Shown: positions 1-64,000 of the stretch, piece by piece
How positions within the stretch are numbered: the stretch's first letter is position 1
Layout of the letters: every line of letters begins with the position of its first letter
NCBI GenBank assembly: GCA_965240325.2
Contig: OZ251229.1
Location: 620,001 to 684,000 of the forward strand
Direction of reading: 5' to 3'
DNA from: Rebecca billardiae RCC1528
Taxonomy: Eukaryota; Protista; Haptophyta
DNA: 64,000 nucleotides
Translations under genes and position numbers: made by a program
Notes under the pieces: model-generated
Database searches by the model: none
What the model was told of the DNA's origin: nothing
The model's input: only the letters and a program-made list of their open reading frames with translations

Positions 1-602
1 GCGGGTCCGTATGCGTCGCAATGCCGCGGCGTTCGGGGCGCACTCGCACGCCGCGCTCTGCTGCTTGGATGGCAGCGCTTTGGGCAGCGAGAAATCGAGC
101 TGCTCATCGTCCGACGTCTGCGCGGGCATCGCGCGGCGCGCCCACGCCGCCTGGTGAGCTGGCGCGCAGGGTGTGCGGACGCGAGTGCGTCGCGAGGCGG
201 TCGCACGCCGTACGCGTCGCGGTGCGCGAGTGCCATGCGCGTAGGGGCGCCGGCTACGTGCATGCCGCACGGGCGCAGCGCCCACCTCGTCGAGGTGCCA
301 GCCGTCACTGCGCAGCTGCTCATCATAAAAATCGTCGTTCAGTCCATCCTCGCCCTGTGCGCGCGTGCGCGCAGCGTGGCGCATGGTAACACGGCCGTGA
401 GCGTGGGTGAGCTCGGCGCGGGCCCAGCGCGCTGCCCGTGGTCCCGTGCGCACACCTCCACAATGGCGCCCCCGCCCTTGGCCGGCGGGATCTGCAGCAT
501 CGCGTAGCCATCCTTCTGCCTGGTGGACGCGCCGCGATCACCTGGTGGCGGAGCCCGCGTGCGAGATCGATGCCGCGCGCCGCACGCGAGGACGCGATCC
601 AT
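1..602 (-). CDS. Hypothetical multi-exon protein, 3' part outside the window
   Basis: ATG at 602. Exon 602-456, GT-AG intron 455-355, exon 354-286 (GEDGLNDDFYDEQLRSDGWHLDE), GT donor at 285 with acceptor at 151 or 118, then TSDDEQLDFSLPK. Frames are consistent, but no family was recognised. Confidence 0.4.
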
Positions 603-1127
603 CAGCGAACGCCGAAGGCGGCGGGCCTCGGCATCAGAGTGGGCACGCTCGCAGACGTGGCGCATGTGTGCGCGCGCGCAGGAGCCAGCGCACCGCTGTA
701 GTTGGCCGCACTGTGCTGCTCACCACGGCTGCGATTCGTGAGCAGGCCAGTAAGGGAGCTTGACGCCATTTCGCCGTCAGGCTCGCTGTGCTCGGCCTCG
801 CCGTGCTCTGCCGCCGCGAGCTCGGCCCCTGGGTCGGCACCAGCCATCCACGTGAGGCGCGCCGCCTCCTGCTTCCGCGACGGCGCCGCCTTGGCACTCT
901 CCTTGAGCCCTTGTCCCCCCGGCTCTCGATCAGTGCTTCTGAGGCCATGCGAGCAGCTCGGCACGGGGATCGCACCGGACGCACGTCGTCGCCTGGCCCT
1001 TACCCGCAAACGCCAGCATGGATGCCACCCGTTTCCCCTACATACCTTTCATAGAAGCGGTCCCTTGCCCCTTGGCGGTGGTCTGGGTGGCGGACGCCAT
1101 CGTAGCCCCCGCCCCAAACACAAAATC

Positions 1128-2441
1128 ATGCAGCTCCTGCTCAGCACACCCAGCACACGCGTGATCGACGGCGTTGACGCGGCTGTGTCCGTCCGCGAGC
1201 TGTATGACGCGGTCGCCCGTGCTCATGGCCTGCCGATGGCTCGACACTACCTCGTGCACCACGGCGCGCGGCTGCCGCCCGATGGCGCACAGAGCCTCTC
1301 CCAGATTGGCGTTCGCGGCGGCGATGTCGTGCGCGTGGTGCCACGCCTCGTCGGCGGCGGTGGGGACGGCGGGGCGTACCCGCCGACGGCCACCGAGCTC
1401 AAGTGGATGAATGACATCGGCGGCGGAAGCAAGCGTGGCTCTTGGGCCGTGCTTGGAGGCTCCGTGCGCCGCACGCAGTTCGAGAAGATCTCAGTCGGCC
1501 TTCAGCGGTACGAGTCTTGCGCGACGTGCGCGCTGAGCGGCGAGGCGCTCAAGAGCCCGGTGGTGGCCTGCGCGCTGGGCATGCTGTACAACAAGGAGGC
1601 GCTCATCGAGGCACTGCTCGCCAAGGCCACACGCCCACTCGATGAGCGATTCGCACACATCCGCTCGCTGAAGGACGTCCACAGCGTCACGCTCCACACG
1701 GACCCTGAGCACGACGCCCAGGGCGCGGCGACGTCCGCAGCCGCGGGCACGGATGGTGCGCAGCAGCGAGCCCCTTTCCACTGCCCGGTGACCAAGCTGC
1801 CGTTCAACGGGCGGCTCCCGTTCTTCGCCGTGCGGCCGTCAGGGCACGTCGTCTCCGAGCGCGCCCTCGCGATGATGGAGTTCAAGGTCTGCCCGGTGAC
1901 GGAGCAGCCGCTCGCGCCGGCGGCGCCCGCCGCGGGGTCTGGCGGGCCGAGCGAGCTGCCGAGCGAGAGCCGACGCTTCCACCTCTCCGCGGACCTCCTC
2001 CCGCTCGTCCTCACTGACGACGAGCTGGAGTACGCCCGCAGCCGGCTGGACGAGGCGCGCGCCGCCGCGACGAGCAAGCGGAAGGGCGACGGATCCGGCC
2101 ATGCAGGCAAGCGCGCGAAGCACGGCAGTTCTGGGGCCGACGCACGGCAGCCAGCCCAGGCACCCGCGGCCGCCGCGGCCGCTAGCCACGCCGCGGGCGG
2201 CTCAGCCGCTGCCGGCAAGGCGCCGGTTGTGAACATGCTCGCGGCGAGCCGTGCTGCCACGCACGTGCAGCAGGCGGTCAGCAAGCAGGCACAGGAGTCG
2301 GACGTGTACAAGTCGCTCTTCGTGACCAAGGAGTCCAAGCAAAACGCTGCGCGTGTCGCGCAAGGAGGCCGCGACTTCATGACGCGCTCCATCACACTTC
2401 CTGCCAAGCAGCAGCCCGCGCCTGATGCCGGCCGAGGATGA
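1128..2441 (+). CDS. RTF2: Ubiquitin-like domain fused to Rtf2 (replication termination factor 2 / RING-like) protein
   Basis: 77-aa UBL ending RLVGG, followed by GGDGGAYP (Rtf2 N-terminal GxDGG motif). Also CALSGEAL..PVVACALGMLYNKEAL, HIRSLKDV, FHCPVT..FNG..F..GHV, CPV and a C-terminal VYKSLF. ATG at 1128 preferred over the ORF-track start at 702. Confidence 0.85.
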   Translation: MQLLLSTPSTRVIDGVDAAVSVRELYDAVARAHGLPMARHYLVHHGARLPPDGAQSLSQIGVRGGDVVRVVPRLVGGGGDGGAYPPTATELKWMNDIGGGSKRGSWAVLGGSVRRTQFEKISVGLQRYESCATCALSGEALKSPVVACALGMLYNKEALIEALLAKATRPLDERFAHIRSLKDVHSVTLHTDPEHDAQGAATSAAAGTDGAQQRAPFHCPVTKLPFNGRLPFFAVRPSGHVVSERALAMMEFKVCPVTEQPLAPAAPAAGSGGPSELPSESRRFHLSADLLPLVLTDDELEYARSRLDEARAAATSKRKGDGSGHAGKRAKHGSSGADARQPAQAPAAAAAASHAAGGSAAAGKAPVVNMLAASRAATHVQQAVSKQAQESDVYKSLFVTKESKQNAARVAQGGRDFMTRSITLPAKQQPAPDAGRG

Positions 2442-3984
2442 GGCAGCCGACCATCCGCCATATGGATCTGAATAATCCTAAACCTGCGCGCCCGTTTGAA
2501 TATTGCGCGCGCCGCAGCATGGATGGCCGCGTCGTGCGCGCAGTCAACTCATGGTCAAGTCGTAGTCGTCGTATCGTTATTCTTCATGCATCCGATCGAT
2601 CATGCTGATATATATATATATGTATATATATATATGGGGTTATTCATATTGGCACAATAACTGATTGTCTAAGAGGACGGTGGGTGCGCAATGCGCCGTA
2701 TCAACACCTGCCTGCCATTCAGCCTGAGCCAGGGCCCAGGCGGCCGAGCTCAAGTCCGGCTGCCATCTTGGCCACCCTCTTCTCGTGCCACAAGGGACGT
2801 TCGAGCCCGTGCTCTGTGTGCACGCACGGCGGCCTAGAACGACCTACTCACTGCGCTGCCCCTGGGCCATAGGCTAACTAGGCATGGTTGGCATGGCGGT
2901 CAGGACGGCCAATTCGTGAACTGGGTTTTTCATCAGGCGCCGAGCCAACCGTGACCGTCGCTGCTGCATGCCTCCCGCTCACTCGCAGCGAGCACCCGTC
3001 GGAAGCGCCCACTGTCCTGATGGCTGCAGCTGTTTCCGGCGGCCCGCAGCTTCGAGGCGCCCTGTGCGCGATGTCCTTCGTGCCTCGCTGTCGTGCGGCT
3101 TGGCGGCTCTCGAGCTGCGTCGTCCAAGCTGCGCGCGTCTGTCGGCGTTGAGCGGCCAGTCCTGCCGCGCGCTCGGCCCGAGCGCTGGCTGCCGCTCGCA
3201 CTTTGTTTCGAGGAACAAAAATCCCATACAATGTATAGAGTCTGGTCTCTCGCCGCGTGGCTCCGCCCTGCCCGGCGTGTGCCTCGCCTCCTCGCTGCAT
3301 CTGGATGGCGCAGGCGCTCCGAGGACGGCTAGACATACATATATATACTATACCGGTCGTCCGCCGGGACCGGCGGGACCCCGCCCGCGGGTCCGGGAGA
3401 GTGTCCGTGTCCGGTGTCGCTGTCAGCCCCGCCCGCCCGTCGCGAATACGCAGTCGTCCCGCGGATATCAATAATTCACACAAAACAAATATAATCGATT
3501 TTCGGCGTTACCGTAACCCGTGGCGTAACCCGTCCGCACTTATCCGTCCAGTGGGGATGCGTACGACTCCGCATGCGTTGGAGTTATTTGATGCCGCCGC
3601 GTTCGCGGCACTTCGCGACGCATTATCATCAGCTGCGCCGAGCTCTTGGAGGCGCTTATAGCAGTGGCTACTGCTGTATGACTGTGAGCTCCTTTATCGC
3701 GGTGATGATGATATATATGAGATTCATGACGAAGTCATGCGCACTGCTCGTCGTGATGAATATATATTATAACTGATAAACTGTTACTACGGTACATGCA
3801 CACGGGATGCTGCTAACTAAGGAGGCCGAGGACCCCAATGGAATATATATATGGATGGATGGATGCCTGCTACGGCTACAGTATTCTGTGCAGGCATGAA
3901 GCCAGGATGACTTCAGAGCAGGCGACGATATTAATTGGGCCCGTGAACAAGCACTTTCTCTATAGTTCAGACTCTGCTATTTTA

Positions 3985-3986
<2 letters not shown>

Positions 3987-4042
<56 letters not shown>
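3987..4042. repeat. (TA)n microsatellite in an AT-rich intergenic island
   Basis: Directly visible. Confidence 0.95.
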
Positions 4043-4045
<3 letters not shown>

Positions 4046-5278
4046 TTTGACCCGCCATTTCGGACTCTGGTCAGTGACACCTTCAGGGAGCGATCCGGAT
4101 GCACCCGTAGACTCTATTGGAAATATGTCGCCGGACTGGGTAAATAGCTATATGAAAATAGAATCCACGAAGTCCCCACAACTCACAAGCTGGTGTTCAC
4201 ACCGACCCTGGCACCCTGGGCACATATTGGCCATCCATAGCAACCCTACTTGGGGCCCTGTGGGACACGACACTTTGGGCGTTCATTCGGCCGCAGGAAT
4301 TGCGAAGATCATTTTCGGTAGGCCCGGTTTCTTGACCGGACTGGCAGGGGTCAACCGGAGCCAGAGCCTGCTGACCATTCGTATTTCATCGGCGGACTAT
4401 ACTACTCATGACGACGAACCGGATCTGGAATTATCCGAACGATCCGAGTCAATGCAGTGCCGCGGTAGAATGTAAATGTTAAGCGACGATCGAGAGACGC
4501 GACCAGAGCGAGCTATAGAGATATCGATCGAGAGCAGAGACGATCGACCGTAGAGACTAGAGAGCAGATGCTCACGCTGCTGACCGTCGAAGCATTGTGA
4601 CGTCATATCTCGGAGTCGTCAGCAGATCGTCGGTCAGAATCATCGGACGATATCACGCAGACTACAAATCGTACGATGATGATATATCAGGCGGTGATGC
4701 CGATCATCAGTAGTATCTGAGTAGCAGCACTGCCACATCGGTCCATCCGCCATCGCCATCGGATTATCGGATGACGATCTGGGCTTCCGAGAGTTTGATC
4801 AGCCATCCGTCGTTTCAAGTGCGCTAGCGAGACGATGATCGACTCGTCTCGACACTTATCGCGCCTCTCGCCACTCGCGTCACTCGCGCGCCACGATCAT
4901 CATACCGCCAGCATCATATCGTCGTCATCACTCTGTACTGCTGGCGTCGTTGCCAAGGCTGAGTAGCTAGCTAGTCTCAGCACGACGACGTGGTCAGAAC
5001 GCGAGGCCACGGTCGAGCCTGCGCGCGCTGCATATATCGAGTCAGGTGGCGCGAGATGAACTACATCACAGGTCGTTCTTGTATAACTCGGGACAATACG
5101 CGACGATCTAACCGCGCCCTTCACGCGCGCGACTGAGCAGCTGCGCCGTGGGCGGATCGAGAATCAGAGTAATAGTAGTAGTAGAATACACGGCTCGAGT
5201 CGCGCGCGCGTATAGCGTTGACTCCAGGGGTCCCGCCTCCCGGTCTGGGACGGCATGCGCGTATGGCCAGTGGCGGTA

Positions 5279-7393
5279 TCACTTATTGCTGCCAACGGTC
5301 GTCTGCTTCATCGGGGACTTGAAAGTCTTTGGCACCTTGCGAGACGGAGCTGCCGCCTGCTCAGCAGCTGGCCGAGCTCGGATCCCAGCAGCAGATGATC
5401 CATGCGATCGTCCAGTCAGGCCGGATTGGCGATGCTTGTCGGCTGCCGAGCCAGCGCCAGCGTCACTGTCCTTGGCCGCAAGCAGCCCTCCGATAAAGCA
5501 AGCGAGCAAGCCATTCGGGCCGCCGACGCCTTTCGCGTCATGGTCTTCTTCGCGGAGCGCGCTCAGGGCGGCTTCGAGTGCCCCGCATCCAGCTGCCAGT
5601 GGCTTGTCACAGCCCTCGATCACGCCATCCCACGTCGACGCGTGCGGCGGCTGCATATCAGCCAGCTTGAGGCCCTTGCGCCCGTGGCGGCCGTGGCCGC
5701 CACCGCAGCTGTCGCACTGGGAGCCACTCATGTCGACGAAGTAGTGCTCGCCGCAGCTCTCGCAGTGCCGCTCGCGGATGTCGCCGATGCACGTCCCGAA
5801 GTCCGGGCACTCACAGCAGTGCTTGTGGAACTTGCCACAGTCGAAGCTTGGCTTGCCCTTGCAGAGGTCCGTCAAATAGTTGCCGTTCGCGCACTTCGCG
5901 CACTGCACAGCAGCCTTCCGGCCTCCATCCCCGTAGTCGTACCCGCACTCGGGCTGGAAGAGAGCGGCACTCAGCGTGCACTCGATCTTGGCCTCACAGC
6001 ACACACACGCGCCGCTGTGCAGCACCGTCGATCCCGCCGCCTCGGAGAGGTCGAGCTTGCCGAGCAGCACCGCGCGCTTCAGGCAGCTGTTCACGTTGCG
6101 CACGTCCTGAGGGGCAGCGAGCCCGCGCGAGATCAGGAGCGCGTCCACGTCCGCAGGCGCCATGGCGTGGCCACGTGGGAGCGCACGCTCGGCAGCCGCT
6201 GCGGCCGCGGCCTCGGCGCTCGGAAGCGGCGTCGCCAAGAAGGGCGGCGCATCGGCAGGCGCGAGCGAGATGGGCGGCGCAAGTGAGTTGGCCGCCCCGG
6301 CGGTGGCTGGGCGAGCCCCTATAGGCGAGGCAAGCATATTCGCGATCGGGGCCGAGAGGGAGCCCAGGTGGCTCGCGAGATCCCGCAGCGCTGTCACCCA
6401 GCCGAAGATGTACTGTCGCGTCGCGGCGGACGCGCAGCAGCCCGGCGTCCAATCCGGCACCGTTGAGAACAGGCGCTCGGCGGTGAAGCAGGAGGCCAGC
6501 TTGCGCGCGGCGAACGCGTGCGACGCCGGCGGCTGCCCGAGCTCAAGCACGAGCACACCCGTCGAGTCGTCGTGGATATTCGCCCTGGGGCCAACTACGA
6601 GACGCGCGCCGACGACGGAGTCGAGCGGCACCTTCAAGCGCAGCATCCGCGAGTCCAGCACCGCGCCCTGCAACGCCTGCATGCGCAGCGCCCGCGTCGG
6701 CAGGCCGGCCGTCGGCTGCACTGGCTCGTCCAGATAGGCCTCGTCGTCCGGTGCACTGGCGCCATAGTAGGCGCCATGGCTGCTGGAGCCCATGATGCGC
6801 ACGGCATTGTCGAAGCGATCGATCTCACGCCACGTTGGAAGCTTGCCGTTCACGTCGAGAGCGCGAGGCTTGAACTCGCAGCACTCGTACAGCAGCGCGC
6901 GCCGCTTGTTGTCGACGCGGACGGCGAGCTGCGCCTCGAAGGCGGGGAAGAGGTGGGTGCAGCTGGCCTCTCCAGGGCGGGCGAAGGCCAGCCCAACGAG
7001 CTGCGGTCCGATCATGGCGGTCTTGACGGGTGCAAAGCGCTTGTTGTCAGAGCGCTCCTCTTCCTCGTCGCTCTCCCACGACGTGCCCGGATGGCGGAAC
7101 GCCAGCTCAGGCGCGCGCTCGCCGTTCTCGTCGACGTCAAAGTACTCCTTGCTGCCGTTGCGCTTCTCGTATTCCACGCGCTGCAGCGCACGTGGGTTCA
7201 CAAAGATGGACTTGTGCTGTTTGCTGGCGAGCAGCGCGGTGCATTCGGCGCGCGTCATGCTGCCGTAAAGCTCGTGATACGCCGGGTCGCATGCGGCGTC
7301 GACGGCGCTCTGCATGACCTTTTGGTCAAACTTGCGCCCGTCCAACGCGGCGGCAACACGCATTTGCGAGTGCGTGAACTCGTCGAAGATCAT
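5279..7393 (-). CDS. Uncharacterised intronless protein with a C-terminal Cys/His-rich putative multi-zinc domain
   Basis: Long, compositionally complex ORF with probable start MIFDEF at 7393. C-terminal CVCC..C..QPECGYDYGDGG..CAKC..YLTDLCKGKP.FDCGKFHKHCCECPDFGTCIGD.RE.HCESCGEH..CDSC. Confidence 0.7.
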   Translation of the reverse strand: MIFDEFTHSQMRVAAALDGRKFDQKVMQSAVDAACDPAYHELYGSMTRAECTALLASKQHKSIFVNPRALQRVEYEKRNGSKEYFDVDENGERAPELAFRHPGTSWESDEEEERSDNKRFAPVKTAMIGPQLVGLAFARPGEASCTHLFPAFEAQLAVRVDNKRRALLYECCEFKPRALDVNGKLPTWREIDRFDNAVRIMGSSSHGAYYGASAPDDEAYLDEPVQPTAGLPTRALRMQALQGAVLDSRMLRLKVPLDSVVGARLVVGPRANIHDDSTGVLVLELGQPPASHAFAARKLASCFTAERLFSTVPDWTPGCCASAATRQYIFGWVTALRDLASHLGSLSAPIANMLASPIGARPATAGAANSLAPPISLAPADAPPFLATPLPSAEAAAAAAAERALPRGHAMAPADVDALLISRGLAAPQDVRNVNSCLKRAVLLGKLDLSEAAGSTVLHSGACVCCEAKIECTLSAALFQPECGYDYGDGGRKAAVQCAKCANGNYLTDLCKGKPSFDCGKFHKHCCECPDFGTCIGDIRERHCESCGEHYFVDMSGSQCDSCGGGHGRHGRKGLKLADMQPPHASTWDGVIEGCDKPLAAGCGALEAALSALREEDHDAKGVGGPNGLLACFIGGLLAAKDSDAGAGSAADKHRQSGLTGRSHGSSAAGIRARPAAEQAAAPSRKVPKTFKSPMKQTTVGSNK

Positions 7394-7843
7394 GTCGTTA
7401 TCGCGACGACGGCGGCTGCACTGGTCGACTGCGACCGGTTGGAGTCGCGGGCGGACGGCCAGTACAAGCAGTATCCCGCTACAATCCGGTTGATCCGGAG
7501 ACACCATCAGCAACCTGTGTATGTATTCCGGAGGATGCGCGTGGCTCAGCCTCGAGCCGACGCTGCGCAACGGTCCCAGCGTGCCCCATTTTGCCCTCGG
7601 AGCGCCGTCCTCTGCGTCGCGCCTCCTGACTCTGAGCAGGGCCAAGTTGGAGCAGCACGCATGTGCACGACCGCTTGAAGGCAGCACAGGCTTGCTCAGA
7701 CGACGGCCTCGCTGCCCTCTCGGCTTGTGCGATGCCAGTCTCGGCCACGGCCCGGAGGCGGCGCAGTGTGGCCCGCGACTGCCCGCTGCGCAGCGCGCCG
7801 CCCTGTGCCCCGCGCCCGCCCTCCCGCCGCGCGCGCGCTGCCA

Positions 7844-9894
7844 TCATGCCAGCTTGGTCTGGATCTGTCGGTGCACGTGGCAGAGGAACTCGACGTAGCT
7901 CATGGCCGCCTGCGAGCGGTCCTCGGTGAGCATCGCGAGGAAGCGCGGCTCGAACGGGTCCCTGGCGGTCACGACCTGCGGCCGCGGGTAGTGGCCGCCG
8001 CGCACCGAGCCGAGCGAGCGCAGCACGTCGTCCAGCTGCGCGGCGGCGGCGGCGGCGGCGGCGGCAGGGAGGCGCGGGGGGCGCGGCGTGAGGGTCGCGG
8101 CGCGGCGTGAGGCGGCGCGGCGTGAGGCGGCGCGGCGGCGCGGCGGCGCGGTTGCGCGGCGCGCGCACGGCGCTCGCGCGCGCACGTAGGCGGCGTACGG
8201 CCCGGCCTCGGGCGGCTGCAGCTCGAGCTGCGAGCAGTCGAGCCCCTCGAGCGACGGCACGTCCAGCAGCTGGCGCAGCACGTCGGGGTGGGCGTCGCGC
8301 CCGACCCACACGAGCAGCTGCAGCCCCGAGTCGAGCAGGTAGACGCGCTCGGGCTCGATGCGCTCCGCAGAGAGCGCGATGGTGGGCGGCGGCAGCGGGC
8401 GCACGCCCTCGTACTCGTGCGGCAGCAGCTGCAGCGCGTACAGCGTCGGGTAGACAAACGAGATGGACGCGGCGACCGAGAGGCGGCACGCCTGCGCAAT
8501 CAGCGCCGCGCGCTCGTCGATCCGAATGTCCGCGCCCGCGCGCAGCGCGGTCGTCTTGGTGAGGCTGAGGCCGTACAGTGGCAGCAGCTTCAGGCTCTCG
8601 GGCAGGATGAGCTGGCCCGACGCGGACGAGGACGCGCAGAACTTGCGGTAGATGGCGAGCATGTCGACGCACATTTCGATGATGCCCTCGCGCACCTGGT
8701 GCCTGCGCAGCGCACACGCACATCGCACATCGCACACGCACACGCACACACACGCACGCACACACACACACACGCACACACGCACACACACACACACACA
8801 CACACGCACACACACACACACACAGAGCAGAGCAGAGCAGAGCAGAGCAGAGCAGAGGGAGAGGGACGGAGAGAGAGGGAGCGGCACGGGCGAAGCGGCG
8901 CGGGAGGCTCAGCCCGGCGCGGCTCGCGCGGCGCGCGGCGGCGCGCGCGCGCGGCGCGGCGGCGCGGCGCGCACATGCGCTGCGTGCTCGCGGCCATCAT
9001 CGCGCCGCGCACGAGAGCGCCCAGCGTCGCCTCGAGGTCTGCGTAGCGGAACACGTTCGAGATGTGCGAGGTGGTGGTGAGCGCGCCGTTGAGGACGCGC
9101 AGCCGGCGCTGGCCCGCGTCGGTGGTGTAGAGCAGCGCCACCTGCACGTACGCCACCGCGTTGTTGTCCAGCTTCTCCTCGTGCTCGAACGCGATGCAGA
9201 TCGTCGACTCGGCGTCGACGCCGGGCAGGTCGACGTCGACGTCGCCCGTGCGGTGCACGCCCGACGTGTACGCGGCCGGGCGCAGGCCCTGCGAGCAGCG
9301 CATGCGCAGCACGCCCTCCCACCCGGCCTCGCGGAGCAGCAGCGCGCGCAGCTCGGAGTGCATGCGCATCGCCCACGTGTGCGGCCGGCTGCCCTCCTTG
9401 CACTCGGGGTAGTGGTACGTCGCGCCGCCGGTCGCGCGCGCGAGGTGCGCCACAGACGCCACGTCCAGAAAAGGCGCGTTCGGGCCCGTGCCGAAGTGGA
9501 GGGTGTGCACGCACAGCTGCTGCGCGAGGAGGCGCTTGGCGAAGGCGGACCACTCGTCCGTCGGCGTGAGCAGCTCCTTCTCGCGGTTCGAGCCGTCGTT
9601 GGACGCGGTCGCCGAGCGCGAGCGGTCCTTGAGCTTGAGCGCGCCCTTGGTTGGCAGGGAGCACTGGAAGAGGACGACGCGCCCGCCCGTGTTGCCGAGC
9701 AGCTCGGCCGCGGCGGTGAGCGCGGCGCCCGCGCAGCTCTCGACGCGCGGCGTGGCGGAGAGCAGCGAGGGGAGCGTGCTCAGCAGCTCGGTGAACGCCG
9801 AGCGCCACTCGCCCAGCGGGCGCACGAGCCTCGACACCGGCAGCGGCACGCACGGCTCGTCCGTGTCAGGGCAGACGAGCAGCTTAGGAGACAG

Positions 9895-9935
<41 letters not shown>

Positions 9936-11871
9936 TGCTGCCGCCCGCGCCGCTGCCCGCGGGCGGCACGTAGTGGAAGTGCAGCGCGTCGTCGAAGGTG
10001 AGGATCCCCACCTCGGTGTGGTCGGGCAGCTCCGACGCGATCGCGCCGAGGATCGCGCACGTGTTGCCCACCAGCCCGGTACGGAACGCCAGCCCCGTGC
10101 ACTCGAGCACAAAGAGAAGTGGCGGCGGCCGCGGCGGCCGCGCCTGGTAGTCCTTCGGCGCGGCGAACTCGCACACGCCGCGGCAGAGCTCGGGGCGCTC
10201 GGCCGCGTCGCGGCGCAGCCCGTCGGGCCCGAGGTTGCAGAAGTAGTCGCGCGGCACCTCCGTCGACGCGCCGCACAGGTTGCACACGAACACGCGGCCG
10301 CCGTCGATGAAGCTGAAGAAGGGGTTCACGTACGCGCGGCACCGCGAGCAGCGCGGCGGGCCCGGCTCGCCAAAGTCGACGACGGGCGGCGGGCTCTCGC
10401 CCGGGCCGAGCGGCGCGAGCGGCTGCACGACCACCGCCATCGGCATGCGCGGGTCCTGCAGGTGGTCGTGCGTGTTCATCAGCGAGTTCATCGTGAAGCG
10501 CAGGTAGCGCGGCGACGCGTTGCCGTCGTCCTGCGCGGAGAAGGGAGACTTGGCCTGCGGCGGCACGCGCCCGATCAGGTCGCGCGTCGTCACCACCTCC
10601 ATCTCCTCCGCGGCGACCTCGGAGGCCTCGGGCAGCGGCGCGGGGCGCGGGATCTGCGCCGGGTCGATCGAGCGGCTCGACGCGCCGCGCTGCATCGGCT
10701 TGGGCGACATGGGCTGCAGCATGCCCTGAGAGCCGCACGCCGGCACCGGCTGCATCGGCTGCATCAGCCCGGCCGCCTGCGTGTCCGCTGCCGACACCTC
10801 CTCGTTGGCGTACTGCCGCCGCTGCACCTGCCCGCGCGGCCGCACGGTCGGGTTGAACTGCGACGGCGGCGGCGGCCCGGCCGGCTGCGCGTGCGGCGGC
10901 GGCGGCCCCCCGGGGCCGCCGTTCGCCGCCATCGGTGGCCTGCTGCCCGGCGGCGGCGGGCCGCCCGGCGCGCCCGGCGCGGGCGCGCCGCCGCCGGCAG
11001 GGGGTGGCGGCCCGCCCGCAGGCGGCGTGGGCATGCGCGCGCCTGGGCCGGAGGGCGGCGCACCCGGCTGCGCGCCTCCCGGCGGCATGCCGCCGCGCGC
11101 AGCGCCACCGGCGCTGTACTGACCGGGAGCGGGGCCTGGGCCGCGCGCCGGCTGGCCGCCGCCGCCAGCTCCGGGCGGCGGCACCGGCTGCGCGCCGCCC
11201 GGCTGGGGAGGGTACTGTCCCGACGGCGGCGGCGGCATGCCGGGCCCGGGTGGCCCCGACGCACCGCCCATCCCCGGCCCCGGCCGCTGCGGCCCACCCG
11301 CCATCCCGGGCGGCCCACCGCCGCCCATCCCCGGAGGTGGCGGCATTGGGCCGCCGGACGGCGGAACCTGCGCGCCCGGCGGCGGCCGCGCGCCCGCGCC
11401 TGGCGGCCCCGGCGGCATGCCACCCGGCGGCATGCTGCCCGGCGGCGGGCCCATGCCACCCTGCGGCGGCGGTGGGCCGCCGCCGCCGCCCTGCATCGGC
11501 GGCGGCGGCTGCGCGGGCCGGGCGCCCCCGGGCGGCGGCATGCCCGCTCCAGGCGGTGGCATCCCGCCCGGCGGCCCGGGGCGCGGTGGCGCCCCCATGC
11601 CAGGCGGCGGGCCACCTGCGCCGGGTGGCGGTGGACCCGGTGCACCTGGCGGCATCGGCGCGCCCCGTGCGCCCATCCCAGGGGGCGGTGGCTGGCTTGG
11701 CGGCGGCCTCATCGCGCCGCCGCCCGGCGGCGGCGGCATGCCCGGGCCACCAGGTCCGGGCTGCGGCGGCCCGCCAATCCCGGGCGCCCGAGCGCCCGGC
11801 GGATAGGGTGGCTGCTGCATGCCCGGCGGAGGGCCGCCCGGCTGGCCGTGCGGCGGCGGCGGGCCTGACAT
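7844..11871 (-). CDS. SEC24: COPII cargo adaptor Sec24 (Sec24C/D-like)
   Basis: Pro/Gly-rich N-terminus, IDPAQIPRP, GNASPRYLRFT, zinc finger PPRCSRCRAYVNPF..CNLC, trunk domain, LRMRCSQG, QVALLYT, GQLILPESLKLLPLY and C-terminal SYVEFLCHVHRQI. Exons 11871-8975, 8702-8186, 8035-7844. Confidence 0.95.
8712..8856. repeat. (CA)n and (CAGAG)n microsatellites inside Sec24 intron 8703-8974
   Basis: Directly visible; explains the spurious CVCVCV ORF translations. Confidence 0.9.
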
Positions 11872-12067
11872 GCTCACGCGCGTCGCCGCTGCTGCGCGCC
11901 GCGGCGTAAGCACACAGAGCAGTGCCTCGCCGCAGTCGGCAGGGGTCTGCTTTTGGCGGGCGCAGGACTGCTGGCAACATGGCGTCGCGCGAGTCCGGGC
12001 GCCACGTCAGCGACTGCCGCGCGGAAGTTGACGGACGTGCGTCTGGACCCAGCAGCGCTGGACCGAC
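11872..12067. promoter_or_regulatory. Putative bidirectional promoter of SEC24/GRP94 with UPRE-like TGACGTGG (CCACGTCA at 12002-12009 on +)
   Basis: 196-nt gap between divergent ATGs. The motif matches the UPRE (TGACGTGG/A) of XBP1/ATF6-type bZIP factors. Confidence 0.5.
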
Positions 12068-14931
12068 ATGGCACGCGCGCGGTTTGCGCTCGCGCTTGCG
12101 TTGAGCTGCGCGTTTGGCGCGGCCTCGGCCGCGCCGCAGGGCGTGGCAGATGTGCCCGCGGTGGCGGAGGCGCTCGCGGCGGCGAGTGGCGTGAGCCTCA
12201 AGGCGGACGAGGCCGGGTACGCACCGCGCAGCCGCCTGCACGCCGCGCGCGCGCGCGCGCGCGCGCGCATGGTGGCCGCGCCCGCGCGCGCGCGGCATGC
12301 ACCGGCGCTCACGCGCGCAACCTGGTGCGGCGGCGCGCGCCCGCGGCATGCCCGCGCCGACCTGCAGCAGCGCGGCGGCGAAGCCCTCTGGCGAGAACTT
12401 CCAGTTCCAGGCGGACGTGAACAAGCTGATGGACATCATCATCAACTCGCTCTACTCGAAGAAGGAGGTCTTCCTGCGCGAGCTGATCTCCAACGCGTCC
12501 GACGTGCGCGCGCGTCTGCCGCGCGCCGACGCGCCGCGCGCGCCGTCCGCCTGCGCTGCCTGCACCGGCTCACCCGCGCGCTTGCTGCGCGCCGTGCGCG
12601 CCGCTCGTCCGCGCCGCTCGGCTCCGCGTCCGCGTCGCGCAGGCGCTGGACAAGATCCGCTTCATGTCGCTCACCGAGGAGGGCGTGCTCGGCGAGGGCG
12701 AGCAGGCGAAGCTGGAGATCAAGATCGTCGCGGACAAGGAGGCCAAGACGCTCTCGATCATCGACCGCGGCGTGGGCATGAGCCGCGAGGACCTGATCCA
12801 GCACCTCGGCACGGTCGCACAGTCGGGCACCTCGTCCTTCATCGAGGCCTTCAGCGAAGGGCAGGACGTCAACCTGATCGGCCAGTTCGGCGTGGGGTTC
12901 TACTCGGTGTACCTGGTGGCGGACACGGTGAGCGTCACCTCCAAGTCGAACGAGGACGACAAGCAGTGGGTCTGGGAGTCGTCGGCCGACTCGACGTTCT
13001 CGATCTTTGAGGACCCGGAGGGCGCGACGCTCGGCCGCGGCACGCAGATCACGCTGCACCTCAAGGAGGACTGCCTCGAGTTCCTCGAGGAGGAGCGGCT
13101 GCGCGACCTGGTGAAGCACTACTCCGAGTTCATCAACTTCCCGATCTACCTGTACACCACCAAGGAGGAGGAGGAGGAGGTGCCGATCGAGGACGACGAC
13201 GAGGAGGCGGAGGGCGAGGACGAGTCGGACGAGGACGAGGACGACGAGGCCGAGGACGAGGAGGAGGACGAGGAGGAGGAGGAGGACGCGCCGCGCACGA
13301 AGAAGGTGAAGCGCACGGTGAACGACTGGGAGCTGGTCAACGACGCGAAGGCGCTGTGGACGCGCTCTCCCTCCGAGATCGAGGAGGACGAGTACCAGGC
13401 GTTCTACAAGACGCTCTCAAAGGACCACCGCGAGGCGCTCACGTACACGCACTTCAACGCCGAGGGCGAGGTCGAGTTCAAGAGCATCCTGTACGTGCCG
13501 AGCGAGGCGCCGTACGACCTGTACCAGGACTACTACAAGAAGCTGAAGAACATCAAGCTGTACGTGCGCCGCGTGATGATCACCGACGAGTTCGACGACC
13601 TGCTGCCGCGCTACCTCGGGTTTGTGAAGGGCGTGGTCGACTCGGACTCTCTGCCGCTCAACGTCTCGCGCGAGATGCTGCAGCAGAACAAGGTGCTCAA
13701 GGTGATCGGGAAGAAGATGACGCGCAAGGTGCTCGCGATGATCAAGGCGCTCGCCGACGCCGAGAAGAAGCCCGGCGAGGAGGAGGACGAGGAGGAGAAG
13801 GCGGAGGGCGAGGAGGGCGAGGACGACGAGGACGACGAGTCGAAGAAGTACGCTAAGTTTTGGAAGGCGTTCGGCAAGTACATCAAGATGGGGCTGATGG
13901 AGGACTCGTCCAACCGCACGCGGCTGGCGAAGCTGCTGCGGTACGCGACGTCGAAGACGGAGCGCGAGATCTCGCTCGAGGAGTACGTCTCCAACATGCA
14001 CGACGACCAGAAGAACATCTACTACATCTCGGGCGAGTCGCGCGAGTCGCTGCTCAAGTCGCCCGCGGTCGAGAAGCTGCTCGCCAAGGACATCGAGGTG
14101 ATCTTCATGACGGAGGCGATCGACGAGTACACGGTGCAGCACCTCACCGAGTTCGAGGGCAAGCGGCTCATCAACGCCGCGCGCGAGGGCCTCAAGCTCG
14201 ACGAGGACGCCAAGGAGAAGAAGCTGATGGACGTGTACAAGGAGCAGTTCGCGCCGCTCATCAACTTTGTCAAGACGACGCTCGGCGGCAAGGTGGACAA
14301 GGTGTCCGTCTCCAAGCACCTCGTCAAGTCGCCCGTGCTCGTCACCACGGCGGACTACGGCTGGACCGCGCAGATGGAGAAGGTGCGCGCCGCGCGGGGC
14401 GCCGCCCGCGTCGCGCCGCGCGCTCCGCGCGCACACACGTCGCCGCGCGCTGCTCGCGCTGGCCGCGCCGAGGCGCGTCGGCCGCGCCGCCGCCTGGCTG
14501 ACTCGTCACGCGCGCTGCGCCCGCCCTCGCGCGCGTCGGCGGCTCGGCAGGTGATGAAGGCGCAGGCCTTCGCCGACAACTCGAAGATGGACTTCATGAA
14601 GGCCAAGCGCAACTTCGAGATCAACCCGCGCCACCCGCTCATCGTCGAGCTGAACAAGAAGGTGGAGGCGGACAGCGAGGACCAGCAGGCGGCAGACATG
14701 CTGACGTCGCTCTACATGTCGAGCGTGCTGCAGGCGGGGTACCAACTGACACCCGAGGACGTCGACGACTTTGCGGCGCGCGTCGCGTCGGTCGTGACGT
14801 CGGGGCTGGGGATTGATCCGGACGCCGAGCTCGCGCCCGAACCGGAGGTGCCGGAGGACGAGGAGGAGGACGAGGAGGAGGAGGAGGTCGAGGAGGAGGA
14901 CTACGACGCCGCAGAGAAGGACGAGGTGTAG
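12068..14931 (+). CDS. HSP90B1: ER-luminal HSP90 (endoplasmin/GRP94)
   Basis: Signal peptide, [37 protein letters not shown]|[46 protein letters not shown] and C-terminal KDEV. Introns 12217-12367 (or -12370, NAGNAG), 12504-12642, 14383-14550. Confidence 0.97.
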
Positions 14932-15369
14932 AGCTCGACGACTGATGACGTGACACCCTGTCGCCGGGGCGGCCGCACGACGTTTTTAGAAGTAGCCGGG
15001 CGCAAGAGCTGCGCTCGGGCGTGGCGCCGTTATTCGGTGTCATATTACTGCTAAGCTAGTTACTAAATATATATATATATACATATAGCTCAGTCCTACC
15101 GTCAGCAGACTCGGACTCGGTCACGTGTCCGTTACCGCGGTAACGGTAAACGGCGTCCCTGCTAACGAGTGAAACGAGTCGACAATTTATAAACGAGTCG
15201 TAATATATATATAACGCGCGCGTATCATAATATGCTGACGACGAGTTAATATAACTACGACGAATTACGCGCGCGGGGTCGGTTAGCCAATCAGCCTATA
15301 CGACGCGTGCCGCGGGAGCAGGCTGCGCGGACCGCAGGGCTTCGGATGGTGTGCACTCGTCGCCGAGGT

Positions 15370-17034
15370 TCAGCCGTCGCCAGCCTCGGCCTCATCAGGA
15401 GCGCCGTCGGAGCGGTGGTCTCCGGCTCGGCTCGGCTTGGTCAGCACGTCACCGGCATCGCCACCGTCGGCGTGGTGCTCGTCAGCGGCGGCGGCGGCGG
15501 CGAGTGTAGCCTGCAGGCACGCATGAACAACGTGCGTCTGCCAGCGACGAAGGGCCAGCCGATCCGCACTCGAGCCGACCTCTGTGCCCGCTGGCGCGGG
15601 GACGGGCGGGACGTCGACCAGCGCTGGTGCTGCCGCGCCCGCCCGCGTGGCGCACTCCCGAGCGCGCGCGCGCGCGCAGACATGGGAGGAGAGCATCGGG
15701 ATCTGGTGCTGCTCCAGCGCGCTGACGAGTGCATCGGGAAGCGCCGCCTCGCGCTCGGCCGCCCGCTCGGCCGCCACCTCCGCCTCCGCGTCGGCAGGCG
15801 GCGCGTCGACGGCGAGCAGCGCGGCGCGCGCCTCGCGCAGCGCGCGGCCGAGCGCGCCCAACCGCTCATGCCACGCGTACAGAGCGCGCACGCCCTTCGC
15901 ACCGAGGGCGCCGAGCTCGGAGACGGCGGGGCGCGCGGCGAGCCAGCCGAGGAGCAGCGCCGCGGGCACGAGGGCGACCAGCCGCGGCGGCTCGGCGCCG
16001 CCGGCCGCGGCTTGTGCTGGCTGCGCGGCCGCGCGCCCTCCGCCGTCGCCGGCCGCGCCGGCGTCGCCGGCGTCGCCGGCCGCGGCCGCGCGCACCGCGC
16101 GCAGCACCTCCGGCCTGAAGGCGTCGAGGCAGTCCTCGAGCACGCGCGCGAAGGGCGGGAACTGCGCGCGCAGCTCGGGCCACAGCGCGGGCGCGACGTG
16201 CGGGCTGAGGAAGTTGTGCGTGATCGCCACGCTCCACTCGAGGTTGAGCACCGCGTGCCACCAGCCCTGCGGCACCAGCAGCGTCTGCCCTGGCCGCTGC
16301 ACGAGCTCGAGCACGCGCGCCTCGCCCGCCTGGGCCGCGGCGCAGAGGGCGGGGTACGCGTCGGCGAACCACGCGCACGGCATCGTCGCGCGCGGCTCAT
16401 CGCACCCGTCCTGCATGCCCAGCAGCGCGCGCGGCGTGCCCGGCGGCAGCAGCACCCATCGCTTGGCGCCGCACGCGCACGAGTTCCACGCCGCCGTGAG
16501 CAGCGGGTCCACGTGGAGGCACGTGCCGGTGCGCGCGCCGCCGGCGACCCAGTACCGCATCGACGAGCCCGGCACGAGCGCGAGCAGGTCATCGGCGAAC
16601 AGCTCTGGCGGCGCGTAGTCCGCCAGCAGCGCGGCGCGCTCGCCCTTGAAGCGGCGCTCGAAGCAGTAGTACGGGAAGTCTCCGGAATTGTCCGATGCGT
16701 ACTGCACGTACTCGCGCAGCGAGAGGGAGACGTCGCCGGCGAGATCGACGGTCATGTCGCCGTAGCTCGCCACGAGCGCCTCGGCTGACGACCACTTGGT
16801 CGACGCCGGCCAACCGTCCGCGCAGCCTTCGACCACCGCCGGCTCGTTGTCGCGCAGCAGCTCGGCGGCGGTCGTGTCGGCGCTCGAGACGACGCGGACG
16901 CGGCGCGCGGCGGGTGGCTCCTCGTAGAAGCGCTGCAGCCACTCGCTCCGCTCCGCAAAGCCGCGGCGCCGCGAGTTGTGCAGCACACTCGCGCCGAGCG
17001 GCGTCTGCGCGGGCGCGCTCGTCGTCGCCGGCAT
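15370..17034 (-). CDS. JmjC-domain 2OG/Fe(II) oxygenase (JMJD6-like)
   Basis: YAPPELFADDL, RYWVAGGARTGTCLHVDPLLTAAWN..GAKRWVLLPP, QRPGQTLLVPQGWWHAVLNL..SVAITHNF. HxD...H metal triad intact. A 3' intron is possible. Confidence 0.88.
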   Translation of the reverse strand: MPATTSAPAQTPLGASVLHNSRRRGFAERSEWLQRFYEEPPAARRVRVVSSADTTAAELLRDNEPAVVEGCADGWPASTKWSSAEALVASYGDMTVDLAGDVSLSLREYVQYASDNSGDFPYYCFERRFKGERAALLADYAPPELFADDLLALVPGSSMRYWVAGGARTGTCLHVDPLLTAAWNSCACGAKRWVLLPPGTPRALLGMQDGCDEPRATMPCAWFADAYPALCAAAQAGEARVLELVQRPGQTLLVPQGWWHAVLNLEWSVAITHNFLSPHVAPALWPELRAQFPPFARVLEDCLDAFRPEVLRAVRAAAAGDAGDAGAAGDGGGRAAAQPAQAAAGGAEPPRLVALVPAALLLGWLAARPAVSELGALGAKGVRALYAWHERLGALGRALREARAALLAVDAPPADAEAEVAAERAAEREAALPDALVSALEQHQIPMLSSHVCARARARECATRAGAAAPALVDVPPVPAPAGTEVGSSADRLALRRWQTHVVHACLQATLAAAAAADEHHADGGDAGDVLTKPSRAGDHRSDGAPDEAEAGDG

Positions 17035-17172
17035 CGCGGCTGTCAGCGACCGCCTGGCGGAAATCCGGCTGCTCGCTGTTCAGTCCGGCCCGCCAAACCT
17101 GGTCGGGACTCGGTGAGTCGGTGGCCCCAGCCAGAAGGAGCACTGGCCCCGCCCGGCCGAACGACAGCGTCG

Positions 17173-18931
17173 ATGGTGCCGACACCAGGCGCAGGCGGGG
17201 GCGGGGTGCGCCTCCTCGGCGCCGATGTGGAGCGCTCGGACGCAGCTAGGCGTGAGTCTGCGGGTGCGCGCGAGCCCCTGCGCGCGCTGCCGCGCGCGCC
17301 GCGCGCCCGCGCCCGCGCACGTGCCCTCACGGCGCGCGCGCGCCACACGCTCGCGCTCCAGGCCACGCCGGCGTGCCGCGGCGCTCCCCGTGGGCACGTG
17401 GCCTGACGGTGTGGAGCGCGTCGTTTCCGCTCCTCGCGTACCTCCTCTGGCTCGGCCTCACCGCCTCGCTCCTCCTCGCCTACCTCGGCGTGCGCGAGCG
17501 CGCGGGCCGGTGCGCGGCCGACTGGTACGGGTACGGCGACGGCTCCGGCTGCTTCGAGCAGACGATCCGCGTGCCGTGGATGCGGATGAGCGGGAAGACG
17601 TACTCCGAGTTCAACGCCTTCTTCGCGGACCAGGACGTCCTCCACTACGACGTGCTCGTCCTCCCCGCGCGCGCCGACTTCTTCGACGAGCGCGCGCTGC
17701 GCGAGGCGGCTGAGCTCGATCTCTTCCTGCGGAACGGCGAGCTCGGTCCGAACGCGTCGTACGCGCTGCTGTGCCACCGGCCGCCGATCCGCGGCACGCT
17801 CGCGCCGTGCCCGCCGTCCTCCATCTTTGGCCTCGCCGGCGTGCTCCCCGCGCGCAGCGCGCTCGTGACCGCGTACGGCTGGTCTCAGTTTGTGGGCTGC
17901 AGCACGTGGGCGGGGACGGCCGACAGCGCGACCGCGCCCGAGGCTTCGGAGGCGCACGAGGACGAGGACGCGCCGGCGTACGAGGTGGACGACGAGGACG
18001 ACTCGCACGCCTCGTCCGTCGGCATGCTCCGCCTCACCTACCGCCTCACCCGCCCGGCGGACGACGCGCCCCGCCCCGCGCCGCAGGACGTGTGGATGGC
18101 CTCGGCCGTGCGCATCGCGGAGCACTTCTCCGCCGGGCGCGGCTGTCCGTCGTGTGCGATCCGCACGACGCGGCTGACGGGGTGGATGGTGCACGAGCAC
18201 GACGCGGTCGAGCCGCTCGCCGAGCTGCTGCGCCTCGCGCCGCGCGCGCTCGCGCTCGCGCTCGGCACCGCGCTGCTCGGCTGCTGGCTGTGCGCCGGCC
18301 GCGCCGTTCGGCTGCGGCACGCGGCGTGGGCGCTGTGCGCGCGCTGCGTGGTCGCCGCCACCGCCTCGCTCGCGGCGCTCACGTTCACGCTGGCGATGCT
18401 CGCGTCGGAGGTGAAGGAGCGGCTGCCGATGGAGAGCAAGCAGCTCACCTCCCTGTGGCCCCTCGCCGCGCTCCTCTGCCTGCCGCCCAGGCTGGGCGAG
18501 CTGCCCGCCCAGCTGCGAGCGCTCGCCGACGCCGTCGCCGAGCTCGAGCACGCGCCCGCCGAGCCGCGCGCCGACTCGCGCGCCGACTCGCGCGCCGAGC
18601 GGCGCGCGGCGGCGCGCGCGCTCGGCGACGCGGCGGCGGAGGCGGTGCGGTGCGCGCTGCGCTCGGCGGGCATGCCGCCGCGCGCCAGCCTCTCCGTCCT
18701 CGACCTTCCGCCCGCGGCGTTTGCCCACCTCGCGGCGCCGCTGGTCGCGCTCGCGATGGCGGCGTTTGGCCCGTCTGCGCTGCACCTCTTCTGCGCGCTG
18801 GCGGGGGTGTGCTGCGTGGCGGACTCGGCGCTCGCCTCGGCGTTCATGCCGGCCGCGCTCGCGCTCGTGGGCCGCGCGCAGCTGCGAGAGCGGCAGAGGA
18901 CGGCGGCGGGCGCCGAGCCGGCGCGCGCGCT

Positions 18932-18973
<42 letters not shown>

Positions 18974-21900
18974 GCCGGGCGCGCGCCGAGCCTCAGCGGT
19001 GGCGGCGGAGGAGGAGGAGGAGGAGGGCGCAAGCCTGCCGCGCGCGGGCAGCCGGGCGCGCGCGGGCGGCGAGGGCGACGCGCAGCGCTGCGCGCCGCTC
19101 ACGCACGTGGTCGTCGCCGCGGGCGGCGCGGCCGTGGCGCCCGCGGCGGCGCGGCCGGCGGATGCGGCGATCGGGTCGGCGGCCGCGGCGGCCGCGCAGC
19201 CGCCTGGGCACTCAGAGCCTGCCGCGCACGCGGGCGCGGCCGAGGCGAGCGTGGGGTGCGTGGGGTGCGTGGGGTGCGTGGGGTGCGAGGAGCAGCCGGC
19301 GCCAGCGCACGCGGCGGCGCGCGGCGTGCCGGCCGCGACGGGCGGCGCAGCGTGGATGCACGCCGAGCGCCCGCCGGCGGATGCGTCGCCGGGCACGCGG
19401 CGCGCCGCGCTCGCACCGCCGGCGGCAGTCTCGGCGTCGGCCGCGCCCGCCGCGGCCGGCGGCTCGGCGCGCGCGGCCGAGCCGCGCGCGCCGCCGCCCT
19501 CGCCGCCGCGGCCGACGCCGCCGCCGCCCGCGCACGGCCGCGCGGCGTGCGCCGCGCCGCACGAGCCCGACGGCGCGCCCCTGCTCGGGGTGCTCGCGGT
19601 CTTCTCGCCGACCTTCAGCGCACTCGGCGCCGAGGGCGAGGCCGGCGCGGCCGCGGCGCCCGCCGAGCGGCGCGGCGGGTCGGCGCTGCGCCCGCTCGCG
19701 GCCGCGGCGCGCGCGGCGCTCGGCGCGGCGCGCGCGCCGAGCCCCGGTCCGGCGCCGCGCGCGGCCGGGCGCTTCCCGGAGAGCGCGTGGGCGTACGCGC
19801 TCCTGCACTACCGCGCGCTCGCCCTCGCCCTCGCGCTGCTCGGCCTGACGCACGCGGCGCACGCGCTGCGCTTCCCGTCGCCGGGCGCTGTGCAAACGCC
19901 GCGCGCGCTCGTGCCGCCGCCGGTGTGCGCGCTCTCGAACGGCAGCCTGCAGCTCAAGTACGGCGCTGCCGGCGGCGGCGGCGGCGGCGGCGGCGGAGCC
20001 AACGGCGGCGGCGGCGCCAACTGCTGGGACGTCGACTCGTTCGTCGCGCTCGAGGAGCTGTGCTTCAGCCGTCTCACACACGTGCACCTGCTGCTGAGCG
20101 GAGTGCCGCCGCTCGGCACGCCCGCCGAGCGCGCGCTCACGCGCCGCTTCTGCGACGAGCTCGAGCGCACGCGCGAGCTGGCGCACGCGCGCGTGCTCTC
20201 GGTGAAGTGCTGGCTGCGCGCGTTCGACCGCGAGCTCGGCCCCGGCTTCTCGCGCTCGCAGCTCGAGGCGGAGCTCGCGCTGCAGCGCTGGCTCACCTCA
20301 CCCGCAGGTGAGTATTTTGCGGACGACGTCGCGTGGCGCGCCGGCCACGTGTCGTCGTCGCGCATCCGGATGGAGCTCGACCTGCGCGCGCCGCGGCCGC
20401 GTGGCGAGGCGAGCGCGGCGCTGCGGCACGAGCGCACCGAGCAGGAGTGGGTGGAGGCGCGCGCGACGCTGCTGGAGGAGGTGCGCGCGCGCGCGTCTGA
20501 GCTGAGCCGCGCGATGCGCGCCCACTCGGACGCGGCCGCCGCGTCCCAGCCGGGCGCGCCCGCCGCCGCCGCCGCCGCCGCGGCCGCCGCCGCTGCCGTG
20601 GGCGGCCCCGCCTCGGCGGCCGCGTCGGGCGCCGCCGTGTCCATCACCGTCGTCGCGCCCGACCTCGAGTCCGCCGCCGAGGCGCTGCTCGTCGAGGGCA
20701 ACGCGATGCGCCGCGCCGTCCTGGTCGCGCTGGCAGTCGCGGCGCCGTGTCTGCTCGCCGCGTGCGACGCGCGCCGCACCGTGTGGTCGCGCACGCTCGC
20801 GCAGGGCACGGGCGCGCTGGTGGTGGGCACGGCGGCGGGGCAGGTGTGCGCGGCCGCGTGGGCGCGCGGCGCGCTGCTGCACGCGCCCTCGACGCAGCGC
20901 GGCTGGCTCTCGCTGCTGCTCGCGCTCGGCGTGCTGCCGATCGCGCAGCCGCCACTCGCGGCCGTGTGTGCGTACGCGCGCGCGCGCGGGCCGAGCGCGC
21001 CGCGGCGCGCGATCGCCGCCGCGCGCGCGAGCGGCGCGCAAGCCATGGTGGGCGCGGCGGTGACGGCCGCGGCGGCGCTGCCGCTCAACGCGGCGAGCGT
21101 GCCCTCGCTCCGCCAGTTCGGCGCGCTCGTCGCATTCCAAGCGGCGCTCGGTCTGCTGTGCGCAGGGCTGGTGATCGCGCTGCTGGCGCTCGAGCCGCCC
21201 GCGCCGCCCGCGCGCTGCGCGCCGCGCGCCGAGCGGCGGCACGGCCGGCGCGCCGCCGCGCGGCGCGAGGCGTGCGCGGCGCGCATCGGCGCCGCGGCGC
21301 GCGGCTGGCTCGCGCGCGCCGCCTGGCTGCGCGCGCGCGAGTCGACCGCGCAGTACATGCGCGCGGTGCGCGCGGCGGTGCGCGCCGCCGAGGCCGCGCC
21401 GCGCGGCGCGGAGCGGGCGGCGCCTCCGGCCTCGGCGCACGCGCTGCTGCGCTGGGTGTGCGCCGCCGGGCACGACGAGCCGGCGCCGCGTGCGCCGCCG
21501 GCGCCGCGTGCGCCGCCGGCGCACGCGGCCGCGCGGCCGGACGACGACGGCGCGCGCGCGCTGCCGCCGCGCAGCGCGCGGCCGTACACCGCGCCGCCGC
21601 CCCCGGAGCTCGAGCTCGCGCTCACGCACACGCACCCCGCGACAGGCGCGCGCGCGCTGCGGCTGGCGGTGCTGGCGCTGGGCGGCGTGGCGGCGGCGGG
21701 GACGTGCGCCGAGGCGGCCGCCATCCTCCGCCTCGCGGCGCGCGGCGGCGGCGCGGCCCGCGCGCGCGAGCTTGGCACTGCGCTCGGCGTGAGTATCGTC
21801 TCGGCTCTGCTCGAGTGCGCGTGCGTGGTCTGGAGCTGTGCGCTGTGTGCGCCCGTGCAGCGCTGCACGCCGCTGCTGAGCGCGCTCGCGCCGCCGCCGC

Positions 21901-23840
21901 GCGCGCTCGCGCACCCCGGCCCGTCGGCGGGCGGCGCGCCCGCCGCCGCGCCGCCGGCCGCTGGCGGCTTTTTGCGCAAGCGCGACTGGCCAGCGGTGGC
22001 GGTGGTGGTGCCCGCGGGCGCGGAGCCCGCGGAGGCGGTGGGGCGCACGCTGGCCGCGTGCTTTGCGCTGTGCTACCCGCCTGCCCGGCTGCACGTCTTC
22101 CTGCTCGACGGCGCGCCCACGGCCGAGGCGAGCCGGCAGCGTGCGCTCGGCGCGCAGCGCGCGTACGCGCGTCGATTTGGCGTCGGCGCGGCGGCGGCGG
22201 CGGGTGGCGGCGGCGACGAAGGCGGCGCCGCCGCGTCGGGCGCGGCCTCGTCCGCGCACGCGCCGCCTCCGCCGCGCTGGCTGCCGCGCGCCAAGCGCTG
22301 CGGCTTCACGATCGTCCCGTGCGCGCAGCCGGAGGGCGGCGGCGGCCTCGCCACCAGCCCCGCGGACGACGTGCGCCGCTGGCTGGGCGGCGGCGGCGCG
22401 GCCGGCGGCGCCGCCGGCGCCCTTCGCAAGGAGCGGCTGCTGCTGCTCGTCGAGCCCGGCGCGGCGCCCGAGCCGGCGGCGCTGCAGCTGCTGCTGCCGG
22501 CCGCGCTGCGCGTGCGCGTGCCCGCGCGCCGCGCGCCCGCGCCCGCGCCGCCGCGCGCGCTCGCGGACCGCAGCGTGGGCTCGGTCCGCGCGCGCGCCGT
22601 GCCGCAAGCGCGGCAGCAGCTGCACGCGGGCCGCGCGCGCGCCGCCGCCATGTCCGACGCTTGCGACGGCGCCCTGCTCGACTGCCTGCTGCGCTCGCTC
22701 GACGGCGGCCGCGCCGAGCGCGCGCGGCTGGCCGGCGGCGCCGAGCCGGCCGGCGGGGGCGGCGGGTGCGGGTGCGGCGGCGCGAAGCTCCCGGCCGCGC
22801 CCGCCGCCGCCGCGGCCGCGCCGCCGCGCGCGCCGCCCGCCGCCGCCGCGCTGCCCGCCGCCGCCGCGCTGCCCCTGCGCTCCACGCCGTGCGTCACCCT
22901 GTACGCGCGCGACGCGCTCGTCGGCGCGGGCGGCGTGCCCTCGGGCGCGGCCAGCCTCGCGCTCGGGCTGGGCTGGGCGCTGCAGGAGGCGGGCTACCAC
23001 CAGCTGTACTGCGCCGGCGCGCGCGCGCGCTCCGCGCAGCCGCCGGGCGGCGGCTCGGCCGTGCGCGCGCGCGCCACGCAGGACTCGGCGCTGCTCGTGC
23101 AGGGGTGGCGCAGCAGCGGCGGCGGCGGCGCCGAGCGCGCGGCCGCGCGGGAGTGCGCGCCCGCGCCCGCGCCCGCGCACCCCGCCGCGCGCGCGCTGCT
23201 CGCCGGCCGCGCGCAGACGCTCGCCGGCGCGCTGCTGCTGCTGCTGTGTCTGCTGCTCATCGCGAGCGCGGCCGGCGAGCCATCCCTCCCGCGTGAGGTG
23301 TTGCTCCCGCTGGGCGCGCACAAGGCTGCCTTCGTCGGCCTGCAGCTGCTCGTCCTCGCGCGCGCGCGCGCGATCGGCGGCGCCGAGGGCGGCCGAGCGC
23401 CGCGCGCGCCCGCGAGCGCGGCGTGGCGCGACGCGCACGCCGCGGCGACACTAGCGGCCTGCAGCACCCTCGCCCTCGCCGCGCGCGCGCTCGCGCGCGA
23501 CAGGCGGCGCGCGCGCGCCGCGTGGCCGCTCGTCCCGCTCGGCAGCCTCGCCACCCTCTTCGCGGTCGCGCTCGGCGTGCTCGCGTGGCGCTGGGCGCGC
23601 GCGCTCTGGCCGCCGCAGCCGGCGGGCGCCGAGGGCGAGGCGGACACGCTCGCCGAGCTCCGCGTCGCGGGTGCGCTGCTGCTGCTGCCGCTGCTGCTGT
23701 GCTGGCCGGCGGTGCGCGCGCTGGCGGACGAGCTGAGCAGCGAGCTGCTCGGGGAGAGCGCGCACGCCGAGGCCACGGCGCTCGAGCGCGCGCGCTCGGA
23801 GCGCACGCTGGTCGCGCTGTCTCAGGGTGGGCGCCCCTGA
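17173..23840 (+). CDS. Large polytopic membrane protein: Patched/NPC1-like (SSD/RND) module plus degenerate cellulose-synthase-like GT2 module
   Basis: Probable ATG at 17173 with intron 17252-17361, joined in frame to the 2155-aa ORF. SSD-like HLFCALAGVCCVADSALASAFMPAAL, luminal VKCWLRAF..YFADDVAW..SSRI and a second TM bundle (SVPSLRQFGALVAFQAALGLL). GT2-like DWPAVAVVVPAGAEPAEAVGRTLAACFALCYPPARLHVFLLDG and LYARDALVGAGGVP..LQEAGY. Confidence 0.65.
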
Positions 23841-24249
23841 GCGGCGCAGCGGAGGCCTGAGGACAAGCGCGGAACCCGGCCCGCGCCTGCGCAGCAACTA
23901 GCAAGCACGGGCGCAGCGAAGCATACGAGACGATACGGTCACATGCATTCGTGACGTCGTCTTCTCGTCAGACGATGACGACGTATGTTCGTCCGACATG
24001 CCGATCCGTTTATTAGCGACAGAGGGTTGCCGACTGGATGATGACGATGTACATACATGCGTCTCACAAGTCACTACGGTCCGTGCTCGACGTTACTACT
24101 ACTAGCTACAATTATTGACTATAAAGTAGCTAGCTAGTAGTACTTTTAGTCAGTCACAGGCTGTGCATCCCGCCAACCAGCTGGCCAGCATACTGAATAG
24201 GAATACTCATCATCGATTCTCATTTCTCAACGCTTGGGGGCCAGACACG

Positions 24250-25596
24250 ATGGCCGGCGAAGACGCCGCGCCCGAGGCGGAGGAGGGCTCCCCTGCCGCG
24301 CGGCCGGCGCGGCGGAGCAGCCGGCGGTCCTCCCCCCGCGCGCTCCCGCCGTCCCCGCCCCCGCCCGCTCACCTGCTCGTCCTCGACCTCAACGGGCTGC
24401 TCGTCGAGCGGCTGCGCTCGCGCAAGGAGGGCGGTCAGCCGAAGCGGCCGCCCGACCTGCGCGAGGGCGGCTGCGAGGTCTTCTTCCGCGCGCACATGCG
24501 CGAGTTCGTGCGCTGGTGCTTCGAGCACTTCGTCGTCGGCGTGTGGACCAGCGCCAAGGCGAAGAACGTCCGCGGCCTCCTGCGCGCCGTCTTTGGCGCC
24601 GAGGCGGCGCGCGTCGCGTTTGTGTGGGACCAGGCGCGCTGCACGACCGCCGCGCAGCTGCGCCACCCGGAGAACCGCGCGAAGCCCATCTTCCTCAAGG
24701 AGCTGGAGGTGCTCTGGGCCTCGGGCGCCGCCGGCCCGCCCGGCCTCTACGCCGCGCACAACTCCGTCCTCCTCGACGACTCGATCTACAAGAGCGCGCT
24801 CAACCCCGCGCACACGGCCGTGCACCCGGCTGAGTGGCGCACGTGCCGCGCGGGCGCGAGGGGCGAGGACGCGGCGGACGACGGGCTCGCGCCGGGCGGG
24901 GCGCTGCGCACGCTGCTCGGGCTGCTCGCGCGCGCGCCCGACGTGCGCGTGCCCCTCGAGCACGCCGCCGCCGCCGGCACCTACCCCGGCCTCGTGCCAT
25001 CCGCCGCCGAGCGCGCGGTCGCCCTAGCAGCCATCCCTGGGCTGGGCGCGTACTGCGCCGCGCGCGTGGCGAGGGCGGCGAGGGGCGCGCGTGCCGGTGT
25101 GCGCGGCGCCGGGGTGGACGGCGGGACGGACGAGGCGGAGGGCGAGCCGGACCGCGCCGCTCGCGCCGACGCGTCGCCTCGCGCGCCGCAGCGCACCCCG
25201 AACGCGCGCGCCCACGGCGGCCAGACGGCGCGCGCGCACGGCGCGCGGCACGCGCCGCCGGAGCCGGAGCCGCAGCAGCAGGAGCAGGGCGGGCGCAAGC
25301 CGGGGCGCAGGAAGCCGCGGAGGCAGGCGCAGCCCGCGCTCGACGCGGCCGAGGGCTCGCCGCGCGAGCCCGCCCACGCGCGAGCGCGCGACGGCGCGCG
25401 GCAGCGGCAGCAGCGCGCGTCGCCTCGCGACCATCGCCACCGCCGCGCCGGGCCCGGAGCAGCGGCCGGCGCGGCGGCGGCGCGCGCAACAGCGGCCCGG
25501 GGCGGCGAAGACGACCTCCGGGGCAGCGGTGCTTTCGACGCGCGCGACGACCCCGTCCTCGCCGCCCTGTGCGCGACGGGGTGGCGGGAGCTGTGA
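24250..25596 (+). CDS. FCP1/NIF-family HAD phosphatase-like protein
   Basis: LLVLDLNGLLV, FFRAHMREFVRWCFEHFVVGVWTSA, FVWDQARC, KPIFLKEL, NSVLLDDSIYKSALNP. Confidence 0.8.
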   Translation: MAGEDAAPEAEEGSPAARPARRSSRRSSPRALPPSPPPPAHLLVLDLNGLLVERLRSRKEGGQPKRPPDLREGGCEVFFRAHMREFVRWCFEHFVVGVWTSAKAKNVRGLLRAVFGAEAARVAFVWDQARCTTAAQLRHPENRAKPIFLKELEVLWASGAAGPPGLYAAHNSVLLDDSIYKSALNPAHTAVHPAEWRTCRAGARGEDAADDGLAPGGALRTLLGLLARAPDVRVPLEHAAAAGTYPGLVPSAAERAVALAAIPGLGAYCAARVARAARGARAGVRGAGVDGGTDEAEGEPDRAARADASPRAPQRTPNARAHGGQTARAHGARHAPPEPEPQQQEQGGRKPGRRKPRRQAQPALDAAEGSPREPAHARARDGARQRQQRASPRDHRHRRAGPGAAAGAAAARATAARGGEDDLRGSGAFDARDDPVLAALCATGWREL

Positions 25597-25747
25597 CCCT
25601 CGCCACGGAGCGCACCGGGAACTTTTGTACGACTAGTAGTACTCGTGACGAGCTCAATTCTCAGTCTCAACTCTCAAAGCGTGGTTTGGAATTCGGGGGA
25701 ACGCAATTCAGCTGCTGGGCGGCGGGCGGCGAATCGTGGCGGACGAG

Positions 25748-26914
25748 ATGCTGACACTCCAGCGGGCGCACTTCTGGTTCCACGCCGCGCCCGAGCGCGC
25801 GCCGCCGGCGTTCACGCTGCAGCAAGCGCACCACTGGCACCTCGGCGGTGAGCCCGCGCCGAGCACGCTCGCCCCGCACCCTGCCGCGCCCGAGGCCTCC
25901 GCGACGCCGTCGACATCCGCCGCCGTGCGCGAGGGCTGCTGCACCCTCGCGCCGTTTGCAGACCTGCTCGACGAGGACACGGCGCTGCTGGTGATGCGGG
26001 CGGTCGGCGCGCGCTCTCTCGCCGACCTGGGCGCGGCGGCATGCACGTGCCGCCGCCTCGCCGCCCTCGCGCACGAGCACGCCGCCGAGCTGTGCGCGCC
26101 GCTCGCTGGCGCGATCGCGCGCGCACGGCTGAGCGTCGAGGTGGGCCGCGAGACCTCGGCGGACGTCGAGCGGCGGGCGGCGGACGCGGTGGCGGAGGCG
26201 ACGGGCGACGTGCACTTCGTGCGCGCCGTGCAGCGCGGGCCGTGCCGCGTCGCCGACGGCGCGTGGTGTGCGCACGGCCACTGCAACGCCCGTCCGTTTG
26301 GATCCTGCAGGCCGCGGCCCGGCGTGGTGGCACTGGTGGGCAGCGCCAGGCGGCAGCTGCGCGCCGCGCTGGAGGACGCGTCGAACTCGCCGCTGAGCTG
26401 GTCGGCGAGCGGTGAGCAGGCGCGCGTGCGCGCCCTCGCCGCCGAGCGCGCGCTCATCGTGATGTGGGCCACACTGCTCGAGGCGGTGGGCGAGCGCTCG
26501 GCCGCGCTCGTCAGCTGGCTGGGCGCGGCCGAGCCGCCGCACGGCTGCGCGCGCGCGCAGCTCGTGCTCGGGCTGCACTACCACGGCGCGAACGGCGGGC
26601 AGGGCGGCGCGGCGGGCGCGCGTGCCGACGCGCGCGCGGGCGCGCGCAGCGCCGCCGCCGCCATCAGCTGGCTCTCCCGCGCCGCGCTGAACGCGCGCGC
26701 GGCCGACAGCGAGGCCGCGCTCGCCGCCACGTGCGTTGGCTTCATCCACCTCGACGGGGACGGGGTGCCTGTGTGCGAGCCGGCGGCGCGGGAGTGGCTC
26801 TCGCGCGCGGCGAGGCGCGGCGGATGCGACGCGAGCGCGACGCTGCGCCAGCTCGACCTCGCGCGCGGCTGGCCCCCCGCCAGCCGCGCGTCGGTCGCCG
26901 GCCCGTTTGGCTGA
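25748..26914 (+). CDS. Putative F-box-like plus Sel1-like repeat protein
   Basis: DLLDEDTALLVMRAVGARSLADLGAAACTCRRL (F-box-like); AQLVLGLHYHG and VGFIHLDGDGVPVCEPAAREWLSRAARRG (Sel1-like). Confidence 0.55.
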   Translation: MLTLQRAHFWFHAAPERAPPAFTLQQAHHWHLGGEPAPSTLAPHPAAPEASATPSTSAAVREGCCTLAPFADLLDEDTALLVMRAVGARSLADLGAAACTCRRLAALAHEHAAELCAPLAGAIARARLSVEVGRETSADVERRAADAVAEATGDVHFVRAVQRGPCRVADGAWCAHGHCNARPFGSCRPRPGVVALVGSARRQLRAALEDASNSPLSWSASGEQARVRALAAERALIVMWATLLEAVGERSAALVSWLGAAEPPHGCARAQLVLGLHYHGANGGQGGAAGARADARAGARSAAAAISWLSRAALNARAADSEAALAATCVGFIHLDGDGVPVCEPAAREWLSRAARRGGCDASATLRQLDLARGWPPASRASVAGPFG

Positions 26915-27684
26915 GCCTCGCGAGCGTGGAGTGTGAGCGCCGCCGTCGCAGCCAGGCCGCAGCTGCACGCTCTTGCCCGAGCCGCCGCCGAGGCTCGCCG
27001 ACCGCGTCTTACGCTGTGGACGCTTCGGCAGAGTCGTCGTCGTGCAGGGCTCGCGAAGCTGCTTGCCAGGCACCTGGCTGCATCGGCTCACGGCGCGGAC
27101 GAGAAGACGAAGTTGCCGTCATCGTGACGTTCACGTTGTCCATGAATGAATACCTATGCAATATGACTATACTGCCGGCTGCTGGCTGCCGCTGCGGCTT
27201 GGACCGGCCCCTAAGGAGTAAGCAAGGATATGCTCGCGTCGACGGTGTCAGAGGCCTAGTCGCTATAACGGTCGTCGTCTATACTCGTCTCGTACTCACT
27301 GCTCGTAGTCGTCCGGTTATTGCCGCATTGATGATGATGGATCCCGGGTCGTTATTACCAGTGACGTTATTATTATTATATATATATATATTTATTATAA
27401 TAATTGAAGCGCCTGCTGCTACTGCGCTAGTCATTGTGCGCGAATAATAAGTTCTTCTGACTCGACGCTCGCGGCGCGACGTCCGCAGGCCGCTGCCAAA
27501 TGCTAGTACCAACTGCAACGCCAACGCCCCTTGGAACGGACACGGGATGTCCAACGACCAACGGTCCGCGCGTCGTCGGAGTCAATGATAGTGTCCGAGC
27601 ACCGTCGTCCATTGCACAGCCGCCCGGCAGCCCGGCAGCGAGATCTCAGATCGGTCGGCCGCCGCCGCGCGGTGGGCGCGCCTC

Positions 27685-28371
27685 CTACGGCTTGCGCTCG
27701 ATTATTGCAACCACGTGGCAGCTGACCGCGCGCTTCTCGCCGACCGCGTCCACCTTCTCGTGTGTGCGCGCCTTCACGTTGACCCGGCCGGGCGGGCAGC
27801 CGAGCAGCCGCGCAATGTTGTCAATCATCGCGAGCTTGTGGTCGAAGGGCTTGCCGGGCTCGGCGAGCGGGTGGTCCTTCACCATCATGCGCGGCGCCTG
27901 CGCGATGATTGTCACGTCGACGTTGCCCACGCGGTAGCCGCGCGCGTCCATCTGCCGCCACGCCTCCTGCATGAACACGTCGGACGGCGCGCCCTTCCAT
28001 CGCGGGTCCGTGTCCGGGAAGAACTGGCCGATGTCGGGCAGCGTGAGGGCGCCGAAGATGGCGTCGACGATGGAGTGGTACACCACGTCGCCGTCCGAGT
28101 GCGCGACGATCCCGAGCTCGAAGTCCTCGAAGACGACGCCGCCGATGGTGACAGGCCCGCCCACCTCCGCATCCCCGTGCGGCGCCATCCGGTGGATGTC
28201 GAAGCCGTGGCCGATGCGCAGCGGGGGCTCGGCGGGCCACTGGGCCGGATCGAACGAGGCCACCGCTGGCGTGGCGCGCACGCTCACGCCACCGCGCGCG
28301 CGAGCCGGCGCGGCAGAGTGAACGCGCGCCGTCAACGCGCAGCTCATCACGAGCGGAATGGCGCACGCCAT
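27685..28371 (-). CDS. ispF: 2-C-methyl-D-erythritol 2,4-cyclodiphosphate synthase, plastid-targeted
   Basis: RIGHGFDIH, AHSDGDVVYHSIVDAIFGA..PDIGQFFPDTDPRWKGA, GNVDVTIIAQAP, VNVKARTHEKVD; N-terminal presequence. Confidence 0.96.
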   Translation of the reverse strand: MACAIPLVMSCALTARVHSAAPARARGGVSVRATPAVASFDPAQWPAEPPLRIGHGFDIHRMAPHGDAEVGGPVTIGGVVFEDFELGIVAHSDGDVVYHSIVDAIFGALTLPDIGQFFPDTDPRWKGAPSDVFMQEAWRQMDARGYRVGNVDVTIIAQAPRMMVKDHPLAEPGKPFDHKLAMIDNIARLLGCPPGRVNVKARTHEKVDAVGEKRAVSCHVVAIIERKP

Positions 28372-28525
28372 TGCTGACCGTGATGCACGGCTGGCACGGC
28401 TACGGTAAGTGCCGCTACCGGTTGGCCACGTCGAGGCGACGCGATGGCGGGGCTCTCGTGGACGTGAAAGCGCCTCTGACCAGATCGCCTCGCTGACGCC
28501 GAGCTGAGCGCGCTTGCGGCCGCCG

Positions 28526-30360
28526 ATGTGGGGACCGCCCCCGCCCTACCCGCCGCCCGTACCGCTGCGTCCGCCGGCCCCGCCGCCGCACCCGTCGTCG
28601 CTCCCGGCCCCGCAGTACGCTCTGTACGCTCCGGGGCTGCACGCACAGCCGCCGCCGCCGCCCTTCCCGCCTGCGGCCGTGCACGGGCACAGCGGATACC
28701 AGCACGGTGGGCACTCGTATGCGCCCATGCCTCCTCCCGCCGGCGCGCTCCTGCCGCAGCAGCCGATGCCTCCGCCGGGCAGCTACGGCTGGGGCGCGGC
28801 TGCGCCGCACCACGGGCCGCCGCCGCCGCCGCTGCCGCCGCCGCCCAGCAGCTGGCAGATGCAGCCGGCGTGGCGGGCCCCGCCCGCGCGCGGCGGCGGT
28901 GGCGGCGGAGGGCGTGGCGGCTCGCGCGGCGGCAGGCGCGGCGGCGAGCGCAGGCACGCGCCGCACGCGCCGCCGCCGCCGCCATCGCCGGCCGTGGAGG
29001 CAGGCGGCGCGCTGGGGCCCCCGGAGGGGGAAGGCGGCGGCGGTGGCGGCGGCGGCGGCGGTGGCCTGCGGTGCGAGGCGTGCGACAAGAGCTTCACGAC
29101 GGCGAGCGACCACGCGGCCCACCTGCGCTCGCACGTGCCCTGCCCCGAGTGCGGCTTCCAGGGCACGCGCCGCGTGGTGAACATCCACCGTGAGAGTGCG
29201 CACGGCACAGGCCCGGGCGCGCGCAGCGAGGAGGAGGAGCGCTGGATGCGCTCTGCGGGGCGAGGGGCGGGGGCGGGGCGGGAGGAGACGGCGGAGGACG
29301 TCGCGGCGTACATCGCCGCGCGCAAGCAGCGCTGGCCCACGGCGGCCACCGTCGAGCGCAAGGTGCGCGCGCCGCCTGCCCATCGCGGCGCCGCCGCGCC
29401 CGGCGCGCGCGCGCGCGCAGCGCGGCGGCTCACGCGCGGCCGCGCTTGGCGCGCGCGCGCGCCGTGCCTCGCGCCGCGCAGGCGCGCGAGGCGGCGGAGG
29501 CGGCGGCGCGCGGCGAGCTCCCGGCGCAGGGCAGTGCGGGCGCCAAGCGCGCCCGCGCCGAGCCCGGCGGCGGCGCGCGCAAGGCGGCGCGCTGCAAGTT
29601 CTTCTTCTCGCGCCGAGGCTGCCGCAACGGCGCAGCGTGCACGCGCTCACACGAGCAGCCGGAGGACGCGCGCGCGCCCGCGGCGCAGCCGGCACGGCCG
29701 AAGCAGGCGTCGGCGCCCGCCGCGGCGCCCGCCGTCGCGCAGGGCGCGCCGAGCGTGCTGCAGGGCCTGGGCGCACTCTACGCCTCTGACAGCGAGGCGG
29801 AGGATGCGGCGGCGCCGAGCGCTGGTGCGCCCGGCGGCGCCAGCGCGGCCGCCCGTGCCCTGTTGGCGCCGGCCGCCGCGCCGCCGGCCGAGGGAGCCGA
29901 GCCGGCCGGCGGCGCGTGGCAGCCGAACGGGCGCGCGCCGACGGCCAGTGGGCAGGCGTGGGCGCGCGCCGCCGAGTTCGACAGCGGTGGGCGCGGGCGC
30001 GGGCGCGGCCGAGGGCGCGGCAGCGCCGGCGCCGCTGCTGCGAGCGGGCACGGGCATGCTGGCCGCGCGGCCGCGGGGCGTGGCGCGCGCGCGCCCTCGC
30101 TGCTCGAGCGGCTGCTGGCGAAGGAGATCCGCGCCGAGAAGAGTCTCGTGCTGCAGTGCATCCGCGGGCTGGCCGTGCAGGGCCTGCTGCATGACGGGGC
30201 CGCTGAGGCGGGGCAAGCCGCGCCCCCTGAACGGCCTGCTGAACCGGGTGACCCTCTGGCATTAGTGGCAATGCACGCGCAGCAGCCCACTGCGGGCACT
30301 GGCACTGATGACTCAGCTGCTCAGCCGAGTCAGCCGGTGACAGCCTGCTCAGTGCCATGA
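28526..30360 (+). CDS. NUFIP1: NUFIP1/Rsa1-like box C/D snoRNP assembly factor with C2H2 and CCCH zinc fingers
   Basis: Pro-rich N-terminus, CEACDKSF..HLRSHVPCPECGF..HRESAH, ETAEDVAAYIAARKQRWPT, CKFFFSRRGCRNGAACTRSH, SLLERLLAKEIRAEKSLVLQCIR. Intron 29363-29481. Confidence 0.85.
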
Positions 30361-31013
30361 CGTGTTCATCATCATCGTCGTCGTCAGTAGTCAGCCATGT
30401 CACGTCACTTGCGCGACTACAGCACGGTACTCGTAGTCAGGCCGGCCGCCCACGCTGCTGAAGCGGATCCCGGCGGAGTTGCGCCATCTGAAGTGACAGA
30501 CTACACAGTGATCATCAGGTCTCGATGCCGCGGCGGGACGATCACGATTCACGGCCCGGCCCGGATGACGGATCGTCATCGGGCGTTCGCGGCGACGCCC
30601 TGAGGAGTGACTAAGCTATTCAGTACGACTTACACGGAGTAACTACGGACTCTCTGACCCCGCACGACTACTGCTAGTCGTAATTATATATATATATATA
30701 TATATATATTATTACTACGCTGCTGCTTACATTAACATATTTACTTACTACTACGAGTACGCGGGCCTACGGCGGTGCCTAATGATCGGCTGATGCCTGG
30801 CGGATCGGCCATCGGGCATAAGCCGCCCCGGCGACCGACGATGCTCAGCATACGGCTGCGGGGGCTGGGCCGACTGCTCGTGTCTCCCGAGACGCGAACG
30901 GACTGTCTCGCTCCCGTGTCACTGCTCCCGCGCACTCGCCCGACAGCCCGGACTCTGTGAGCCAGAGTTGCAGGTAGTTAGTTACTGGTTAGGGCAGGTT
31001 AGGCTGAGTTAGG

Positions 31014-32340
31014 CTAACCGGCCATGTCTTCCGCATGGTCGAGCGCGTGCTGGATCTTGCGGTACCCGACGAAGGCCATCGCGCCGAGCACCGCCACCAC
31101 GAAGAAGGACGGCCCGACCCGGTCGTCGAGGTGGTCGATCTTGGCCTTGAGCGCCTCTGCCCTCCACATGAAGAGGTACCACGCGTACAGGATGAAGATG
31201 GCTGCCATGCACCGCAGGGAGGGCGCGCGCACAGGCACCACACCGCGCACGGGACGGGCGGACGAGGGCACCAGAGGGCTGCTCAGCGCCGTGCGGCACC
31301 GTAGCGTGCAGCGCGCACGGCGCGCGCACGGGTCTCGCGCGCGCGCGCTTCGCACCGGACAGCGCCGTGAGCACAAGGCCGGGCAGGGCGAGCGAGGGCT
31401 CCTCCGCGCCCTCGGCCATGATCGCCATCGCGACGGCGCCGAGCGTGACGCACATGTGCATCCAGTGGAGGAAGGTGCGCTCGTTCGCGAAGTACACCTT
31501 GGGCTCGATCTTGGGCGGCGTCAGCTTCATCGGCCCCGCCGCCGCCGCCGCCGACTTCTCCTTCCCGCCGCCGAGCACGCCGCCGAAGAAGGCCTTGACG
31601 CGCGCTGACATTGGCTTCTTCTCGACCACGCGCGACTGCCGCCGCGCGCCGCCGCCGAGGAGCGGCTCGTCGAGCCCCTTGGACTCGGCACCGAGCGCGG
31701 CACCGCCGCCATCCGCCGACTTCTGCTCCAGCCCCGTCTTGGCGCGCGCCTCGATCACGCTCTCGATCGCGGCGAGCGGGCCCGCGAGGTCGGCGCACTT
31801 GGATTGGAGGAAGGGCTGGTAGTACAGCTTCTGCGAGTACTGCAGCAGCATGGGCACGTCGGAGACGGCGTCGTGCTCGGAGAGCATGCGCAGGAAGATC
31901 GCCTGGCACAGCGACGAGAAGTCGTCGAGCTGCATCAGGTTGGTCATGCAGCGGTGCACGGACGCGCGCAGCTCGTCTGTGTTCTTAGTCATGTCGCGCG
32001 AGTCGCGCTCGAGGTCGTCGACCTGCTGCCGGAGCTCGGCGCCGGTCTTGACGACGAACTGGTTCACGCGAGAGAGCTCCGTGTCGAGCATCGTGCGGAA
32101 CTCCACCTCGCTCGAGCCCGCCGCCGCCACGCGCTCCGCCGAGTCGGATGAGTGGCGCTTGATGTCGGGGTGCGTGCGCGGCGCCTGCCACTGCCCGCCG
32201 GCGAGCTCCTCGACCACCTTCTTGAGCCGCGGGTAGTCTGGGTAGTACTGAGCCCACTCGGGGATCTGCTTCTCCGAGAAGAGCGCGTCGGTGCCGCCGC
32301 CGAGGTCGTCGTCGCTGTCCTCTCCCACCTGCGTCGACAT
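31014..32340 (-). CDS. SPX-domain plus VTC three-TM (DUF202) protein lacking the central catalytic domain
   Basis: PEWAQYYPDYPRLKK (SPX start), KIEPKVYFANERTFLHWMH and DDRVGP in three TM helices. Intron 31355-31202, stop at 31014. Confidence 0.85.
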
Positions 32341-32534
32341 GGCGATGCGCACGGCTCCGGAGGAGACGGAAGGCGCACTCAAGCGGCCCGATGACGGGAA
32401 GTTGAAAGAGCCTTCTCCGCGTCACGCTCGCGTCATTTTGTCTACTCGGGCGGCCATCCTGCCTGCGACTCGCCCACGCGAGCGCGACGGCCGCGGCGCG
32501 CCGGCAGGTGTGAGCCCCCCTCAGCCGTGGAGCG

Positions 32535-34847
32535 ATGAAGTTCGGGCAGCGCCTGCGCGAGTCGCGCGTGCCCGAGTGGGCCACGCACTACCCCGACTAC
32601 GACAGCCTCAAGAAGATGCTGCTCGAGATGGCGCGCACGGGGCAGAACCGCGCGATCCAGCGGCGTGAGGACCTGCTGCCGCACTCGATCGGCGGCACGG
32701 AGCAGCGGATCGAGGCGGCCGGCCCGTCGGAGTTCCAGTTCGTCCGCCGGCTCGACGCCGAGATCGCCAAGGTCTCCGACCACTACGTCACGACCGGCGC
32801 GTCGCTGCGCGACCGCGTGCGCGAGCTCGAGGAGCGCTACGAGACGGTCGCGGCGAAGGGGCTCGAGCCGGCGGACGTGATCGAGCTGACGAACGACGTG
32901 GAGCGGTGCGAGCTGATGCTGCTCAAGCTCGACGACATCGTCAACCTCTCGTACTCCGCGTTCGTCAAGATCCTCAAGAAGCACGACAAGCACTCGTCGT
33001 GCCCGCTGCTGCTCGCGTACTGCGTCAAGCTGCAGGCGCAGCCCTTCCTCGAGCAGAAGCTGACGCGCGTGATCATGGGGCTGTCCAACATCAACGCGAA
33101 GCTGATGGGCCGCGAGGTTAAGACCGAGGCGCAGTTCGACCCCAACCAGGCGGGCGGCACCTCGTTTGTGCGCAAGACGACCAAGTACTGGGTGCGGATG
33201 CAGGACCTCACGCGCGTCAAGTGCATCATCCTCAAGCAGCTGCCCGTGTACAAGTTCGACACGTCGGGCGACGTCGACTCGGACCGGATCACGTCGATCT
33301 ACTTCGACAACGACAACCTCGACCTGTACACCGGCCGGCTGCACAAGACGCCCGGCGCGATCGCGCTGCGCATGCGCTGGTACGGCGACGACCCGACGCC
33401 GCGCTCCGAGGTGTTTGTGGAGCGCAAGGTGCACAACGAGGCGTGGTACGGGGAGGAGTCGCGGAAGGAGCGGTTCTCGCTGCCGGACGAGCAGGTGCAG
33501 CCGTTCCTCGAGGGGCGCGTCACGCCCGAGGGCGTGCGCGAGATCCTCGCCTCGGACAAGAAGTTCAAGGGCGACCTGGACGCCGCGGTCGCGCTCGCCG
33601 CCGAGGTGCAGGGCCACGTGCGCTCCAAGCGGCTCAAGCCGATGCTGCGCACGCAGTACATGCGCACCGCGTTCCAGAAGAAGGGCGACGCGACGGTGCG
33701 CGCGTCGCTCGACACGGAGCTGTGCATGGCGCTCGAGCCCGTCGGCCCGGGCGAGTACCGGTACAAGGGCGAGCTCGTGCGCGACCAGATCTGCCAGTTC
33801 CCGCACGGCGTGCTCGAGGTGAAGCTGCAGCTGGCGGGCAACCAAGTGACGCCCGCGTGGGTCGACGACCTGCTCGCGACGGGGATGCTGGTCGAGGTGA
33901 ACAAGTTCGGCAAGTTCGTGCACGGGCTCGCCGCGCTGCTCCCCTCCACGCGCATCACCGAGCTCCCGTACTGGTTCAACCAGGTCGACCTCGACGGCGA
34001 GCGCTCCGAGGGCGGCGGCGGCGGCGGCGGCGGCGCGGCGCGCGGCGGCGCGGCCGCAGACGCGCACGAGCGCGGCATCGAGCTCGACAAGCCGGCGGGC
34101 GGGAAGGAGGCGCAGCCCGCGGCGGCGCACAGGGCGGGGCCCGTGTACCGCCCGCCCGAGCCCGGCCCGCTCGAGAAGCTGGGCAAGCTCTTCCTCCGCC
34201 TCTCCGCGCCGGAGTACCACCAGAAGGTGATCACGGGGAGGCTGGTCGTCGAGCCCAAGGTGCGGCGGCGCCGCGCCGGACGGCGCGGCGGACGGCGGGC
34301 GCGCCGCGCGGCGCGTGGGCGCGCGCGCGCGCGAGCGTGGGCGGAACGCGGCTCACGGCCGCGCGCGCGGCGTGTCGCGCAGGTGTACTTCGCGAACGAG
34401 CGCACCTTCCTCACGTGGGGCTCGCTGTGCGTGCAGCTCGGCTCGATCGCCATCGGCGTGCTCGCCATCAGCTACCACAGGTGCGCGTGTGCGATGGCGC
34501 GCGATGCGCGATGCGCGAGCGCGCGCGCGAACTGCGCAGCGCCGAGCGCGACGCCCGCCGACGCGCACGCGCGCCATCGCCCCGGGCACGCCGGCAGGCC
34601 GAACGTGATGCGCGTGGGCATCATCCTCGGCGGGCTGACCACGCTCTTCTTCGCCTACGCGCTCTTCGTCTTCCTGGCGCGCGCGCACGGCCTGCGCGTG
34701 CGCTCGACGGACGCCCCGTACGACGACCGCTTCGGCCCGACCCTGGTGGCGGGTGTGATGGTGATGGTGCTCGCCCTCACGAGCAACGCGTACGTCTCTC
34801 TGCAGCAGGCGAGTGAGGCGGCCGCGCCGATCACGGGCACGCAGTGA
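32535..34847 (+). CDS. VTC4: Vacuolar transporter chaperone 4 (polyphosphate polymerase)
   Basis: MKFGQ..YDSLKK..KILKKHDK (SPX). Catalytic-domain motifs FVRKTTKYWV, ITSIYFDN, LRMRWYG, FVERKVH, KERF, RTAFQ, VRASLDTEL, VLEVKL, KFGKFVHG. EPK|VYFANERTF plus three TM. Introns 34260-34382, 34481-34597. Confidence 0.93.
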   Translation: MKFGQRLRESRVPEWATHYPDYDSLKKMLLEMARTGQNRAIQRREDLLPHSIGGTEQRIEAAGPSEFQFVRRLDAEIAKVSDHYVTTGASLRDRVRELEERYETVAAKGLEPADVIELTNDVERCELMLLKLDDIVNLSYSAFVKILKKHDKHSSCPLLLAYCVKLQAQPFLEQKLTRVIMGLSNINAKLMGREVKTEAQFDPNQAGGTSFVRKTTKYWVRMQDLTRVKCIILKQLPVYKFDTSGDVDSDRITSIYFDNDNLDLYTGRLHKTPGAIALRMRWYGDDPTPRSEVFVERKVHNEAWYGEESRKERFSLPDEQVQPFLEGRVTPEGVREILASDKKFKGDLDAAVALAAEVQGHVRSKRLKPMLRTQYMRTAFQKKGDATVRASLDTELCMALEPVGPGEYRYKGELVRDQICQFPHGVLEVKLQLAGNQVTPAWVDDLLATGMLVEVNKFGKFVHGLAALLPSTRITELPYWFNQVDLDGERSEGGGGGGGGAARGGAAADAHERGIELDKPAGGKEAQPAAAHRAGPVYRPPEPGPLEKLGKLFLRLSAPEYHQKVITGRLVVEPKVRRRRAGRRGGRRARRAARGRARARAWAERGSRPRARRVAQVYFANERTFLTWGSLCVQLGSIAIGVLAISYHRCACAMARDARCASARANCAAPSATPADAHARHRPGHAGRPNVMRVGIILGGLTTLFFAYALFVFLARAHGLRVRSTDAPYDDRFGPTLVAGVMVMVLALTSNAYVSLQQASEAAAPITGTQ

Positions 34848-35297
34848 GGCGGGAGGCCGCTCCTCGCGCGAGCGAGCGGGCGAGTCCTTCACCGCGCCGC
34901 GCCCGATACGTCAGGCCTGGGCCCCGGCGGGCCGGCGGCGCTGCGCTGTGCGCTGTGCGCACGGTGCGGACGGTGCCCAGCGCACGCTGTCGACTACTGA
35001 CGAGTTAACGTTAGCAGAGGTGCAGCAGTGGCCTGATGATTGCGCTACACCTATAGGCTACATTACATGCACCATCATGCTGATGACGCCGCGCGCGCGC
35101 GCCTAATAATCAGTAGCGTTTTAAATATTTATTTATAGCAGCAGCTTATTACGCGCTACTTCATGTTCATCATAGTATTCATACGCGCGTATGGGCGTAT
35201 GGCAACTGCCATCAACTCGCGATCGCCGCATCGTCTGCATTTGCCGCGCGGCGGCCGTATGGCGAGCGCTTGTGAGTGTGGCCGTCCGACGTCGTCA

Positions 35298-38063
35298 TCA
35301 GTCGTTGACGATGTGCGAGGGCGGCTGCAGGAATGAGAAGACGTGGCCTGCGCGCCGCACGAGCCTCGAGCTGCGCTGTGCCGCGCGCTTGCGGTCGACA
35401 ATCACCTCGCGCAGGTCGTCGACCATCATGCGGTTCAGGTTGAACGAGTTGTGCCGGATGGAGTGCACGTTGTGCTCGAGCCAGGTCATGTCGATCACGT
35501 CCATGTCCACCCACTGCCCGGCGGCGGCGGCGGCCCCGCCGGACGCGTCGGCCGCCGCGGACGGCGGCGCGCGGTACGGCGCGCCGCGCAGCTTGCCGAG
35601 CGAGCGCTCGCGGTTGAGCACCTCCGACCAGAAGAGCGCGCCGTCGTTGTTGTCGCCGTACAGCGAGACGTGCGCGCACACGCGGCGAAGCAGCGGGACG
35701 CAGCGGGTGAGGAAGTACCCCTCGTCCACCTCCGGGTTCACGAGCGTGAGCGTGGCGAGCCGAAGCGCGCCGCCGCCGCCGCCGCCCGCCGCGCCGCCCG
35801 CCGCCGCCTCGGGGGCCTCGTCCGCCGGCGCGCCGCGCGCCGCGAGCAGCCCGACGTCGACCATGTGCGGCAGCGCGTGCAGCACGACCTGCGCGCCCAT
35901 CGAGTGCGCGAACAGGTGCACGTCGCGCACGCCCGCGTCCGCCGCCGCGCGCAGGCACGCGCACAGGTCCGCGCCCACCGGCTCGGAGCGCGCGCTGCGC
36001 ACCGCGCTCGCGTACGACAGCACCGCGCCGGTCGGCCACGAGAAGACAAGAGGCTTGACGTGAGGGGGGAAGCGGCCGAGCGCGAGGAGCTGGGCGATGC
36101 GCTCCTGCCCCTCGACGGCGCTCATGTTGAAGCCGTGCACGTACAGCAGCAGCTCGGGCCGGCCGAGCCCGCGCGCGCCGCCGCGCCCGGCCGGCACCCA
36201 GCCGTCCACCTCCAAGCTCACCGGCGCGGCCGCAGCCGCGGGCGGAGGGCGCGGCGGCGGCGCGACCAGGGCCCTGCTCGTCACGGCCGCGGCGGCCGCC
36301 TCCGCCTCGTCGAGCGCGTCGACGAAGGGCGCCGCGGATGACGCGGCGCCGCCGTCCTCCGCGCCCGCCGCCGCCGCCGCCCCCTCCGCGCCCATGCCGA
36401 GCAGGGCGGCAGCGTGCGCACCGTCCGCCGCGCCGCCGCCGCCCTCGCCGCCGTCGGCCGTCTCGAGCGGCGGCGGCGGCATCAGCTGCGGGTGCGACAT
36501 GCGCAGCGGTCGGGAGCCGAGGCGGCGGGCGGCGCCAGGCGGCGAGTCGAGCGGCTGGTACTCGGCGCGCGGCGGGCGCGGGCTCTGCGCGCGCGAGCCG
36601 ATGACGATCCGGCCGAGCGCGGCGGCGGACGCGAGCGAGAGCCGCGGCGGGCCCGCGGCGGCGCCGCCCGGCGTGTCCGCCAGCGCGATGGGCGCAATGC
36701 GCACCGCCGCGCGCCGCGCGTCGGCGGGCGTGCGCGGCTCGAAGCCCGAGACGAAGAGGCGGCCGCCGTCGGCGGCGAGCGTGACGGTGACCGACTGCGT
36801 GGGCAGCAGCTCGTCCGCGTGCCGCGCCAGCGCCAGCACCCGCCCCATCTCCTCCGCGTTGAGCGCGCGCGCGCCCGCGGCGCCGCAGCGCGCCAGTGCC
36901 TCCTCCCCCGTCTGATACAGCAGCTCCACACGCGGGTACGACGAGAAGAACTCGCCCGAGACGGAGCACTCGACGGCGGCGAGCGAGGCGCGCAGCGCGG
37001 GGTACGCGTGCCGGCGCGGCGCGTGCGCCACCGCGCGCGCCCCCTCCGCGCGCGCCGTCACCGTCGCGACGTGCAGCGAGGCGAATGCGTAGCCTGTCTT
37101 GAACTGGCGCGAGTGGAAGGGCGCGACCGGTCGGCCGGCGTTCCAGTACCCGCGGAGGCACTCGCCGTTGGACGCGTCGTCGCGCCACTCGCCGTAGCCG
37201 TGCGGACGCTCGTCGCGCAGCTGCCCCGCGTAGTAGCAGTAGTGCACCTTGCGCCGCACCGACAGCGCCGCCAGCCGCTTCAGCCGCCACCACGGCGGCG
37301 AATACGCAAAGGCCGCGCCGCCGCCCTCGCCCTCCTCGCCGACGTCGCGCGCGGGCAGCGCGCGCAGGTTGTACGCGCGCGCGATCGCGGCGTCGGACGC
37401 GCGCGCGACGAGCGCGGGCAGCGCGCGGTGCACGAGCAGCCAGCACGCGAGCGTGAGCGCCTCGAGCGCCAGCAGCAGCCACAGCGCCCAGCGCATCTCC
37501 CGGCGCAGCGCCTGCGTGAGCGCGGCCGGCTCGCGCAGCGCGTCGGGCGTGCGGCGCAGCGCGGCGTACAGCGCGAGGAAGGCGACGGCGTACACCCAGT
37601 AGAGCACCCAGTGCACCACGTCCGCGAGGCGGAGCACGCAGTGCAGCGCGAGCAGCGTCGCGAGCGAGAGCGCGAGCACGGACGTGCCGAGCGAGACAGT
37701 GAACTGCAGCTCGTGCGCGGGCGCGCCGCCGGCAGCGTCCTCCAGGTCGAGGGCGGGCGCGGCGGCGGTGGCGGCACCGTCTGACGGGCGCAGATCGACG
37801 GTGAAGATGCCCGCCCACCAGACCACCACGGCGAACAGCCAGAAGAGCCGGCCGACGTGCGACGCTCGCTTCTCCACGACGCCCTTCAGCTTGCGGTCGA
37901 GCTTGCGCAGCTCCATGTACTTGAAGGTGCGCGCCATCATCAGCGCGGGGGGCGCGGCGGCGCGCACGGACTCGTCCTCCCCGTACGAGCTGAGCGGCAG
38001 CGCGCGCGATCCCGAGCGCTGCACGAGCAGCCGCGGCACCGCATGCTCGCCGCTCGTCGCCAT
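35298..38063 (-). CDS. Membrane protein with N-terminal TM helices, a MORN-like motif and a C-terminal alpha/beta-hydrolase (DUF900-like)
   Basis: About four TM helices; YYAGQLRDERPHGYGEWRDD..GECLRGYWNAG (MORN-like); LLYVHGFN, FSWP, LFAHSMG nucleophile elbow, DVIDMTWLEHNVHSIRHNSFNLN. Start codon uncertain. Confidence 0.8.
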   Translation of the reverse strand: MATSGEHAVPRLLVQRSGSRALPLSSYGEDESVRAAAPPALMMARTFKYMELRKLDRKLKGVVEKRASHVGRLFWLFAVVVWWAGIFTVDLRPSDGAATAAAPALDLEDAAGGAPAHELQFTVSLGTSVLALSLATLLALHCVLRLADVVHWVLYWVYAVAFLALYAALRRTPDALREPAALTQALRREMRWALWLLLALEALTLACWLLVHRALPALVARASDAAIARAYNLRALPARDVGEEGEGGGAAFAYSPPWWRLKRLAALSVRRKVHYCYYAGQLRDERPHGYGEWRDDASNGECLRGYWNAGRPVAPFHSRQFKTGYAFASLHVATVTARAEGARAVAHAPRRHAYPALRASLAAVECSVSGEFFSSYPRVELLYQTGEEALARCGAAGARALNAEEMGRVLALARHADELLPTQSVTVTLAADGGRLFVSGFEPRTPADARRAAVRIAPIALADTPGGAAAGPPRLSLASAAALGRIVIGSRAQSPRPPRAEYQPLDSPPGAARRLGSRPLRMSHPQLMPPPPLETADGGEGGGGAADGAHAAALLGMGAEGAAAAAGAEDGGAASSAAPFVDALDEAEAAAAAVTSRALVAPPPRPPPAAAAAPVSLEVDGWVPAGRGGARGLGRPELLLYVHGFNMSAVEGQERIAQLLALGRFPPHVKPLVFSWPTGAVLSYASAVRSARSEPVGADLCACLRAAADAGVRDVHLFAHSMGAQVVLHALPHMVDVGLLAARGAPADEAPEAAAGGAAGGGGGGALRLATLTLVNPEVDEGYFLTRCVPLLRRVCAHVSLYGDNNDGALFWSEVLNRERSLGKLRGAPYRAPPSAAADASGGAAAAAGQWVDMDVIDMTWLEHNVHSIRHNSFNLNRMMVDDLREVIVDRKRAAQRSSRLVRRAGHVFSFLQPPSHIVND

Positions 38064-38176
38064 CTCCCGCCCGAATACAGGACCGACGAAGGCCGCCGCT
38101 CGAGCTGCCGCCGACTCGCCGAGGCCGACGAGCGGGCCGGACCGTCCTCCATAGGACGCGGCTCGAGTTCGGCAGC

Positions 38177-38731
38177 ATGCGCGCGGCTCTGCTCCTCGCA
38201 GCGTGCTGCGCGGTTCACGCGGTGCAGCCGGCACCGCGCGCCGCCCCGTCGTCACGCGCGCCGGCCCGCCCTGTGGTGCAGTCCACGCGGCGCGGCCTCG
38301 CCGCTGCGAGCTCTGCGCTGCTCGCGGCGGCGCTCGCAGAGCGTGCGTCGGCCGCGTCGTCGGTGTTTGAGTCGACGTGCCTCGGCTTCGGCTGCAACAA
38401 CTATCGCGGGCAGGACTTTGGCGGCATGGCCGCGCCGCCAGACGAGCCGAGCACGCCGTTCCCTCAGTTCATCAAGACGCTCGAGAACGCCGAGACGCGC
38501 TCAACCGTCGAGAACGTCGACATCTACGGCGCGGACGGCAGCATCGTCTACGTGACGTACAAGGGTGGCAAGCGCGAGCGGCTGGGCGAGGGCCTGCCGG
38601 TCGAGGACGACGACGGATGGTCGTCGTATCTCTGGCTCGTCCGCATCCTCAAGAACACGGGCGTTCCGTACACGTACCACTTCCGCCCGGGCGACAAGCC
38701 TGCGAAGCTGTCTGCGTCTGCGGGAAACTGA
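38177..38731 (+). CDS. Small plastid protein, probably thylakoid-lumenal (Tat signal), resembling the FtsH lumenal domain
   Basis: Signal peptide, transit peptide, STRRGL + hydrophobic stretch + ASA. Mature part FPQFIKTLE..VENVDIYGADGSIVYVT..LVRILKNTGVPY. Confidence 0.6.
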   Translation: MRAALLLAACCAVHAVQPAPRAAPSSRAPARPVVQSTRRGLAAASSALLAAALAERASAASSVFESTCLGFGCNNYRGQDFGGMAAPPDEPSTPFPQFIKTLENAETRSTVENVDIYGADGSIVYVTYKGGKRERLGEGLPVEDDDGWSSYLWLVRILKNTGVPYTYHFRPGDKPAKLSASAGN

Positions 38732-38871
38732 GATCTCACCCGAATCTGGCACCGCCGTCACGGTGCGGCAGCGCGGTCAAGACAGTAGCCTTAATTAGGC
38801 TGCACGGGTCTGACTGACAGTGCCACCCGGGCCCGGGGTCGGGGGCTCTCAGCTCACACTTTTTAGTATTA

Positions 38872-38879
38872 CCTCTCTC

Positions 38880-38973
<94 letters not shown>

Positions 38974-38984
38974 CTCTCTCTCTC
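38872..38984. repeat. (CT)n microsatellite
   Basis: Directly visible. Confidence 0.95.
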
Positions 38985-39715
38985 CGTTACTCTATACTGA
39001 CTATAGCGTATACTCTCCTCATAAGCACTCTATATTCTGGCGACTGGCGGCGCGGCTCGGAATTGCCGCCGGCTGAGCGGTGCCAGCCGGGACTCGTCAC
39101 TGATATCACACTTCAGTCTTCACAGACTGTAGTCGTAGTGAGCTACTCTCGGATCCGAGAATTTCCACGGTTGTCGTCTGTTGCTGACATGCACTGCAAG
39201 ATTAGCAGTACATAACTCGTAATATATGATGTGTATGTGTATATATATCACTAATACGTAATAGTATCTAGTAGTAGTCACAGTTACTGGATTGCCAGTT
39301 CATATAAGACCGTGCGCGCACGGCGCACGCTGTGACGGCTGTGAGCCAGTGACCAGCGGTCCGCGGTCCCGACGCCTACGCGCCCGCGGTCCGGCCGGGC
39401 CGCCGGTCACCGACTCCGACGATCGGACGGATACAGCTATGATGAGTTATAGCTTTAAAAGCTACGGTGTCCGACGAGTACAGCAGCAGAGTAGTTACTG
39501 AGTAGTTATTACTCGGTCATTACTGGTCTAAGAGCTTAGTCACTATTATAACTTCTGAGAATGACAGTTAGTTACCGTAGGCGCGTACATCCGATCGACT
39601 ACATATTCGTCTCGGGCGGTGATGCGGCTGATGCGACGCTCATGACGCAATATAGCGATGACACTGCTGGCACGACGATGGCGTGAGCTGAGAGTCGCGC
39701 GGCCCGCAGAGAGTT

Positions 39716-40039
39716 TCAGTTGTTGTCCTTCCATCGGTGCCCGCACGACGTGCACTTGTAGAAGGTGGTCATCGGCTCGTCGGCAGAGCGTATTTGCAGC
39801 TGGAAGAAGTACGCTTCGCCATTCGCGCACTTTGGACACACCGCATCCGCCTTGTCGACGTTCGCCCATGCCTCCTCGCCACCCATCACGTCGTCGACCG
39901 CCTTCCGCTCCGGTCTCACCTCGTACACGACCGGCGTGCGGATGCGGTACATGTACGGGCAGAGGTGGCAGAAGAATCGTGTGCTACCGTCCATGTCGTC
40001 GAGCATGAGTAGCGTCCCGTCGCGTGGGCAGAAGTGCAT
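39716..40039 (-). CDS. RPC11: RNA polymerase III subunit C11
   Basis: 107 aa: [64 protein letters not shown]. Confidence 0.95.
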
Positions 40040-40274
40040 CCCGCCGCTCGCCTCGATGCGGCGTGTCGGCACGGATGTGAACCCAGACGCCATCGTGCTG
40101 AGCCTCGGCCACCTGCGTCCGGAGCCCACTCCAGCATCGCCGCGTTGAATGAACTCACGGCCAGCCGTCGTCACGCACGCCTCTCGGCCTCTTCCGCACT
40201 CTTCACCGCTCGTCGGGCCGCCTGGCCCCCGCCCACGGGCCCCGCATTGGCCGGCGCTCGGTCTTCGGCGGCGC

Positions 40275-42528
40275 ATGGCGAGCGACGCGGCCCCCGCGGC
40301 CCCCGCCGCGGACGACAGCGCAAGCCCGTCCGCGCCTCCGCCGGCAGTGCGCGCCACGTTCGCCCAGCGCCTTGCCGCCTTCCAGCTGGCGCACAGTGCG
40401 GGCGCGTGCGCGTTCCGAGACTCGGTGCTCAGCTCAGCCTACGAGCGCGGCAGTGGCGCGGCGGGCGCGGCGGGCTGCTTCCGCTGCGACTACTGCCCAC
40501 GCGTGTTTGACACCGACCGCGGGCTCAAGCGTCACCGCCACGCATGCCGCCAGCACATGCTTGGGCGCGCGGGCGCGGACGGTGCGACGCCGGCCGCCAA
40601 GCTGCGCCGGCTCGACCCCGGCGGCAGGGCAGAGCAGCCGGTGATGGCGATGGTGGTGGACGGCGGCGGCGGTGGGCGTGGAGGCATGTCCGCCACCGCC
40701 GCCCCTCCCGGCGCCACCGACCGGCCGCGCGCGCCGGCCGACGACGAGGACGAGGAGGGCGGCGGGGAGGACGACGGTGGCGGCGTGTACACGTGCGACC
40801 TGTGCGCGCGCACGTTCGACTCGTCGCGCGGGCTGAAGCGGCACCGGCACGCGTGCCTGCTGCGCCGCGCGGCGCAGGGCGGCGACACGACCGCGCTCAC
40901 GCCCGCGCCGCCCCGCCCCAAGTACGAGCCCAACGCGAACGGCGAGTGGGCGTGCGACCTGTGCGCCAAGGTGTGCGCCAACGAGCGCGGGCTCAAGCGC
41001 CATCGCTTCCACTGCCTGATGATGCGCCGCGCGGCGGAGGCGGCGGCGGCGGGCGCGCCGGGCGCGGAGGCGGCACTGGACGTGAGCGTCGTGCGCGTCG
41101 AGCGGCTGCCCGCCGCCGCCGCCGCGCGCGTGCCCGTGCTCGACGGCGTCGTGGTCGGGGTCGAGGGCGCGGTCGGCGCGCGCGCGGCGGCCGGAGGCGC
41201 GGCCGGCGCCGCCGACGCGGCCGGCGCGGAGGAGGAGGAGAGCGAGCTGGAGGAGCTGGCGCAGGCCGCGCCGCTCGTGCGCGGCGTGGCGCGCGGCGCG
41301 CGCGCGCGCGGCAAGGCCGCCGCCGCGATCCCGGTCCTGCCGCCGGTGCCGCTGTCGGCGGGGTCGGGCGCGGACGGCGCGGAGTCTGCGATTGACGGCT
41401 GGGTGCGGCGGCAGGTGGCGTCGCTGCAGCCCGAGATGTCGCCTCGCGAGATCGGCGCGGCGGCGGGTATCATCCCGCAGCTGCCGCGTGGCGAGGTGCA
41501 CCTGAGCGAGTGGCTCGCGGTGCGTGCGCACGCGCGCAGCGCGCGCGCAGCGCGCCGTCGCGCGTCCGCGCGCGCGCGCACGCGCGCGCCTGACGCCAGC
41601 CCCCCTGCCCCGCGCCCCCGCCCGCGCCCGCGCCGCGCGCTGCGGCGCACAGCGCAAGAACCTGGAGACGGAGGGCGTGCGCGCTGTGCGCGCCAAGCTG
41701 CTCCGCTGGCTCGAGCTGCGCGACGAGGGCGCGCCGCCGCCGCCACCCTCCGCGGGCGCGCCGCGGGCGGTGGTCCCATCATGGCCGCTCGGCGGCGGCG
41801 GCGGCGGCGGCGGCGCAGGCGCAGGCGGCGCAGGCGCAGGCGCAGGCGGCGCGGGCTCAGGCTCACCCACAGCGGCCGACGGCGCAGGCGGCGCGTCGTC
41901 GCAGGCGCGCGCGATGCCGACGGTGGTGGTGACGAACGCGGTGCCGCTCAGCGTCACGCCCGCCGGCGCGGGCGGGCGCGGCGACGGCTCCGAGACTCGT
42001 CGGAGGCTCTGGTCTGCAGAGGACGACGAGAAGCTGCACTGCTTGGTCGGGCAGCACGGCACCGACCGCTGGGCGTTCGTGGCCACGCACTTCCACGACC
42101 GCACGGCGAAGCAGTGCCGGCTGCGCTTCACGAACTACCTCGCGCCCGAGGTGTCGCGCGACGGGTACACGCCGCAGGAGGACGCCAAGCTGCTGCAGGT
42201 CGTGGAGGAGCTTGGCGCGCGCTGGGCGCAGGTCGCTGCGATGATGCCCGGCCGCCGGCCCGACTCGGTGCGCAACCGGTGGCGCGCGCTCCACCCTGGC
42301 CGGATGGGGCCGGGCTCGCCCGCGCTGCTGCCTGCGCTGCTGGATGGGAGCGGCGGCGGCGGCGGCGAGGGCGCGCCCGCCGGTGCGGAGCCCGCGGCCG
42401 GCGGCGGCGCCGACGCGGCGGCGGGTGCGGAGGCGATCGGTGCGCTGCTCGACGACGGTGGCGGCGATGCGGCCCAACGTGGCGCGCCCGCGGAGGCGGA
42501 GGCGGCGACGGCGGCGGCTGAGCCGTGA
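40275..42528 (+). CDS. Transcription factor with three C2HC-type zinc fingers and a two-repeat Myb domain
   Basis: Three copies of CDxCxxxxxxxRGLKRHRxxC; [29 protein letters not shown] and [30 protein letters not shown]. Intron 41520-41652. Confidence 0.85.
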
Positions 42529-43178
42529 CAGACTGACAGAGAGCGGCGAGGCCACTGACGAGCTGCTGCGCGTGGCGGCCGGCTGGGTGGCCTGGCTGGA
42601 AGGCGGGAGCGAGCGAGGCGCGAGGCCCGTGCCACCGGGACGCGCCAATCGTGTGAAGCCCCTGGCTGCCGTGCACGCCCGTGCAGAGCTGGCATTGTCG
42701 TCTCTGAGCTTGGTGCGTGGCGCAAAGCTCCCTCCACCACGGCCTCCACGGTCCACCCCGCCGCGGCTCGGCCCCTCCTTCCCCCTCGACTCCGAAGCCC
42801 GCAGGCCCGATCCGGATCGGGCGGATGCACCATCACCATGCGCATGTCCAGAGCATCACTCATCAGCATCAGAGCACGCAGCATCAAGCATGCGCGAGCT
42901 GTTCTTTCATCGGTGAATCCATTTATGACGCAGTGCCACAGCCAGCCACAGTCAGAGTGTCATGGCACATGGCACACGGACACCGGGATCCGATCTTGCC
43001 CTTGGTCCGACGATGACTGTCGAGACAGTGAGCGGTCCGAGAGCATCATCAGCTGTTCAAGAGTTCATTCTGTCTCTGAGTCGACAGTCTTTTCTACTGC
43101 TGATGTAAACGGGTGTGTCCGGTGCGCGCTGGCTGCGTCGGCGGTCGGCCGGGTAAACTTCGCGCTGGCCACGAATCC

Positions 43179-44132
43179 ATGATGCACTCGCTGATTGCGT
43201 TCGCGCTGCTGGTCGTCGGCCACGCGGCCGCCGACCACGCGCCTTCGAGGCCGGTCCTGTCGACGTATCGCGGCGGTGGTTCGCCCCCGCTCACCTCGCT
43301 GGTGAAGGGGCCGGCTGAGATGTACGCGGCCTTCGCCGAGAAGGGAGCGTCGAACGCCAACCTCGATGCGGACAAGATTCTCTTCCAGAGCTTCATGGGT
43401 GGGGCGTACATCGGTTTCGGCGGCCTGCTCGCGCTGATCGTGAGCAGTGGCGCGACCGCTCTGAAGCTCGCAAACCCTTCCCTCGGGAAGATGATATTCG
43501 CCGCGCTCTTCCCCGTCAACCTGCTGATCATCCTCCTCACGGGCGGGCAGCTCTTTACCGGCAACACCGCGGCCGTCACCTCAGCAGTTTGCGAGGGGTT
43601 GACGACTCGGCGCCAGCTGGCAACGAGCTGGCTGCTCTCGTACGCAGGCAACGTTCTTGGATGCGTACTCTTCGCCTACCTCACCGCCGCTGCCGGCTTC
43701 CTCACCGGCGCCACGGCCGACGGCGCGGCTGAGCTCGCCGTGAAGAAGGTGGGCGCCTCGTTCATGCAGACCGTGCTCAAGGCGTTCCTGTGCAACTGGC
43801 TGGTGTGCATAGCCGTGCTTCTCTGTGGCGCGGCGCAGGACATGGCCGGGAAGATGGTCGCAATCTGGTTTCCCATCTCCACGTTTGTTGCCATCGGCTG
43901 CGAGCACTCCGTCGCCAACCTGTACCTGCTTCCGCTCGGGCTGTTGGCGGGTGCGCCGCTTTCGCTGGGCGACGTCATCATCAAGAACATCCTCCCCGTG
44001 ACCATCGGCAACGCCATCGCCGGGGTCGTCATGGTGGGCATGGGCTACTCGTATGCGTTTGGCAAGCTGGGGAAGAAGAAACAGCGAGCAATGATGCCGG
44101 TCACATCAGCATCGACACTCAGCAGCTACTGA
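43179..44132 (+). CDS. Formate/nitrite transporter (NAR1/LCIA family) with N-terminal signal peptide
   Basis: SFMGGAYIGFGG, LFPVNL, GGQLFTGN, CNWLVC, FPISTFVAIGCEHSVAN, NILPVTIGNAIAG. Confidence 0.92.
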   Translation: MMHSLIAFALLVVGHAAADHAPSRPVLSTYRGGGSPPLTSLVKGPAEMYAAFAEKGASNANLDADKILFQSFMGGAYIGFGGLLALIVSSGATALKLANPSLGKMIFAALFPVNLLIILLTGGQLFTGNTAAVTSAVCEGLTTRRQLATSWLLSYAGNVLGCVLFAYLTAAAGFLTGATADGAAELAVKKVGASFMQTVLKAFLCNWLVCIAVLLCGAAQDMAGKMVAIWFPISTFVAIGCEHSVANLYLLPLGLLAGAPLSLGDVIIKNILPVTIGNAIAGVVMVGMGYSYAFGKLGKKKQRAMMPVTSASTLSSY

Positions 44133-45178
44133 CGGTCTCTAAGACTAAGAGTAAGATACGGGCCTGTTTTATTTCTACCAGATTCCATTTACTTTCATGG
44201 GCGGTGACAGTTGGCGGGCGTCAATCTCGCCTGCCTGAGCTGTGTGCGTCTCTTATTCTTAGTAAACTGTATGTCACGGCGACAAACCCTTGCCCGCCAG
44301 TGGGAATCAGTGTCACGCCCCGTTGGGTGTACCTCTCACGGCCGATGGCGGCCCCCACGTGCGCGAGGAACGCGATTCCTGCACTCCTCGGTGACCGGTG
44401 AGTGCAGGAATCCAGTTGCGGCTCTCGTCCGCCTCGTCATTGTCGCACACGAGGTACACCCAACACCATGGGTCGGATCCTAGAACTCTCCGCGCGCTCG
44501 CAGCCGCGCGGCGAGGCACTGGCAGGCTTGTTCTCATCATCTTGTCCAAGACTGCCTGCTAGATGCGCGAGGACGCGTGTGCACGCCTTTCCGCGCGTCA
44601 TGGGTGCGCGTGGCACGCAACTTGTCGTCATCTACGCCGAGGAGGCTTAAGCAACCGGCCCACCAACCTGCCGTGACCACGTTCAAATGCAGGCGGCAAG
44701 CTGCATGCGAGCGCACGCAACGGAAACATCTCACGCTCGACAAGGAAGTGGTGGCAGACCGAGTAGAGCTGGAATCATTTGCAGTCCATCTGTTGTTCAA
44801 CGATCCTGGTTCACCAGCTGACACGGGCGCGACGCAGCCAAGGCATAGTGCTTGCAGCTTGCAGCGCGCCCGCAACTACTGCGGTCTGCCGCCGCGGCGC
44901 GGCGATCGTCACACTGCCGTGCGCTGCGAGTGACCTCTGTGTCATGGCGAAGCAAGCAGCATGTCTTGGCAACACATTTCGCTACAGCTCAGCGCCCTAG
45001 TACGAACATGCGCCAACGACGTGCCATCACTACTCCGCAATCGCGCCGGCACCCACCACCAGCGGGCAAGCCGCAAGCCGCCATTTTACCGCGTTTTGGC
45101 GAATGTCGCCGTTGGGCTCTCCTAGAAATAGACGTGGTATGCAACGGGCAGGCGTCAGAGTCAGCAAGCTGTAGCAGC

Positions 45179-45180
<2 letters not shown>

Positions 45181-45246
<66 letters not shown>
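45181..45246. repeat. (TA)n microsatellite
   Basis: Directly visible. Confidence 0.95.
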
Positions 45247-45252
<6 letters not shown>

Positions 45253-45256
45253 CTTA

Positions 45257-46645
45257 TCTATATATATGGCGGGCCGTAGGTCCGCCCCTTGTAGTGCCCG
45301 GGAAAAAGATAAGAAAAAGGAAAGGAAAAAAGAAAATCGCCTTGCAAAGAAAAGAAAATCGCCTCGCTCACTGCCGGGTCGCTTCGCTCACTACCGGGCG
45401 CCCTCGCAGCTCCCACTGGGGACGCTCGGCCGAAAACCATCTTGGCCATGGCGCGGAGCGCGTGGGCCGCGCGCGCCAAATCCAACGCCGGCGGGGACAT
45501 CGTGCGAGGATTCCCTAGACGGGTTTTCGCCCGATTCGCGATTGCTGCCCTCGTCGTCTCGCGTGCAGGTCGAACGGGGCCCAAATCGACCCGTTTGGAG
45601 CAGTACGCTCGGCGCGTCGACACGATCGTGCGACCTGGGGCGATCCTCGCCCGACGTGCCCGTCGAAAGCTCGCACCGGCCATGGCATCATGCGCTGCGC
45701 ACGATGACCGCCTCGCGCGATCCACCGTCGCGCGTCGGGCTCGGTGCGAGAAAGCCCTCATCACGAGGCGTCTCGCGGGCGGGAAGCGCCATCGCACGCG
45801 ACGCAAGATTTGGCGCGGCCTTCTCGGAACTCGATCGCCGGAATCCGCGCACCGGACTCAGTCATTGCTCGCGGTCCGGTCCCTCAGCCGAAGCCCACGT
45901 CCGGCCTGCATGGCGTCGACGGTGACCAATGCGACGGAAGCGCAGCGCCAACGGCGTACGACGCGCAGCGGACGCACCTCCCGGGTCTGTCGCCGTGGCA
46001 GCAACCGCGTCATCGCGAGTTGGCGACCCTCGCCGCAGCGCGACACAGACAAGCCCGTGATGCCATCCGCAGAGAGATGAAACGTCGAGCATGCAACATC
46101 GACGCGCCATCCTCGTCCATGGCGCAGGCGCTGCGGGACGAGGCGGAAGTCGTCACGCCGGTGACGGATGCGCTGCGATTCGTGTGCCCACGTGAGCAGC
46201 GCTTGCCTACTCTCGATCGCGAGTGGCACACGCTGTCGCTGTGCGCGCGCGCGCGCACAACCAACAGCTCCTCGTGCCGCCGAGCACGCGGGCGCCAGAC
46301 CTGTCGAAGATGCGAAGAGCGATGACCGCGTGAACGTCAACGCGCTCGTGCTCAGCGTGGCGGCCGTGTACGACGTCAACGCGACCTGCGCCGAGCCCAT
46401 CGTGCCTGGAGCGGACATCGGCAAGCATCCTCGCGGCGACCGCTCTCGGCTGGCGGCAGGAGGACATGCACATGATCTACTCTGGCGGCTTCGTCGGCGG
46501 CGCGGCGCTCGATTACGCCATCGCGGTCGAGATGCGGCACATACAGCGCGTACCCGCGCTCGCGCGGAGCAACGGGCTACCCGTCCCGCCCCGCGTGCTG
46601 CACATTCCCTCGTGGGTGTGGGCCTCGCTGATTAGCGCATACTAG
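45257..46645. mobile_element. Possible non-autonomous transposon remnant
   Basis: Abuts (TA)n. Hairpin GGCGGGCC-GTA-GGTCCGCC at 45268-45286; short direct repeats AAAAGAAAATCGCCT x2 and TCGCTCACTRCCGGG x2. No credible gene; the right boundary is a guess. Confidence 0.25.
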
Positions 46646-47057
46646 AGTACAGACCGTGAGACTTGTACGGTTGTACACGCCTGTCGCCTTAACCAACTTA
46701 CCGCCAAGTGTGCACGTTAAAACAGCATATAGTAATCTGTACACGTTCAGGGGAGCCAACTTCACGTGCATGTCACTGGTCCTTGCACTCGACTGTCCGT
46801 CACCCACGGCCACGAGCGAATGTGGAAAGACGCGAACCCGCAGACGGCAGAGGATACATTGCGACAGCACTGGCACGGCCCGCGCCGACCCCCCCGCCCG
46901 CCAGGGCAGAGTTTATATATATATCAGACGACGACTGGCTTATATATAGGCAAAGTCAGATGTGTATCTACTCACATCAGACTGGCGACTACGAGTACGA
47001 TATGGCCGCGCGAGTTGGCGTTAAAAGGGGCGTTATTGAGTCAATGGCTTACTCAGC

Positions 47058-47675
47058 TTAGTTGAACGGCACCGGCGAGCCGAGGAGCGAGTTGATGATG
47101 TACGGGTTGCCATCGAGCTTCTCGTGCACCATCAGTGCGAGGATGCCCATCTGCGCAGCGCGGCCGTTGTTCAGCTCGATCGCGCGCTTCTGCAGCTTGG
47201 TCTCCTCGTCGAACGAGTCCCAGCCAAAGTCGAGCGCGCCGTTGCGGAAGTCGCCGACGAACTCGCCGTCGCCGAGGTCCTTCATGACCGCGAGCTCGAG
47301 GAAGCCAACGAACGCGAAGATCTGCGCGAGGCCCGCCGCCGGCACGACCGAGAGCGCCGCCAGGCCGTTGGGCACGTCAGCGAACGGCAGGCCGTACGCG
47401 AGCTCGCCCGGGAGGCGGATGCCCGCCGACGTCACCACGTGGCCCAGCACGGCGAGCATGCAGATGCGGCCGTGCTTGATCTCGACGAAGCGGAGACGGT
47501 CAAAGCGCTCCTGGTCAGCGCCGTCGAGCAGGTTCAGCGGGTCGATGAAGCCGAGGGGCGGCTGCGCGCCGAGCTCCGACTCGAAGCCCATCGACACCGC
47601 CGCGCGCGACGCCGACGGCGCGCGCATCGCCGGGCCGTTGAAGGCAAGGGCAGAGACGAGGATCTGGGCGAACAT
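47058..47675 (-). CDS. Fucoxanthin-chlorophyll a/c light-harvesting protein, copy 1
   Basis: GAQPPLGFIDPL, FDRLRFVEIKHGRICMLA, AIELNNGRAAQMG; bipartite presequence; ATG at 47675. Confidence 0.96.
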   Translation of the reverse strand: MFAQILVSALAFNGPAMRAPSASRAAVSMGFESELGAQPPLGFIDPLNLLDGADQERFDRLRFVEIKHGRICMLAVLGHVVTSAGIRLPGELAYGLPFADVPNGLAALSVVPAAGLAQIFAFVGFLELAVMKDLGDGEFVGDFRNGALDFGWDSFDEETKLQKRAIELNNGRAAQMGILALMVHEKLDGNPYIINSLLGSPVPFN

Positions 47676-48199
47676 GGCGACTGCGGAGCGCCGGGGCACG
47701 TGCGTCGGGGTCACGGCGGTCAGCGCGGCGGCGCAACGCGGCGCAGTCACGCGCGCGCGGTCGTGGGGCGGTCACGGGCGGGCCGATGCGCACCTGCGGT
47801 TGGTTGGCACGGGTGATGAGGCGTTGTATGTTAATTTGACCTCGAAATCACGAAATGGCAGCCGAAATTAACTGCTGCCATCTTTTTTTCCACCAGGGGC
47901 ATCTTGGTCGTCACCACGTCTGCCCACCGCCATCGTTTATTCGTTACCATAGTATGAACTCAGTGATGCGCGCGCGGCAGTGGGCGGATGCGACGTCCTC
48001 GCGGACGTCTGACAGGGGCCAGCCAAGGCTAATCCTATGACGAGCACTGAGCCAGTCTCCATCCACCGTTCAGCGTTTACAACAATCAGTTCTATGCATC
48101 ACCCGCAACGGCCTACTCTGCCGACGCGGGGCCCATATCCGTGCAGTGGGCCGCACCCGTACAACGGTACATCAACTACGACGTAGGTAGCGCAGGCGC

Positions 48200-48817
48200 T
48201 TAGTTGAACGGCACCGGCGAGCCGAGGAGCGAGTTGATGATGTACGGGTTGCCATCGAGCTTCTCGTGCACCATCAGTGCGAGGATGCCCATCTGCGCAG
48301 CGCGGCCGTTGTTCAGCTCGATCGCGCGCTTCTGCAGCTTGGTCTCCTCGTCGAACGAGTCCCAGCCAAAGTCGAGCGCGCCGTTGCGGAAGTCGCCGAC
48401 GAACTCGCCGTCGCCGAGGTCCTTCATGACCGCGAGCTCGAGGAAGCCAACGAACGCGAAGATCTGCGCGAGGCCCGCCGCCGGCACGACCGAGAGCGCC
48501 GCCAGGCCGTTGGGCACGTCAGCGAACGGCAGGCCGTACGCGAGCTCGCCCGGGAGGCGGATGCCCGCCGACGTCACCACGTGGCCCAGCACGGCGAGCA
48601 TGCAGATGCGGCCGTGCTTGATCTCGACGAAGCGGAGACGGTCAAAGCGCTCCTGGTCAGCGCCGTCGAGCAGGTTCAGCGGGTCGATGAAGCCGAGGGG
48701 CGGCTGCGCGCCGAGCTCCGACTCGAAGCCCATCGACACCGCCGCGCGCGACGCCGACGGCGCGCGCATCGCCGGGCCGTTGAAGGCAAGGGCAGAGACG
48801 AGGATCTGGGCGAACAT
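48200..48817 (-). CDS. Fucoxanthin-chlorophyll a/c light-harvesting protein, copy 2
   Basis: Same protein sequence as copy 1. Confidence 0.96.
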   Translation of the reverse strand: MFAQILVSALAFNGPAMRAPSASRAAVSMGFESELGAQPPLGFIDPLNLLDGADQERFDRLRFVEIKHGRICMLAVLGHVVTSAGIRLPGELAYGLPFADVPNGLAALSVVPAAGLAQIFAFVGFLELAVMKDLGDGEFVGDFRNGALDFGWDSFDEETKLQKRAIELNNGRAAQMGILALMVHEKLDGNPYIINSLLGSPVPFN

Positions 48818-49338
48818 GGCGACTGCGGAGCGCCGGGGCACGTGCGTCGGGGTCACGGCGGTCAGCGCGGCGGCGCAACGCGGCGCAGTCACGCGCGCGC
48901 GGTCGTGGGGCGGTCACGGGCGGGCCGATGCGCACCTGTTGCTGACAGTGATGCCTGACCGTGGGGTGGTACTTTAATTTGCTCCACGTAAAACCAGCGC
49001 GCGGTTACTTGTGCTGGCGTGATCGAATCTCAACACCTTGTCGAATAGCCACAAGCTGGAATCTCGTATCAGGCCAAGGTCCTGTCATTGGGAATAAGGA
49101 CATGTAATTCGGGGAGCCTTCGTCGCCCGTCGTCGTCAACTCGTCATCAGATTCCATGGAATCCCTGGCTGCCGAATAATTCGGCCAAATTAAGCCCTTC
49201 AGACCGCCACGCAACAACAGGTGCGCATCGGCCCGCCCGTGACCGCCCCACGACCGCGCGCGCGTGACTGCGCCGCGTTGCGCCGCCGCGCTGACCGCCG
49301 TGACCCCGACGCACGTGCCCCGGCGCTCCGCAGTCGCC

Positions 49339-49956
49339 ATGTTCGCCCAGATCCTCGTCTCTGCCCTTGCCTTCAACGGCCCGGCGATGCGCGCGCCGTC
49401 GGCGTCGCGCGCGGCGGTGTCGATGGGCTTCGAGTCGGAGCTCGGCGCGCAGCCGCCCCTCGGCTTCATCGACCCGCTGAACCTGCTCGACGGCGCTGAC
49501 CAGGAGCGCTTTGACCGTCTCCGCTTCGTCGAGATCAAGCACGGCCGCATCTGCATGCTCGCCGTGCTGGGCCACGTGGTGACGTCGGCGGGCATCCGCC
49601 TCCCGGGCGAGCTCGCGTACGGCCTGCCGTTCGCTGACGTGCCCAACGGCCTGGCGGCGCTCTCGGTCGTGCCGGCGGCGGGCCTCGCGCAGATCTTCGC
49701 GTTCGTTGGCTTCCTCGAGCTCGCGGTCATGAAGGACCTCGGCGACGGCGAGTTCGTCGGCGACTTCCGCAACGGCGCGCTCGACTTTGGCTGGGACTCG
49801 TTCGACGAGGAGACCAAGCTGCAGAAGCGCGCGATCGAGCTGAACAACGGCCGCGCTGCGCAGATGGGCATCCTCGCACTGATGGTGCATGAGAAGCTCG
49901 ATGGCAACCCGTACATCATCAACTCGCTCCTCGGCTCGCCGGTGCCGTTCAACTAA
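49339..49956 (+). CDS. Fucoxanthin-chlorophyll a/c light-harvesting protein, copy 3 (inverted)
   Basis: Same protein sequence; synonymous CAT/CAC difference at 49890. Confidence 0.96.
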   Translation: MFAQILVSALAFNGPAMRAPSASRAAVSMGFESELGAQPPLGFIDPLNLLDGADQERFDRLRFVEIKHGRICMLAVLGHVVTSAGIRLPGELAYGLPFADVPNGLAALSVVPAAGLAQIFAFVGFLELAVMKDLGDGEFVGDFRNGALDFGWDSFDEETKLQKRAIELNNGRAAQMGILALMVHEKLDGNPYIINSLLGSPVPFN

Positions 49957-50354
49957 GCGCCTGCGCTACCTACGTCGTAGTTGATGTACCGTTGTACGGG
50001 TGCGGCCCACTGCACGGATATGGGCCCCGCGTCGGCAGAGTAGGCCGTTGCGGGTAATGCATAGACTTGATATTGTTGTAATAAACGCTGAACGGTGGAT
50101 GGAGACTGGCTCAGTTCGTCATAGGATTTTGGCTGGCCCCCGTCTCTGCCGCCCGTCTCAGACGCGTACGGCGTAGTCGTAGACCTGCGCGTGGCGGGCC
50201 GGCTCGAGATTTGACGGCGAAATAACTCCGCCAGCGGGTTGTTATTTACAGTTAAGGCTTTTTTCTGGTGCGCATTCCTGAAAAGTATATATATTAATCG
50301 TATTATTAATATATAGATAGTATATATATACTATCTATCTATCTATATATATAT

Positions 50355-50357
<3 letters not shown>

Positions 50358-50404
<47 letters not shown>
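50358..50404. repeat. (GA)n microsatellite next to a TA-rich island
   Basis: Directly visible. Confidence 0.95.
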
Positions 50405-50407
<3 letters not shown>

Positions 50408-50545
50408 TCGTTCACTCGTTGCTAGCGGTTTAGTAACATGCTAGCCTGCTACGCGTGTCTAAGCTACGCTGCGCAGCCCGCCCCGCGGGCCCGGCCGGCG
50501 GATCCAAGCTTGCCAACGGTGCCACTGGGAGCATCATCAGTGTCA

Positions 50546-51790
50546 TCAGACATCAGGCGGCCCGTCACCATCATGCTGTGGCCCGTGGCTGTCGTGACGG
50601 TCGGGCAGGCGGACACCCGCGGCATTGGCTGCACGCAGCACGTCGGCGTGCGCTGCAACGCGCGCTCGAAGCAGCTGCACATGTTCGGGCCGCAGCGGCC
50701 AGCCCGCCCGCGGCGCGCAGTCACGGCTGCTCCACTCGAGCCGCGCTGAGAGTGGGCGCTCGCGTGGCAGCCGCGTCCATGGCGCGCGCTCACCGCGTGT
50801 GCCACCGCGCGCCACATGCGTACGTGCAAGCCACTGGTTGCGCTTCTCACCGTGCAGCCACGCGAGCGCACCGGTCTCAGGATGGAACTGCGCGAGCATC
50901 GAGTTGCACACCCATGTCTCGTTCCCCGCGCCGCCGAGCCCAGCCTCGGGCAGCCCCCACGCGCCCACGCCGAGCGGGCTGAACGCATACTCCGATCCGG
51001 CCAGCTCGGCTGCCAGCCAGTAGACCTCCTTGTCGCCGTGGGAGTGCCGCCCGAGCTGCTCGCGCTCGGCGTGCAGGACGGCGGCTGCGCGAGCCTGCCG
51101 GCAGCGGTCGAAGAGGAGGACGGACGACTCGGCCTCGTTGTTCATCCGCGTGCTCCACGCCAGCGACGCGCGCAGCTGCGCCGACGGGCACTCGCGAGGC
51201 GCGCCGTTCGCCGTGTGCGCAGGCCAGCGCGCATACGGCGCACTGTCGAACGAGCACAGCTCGCGCCGCAGGAAGGAGCGCTTGAGCGGGCCGTAGCGCT
51301 TCACCATGTCACGGAAGAAGAGCGTGCCCGTCCGCGCGTACGGCTCCGTGCGAAACAGCGCCTCAAGGCTGATCATCGGCGCGATGTCCACGTCGACGAG
51401 CAGCACCTCCGTGAACGCGCTGCGCAGGAGCGCCGCCGGCTTGCACCACCAGCCCGCGTCGCGCGGCAGGCCGGTGTCGCGCACGGCGACGCCGCGATCC
51501 TGTGCGGCGATCCAGCCGCCGAGCTCGGCCGAGAGCTCACCGTTGTGGAACGCCTCCGCTGGCAGCAGCAGCCCGAGCGCGCGCTGCGTGCGCAGCAGTG
51601 CGAGGAAGTCGGCCGCTGCCGCCGCGCGGACGCACGCAACGAGCCCGCGGGCGGGGCTGCGGGCCGCGGCGGAGGGGCAGGGTTCGTACGTTGGGACATT
51701 CTCCCGCTCGCCGGCCGGCGCGGGTGCGGTGTGTGCCGCGACGGCAGCGCACGCCGCGACGAGAGCGCGCCGGCGCCGCCACGCCGCCAT
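50546..51790 (-). CDS. Glycosyltransferase, GT71 (MNN/alpha-mannosyltransferase)-like
   Basis: KPAALLRSAFTEVLLVDVD (DxD), GTLFFRD, AESSVLLFDR, HGDKEVYWLAAEL; N-terminal signal/anchor. Confidence 0.8.
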   Translation of the reverse strand: MAAWRRRRALVAACAAVAAHTAPAPAGERENVPTYEPCPSAAARSPARGLVACVRAAAAADFLALLRTQRALGLLLPAEAFHNGELSAELGGWIAAQDRGVAVRDTGLPRDAGWWCKPAALLRSAFTEVLLVDVDIAPMISLEALFRTEPYARTGTLFFRDMVKRYGPLKRSFLRRELCSFDSAPYARWPAHTANGAPRECPSAQLRASLAWSTRMNNEAESSVLLFDRCRQARAAAVLHAEREQLGRHSHGDKEVYWLAAELAGSEYAFSPLGVGAWGLPEAGLGGAGNETWVCNSMLAQFHPETGALAWLHGEKRNQWLARTHVARGGTRGERAPWTRLPRERPLSARLEWSSRDCAPRAGWPLRPEHVQLLRARVAAHADVLRAANAAGVRLPDRHDSHGPQHDGDGPPDV

Positions 51791-52163
51791 GGATTTCGGG
51801 GTGCTGACTGCTGAGCTATTGTACCACAGAGTCCACGACCTCGACCGCTCGACGGCCAACAGCCCAACACCCAACGGCCAAAGCAGGTCTCCTGACTGAC
51901 CTGATTCGTCGGCGGCAGACCGGCAGTGCGCCCGCAGTGCGGAGTGCCCGATCTCGTCGACACGAAGTTCGGAGACTCACTCCCGGAGAGCCGGCCGAGC
52001 CCGAGCCGCACTTGCGGCCGAGCAGTCAACACGCAGCGCTGAAAGCTGTCAGTCATGCAGTGACAATGGTGTCAGTAACAGACAGCGGTCACGCCTCACA
52101 CCGAAGCCTGCGGTCACTTCGTCTTCGCCGAGTCTTCGCGGACGCCGGCACTGTGTTGAGCTG

Positions 52164-55100
52164 TCACCAGTGTGACCCGTACTCGCCAGAGTCTGCACTC
52201 GAGGCGCGTTCGATCCCACCCACCCCAGAGCCAGCCGAGGACTCGTAAGGACTCTCCGAGTCGATTCTGTCGCCCGCGCCCTCCTCGTGCCCCGCCTCAA
52301 GCTCGAAATCAGCGACGGATGCTGCTGGCCGCGCGACCTCGGCCTCGCTCGGCTGCGGCGCGGGCTGCGGCGCGGGCTGCGGCGCGGGCTGCGCCGGGAA
52401 GCCAGTTGGCGGGGCGGCCGGAGGCGCGGCCGATTCCACCTCCACCTCACGCGGTGCACGCGGCACATCGGGCGGCGGCGCGCTGGGCTGCCCCGCGGGC
52501 GGGCGCGGCAGCGTGTCACCGCGCACGGCCGCATCCTGTGCGCGCGCGGCTTCTGGCTCTGCCCGCGCCGCCGTGTCCGGGGCGACCGAGCGCGTGGCCG
52601 AGGGGTTGGGCCCCCCACCGCCGCTGCCCAGTGCTCGGAGCGGCGCCAGCGGGGCGCGCGCGGCGCCGAGCGGCGAGCGCGGAGGCAGCGGTGGCGGCGG
52701 CGCACTCCCACCGGCCGCCGCGCCGGCAGGCGCCGGGGCGGCGATGGCGGGGGGCGGTAGTGGCCGCACGGCAGCAGTGGCAGGCGGTGCGCCGATGGCT
52801 GGCGCCGCCGGCGGCGGCGACGGCTGCGGCGCGCGCTCTGCGGCCGCGCCGACGTTTGGCAGTGCTGGCGCGGCGACGCGCGGCGCGGCTGCGGCGGTCG
52901 GCGCCGCTTCGGCCAGCACGCGCCCGCCGGCGCTCGCGCGCGGCAGCCCCGCGCCAGCACTGCCCGCGTCGCCGCCCGCGTCGCCGCCGGCGCGCGCGCT
53001 CGCCGCCCCAGCATCTGCGCCTGCGCCGAGCGGCGGCGCTGCGGCCGCCGCTGCCGGCTCGTGCGCGGGCGGCGTGGCGTGCGGCCGGTGCTGCGGCGAG
53101 GGCTGCCGCTGCGCTTGGCGCGCCGGCGGCGGTGCCGGCTGCTCCGCCGGCCGGCCCCACTCGACCGCCTCCGAGCCGACGGAGTACTCCGAGCCCTCGT
53201 CCGAGTCGGGCGGCTCCAGCCCGGGCGTGTGCGTGCGCACGGCGCGCCACTCGGCTGACAGCACGCGCGCCGCGCGGCCGCGCGCGCTCGCCTGGATGTG
53301 CACGGCCGCGCGCTCCCGCCGCCGCGCGTGGCGCGCGCTGAGCGCGCTGAGCGCCGCGGCAGCCTGCTGGCTGCCCTCCGCCCGCCCCGTCGCCGCCGCC
53401 TCCCGCTGCCGCCGCTGCCGCGCGCGCAGCTCGGCCGCGCGCCGCGTCGCATCCTCGCTCGAAAAGTCAAAGTCGTCGCTGTCGAGCTCGATCGAGGTGC
53501 CCTCGTCGTCGGAGCGGTCGGAGGGCGGCGAGGCGGGCGGCTCGAGCAGCCGCGAGCGCTTGGATACACTCAAGCCGCGCCGCGCCTCGAGCAGCGCGCG
53601 CGCCGAGTGGCCGCGCGCGCGCGCCTGGATGTGCGCCGCGGCGCGCGCTCGGCGCGCAGCCTCGCGCTCGCTCAGCGCGCGCACCGCCTCGGCGGCGGTC
53701 GGCGCTGCCGGCCGAGCGCCGGCGGCGCGTGTCGCGCCCGGTGCGCCCGGTGCGCGCGACGCGGCTGCCGGTGGCGCGCTCGCCGCCGCCTCGGCTGCCG
53801 TCGTGCGCGGAGCGAGCGCGCCAGCCGGGCGCGCGCGCTCCGCCGCGGCCAGCGCCGCCGCCGCGCCCTCGTGCGCGCGCCGCGCCGCCTCTGCCCTGAG
53901 CTCGTCCGCGCTGGCGAGGCGCAGGCTGCGCGCGAGCTGCAGGGGGTAGGCGACGAGGGCGAGGCGGCGGCGGGCGCACGCCTGGATGTGCACCGCGGCG
54001 GCCTCTGGGCTGAGCGGCGCGGCGGCGGGCGCGCTGCGCGGAGGCTGCATGCCGCGCACGCGCTGCCGCGCCGCGCGCCCGCGCGCGTGTGCCTGCGCCG
54101 TCGTCGCCGCGCGCTCGAGCGCGGCCGGAGCCACAGCTGCGCCGCCCGCGCTCGCGTCGGCGGGCGTGCCGGCGGTGTGCGCGTCGGCGGCGGGCGACGC
54201 GCCCACGCCCGCCTCGGCGGGCGTGCCGGCGGCGGTGTGCGCGTCGGCCGCGGCCGAAGCCACGGGAGCTACGCGCGCCATCATGCCCGTGGGCACAGCT
54301 GCCGAGCCCGCCGCGGGCGAGGCGGCCGCTGCGAGCGGCGCAGTTGCGCGCCCTGCGCCAGGGCTGGGCGCGCCTGCAGGAAGCCGCGCACCCGGCGACT
54401 GGGCGGCGGGCGGTGGCGCTGCAGGCGACGACGGCGCTGCACCGCCCTCGCCCACGCGCGCGGACGTCTCTGCCCCCGCGAGCGCCGAGCCCGCCGGCGG
54501 CGCGTCCACGCGGAGGTGCGCGGCCGGGGCGAGCTCGGCCGCGCGTGCCGCCTTTGCAGCCTTCCGCGCCGCCAGGTCGGCGAGCGGATCGTGCCCCCCA
54601 CGCATCGAGGCGAAGAGCGCGTCGTCGCCGGCGGTGACCAGCGTGGGCTTGTCCCCCTTCGCGCTGCGCTCCAGCTCCGCCTTGAGCTCGCGCAGCTGCT
54701 TTGCATGCTCAGAGCGCTCCGCGCGCACTCGCTCGGTGAGGGCGGCGAGGGCCGCCGTCATCTGCTGCAGGTCGGAGGCGAACTGCTGGCGCTCGAGCTC
54801 GAGGGCGGAGGCGGGGACCGCGGGAGGCACGCCGGCGGACGCCGACGCGCCGGCCCCCCGCGCGCCGCGTGCCGCCGCGAGCGCCGCGTGCCGCGCCTCG
54901 CGCTCGCGGATGCGCGCGTCGCGCTGGCGCTCCGCCGCACCAAGAGCGTACGCGCGCCGCGCGGCCGCGCCGCGCGCGTGCGCCTGGATGGTCTTGGCCG
55001 CGCGCACGCGCGCGCGGCGCGTGGCGCGAACATTCGCGGCGCGCGCCTCGCCGCCCATCGCCGACACGTCGGGAGCAAAGACGTGCCTGTGCGGCCGCGC

Positions 55101-55448
55101 GCCGCCCTGTGCCTTGCCAGGCCCCAGCTCGGCGGGCGCGAAACGTCGCGCCCACCACGTGGCCGCGTCCTCGGTCTCGTACGCGAGGCGCAGGTTGCGC
55201 AGGCCGCCGTGAGGGGCGGTGCCCCGCGCGCCCGGCCCGCCGCCGCGCGCACCGCCGTCCGCGCGCTCGAGCAGCTCAGTCGCGACCTTGAGCGCGTTGT
55301 GCGAGCGCTCGCCCTGCAGCCGGCGCAGCACGATCGTCGCGACCTCGTGGCGGAGCGCGTCGTCGGCGGAGGTGAGGAGCTGCATCAGCTTGACTGCCTC
55401 GATGTGGCACACCGCGACGCCGTCGTCGCCCACCTTGAGCGCCTGCAT
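52164..55448 (-). CDS. Low-complexity coiled-coil protein with about five IQ calmodulin-binding motifs
   Basis: IQAHARG, AQAHARG, IQACARR, IQARARG, IQASARG; probable start MQALKV at 55448. Confidence 0.7.
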   Translation of the reverse strand: MQALKVGDDGVAVCHIEAVKLMQLLTSADDALRHEVATIVLRRLQGERSHNALKVATELLERADGGARGGGPGARGTAPHGGLRNLRLAYETEDAATWWARRFAPAELGPGKAQGGARPHRHVFAPDVSAMGGEARAANVRATRRARVRAAKTIQAHARGAAARRAYALGAAERQRDARIREREARHAALAAARGARGAGASASAGVPPAVPASALELERQQFASDLQQMTAALAALTERVRAERSEHAKQLRELKAELERSAKGDKPTLVTAGDDALFASMRGGHDPLADLAARKAAKAARAAELAPAAHLRVDAPPAGSALAGAETSARVGEGGAAPSSPAAPPPAAQSPGARLPAGAPSPGAGRATAPLAAAASPAAGSAAVPTGMMARVAPVASAAADAHTAAGTPAEAGVGASPAADAHTAGTPADASAGGAAVAPAALERAATTAQAHARGRAARQRVRGMQPPRSAPAAAPLSPEAAAVHIQACARRRLALVAYPLQLARSLRLASADELRAEAARRAHEGAAAALAAAERARPAGALAPRTTAAEAAASAPPAAASRAPGAPGATRAAGARPAAPTAAEAVRALSEREAARRARAAAHIQARARGHSARALLEARRGLSVSKRSRLLEPPASPPSDRSDDEGTSIELDSDDFDFSSEDATRRAAELRARQRRQREAAATGRAEGSQQAAAALSALSARHARRRERAAVHIQASARGRAARVLSAEWRAVRTHTPGLEPPDSDEGSEYSVGSEAVEWGRPAEQPAPPPARQAQRQPSPQHRPHATPPAHEPAAAAAAPPLGAGADAGAASARAGGDAGGDAGSAGAGLPRASAGGRVLAEAAPTAAAAPRVAAPALPNVGAAAERAPQPSPPPAAPAIGAPPATAAVRPLPPPAIAAPAPAGAAAGGSAPPPPLPPRSPLGAARAPLAPLRALGSGGGGPNPSATRSVAPDTAARAEPEAARAQDAAVRGDTLPRPPAGQPSAPPPDVPRAPREVEVESAAPPAAPPTGFPAQPAPQPAPQPAPQPSEAEVARPAASVADFELEAGHEEGAGDRIDSESPYESSAGSGVGGIERASSADSGEYGSHW

Positions 55449-55661
55449 CGCGCTGCTCAGTGGATCAGCGCCGCGGCAACGGCCGGCGGCGCCACCCTTG
55501 CGGTTGCTCCCGGGTCGCTCGTTCGACCTTGACCAGCAACCGAAGTCCGGCGACCGGCCCGCCAGGAGCCCAGGAATGACGACGGCTCGTTGGGAAAAGG
55601 AAAGCGCGCCGCCGTCCATACACCGCCGCTGCCATTCGCGCCGCCTCTGCGGGCGCTCGAC

Positions 55662-56417
55662 ATGGCAGAGGCGTCGCCACGATTCGTCTTCGTGCACGGC
55701 GTGACGCTCGAAGGTGGCAACGGGAGACACGCTGCCGCTGTCAGAGAGGCCCTCGGCGCGGAGGGCCTCCAGATCGAGTGCCCAGACTTCACGGACGGCG
55801 AGTTTGCCGCGCGGCCGGTCGGAGACGCGCTGGCGATGATCGACGCGCTGGCGCAGGGTGGCAAGGTCGCCCTGGTGTATCACTCGTACGGCGCTTTCAT
55901 CTGCCACCTGTACGCATCGCGCCACCCCGAGCGAGTCGTCGCGTGCTTCGGCCTCGCGCCCACGCCCAACGTGCGCGCGCTGCTCGAGAGCTTTGACGAG
56001 GCGGCCATGCGCAAGTGGAGGGAGAGCGGCCGGAGCTCGAGCCCCCCCAAGAGCGGCGAGCCGCCGAAGATCGTCTCCTCGTACGCGTGGTGCGATAGCA
56101 TCCTGTCGCTCCCGCCCTCTGAGACCACGCCGCAGCCTCTCTGCCCTGTCACACTCGTGGTGCCGTCCACGGAGGTCGACAGCAAGGCACCGCTGCTGGA
56201 GGGCGTGCCACCAGCCGCCTCGCCGCGCTGCATGCTCGTGGTCGAGGACGGGCACTTCCTCGACGCGACCCTACCAGAGGTGACGAGAGAGCTGGCCGGC
56301 TGGGCCCATGCCGTGGCTGAGGGCGGCGAGCAGGGTGCCTTGGCTCGCATGAGCGAGCAGACGCCGCAGTGGGCGGTGCGGGCACAGCGATCCACAGCAG
56401 CGCCCGGCGCCGCATGA
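55662..56417 (+). CDS. Alpha/beta-hydrolase (esterase-like)
   Basis: FVFVHG oxyanion motif, LVYHSYGAF nucleophile elbow, EDGHFL catalytic His. Confidence 0.7.
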   Translation: MAEASPRFVFVHGVTLEGGNGRHAAAVREALGAEGLQIECPDFTDGEFAARPVGDALAMIDALAQGGKVALVYHSYGAFICHLYASRHPERVVACFGLAPTPNVRALLESFDEAAMRKWRESGRSSSPPKSGEPPKIVSSYAWCDSILSLPPSETTPQPLCPVTLVVPSTEVDSKAPLLEGVPPAASPRCMLVVEDGHFLDATLPEVTRELAGWAHAVAEGGEQGALARMSEQTPQWAVRAQRSTAAPGAA

Positions 56418-56830
56418 TCTACCAGTGGGTCGAGCGCTGATCAAGACCCGGCGCAGGCTCGCGTGCCATGGTGCGCGCCGTAACGTGCTGCGGTCTCTCT
56501 CTCCCGCCTGGCCTCGCCCACGACAAAGCCGATGCTGCGACGGTCGCCCGACTAAATCAGTACTGACTGCTGATGACTTACGTCGTGTGACTCTTCTCAC
56601 GTGATCGGATGCCATTGACATTGGCATTGTGAGCAGATGTGCGTCCTCGCGGGGCGAGTTCGACGCAGCGTCGCACCGAAGGTGGCCGGCCTCGTTTGGT
56701 CGCAGCAGTCCTCGCCGGCGAGCAGCAGAGATTAGCTATTAGAGAAGTCCACAGAACTGCCACAGGCCCAGATTCCGAGACCCTTCATGGAAGGAGTCCG
56801 GGCCTGTCCTGCTTTTTTCAAAGGCCGCGA

Positions 56831-59199
56831 ATGAAAGTTGACCTGAGCCAGCCTCCGGCTCCGGCAGCGGCGCTACGCGCGATGCCAACGCTCCCCACGC
56901 GCGGCGGCGGGGGCGATGCGAGCAGTCGCGCGGAGGTGGGCTCGGCGCCGACGGGCCCGCGCGCCGCATTCTCTCCCACGCCCATGCTCACCTCATGGCG
57001 CTCGCGCACCGCCGAGCCGGCGCCGACCATCGCGGAGCACCAGCCGACCGAGGAGCGCTTCCTGTACCTGCTGCGGCGCTCGCTGAGCAAGAAGGCGGAG
57101 AACAGGCTGAGTGCGCACGAGGCGCAGGTGCGCGCGGGATGCGCGGTGCCCGTGTGCCGTTGCGCTCGCTGCCTCCGCGCGCGCGCGGCCGAGCTGCCCC
57201 GCGCTCACCGCGCGGAGCGCGCGCGCGCGCGCGCGCGCAATCTGGCGCGGCGCCGTGCGTGCAGGAGGTGGAGCGCGTGCGCGCCAAGCTGACGCCCTCC
57301 GAGTTCAGCGCGTTCCTCGAGGTGGCCGCGTCGCAGCGGCGCGCGCTGAAGCAGCTCCCCAAGCTCGAGCGGCACGCCATCGAGACGCAGGCGCGGCTGC
57401 GCACCGAGATGCAGATGCTGGAGCTCGAGCTGCGCGGCTCCGACATCCGCTCGCTCGAAGCCGCCGTGGACGCGCTCGACCGCGGCGGCGGCGCGGCGGG
57501 CGGCGAGCGGGAGCACGGCGCGCCGGGCGCGCCGGACTCCGCGCGCGCCACGCGCTCGCTCATGCGCCAGCTCCTCGGCGCGCTCCAGGTCGAGCGCGCG
57601 CGCGCGTCGCGGCTCGAGCAGCTGCTTGCCGAGGCGACCGAGCGGCCGGCCGGCGTCGGGCCGGCGGTGCCTGCGCTGCAGCGCGGCGCGGCGCAGGCGT
57701 CGTCGGGCACGGCGGAGAGCGGCGGCAGCGGCGGCGGCGGCGCGGCCTCGCCGCCCAACAGCGCCACTGCCGCCGCCGCCGCGCCCGCGCACGCGCCGTG
57801 GACGCCAGGCCCCTACGCGCCTTCCCCCGCCGCGCCCTCAACCATGCCCGAGTGTGGGCTGCCCCCGCCCGTGCGCGCGCTCTCGCTGCTCGACGAGGTG
57901 GACGGGTCGTCGTCGTCGCCGCCCTCGCTCGTGCTCCCGCCGCAGGGCTTCTCCTCCCCGCTCGCGCGCCGCGTGCACGACTCGATCCAGTCCGAGATCG
58001 ACCGGCTGCAGCGGCGCACCGAGCAGGTGCTGGCGGTGTCGCTCGACGGCGGCGCCGGGCTGGACGAGCGCGGCCACGGCGACGCGATCGGCCGGCTGCT
58101 GCAGCGCTCCGTGCTGCTGGCGCACGACATCCGGATGCTGCAGGCGATGACGGGCTCGCACGCGCGGCAGCAGGCGCTCGGCGAGCTCGGCAGCCTCCTC
58201 GCCAACCTCGAGGGCTACGTCGCCAGCCTGCGCGCGGAGATGCGGCTCTCGCAGAGTGGCGCGCGCGAGGCGCAGTTTGAGGCGGCGCTCGCGCGGCAGC
58301 GGCCGGTCGTCGACGTGCCCGACGACGGCGACTGCCTCTTCTTCGCGGTGGCGGAGGGGCTGCGCGCGCGCGCGCCGGCGGGGAGCGCGCCCGAGCCGCG
58401 CGCGCTCGCGCGAGAGCTGCGCGCGCGCTGCGTCGACGCGCTGCGCACCCAGCCAGAGGCGCACGAGGCCGCGCTGCGCGAGTGCGCGCGCGAGGCGCTG
58501 GGCGGCGCGCGCGCGCTCGACGTGTCCGCCGAGCAGCTGCGCGCCGAGCTGATCGGGCTGCACGGCGAGGGCGTGCGCGCGGACGCGCTCAGCGCGCGCG
58601 AGCTCGCCGAGCCCTACTGCCGCGTGCGCGCGCGCGACGGCATCTTCGGCGAGCGGCTCGAGCTGAGCGTGCTCGCGCAGCTGCTGCGCGTGCGGCTGCG
58701 TGTCTTCTACTACGTGCCAGGGCGGCAGGGCGGCGGCCAGGGAGAGGGCGCGCCGGCGGATGCGCAGGCGGAGGGCGAGGACGCGCCCATCGCGCCAGCC
58801 GAGGTGTTCGACGGCTCGAGCGCGCCGGCGGACGACTCGGCGCCCATCGACCTGCTCTGCTCGCTCGCCAAGCGCCACTTCAGGCTGCTGCTGCCGCCCG
58901 GCGCGCCGCCGCCGCCCTCGGCCAGCGCGCCGGCGAGCACGCCGCCGTCGTCGCGAGCAGCCCAGCCGGCGGGCGGTGCGAGGCTCGCCGACGGCACGGC
59001 CGCCCGCGAAGACGGGGGTAGGACGCCCACGGGGCAGCTCATCGATCTCTCCGACCCGGCCGACAGCGCCACCTCCTCTGCGCTAGTCGACGCGCCGGGC
59101 GCGGCCGACGCGCTCCGGAGAGCCGCGGTCGAGGCTCCGGCGTCAGGCTCCGCGCTGGCGGCGCTGTCGCCGGAGGCGACGCGATTGCTCGCTGCTTGA
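56831..59199 (+). CDS. Coiled-coil protein with a C-terminal OTU-like deubiquitinase domain
   Basis: VPDDGDCLFFAV, FGERLELSVLAQLL, HFRLL. Intron 57128-57264 joins the exons in frame. Confidence 0.75.
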
Positions 59200-59515
59200 C
59201 GAGTGTCTCAACAGGGCATCGCTGCATCGCAAGGAGCACCAGCCGACGCGGCAGTCTGTCCGCAGCCGCTTCCCGGAATTCGGTCTGGGCCCGGATACTA
59301 CGACCACTTGCGAGTGCTGCAGTAGTGCTCCGGCTGCTCCGCCACTGGCCACTTGAGGCTGTAACTGTAGTTGAGTAGTTGTAAGCCGGTAAGGTGGTGT
59401 TTGACCTTGACTGACGTCATTCTCAGAGAATACTCTCCGCGCATATCCATTACCGAGCCCGGTTCAGTAGATAGAACAATGATCAAGGAGTTCGTTCAGC
59501 GGGTACCTAAGGGTA

Positions 59516-60109
59516 CAGGTGGATACGGGCTAACTGGACACAGGGGCTATCTGGACACTCAGCGGGCGGCGGGCCTCGTGGCGAGGGCTCGTGGGCGAAC
59601 GAGCACGAGCGCCCACTGGCGGGTCGCCACGACGGCGCACGATGTTCGCTGAACTCACCTGGTCGTGAGACGTCGTCTGCGCACGCGCCAGGTCGCGCTT
59701 CTCGCCGCCTTCGCCTTGTTTCGTGAGTCCCGCGCACAAGGGCGAACGCCAGCGTTTCAAGCCGCAAGGCGCGTGCGCGGACTCAGGAAGGGCGGACTCC
59801 GAGGCAAGGCGCGGTTGCGCTGGCGTGGGTAGGTCCCAGAGCAACCGTCCGAGCCGCTGCACACGCTTTTCCTCCGCGCGCGCGTCTCTGAGCTCGATTC
59901 CCATGCCTCAGCCAGTGCCAGGGGCTAATTGGACAGTGCCATTGCGGCCGCCACGCGCGGAGACGGGCCCGCAGCGCAGAAAGCGCGCTGCGGCGGAACT
60001 CCAGGGACCCCCTGAAGTCCGTCCCTGGCGCCCCTTCGACCCCAATGCTCCCAGGGAGGCCTCCGCGTGAGTTGGGTCGGCCACTGTCCAGATCACCCGT
60101 ATCCACCTG
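59516..60109. mobile_element. MITE (non-autonomous Tc1/mariner-pogo-like DNA transposon), 594 bp
   Basis: TIR CAGGTGGATACGGG at 59516 and its reverse complement ending at 60109, extended imperfectly by CTGGACA. TA at 59514-15 and 60110-11 (TSD). Internal GGGCTANNTGGACA repeats; no transposase. Confidence 0.85.
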
Positions 60110-60184
60110 TATGGGGCTACTTATGATATCATGTTAAATGTAAGCCTGGGCATCGACGGATCGACCCTTGCCGCTGACAGCGCG

Positions 60185-63100
60185 ATGCGTTCGCCGCTTG
60201 CCGGGCGGGCGCGCTTGGCCGCGGCGGCGCTCGTCGTGCTGTGCAGCACCCCGCTCGCTCTGCCCGTGCGCGCTCTTGAGGTGGGCTTCATCGTGCCGCT
60301 CTCCTCGAAGCGGGGCGGCCAAGCACTCGCGCTCGCGCTGCTGGCGGCGCGCGACTTCAATGCGCGCAACGCGACTGCCGCGCCGTGGGTCGCAGAGGTT
60401 GCGGACTGCGACGTGCAGCTGAACGTGACAGCCTTCGACTACGACGTCAGGAGCTGCAGCTCGGCGATCGACGGGTACCTCCGCGGCGTCAACGAGCTCA
60501 AGTGGACGGCGATGATCGGCGCGGCGCGCTCGTCGTGCTCGGTGCCGATCGCCTCGCTCAGCGCGCACTTTGACGTGGCGCAGGTGGGCTTCGCCTCGAC
60601 GAGCCCGTCACTCGACGACACCACGATCTTCCCCTACTTCGCACGCGTCATCCCCAGCGACACGGCCGCCACGTACGCGCTCGCCCGGTACATTCGCCTC
60701 TTCGGCTGGCGGCGCATCGGCCTGCTGCACGAGGACGGCCAGTTCGGCTCGCTGTACGCGCAGCAGCTCAACGCGTTCCTCGTCGGGACGGGGATCGACG
60801 TGGTCTCGTCCGCGTTCGAGTACGGCGACGAGAGCACCATCGAGCCCTCGCTGCGCGCGCTGCACGGCGGCGCGAGCCTGACGGCGCCGCGCGTGCTCGT
60901 GCTCGTCGTCTGGACGCAACACCTGCGCGCGACGGTGGCCGCGCTGGCCGCGCTGGGCATGGTGGGCGAGAAGTACCACTACATCTTCTCCGACGCGCTG
61001 GACACGAACGCGCTGGGCGACGCGTCGGAGCCGTACCTCCGCCACCTCGACGGCTCGGCGCAGATCCTGCCCGGCGGCACGAACACGGAGGGGCCGGCGT
61101 TCCGCGCGCTCGAGGAGAGAGTGCGCGCGAGCACGTGGGCCGAGTGGCGGCCTCACGTGCGCACCGACGCGACCGGGCGCGAGCTGAGCGCGGAGGGGCT
61201 TGGCTGGTCGCTCGCGCAGCCCCTCGAGCCGCTCGCCGTCTTCGGGTACGACGCGATGGCGCTCATCGCGCGCGCGGCGTGCGCGCTCCCCGCCGAGGCC
61301 GAGCCGAGCAGCGGCCGCGCGCTGCACGCGCAGATGCTCGGCACGGGCTTCTGGGGCATCTCCGGCAGGGTGGAGCTCGACGCCGAGACGGGCTCGCGCT
61401 CGGCGAGCACGGCGCGCTTCGTGCTGCGCAGCCTGCGCAGCGTCGCGGCCGGCGGCGCCGCCGGCGCCGCCGGCGGCACCGCCCTCCAGGTCATCAGCCC
61501 CGTCGGTGTGTTCGAGGAGGATGGCTGGGTGCTGGGGATGGCCTCGCACCAACTCCTCTTCCACGGCGGAGCGCGCACGCCGCCGCTCGACGGGACGGGC
61601 GCGAATTGCGAGGCGGGCGAGCGGCTGGGCGACGAGGGCTGCGAGCCGTGCCCCGAGGGGTACGTCTCGCCCAATGCGGGCACGGTCGAGTGCATCCCGT
61701 GCCCGGCCGGCTCCTATGCGGAGAGCGTGACGCTGGTGTGCGCGCGCGCGCGAGCGTCGCCGCCCGCGCGCGCGCGCTCGCCGAGCCCGCGGCCCGCGGC
61801 GGTGGCGGCAGGCCGTGTTGAGCAGAGAGTGCGACGGCTCACGCGCCGTCGCCGGCCCCGCGCGCCCGCGCCCCGCGGCCGCAGTGCACCGCGTGCGAGT
61901 CCGACTCGTACCAGCCGGACGAGGCGCGGTCCGAGTGCCTGCCGTGCCCCGAGCACGCCGCGTACATTGTGCACTCGGGTGAGCCGCGGCTGCCGTTCTG
62001 GGTGCAGCGCGGCGCGCGGAACAGGTCGAGCTGCGCGTGCACGCGCGACTTCTACGCGCCGGCGGGCACGCCGCAGGGCGAGCTGTGCCTGCCCTGCCCC
62101 GAGGGCGGCGTGTGCAGGGGCACCGGGTATGAGGACCGCATCGTGCCAGTGCCGCGGCCCGGCTACTACAGCCGGCGGCGCGCGCCCGAGGTGATGCTGC
62201 GCTGCCTGGACGACGAGCAGTGCCCCGGCGGCGCGGTGGCGGCGTGCGGGCCGCACCTCGTCGGCGACATGTGCACGCAGTGCGAGCCGGGCTACTTCAT
62301 GCTCCAGCGCGCGTGCTACCGCTGCGACTCCGCGCAGCGCCAGCCGCTGCTCACCGCGGCGCTCGTGCTCGCGCTCGCGCTGAGCGGCATCCACCTCACG
62401 GCCAACCTGCAGAAGGAGTCGGACCACGGCGCGCTGCTCATGTCCTCGACGATGTCGGCGGCGTCCGAGATCGGCGTGGTCATCTTCTTCCTGCAGATCC
62501 TCAACCTGATGTCCGCAGTCGCCGTGCAGTGGCCGCACGGGCTGCGCGTCGCCATGGGCTGGTTCAGCTGGGTACGCCCGCGCTGCGCTCCAACCCGGCG
62601 ATCGGCTGCTCCCCCGAGCTCTTCCTCACGCGCATCCGGCCGACCGCGCTCGCGTGCCTCCCTCCCGCTCCCCCTCCCCCCCCCCCCAGGTGAACGTCGA
62701 CCTGTCCCTCTTCGCGCTCGAGTGCGAGCACGCGCTGCCGTTTGTGTTCGCGTGGGAGCTCAAGGCGACGCTGCCCTTCATCTTCATGCTGGGGTACGTG
62801 CTCAGCACGCTCTTCGTCTCGTGGCCGTGGGCGCTGTGGGCGAGCCGCAGGCGCGAGCGCCGCGGCAAGCTGCGCGCGTGCTCGCACGCGCTGTACCGCA
62901 GCGTGAACGCGACCGTGCTCGCGCACTCGCTGCTGTACATTGCGACCGCGCGGCATACGCTCGAGGCGTTTGCGTGCGCGGCGCAGCCCGACGGCACGCT
63001 CACGCTGCCCTCCAACCCGGCGATCGACTGCTCCTCCGAGCTCTACCTCACGCGCATCCGGCCGACCGCGCTCGCGTGCCTCCTGTGCTACGTGCTCGCG

Positions 63101-64000
63101 TTCCCGCTCGGGCTCGGCGTGTGCTTCGTCCTCGGCGCGCAGCGCGGGCGCGCGCCGGGGCTCTCGCACGCCCTCGACATGTGCACGCTGGTCGTGCGCA
63201 TCCCGTACAAGCGGCGCTTCTTCTTCTACGAGGTGCTCGACCTGCTGCGCAAGCTGCTCGTCGCCGTCGCGCTCAACTTCGCGCGCGGGCTGGGCGGGCG
63301 GCTGCACGTCGCGCTCATCACGATCCTGATGGTCGGCGCGCTGCGCGTGCAGACCGTCTTCCGCCCGTACAAGCACCGCTCGGTGAACGCGCTGTCCGAG
63401 TACCTGCTCACGGTGATCATCCTCGTGCTCATCGTGGGCGGGATGGTGTACGACGAGGCGCTCGCGCCGGGCGTGCGCGAGGGCTTCGACATCGTCCTGT
63501 ACGTGACCATCGCGTCGGTCGTCGTGCTCGCCGCCGCGCACGTCGCCTACGGCATCGCGGCGTACCTGATGACGCGCCGCCGCTTCACGAGCTCGGGTAG
63601 CGTGCGCACCTCGGTGCCGGACGAGCGGCACTGCATGCAGCTGAACAAGCTGCATATCACGCCCGACATCATCGAGGGCGTCACGTCCGTCCTGAACACC
63701 GTGCCCGCCGAGGAGCTCATCGAGCTGATCGCGCGCTCGATCGACGACGAGGACGTGCATGTGCGCATGAACGACGCGATCGTGACACTCTTCAGCGTCG
63801 GGATTGGCTCGGAGCACTTCACGCGCTCGTCGGAGGGGCAGCACCTACTCGAGCTCGCAAGCGCGCTTCGGCTCACGCCGGAGCGGCTCTCGGTCTCGGT
63901 CCACGGCATGCGCGCAAGCAAGAGGCTCGAATCCGCACGGCAGGTCACGAGACCGCTGAGCCACGCGCGCGCGTCGCGACGGATCAGCAGCGCGGCGGTG
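60185..64000 (+). CDS. Receptor-like protein: Venus-flytrap (ANF_receptor) + Cys-rich repeats + multi-TM domain; continues beyond the window
   Basis: Signal peptide; IGAARSSCSVPIA..QVGFASTSPSLDD..FPYFARVIPSD..FGWRRIG..YDAM..FWGISGRV; CEPCPEGY and CIPCPAGSY repeats; TM region FFLQIL..WP..FSW|VNVDL..YEVLDLLRKL..RPY..N. Introns 61736-61884 and 62572-62689; frame open to 64000. Confidence 0.85.

Follow-up and report, generated by a model that had tools for sequence, protein, structure and literature searches.

A probable degenerate duplicate of a Patched/NPC1-type and BcsA-like fusion protein in the haptophyte Rebecca billardiae

The window analyzed here, a GC-rich stretch of 64,000 nucleotides from contig OZ251229.1 of the haptophyte R. 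billardiae RCC1528, contains an open reading frame (17373..23840, forward strand, as for all window features below) that encodes 2,155 amino acids and spans 2,194 codons when counted from stop to stop. This gene is probably a degenerate duplicate of an RND/BcsA-like fusion, persisting as a non-catalytic membrane protein. The ancestral fusion would have consisted, from the N- to the C-terminus, of a Patched/NPC1-type RND module with 12 transmembrane helices (TM) and two ecto-loops, an IQ-type linker, two TM helices, a BcsA-like GT2 domain and C-terminal TM helices. The window gene, which would have descended from this fusion by duplication, is predicted to encode a membrane protein of approximately 2,180 amino acids. 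The order of its parts and its membrane topology appear to be retained, together with portions of both ecto-loops. Every GT2 catalytic signature is lost and so apparently, in an alignment of moderate confidence, are the acidic residues of TM4 and TM10 that are conserved in the family.

The window gene is a genuine coding frame. GC3 was 0.93-1.00 in each 300-nt block, the phase was constant throughout and no frameshift was found over 6.4 kb. No stop codon was observed, against 16.3 predicted from the position-specific composition (P ~8e-8), and none of 2,000 column shuffles of the frame was free of stops. The single unbroken frame of about 2150 amino acids described in the initial annotation was thereby borne out. 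The placement of the gene start at 17173 held in part, because the ATG at this position lies in another frame than the main ORF but fits a putative spliced first exon. No in-frame ATG occurs from the stop at 17247 to residue 69 of the ORF, a residue past TM1. An in-frame junction of the 17173 ATG with the main ORF would result from splicing a GTGAGT donor at 17252 to an AG acceptor that ends at 17361. A short first exon (17173..17251; the ATG, 26 codons and one base), a GT..AG intron of 110 nt (17252..17361) and a main exon (17362..23840, stop codon at 23838-23840) would thus fit as the beginning of the gene; the searches described below used the main exon by itself. The putative intron resembles in style the GC-rich intron of approximately 90 nt (GTGCGC...GCGCAG) of a paralogue on contig C23, whose intron boundaries were verified against transcript-derived proteins. 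Alanine accounts for 26% of the residues of the window protein, and the gene contains many in-frame microsatellite inserts. The low-complexity inserts in the linkers are GC-driven; a linker of approximately 300 amino acids (18873..19772) has poly-Gly, poly-Ala and CVG repeats, for the most part with a period divisible by 3. The high alanine content and the many microsatellite inserts are compatible with relaxed constraint.

The initial annotation proposed a search for paralogues with intact catalytic motifs, and such proteins were found. The genome that carries the window gene (G000) also contains an intact fusion on the minus strand of contig C23 (approximately 1590037-1596800). Its open frame covers the SSD and enters the GT2 domain, whose remaining motifs are located in downstream exons. 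Two further relatives, P0003 (1,869 aa) and P0004 (1,817 aa), are full-length and combine Patched/Sterol-sensing with Glyco_trans_2_3/Cellulose_synt domains in one protein. The whole ORF of the intact relatives is present in an MMETSP transcript labelled complete (P0004) and, uninterrupted, in a Logan contig. In the PDB, P0004 matched BcsA (E 3e-25) and NPC1 (E 2e-17). Because SSD/Patched and intact GT2 modules are combined in C23, P0003 and P0004 alike, the architecture is genuine and has been conserved; the window gene is therefore a degenerate paralogue and not a new invention. The view that no protein of this architecture has been described agrees with our full-text literature search, in which no account of a Patched/NPC1-type module joined to a BcsA-like synthase turned up; the window gene is, however, not unique in its architecture.

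In the intact fusions, as in the window gene, one reading frame holds the modules in identical order from TM1 through the C-terminal helices, and ecto-loop, TM6, linker and GT-domain segments of the window gene are collinear with them. They keep GLDD in TM4, VDY in TM10, the IQ motif, PC(Y/F)KEP, LLDD, KAGNMNHW, DCD, TED and QRxRW, whereas the window copy keeps none of these. They also pass the Pfam thresholds, which the window copy does not. The window copy is approximately 300 amino acids longer because of its low-complexity inserts, and it consists of a single large exon, whereas the GT2 part of the C23 copy is interrupted by several introns. Compared with characterized systems, the position of the GT domain between TM helices is common to BcsA (PDB 4HG6, 4P00, 5EJ1), the intact fusion and the window gene. 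The intact fusion is closer to BcsA than to plant CesA (1.6e-5) and, unlike BcsA, has no PilZ/c-di-GMP domain reported by Pfam; to our knowledge, BcsA itself is never fused to an RND module. In both of its halves the RND module of the intact fusion matches NPC1 and PTCH1 (the latter at 1e-12), and the N-terminal domain of NPC1 is absent from the fusion.

The homology of the C-terminal third of the window protein to a BcsA-like GT2 module is well supported by profile comparisons. The intact fusion family is the nearest genome-wide relative of this part; conversely, P0004 searched against the whole genome returned the window gene as the best locus after C23. In hhalign, residues 1530-2134 aligned with residues 1300-1814 of P0004 (E 5.9e-11), and a HMMER profile of the intact family detected the GT-A domain (iE 2e-18) as well as residues 2042-2135 in the C-terminal helices (iE 8e-5). 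These results confirm the reading of the C-terminal part as one that tracks BcsA/CesA. The TIGR03030 model matched with E 1.6e-5 and 23 bits, its cut-off of 699 bits being far above this score, and Atlas features assigned 0.96 to GT2. Pfam, including PF13632, PF00535, PF13641 and PF03552, matched no family in the window protein at E up to 10, and a PF13632 scan of the genome did not match the window locus. According to the hydropathy profile, the GT domain is preceded by two hydrophobic helices (aa 1428-1496, 21654..21860) and followed by at least four (aa 1951-2114, 23223..23714), the C-terminal ones aligning with the fusion family.

Within the GT-A-like domain (21960..23117), profile alignment to the intact relatives placed a PAGAEP motif at 22011-22028, LLDG in place of LLDD (within 22092-22118), EPG in place of DCD at the DxD position (22452-22460), SLA in place of TED (within 22944-22964) and ARATQ in place of QRCRW at the QxxRW position (within 23061-23084). 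The catalytic signature D, DxD, TED, QxxRW, which BcsA has, is thus absent from the window copy, and KAGN is also gone. Every one of the motif losses listed in the initial annotation was reproduced at its position. An AlphaFold model of the GT2 half, built on a six-row alignment, had a pLDDT of 43, and its initial strands and helices were in a beta-alpha-beta order compatible with the start of a GT-A fold. The best Foldseek matches of this low-confidence model were to BcsA but below significance (E 0.013-0.026); all 50 matches listed, likewise sub-significant, were nucleotide-sugar glycosyltransferases. The N-terminal model (also six rows, pLDDT 40) was uninformative.

Compared with the GT2 half, the RND identity of the N-terminal two-thirds is weaker and transitive, and it is partly supported by the alignments. 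Hydropathy together with collinear alignment to bona fide members gave 12 TM in a 1+5 / 1+5 arrangement and two large ecto-loops, the plan shared by NPC1, NPC1L1, PTCH1 and Dispatched, and the predicted TM-loop-5TM / TM-loop-5TM layout was upheld. TM1 (aa 11-40, 17403..17492) aligned with TM1 of the intact family. Four collinear segments scored above shuffled sequences (z ~6, 6, 4.8 and 3.6). These are a segment of ecto-loop 1 (aa 71-155, 17583..17837) with a Cys...Cys-P-P-S-S motif, which scored 33.9 in hhalign versus 17.9 +/- 2.6 for shuffles, is collinear with residues 124-204 of P0004 and contains C, S and W columns invariant among Patched paralogues; TM6 (aa 468-499), which scored 26 versus 12.5 +/- 2.2 with a profile of seven SSD sequences; residues 889-989 of ecto-loop 2 (28.6 versus 17.0 +/- 2.4, collinear with P0004 residues 633-732), located in a region of TM7 and ecto-loop 2 at aa 805-1105 (19785..20687); and, within the cytosolic linker, a remnant resembling an IQ motif (aa 1294-1334, 21252..21374; 21.4 versus 14.1 +/- 2.0), which is collinear with the region of the intact family that contains the IQ motif and shows I-G-x3-R-G-x3-R at aa 1305-1315. 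The Pfam IQ model gave no match in the window copy, whereas it matches the C23 copy (E 0.003). The second bundle, TM8-TM12 (aa 1106-1280, 20688..21212), had a BLASTP E of 0.018 to the C23 copy and is collinear globally, but not significant by itself. Over the whole N-terminal part, a collinear global alignment with the intact fusion had 27% identity, hhalign gave E 0.008 with a probability of 5%, and Atlas features assigned 0.95 to Patched/SSD, with 186 shared. Pfam, at E up to 10, recognized neither Patched nor Sterol-sensing (PF12349) nor anything else in the window protein; a genome-wide PF02460 scan gave 33 matches at approximately 30 other loci, the window locus not among them; and the HMMER family profile did not detect the N-terminal part. 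The designation of a Patched/NPC1-like module in the initial annotation was supported at this lower level.

In the degenerate sterol-sensing-like bundle TM2-TM6 (aa 288-500, 18234..18872), TM4 reads RLGEL (18489-18503) where the family has GLDD (GxxxD[D/N]), and in the second bundle TM10 reads PIAQP (20937-20951) where the family has FIVDY. hhalign and MAFFT agreed on both positions, with moderate alignment confidence, and the conserved acidic residues, which are presumably needed for cation-coupled transport, appear to be lost. This feature was missing from the initial annotation. TM4 and TM9 are weakly hydrophobic; owing to prolines and charged residues in the TM4 stretch, the ability of the SSD bundle to fold may have been lost. 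Unlike NPC1 and PTCH1, the window copy is recognized by neither the Patched nor the Sterol-sensing model, is apparently without the conserved TM4/TM10 acidic residues and has a glycosyltransferase at its C-terminus.

The age of the degenerate form is indicated by P0002, a fragment of 237 amino acids from another sample and the sole orthologue found. In the part that includes the C-terminal TM helices it is 41-43% identical to the window copy versus 20% to the intact form. P0002 lacks QxxRW, shares two deletions with the window copy, in line with an old dead lineage, and is open over the available 237 amino acids. Its contig shows no synteny with the window: its neighbours are HMG/bromodomain and HSP70 genes, versus JmjC and NIF genes at the window. 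An exhaustive phmmer search with residues 956-2155 matched only the short fragments P0001 and P0002, among records that may not include those closest to this genome, so that the want of further matches carries little weight; a search of the own genome with residues 1-510 returned only the self match. A PDB sequence search with the window protein gave low-complexity noise and an insignificant match to NCR1 (E 0.12). Word-index protein searches with the full protein and with the C-terminal 736 amino acids returned no match, probably swamped by poly-Ala/poly-Gly words. Metagenome scans for loci returned nothing for the whole-family alignment and a single distant GT2 for the alignment of the GT2 part. 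Two large-ORF Patched loci on contigs C10 and C13, considered as further fusions, were rejected as plain SSD/NPC1-like genes.

Could the window gene be a pseudogene in progress, held open by recent decay or GC-biased drift and yielding no useful protein? The loss of all catalytic motifs and apparently of the RND acidic residues, the extreme composition with its abundant in-frame microsatellites and the want of any Pfam match would all be expected of such a gene. Against decay, none of the about 16 expected stops is present, the frame is unshifted over its length, and its ecto-loop and TM6 segments are conserved above shuffles. Moreover, P0002 has the same losses and an open frame, and the dead lineage therefore survived a long divergence. 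We consider decay rather unlikely.

An active enzyme or transporter working through non-canonical residues could make use of D1579, retained in LLDG as one Asp of the first motif, of E1694 at the place of the first Asp of DxD and of E376 at the second position of GLDD, a Glu in TM4 for the Asp. This is very unlikely, since TED, QxxRW, KAGN and the second Asp of DxD, all present in P0003, P0004, the C23 exons and BcsA, were lost together, and we know of no GT2 of this class that works without them. Still more improbable is an artefactual fusion, that is, two separate genes or a frame left open by chance in DNA of very high GC content. Long ORFs do occur on all six frames of the region; against this, the other frames over the gene contain 4-21 stops each, GC3 remains at 0.96-0.98 across the module junction (21150-21750) without an intergenic dip, and the identical module order recurs within a single frame in C23, the complete-labelled MMETSP transcript and the Logan contig.

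For the degenerate, non-catalytic duplicate favoured here, neither sugar polymerisation nor an ion-coupled transport cycle would be possible. As the key residues of the GT2 half are lost and those of the RND half appear to be, the protein works, if at all, probably as a non-enzymatic partner or sensor. Most likely it would either assist or regulate the intact C23 synthase, or sense a bound ligand through the conserved ecto-loops. The regulatory or scaffold subunit suggested by the initial annotation, which would connect the handling of sterols or lipids with polysaccharide synthesis, would be plausible; its extension to scale or wall synthesis would be speculative. A more specific version, in which the window copy is an obligate non-catalytic partner whose ecto-loops would sense a sterol, a lipid or another external ligand and gate or position glucan synthesis by the active subunit, seems doubtful.

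As both domain families are well known, only their combination is new. Whether sterols or sterol glucosides participate in cellulose-type synthesis is a question of long standing, which a natural fusion of the two modules makes testable. What the window adds is that the fusion was duplicated and that one copy lost its synthase residues, and apparently its transporter acidic residues too, yet stayed open for long. Pseudoenzymes retained in structural or regulatory roles show this pattern, and in studies of the active copy it provides a built-in control. If the window gene merely is a decaying copy, it would be of modest interest, as an example of strong GC pressure that erodes a large membrane protein but does not break its frame. 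If it is an obligate partner of the intact fusion, the pair would be a naturally occurring two-component connection of sterol handling with cellulose-type synthesis.

The window has a very high GC content (58-83% per 2 kb, ~82% across the gene described here), and long open reading frames therefore occur in all six frames. The frame at 17373..23840 (forward strand) comprised 2,155 codons without a stop where 16.3 stops were expected from its own position-specific base composition (P ~8e-8). Every one of 2,000 column shuffles of this frame contained a stop, and 4-21 stops were present in each of the other five frames. GC3 was 0.93-1.00 in each 300-nt block with constant phase from ~17380 to 23840; no frameshift interrupted the 6.4 kb, and at the proposed junction of the domains (21150-21750) there was no dip of the kind expected between genes. 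The stop-free frame, the high GC3 in steady phase and the missing expected stops thus demonstrated that this is a maintained coding frame, in line with the single uninterrupted frame described in the initial annotation.

The start given in that annotation, 17173, lies in another frame than the ORF, whose first in-frame ATG is residue 69, downstream of the first hydrophobic helix. A putative 110-nt intron (donor GTGAGT at 17252, acceptor AG ending at 17361, forward strand) would connect a putative exon 1 of 26 codons plus 1 base, beginning with the ATG at 17173 on the same strand, to the ORF in frame. It resembles an intron (GTGCGC...GCGCAG, ~90 nt) of a paralogue on contig C23 of the same genome, the exon boundaries of which were checked against transcript-derived proteins. 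The upstream neighbour, a divergent JmjC/Cupin_8 gene (15370-17034, reverse strand), starts 139 nt from putative exon 1; downstream lies a gene of NIF type (CTD-phosphatase-like; 24163-25596, forward strand).

Direct searches with the window protein returned few matches. Pfam gave none for the whole protein at E up to 10, a PDB sequence search gave low-complexity noise, and word-index protein searches gave no match with the full protein or with its C-terminal 736 aa. NCBIfam TIGR03030 (CelA) matched aa 1537-1593 (E 1.6e-5), and exhaustive phmmer with aa 956-2155 matched two short fragments, P0001 and P0002. ESM-Atlas features placed aa 1420-2155 with membrane GT2 clusters (0.96, 197 features in common) and aa 1-510 with Patched/SSD (sterol-sensing domain) clusters (0.95, 186 features in common), both being taken as leads rather than tests.

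The genome itself (72 Mb, 41 contigs) was scanned with the Pfam models Patched and Glyco_trans_2_3, which yielded 33 matches at ~30 loci, none of them in the window gene, and 7 matches, respectively. This genome contains a large expansion of SSD/RND proteins. Many Patched-matching loci sit in very long open frames of up to 2,383 codons; the two loci opened, on C10 and C13, were plain SSD/NPC1-like genes. On contig C23, Patched and GT2 matches lay 3.4 kb apart on one strand, within an intact Patched-SSD/IQ/BcsA-like GT2 fusion gene (~1590037-1596800, reverse strand). A 1,598-codon open frame of this gene encoded a Sterol-sensing/Patched SSD (E 1e-16), a second transmembrane (TM) bundle, an IQ motif and the start of the GT2 domain (…PCYKEPDD…LLDD), and downstream exons, reached past short introns, carried KAGNMNHW, DCD, TED and QRCRW. 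The two halves look like separate same-frame ORFs because the first intron of the GT2 part contains an in-frame stop.

A word search with the C23 copy as the query revealed two full-length relatives, P0003 (1,869 aa, uninterrupted on a Logan contig) and P0004 (1,817 aa, an MMETSP transcript labelled complete), each passing the Pfam thresholds for Sterol-sensing, Patched SSD and Glyco_trans_2_3 together. P0005 (1,863 aa), from the same 90% cluster as P0004, agrees with it up to residue ~1,700, beyond which the C-terminus is unrelated; a frameshift or a different assembly of the intact-fusion transcript could explain this. The closest solved structure to the GT2 part of P0004 was bacterial BcsA (E 3e-25), plant CesA being far behind (1.6e-5), and the intact-family motifs aligned with those of BcsA residue for residue. 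For the N-terminal part NPC1 was closest (2e-17), followed by NPC1L1 and PTCH1 (~1e-12), with matches in both halves. The presence of both modules in the C23 copy, P0003 and P0004 shows that this architecture, for which the initial annotation knew no described protein, is a real and conserved protein family.

In the window gene, the GT2 half was readily connected to this family. Profile comparison aligned aa 1530-2134 with P0004 1300-1814 (probability 97%, E 5.9e-11, 474 columns), the HMMER family profile matched aa 1514-1605 (iE 2e-18) and aa 2042-2135 (iE 8e-5), and a genome-wide search with P0004 ranked the window gene directly behind the C23 locus (E 1e-9). The family motifs PC(Y/F)KEP, LLDD, KAGNMNHW, DCD, TED and QRCRW correspond to PAGAEP, LLDG, PADDVRRW, EPG, SLA and ARATQ in the window copy, exactly reproducing the motif states read initially. 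A poor AlphaFold model of this half (pLDDT 43, 6-row alignment) gave BcsA structures as the best Foldseek matches (E 0.013-0.026), and all 50 listed matches were nucleotide-sugar glycosyltransferases, which lends weak support.

The RND half appeared much more eroded than the GT2 half. It was undetected by the HMMER family profile, hhalign against the family gave E 0.008 at a probability of 5%, and its AlphaFold model was useless (pLDDT 40). With relaxed thresholds, hhalign yielded a global, collinear alignment of aa 2-1410 to P0004 69-1290 (27% identity, 1,025 columns). When segments were scored against shuffled versions of themselves, four collinear segments exceeded the shuffles: ecto-loop 1 (aa 71-155; 33.9 vs 17.9 +/- 2.6), the SSD helix TM6 (aa 468-499; 26.0 vs 12.5 +/- 2.2, using a 7-sequence SSD profile from the same genome), ecto-loop 2 (aa 889-989; 28.6 vs 17.0 +/- 2.4) and the IQ-region linker (aa 1294-1334; 21.4 vs 14.1 +/- 2.0). 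The second TM bundle (aa 1100-1300) was not significant (~12-13 vs ~12-16). Acidic residues of TM4 and TM10 in the RND family are thought to be required for cation-coupled transport. Both hhalign and MAFFT placed RLGEL of the window copy at the family GLDD of TM4 (G..VDN in other paralogues) and PIAQP at FIVDY of TM10. The N-terminal part is very probably derived from the fusion's RND module, with these conserved acidic residues apparently lost.

P0002, a fragment of an orthologue of the inactive copy from another sample (ENA ERZ4290864), occupies positions 1-760 of a 9-kb contig, right at its start. It showed 41% identity to the window copy vs 20% to the intact form, lacked QxxRW and shared with the window copy two deletions relative to the intact family. 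The inactive lineage is therefore older than the split of the two organisms, and it is still open in both over the 237 aa available. Taken with the absence of stops and the conservation of ecto-loop segments, this argues for continued selection. Stops preceding the fragment probably belong to an intron; its contig showed no synteny with the window, the neighbours being HMG/bromodomain and HSP70 genes.

The topology is coherent for a single polypeptide: an RND module has both of its termini in the cytosol, and with the IQ-type linker and two further helices the GT domain would also lie there, as it does in BcsA. With the sugar-transfer residues gone and the conserved TM4 and TM10 acidic residues apparently gone, we infer that the window copy would neither synthesise glucan nor drive a cycle of coupled transport. 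A pseudoenzyme kept as a membrane protein is the reading with the most support, and we regard it as probable; it would most likely serve the intact C23 synthase as a non-catalytic partner or regulator, or else bind and sense a ligand through the ecto-loops.

A slowly decaying pseudogene appears unlikely. Alanine makes up 26% of the protein, glycine 10% and arginine 9.5%, and the ORF holds in-frame GC microsatellites by the dozen; both features speak against continued selection and point to relaxed constraint in the linkers. Perfect or near-perfect in-frame microsatellites lie at 18932-18972, 19249-19287, 19970-20016 and 22798-22874: (CGG)n tracts give poly-Gly, a 9-nt unit x4.3 gives CVG repeats, and 18-nt units give runs of Ala/Pro. 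They represent low-complexity insertions into these linkers, driven by GC. Residual non-canonical activity is very improbable. A two-gene or chance-ORF artefact, for which the abundance of long frames might speak and against which stand the steady phase and the continuous junction, is hardly credible.

Full-text literature searches found no paper describing the combination of a Patched/NPC1-type with a BcsA-like domain; both domain families are classical, and their combination is undescribed in the literature searched. To the intact fusion the window adds a duplicated, doubly inactivated copy, a finding of less interest if this copy is unexpressed and of more if the two copies act together.
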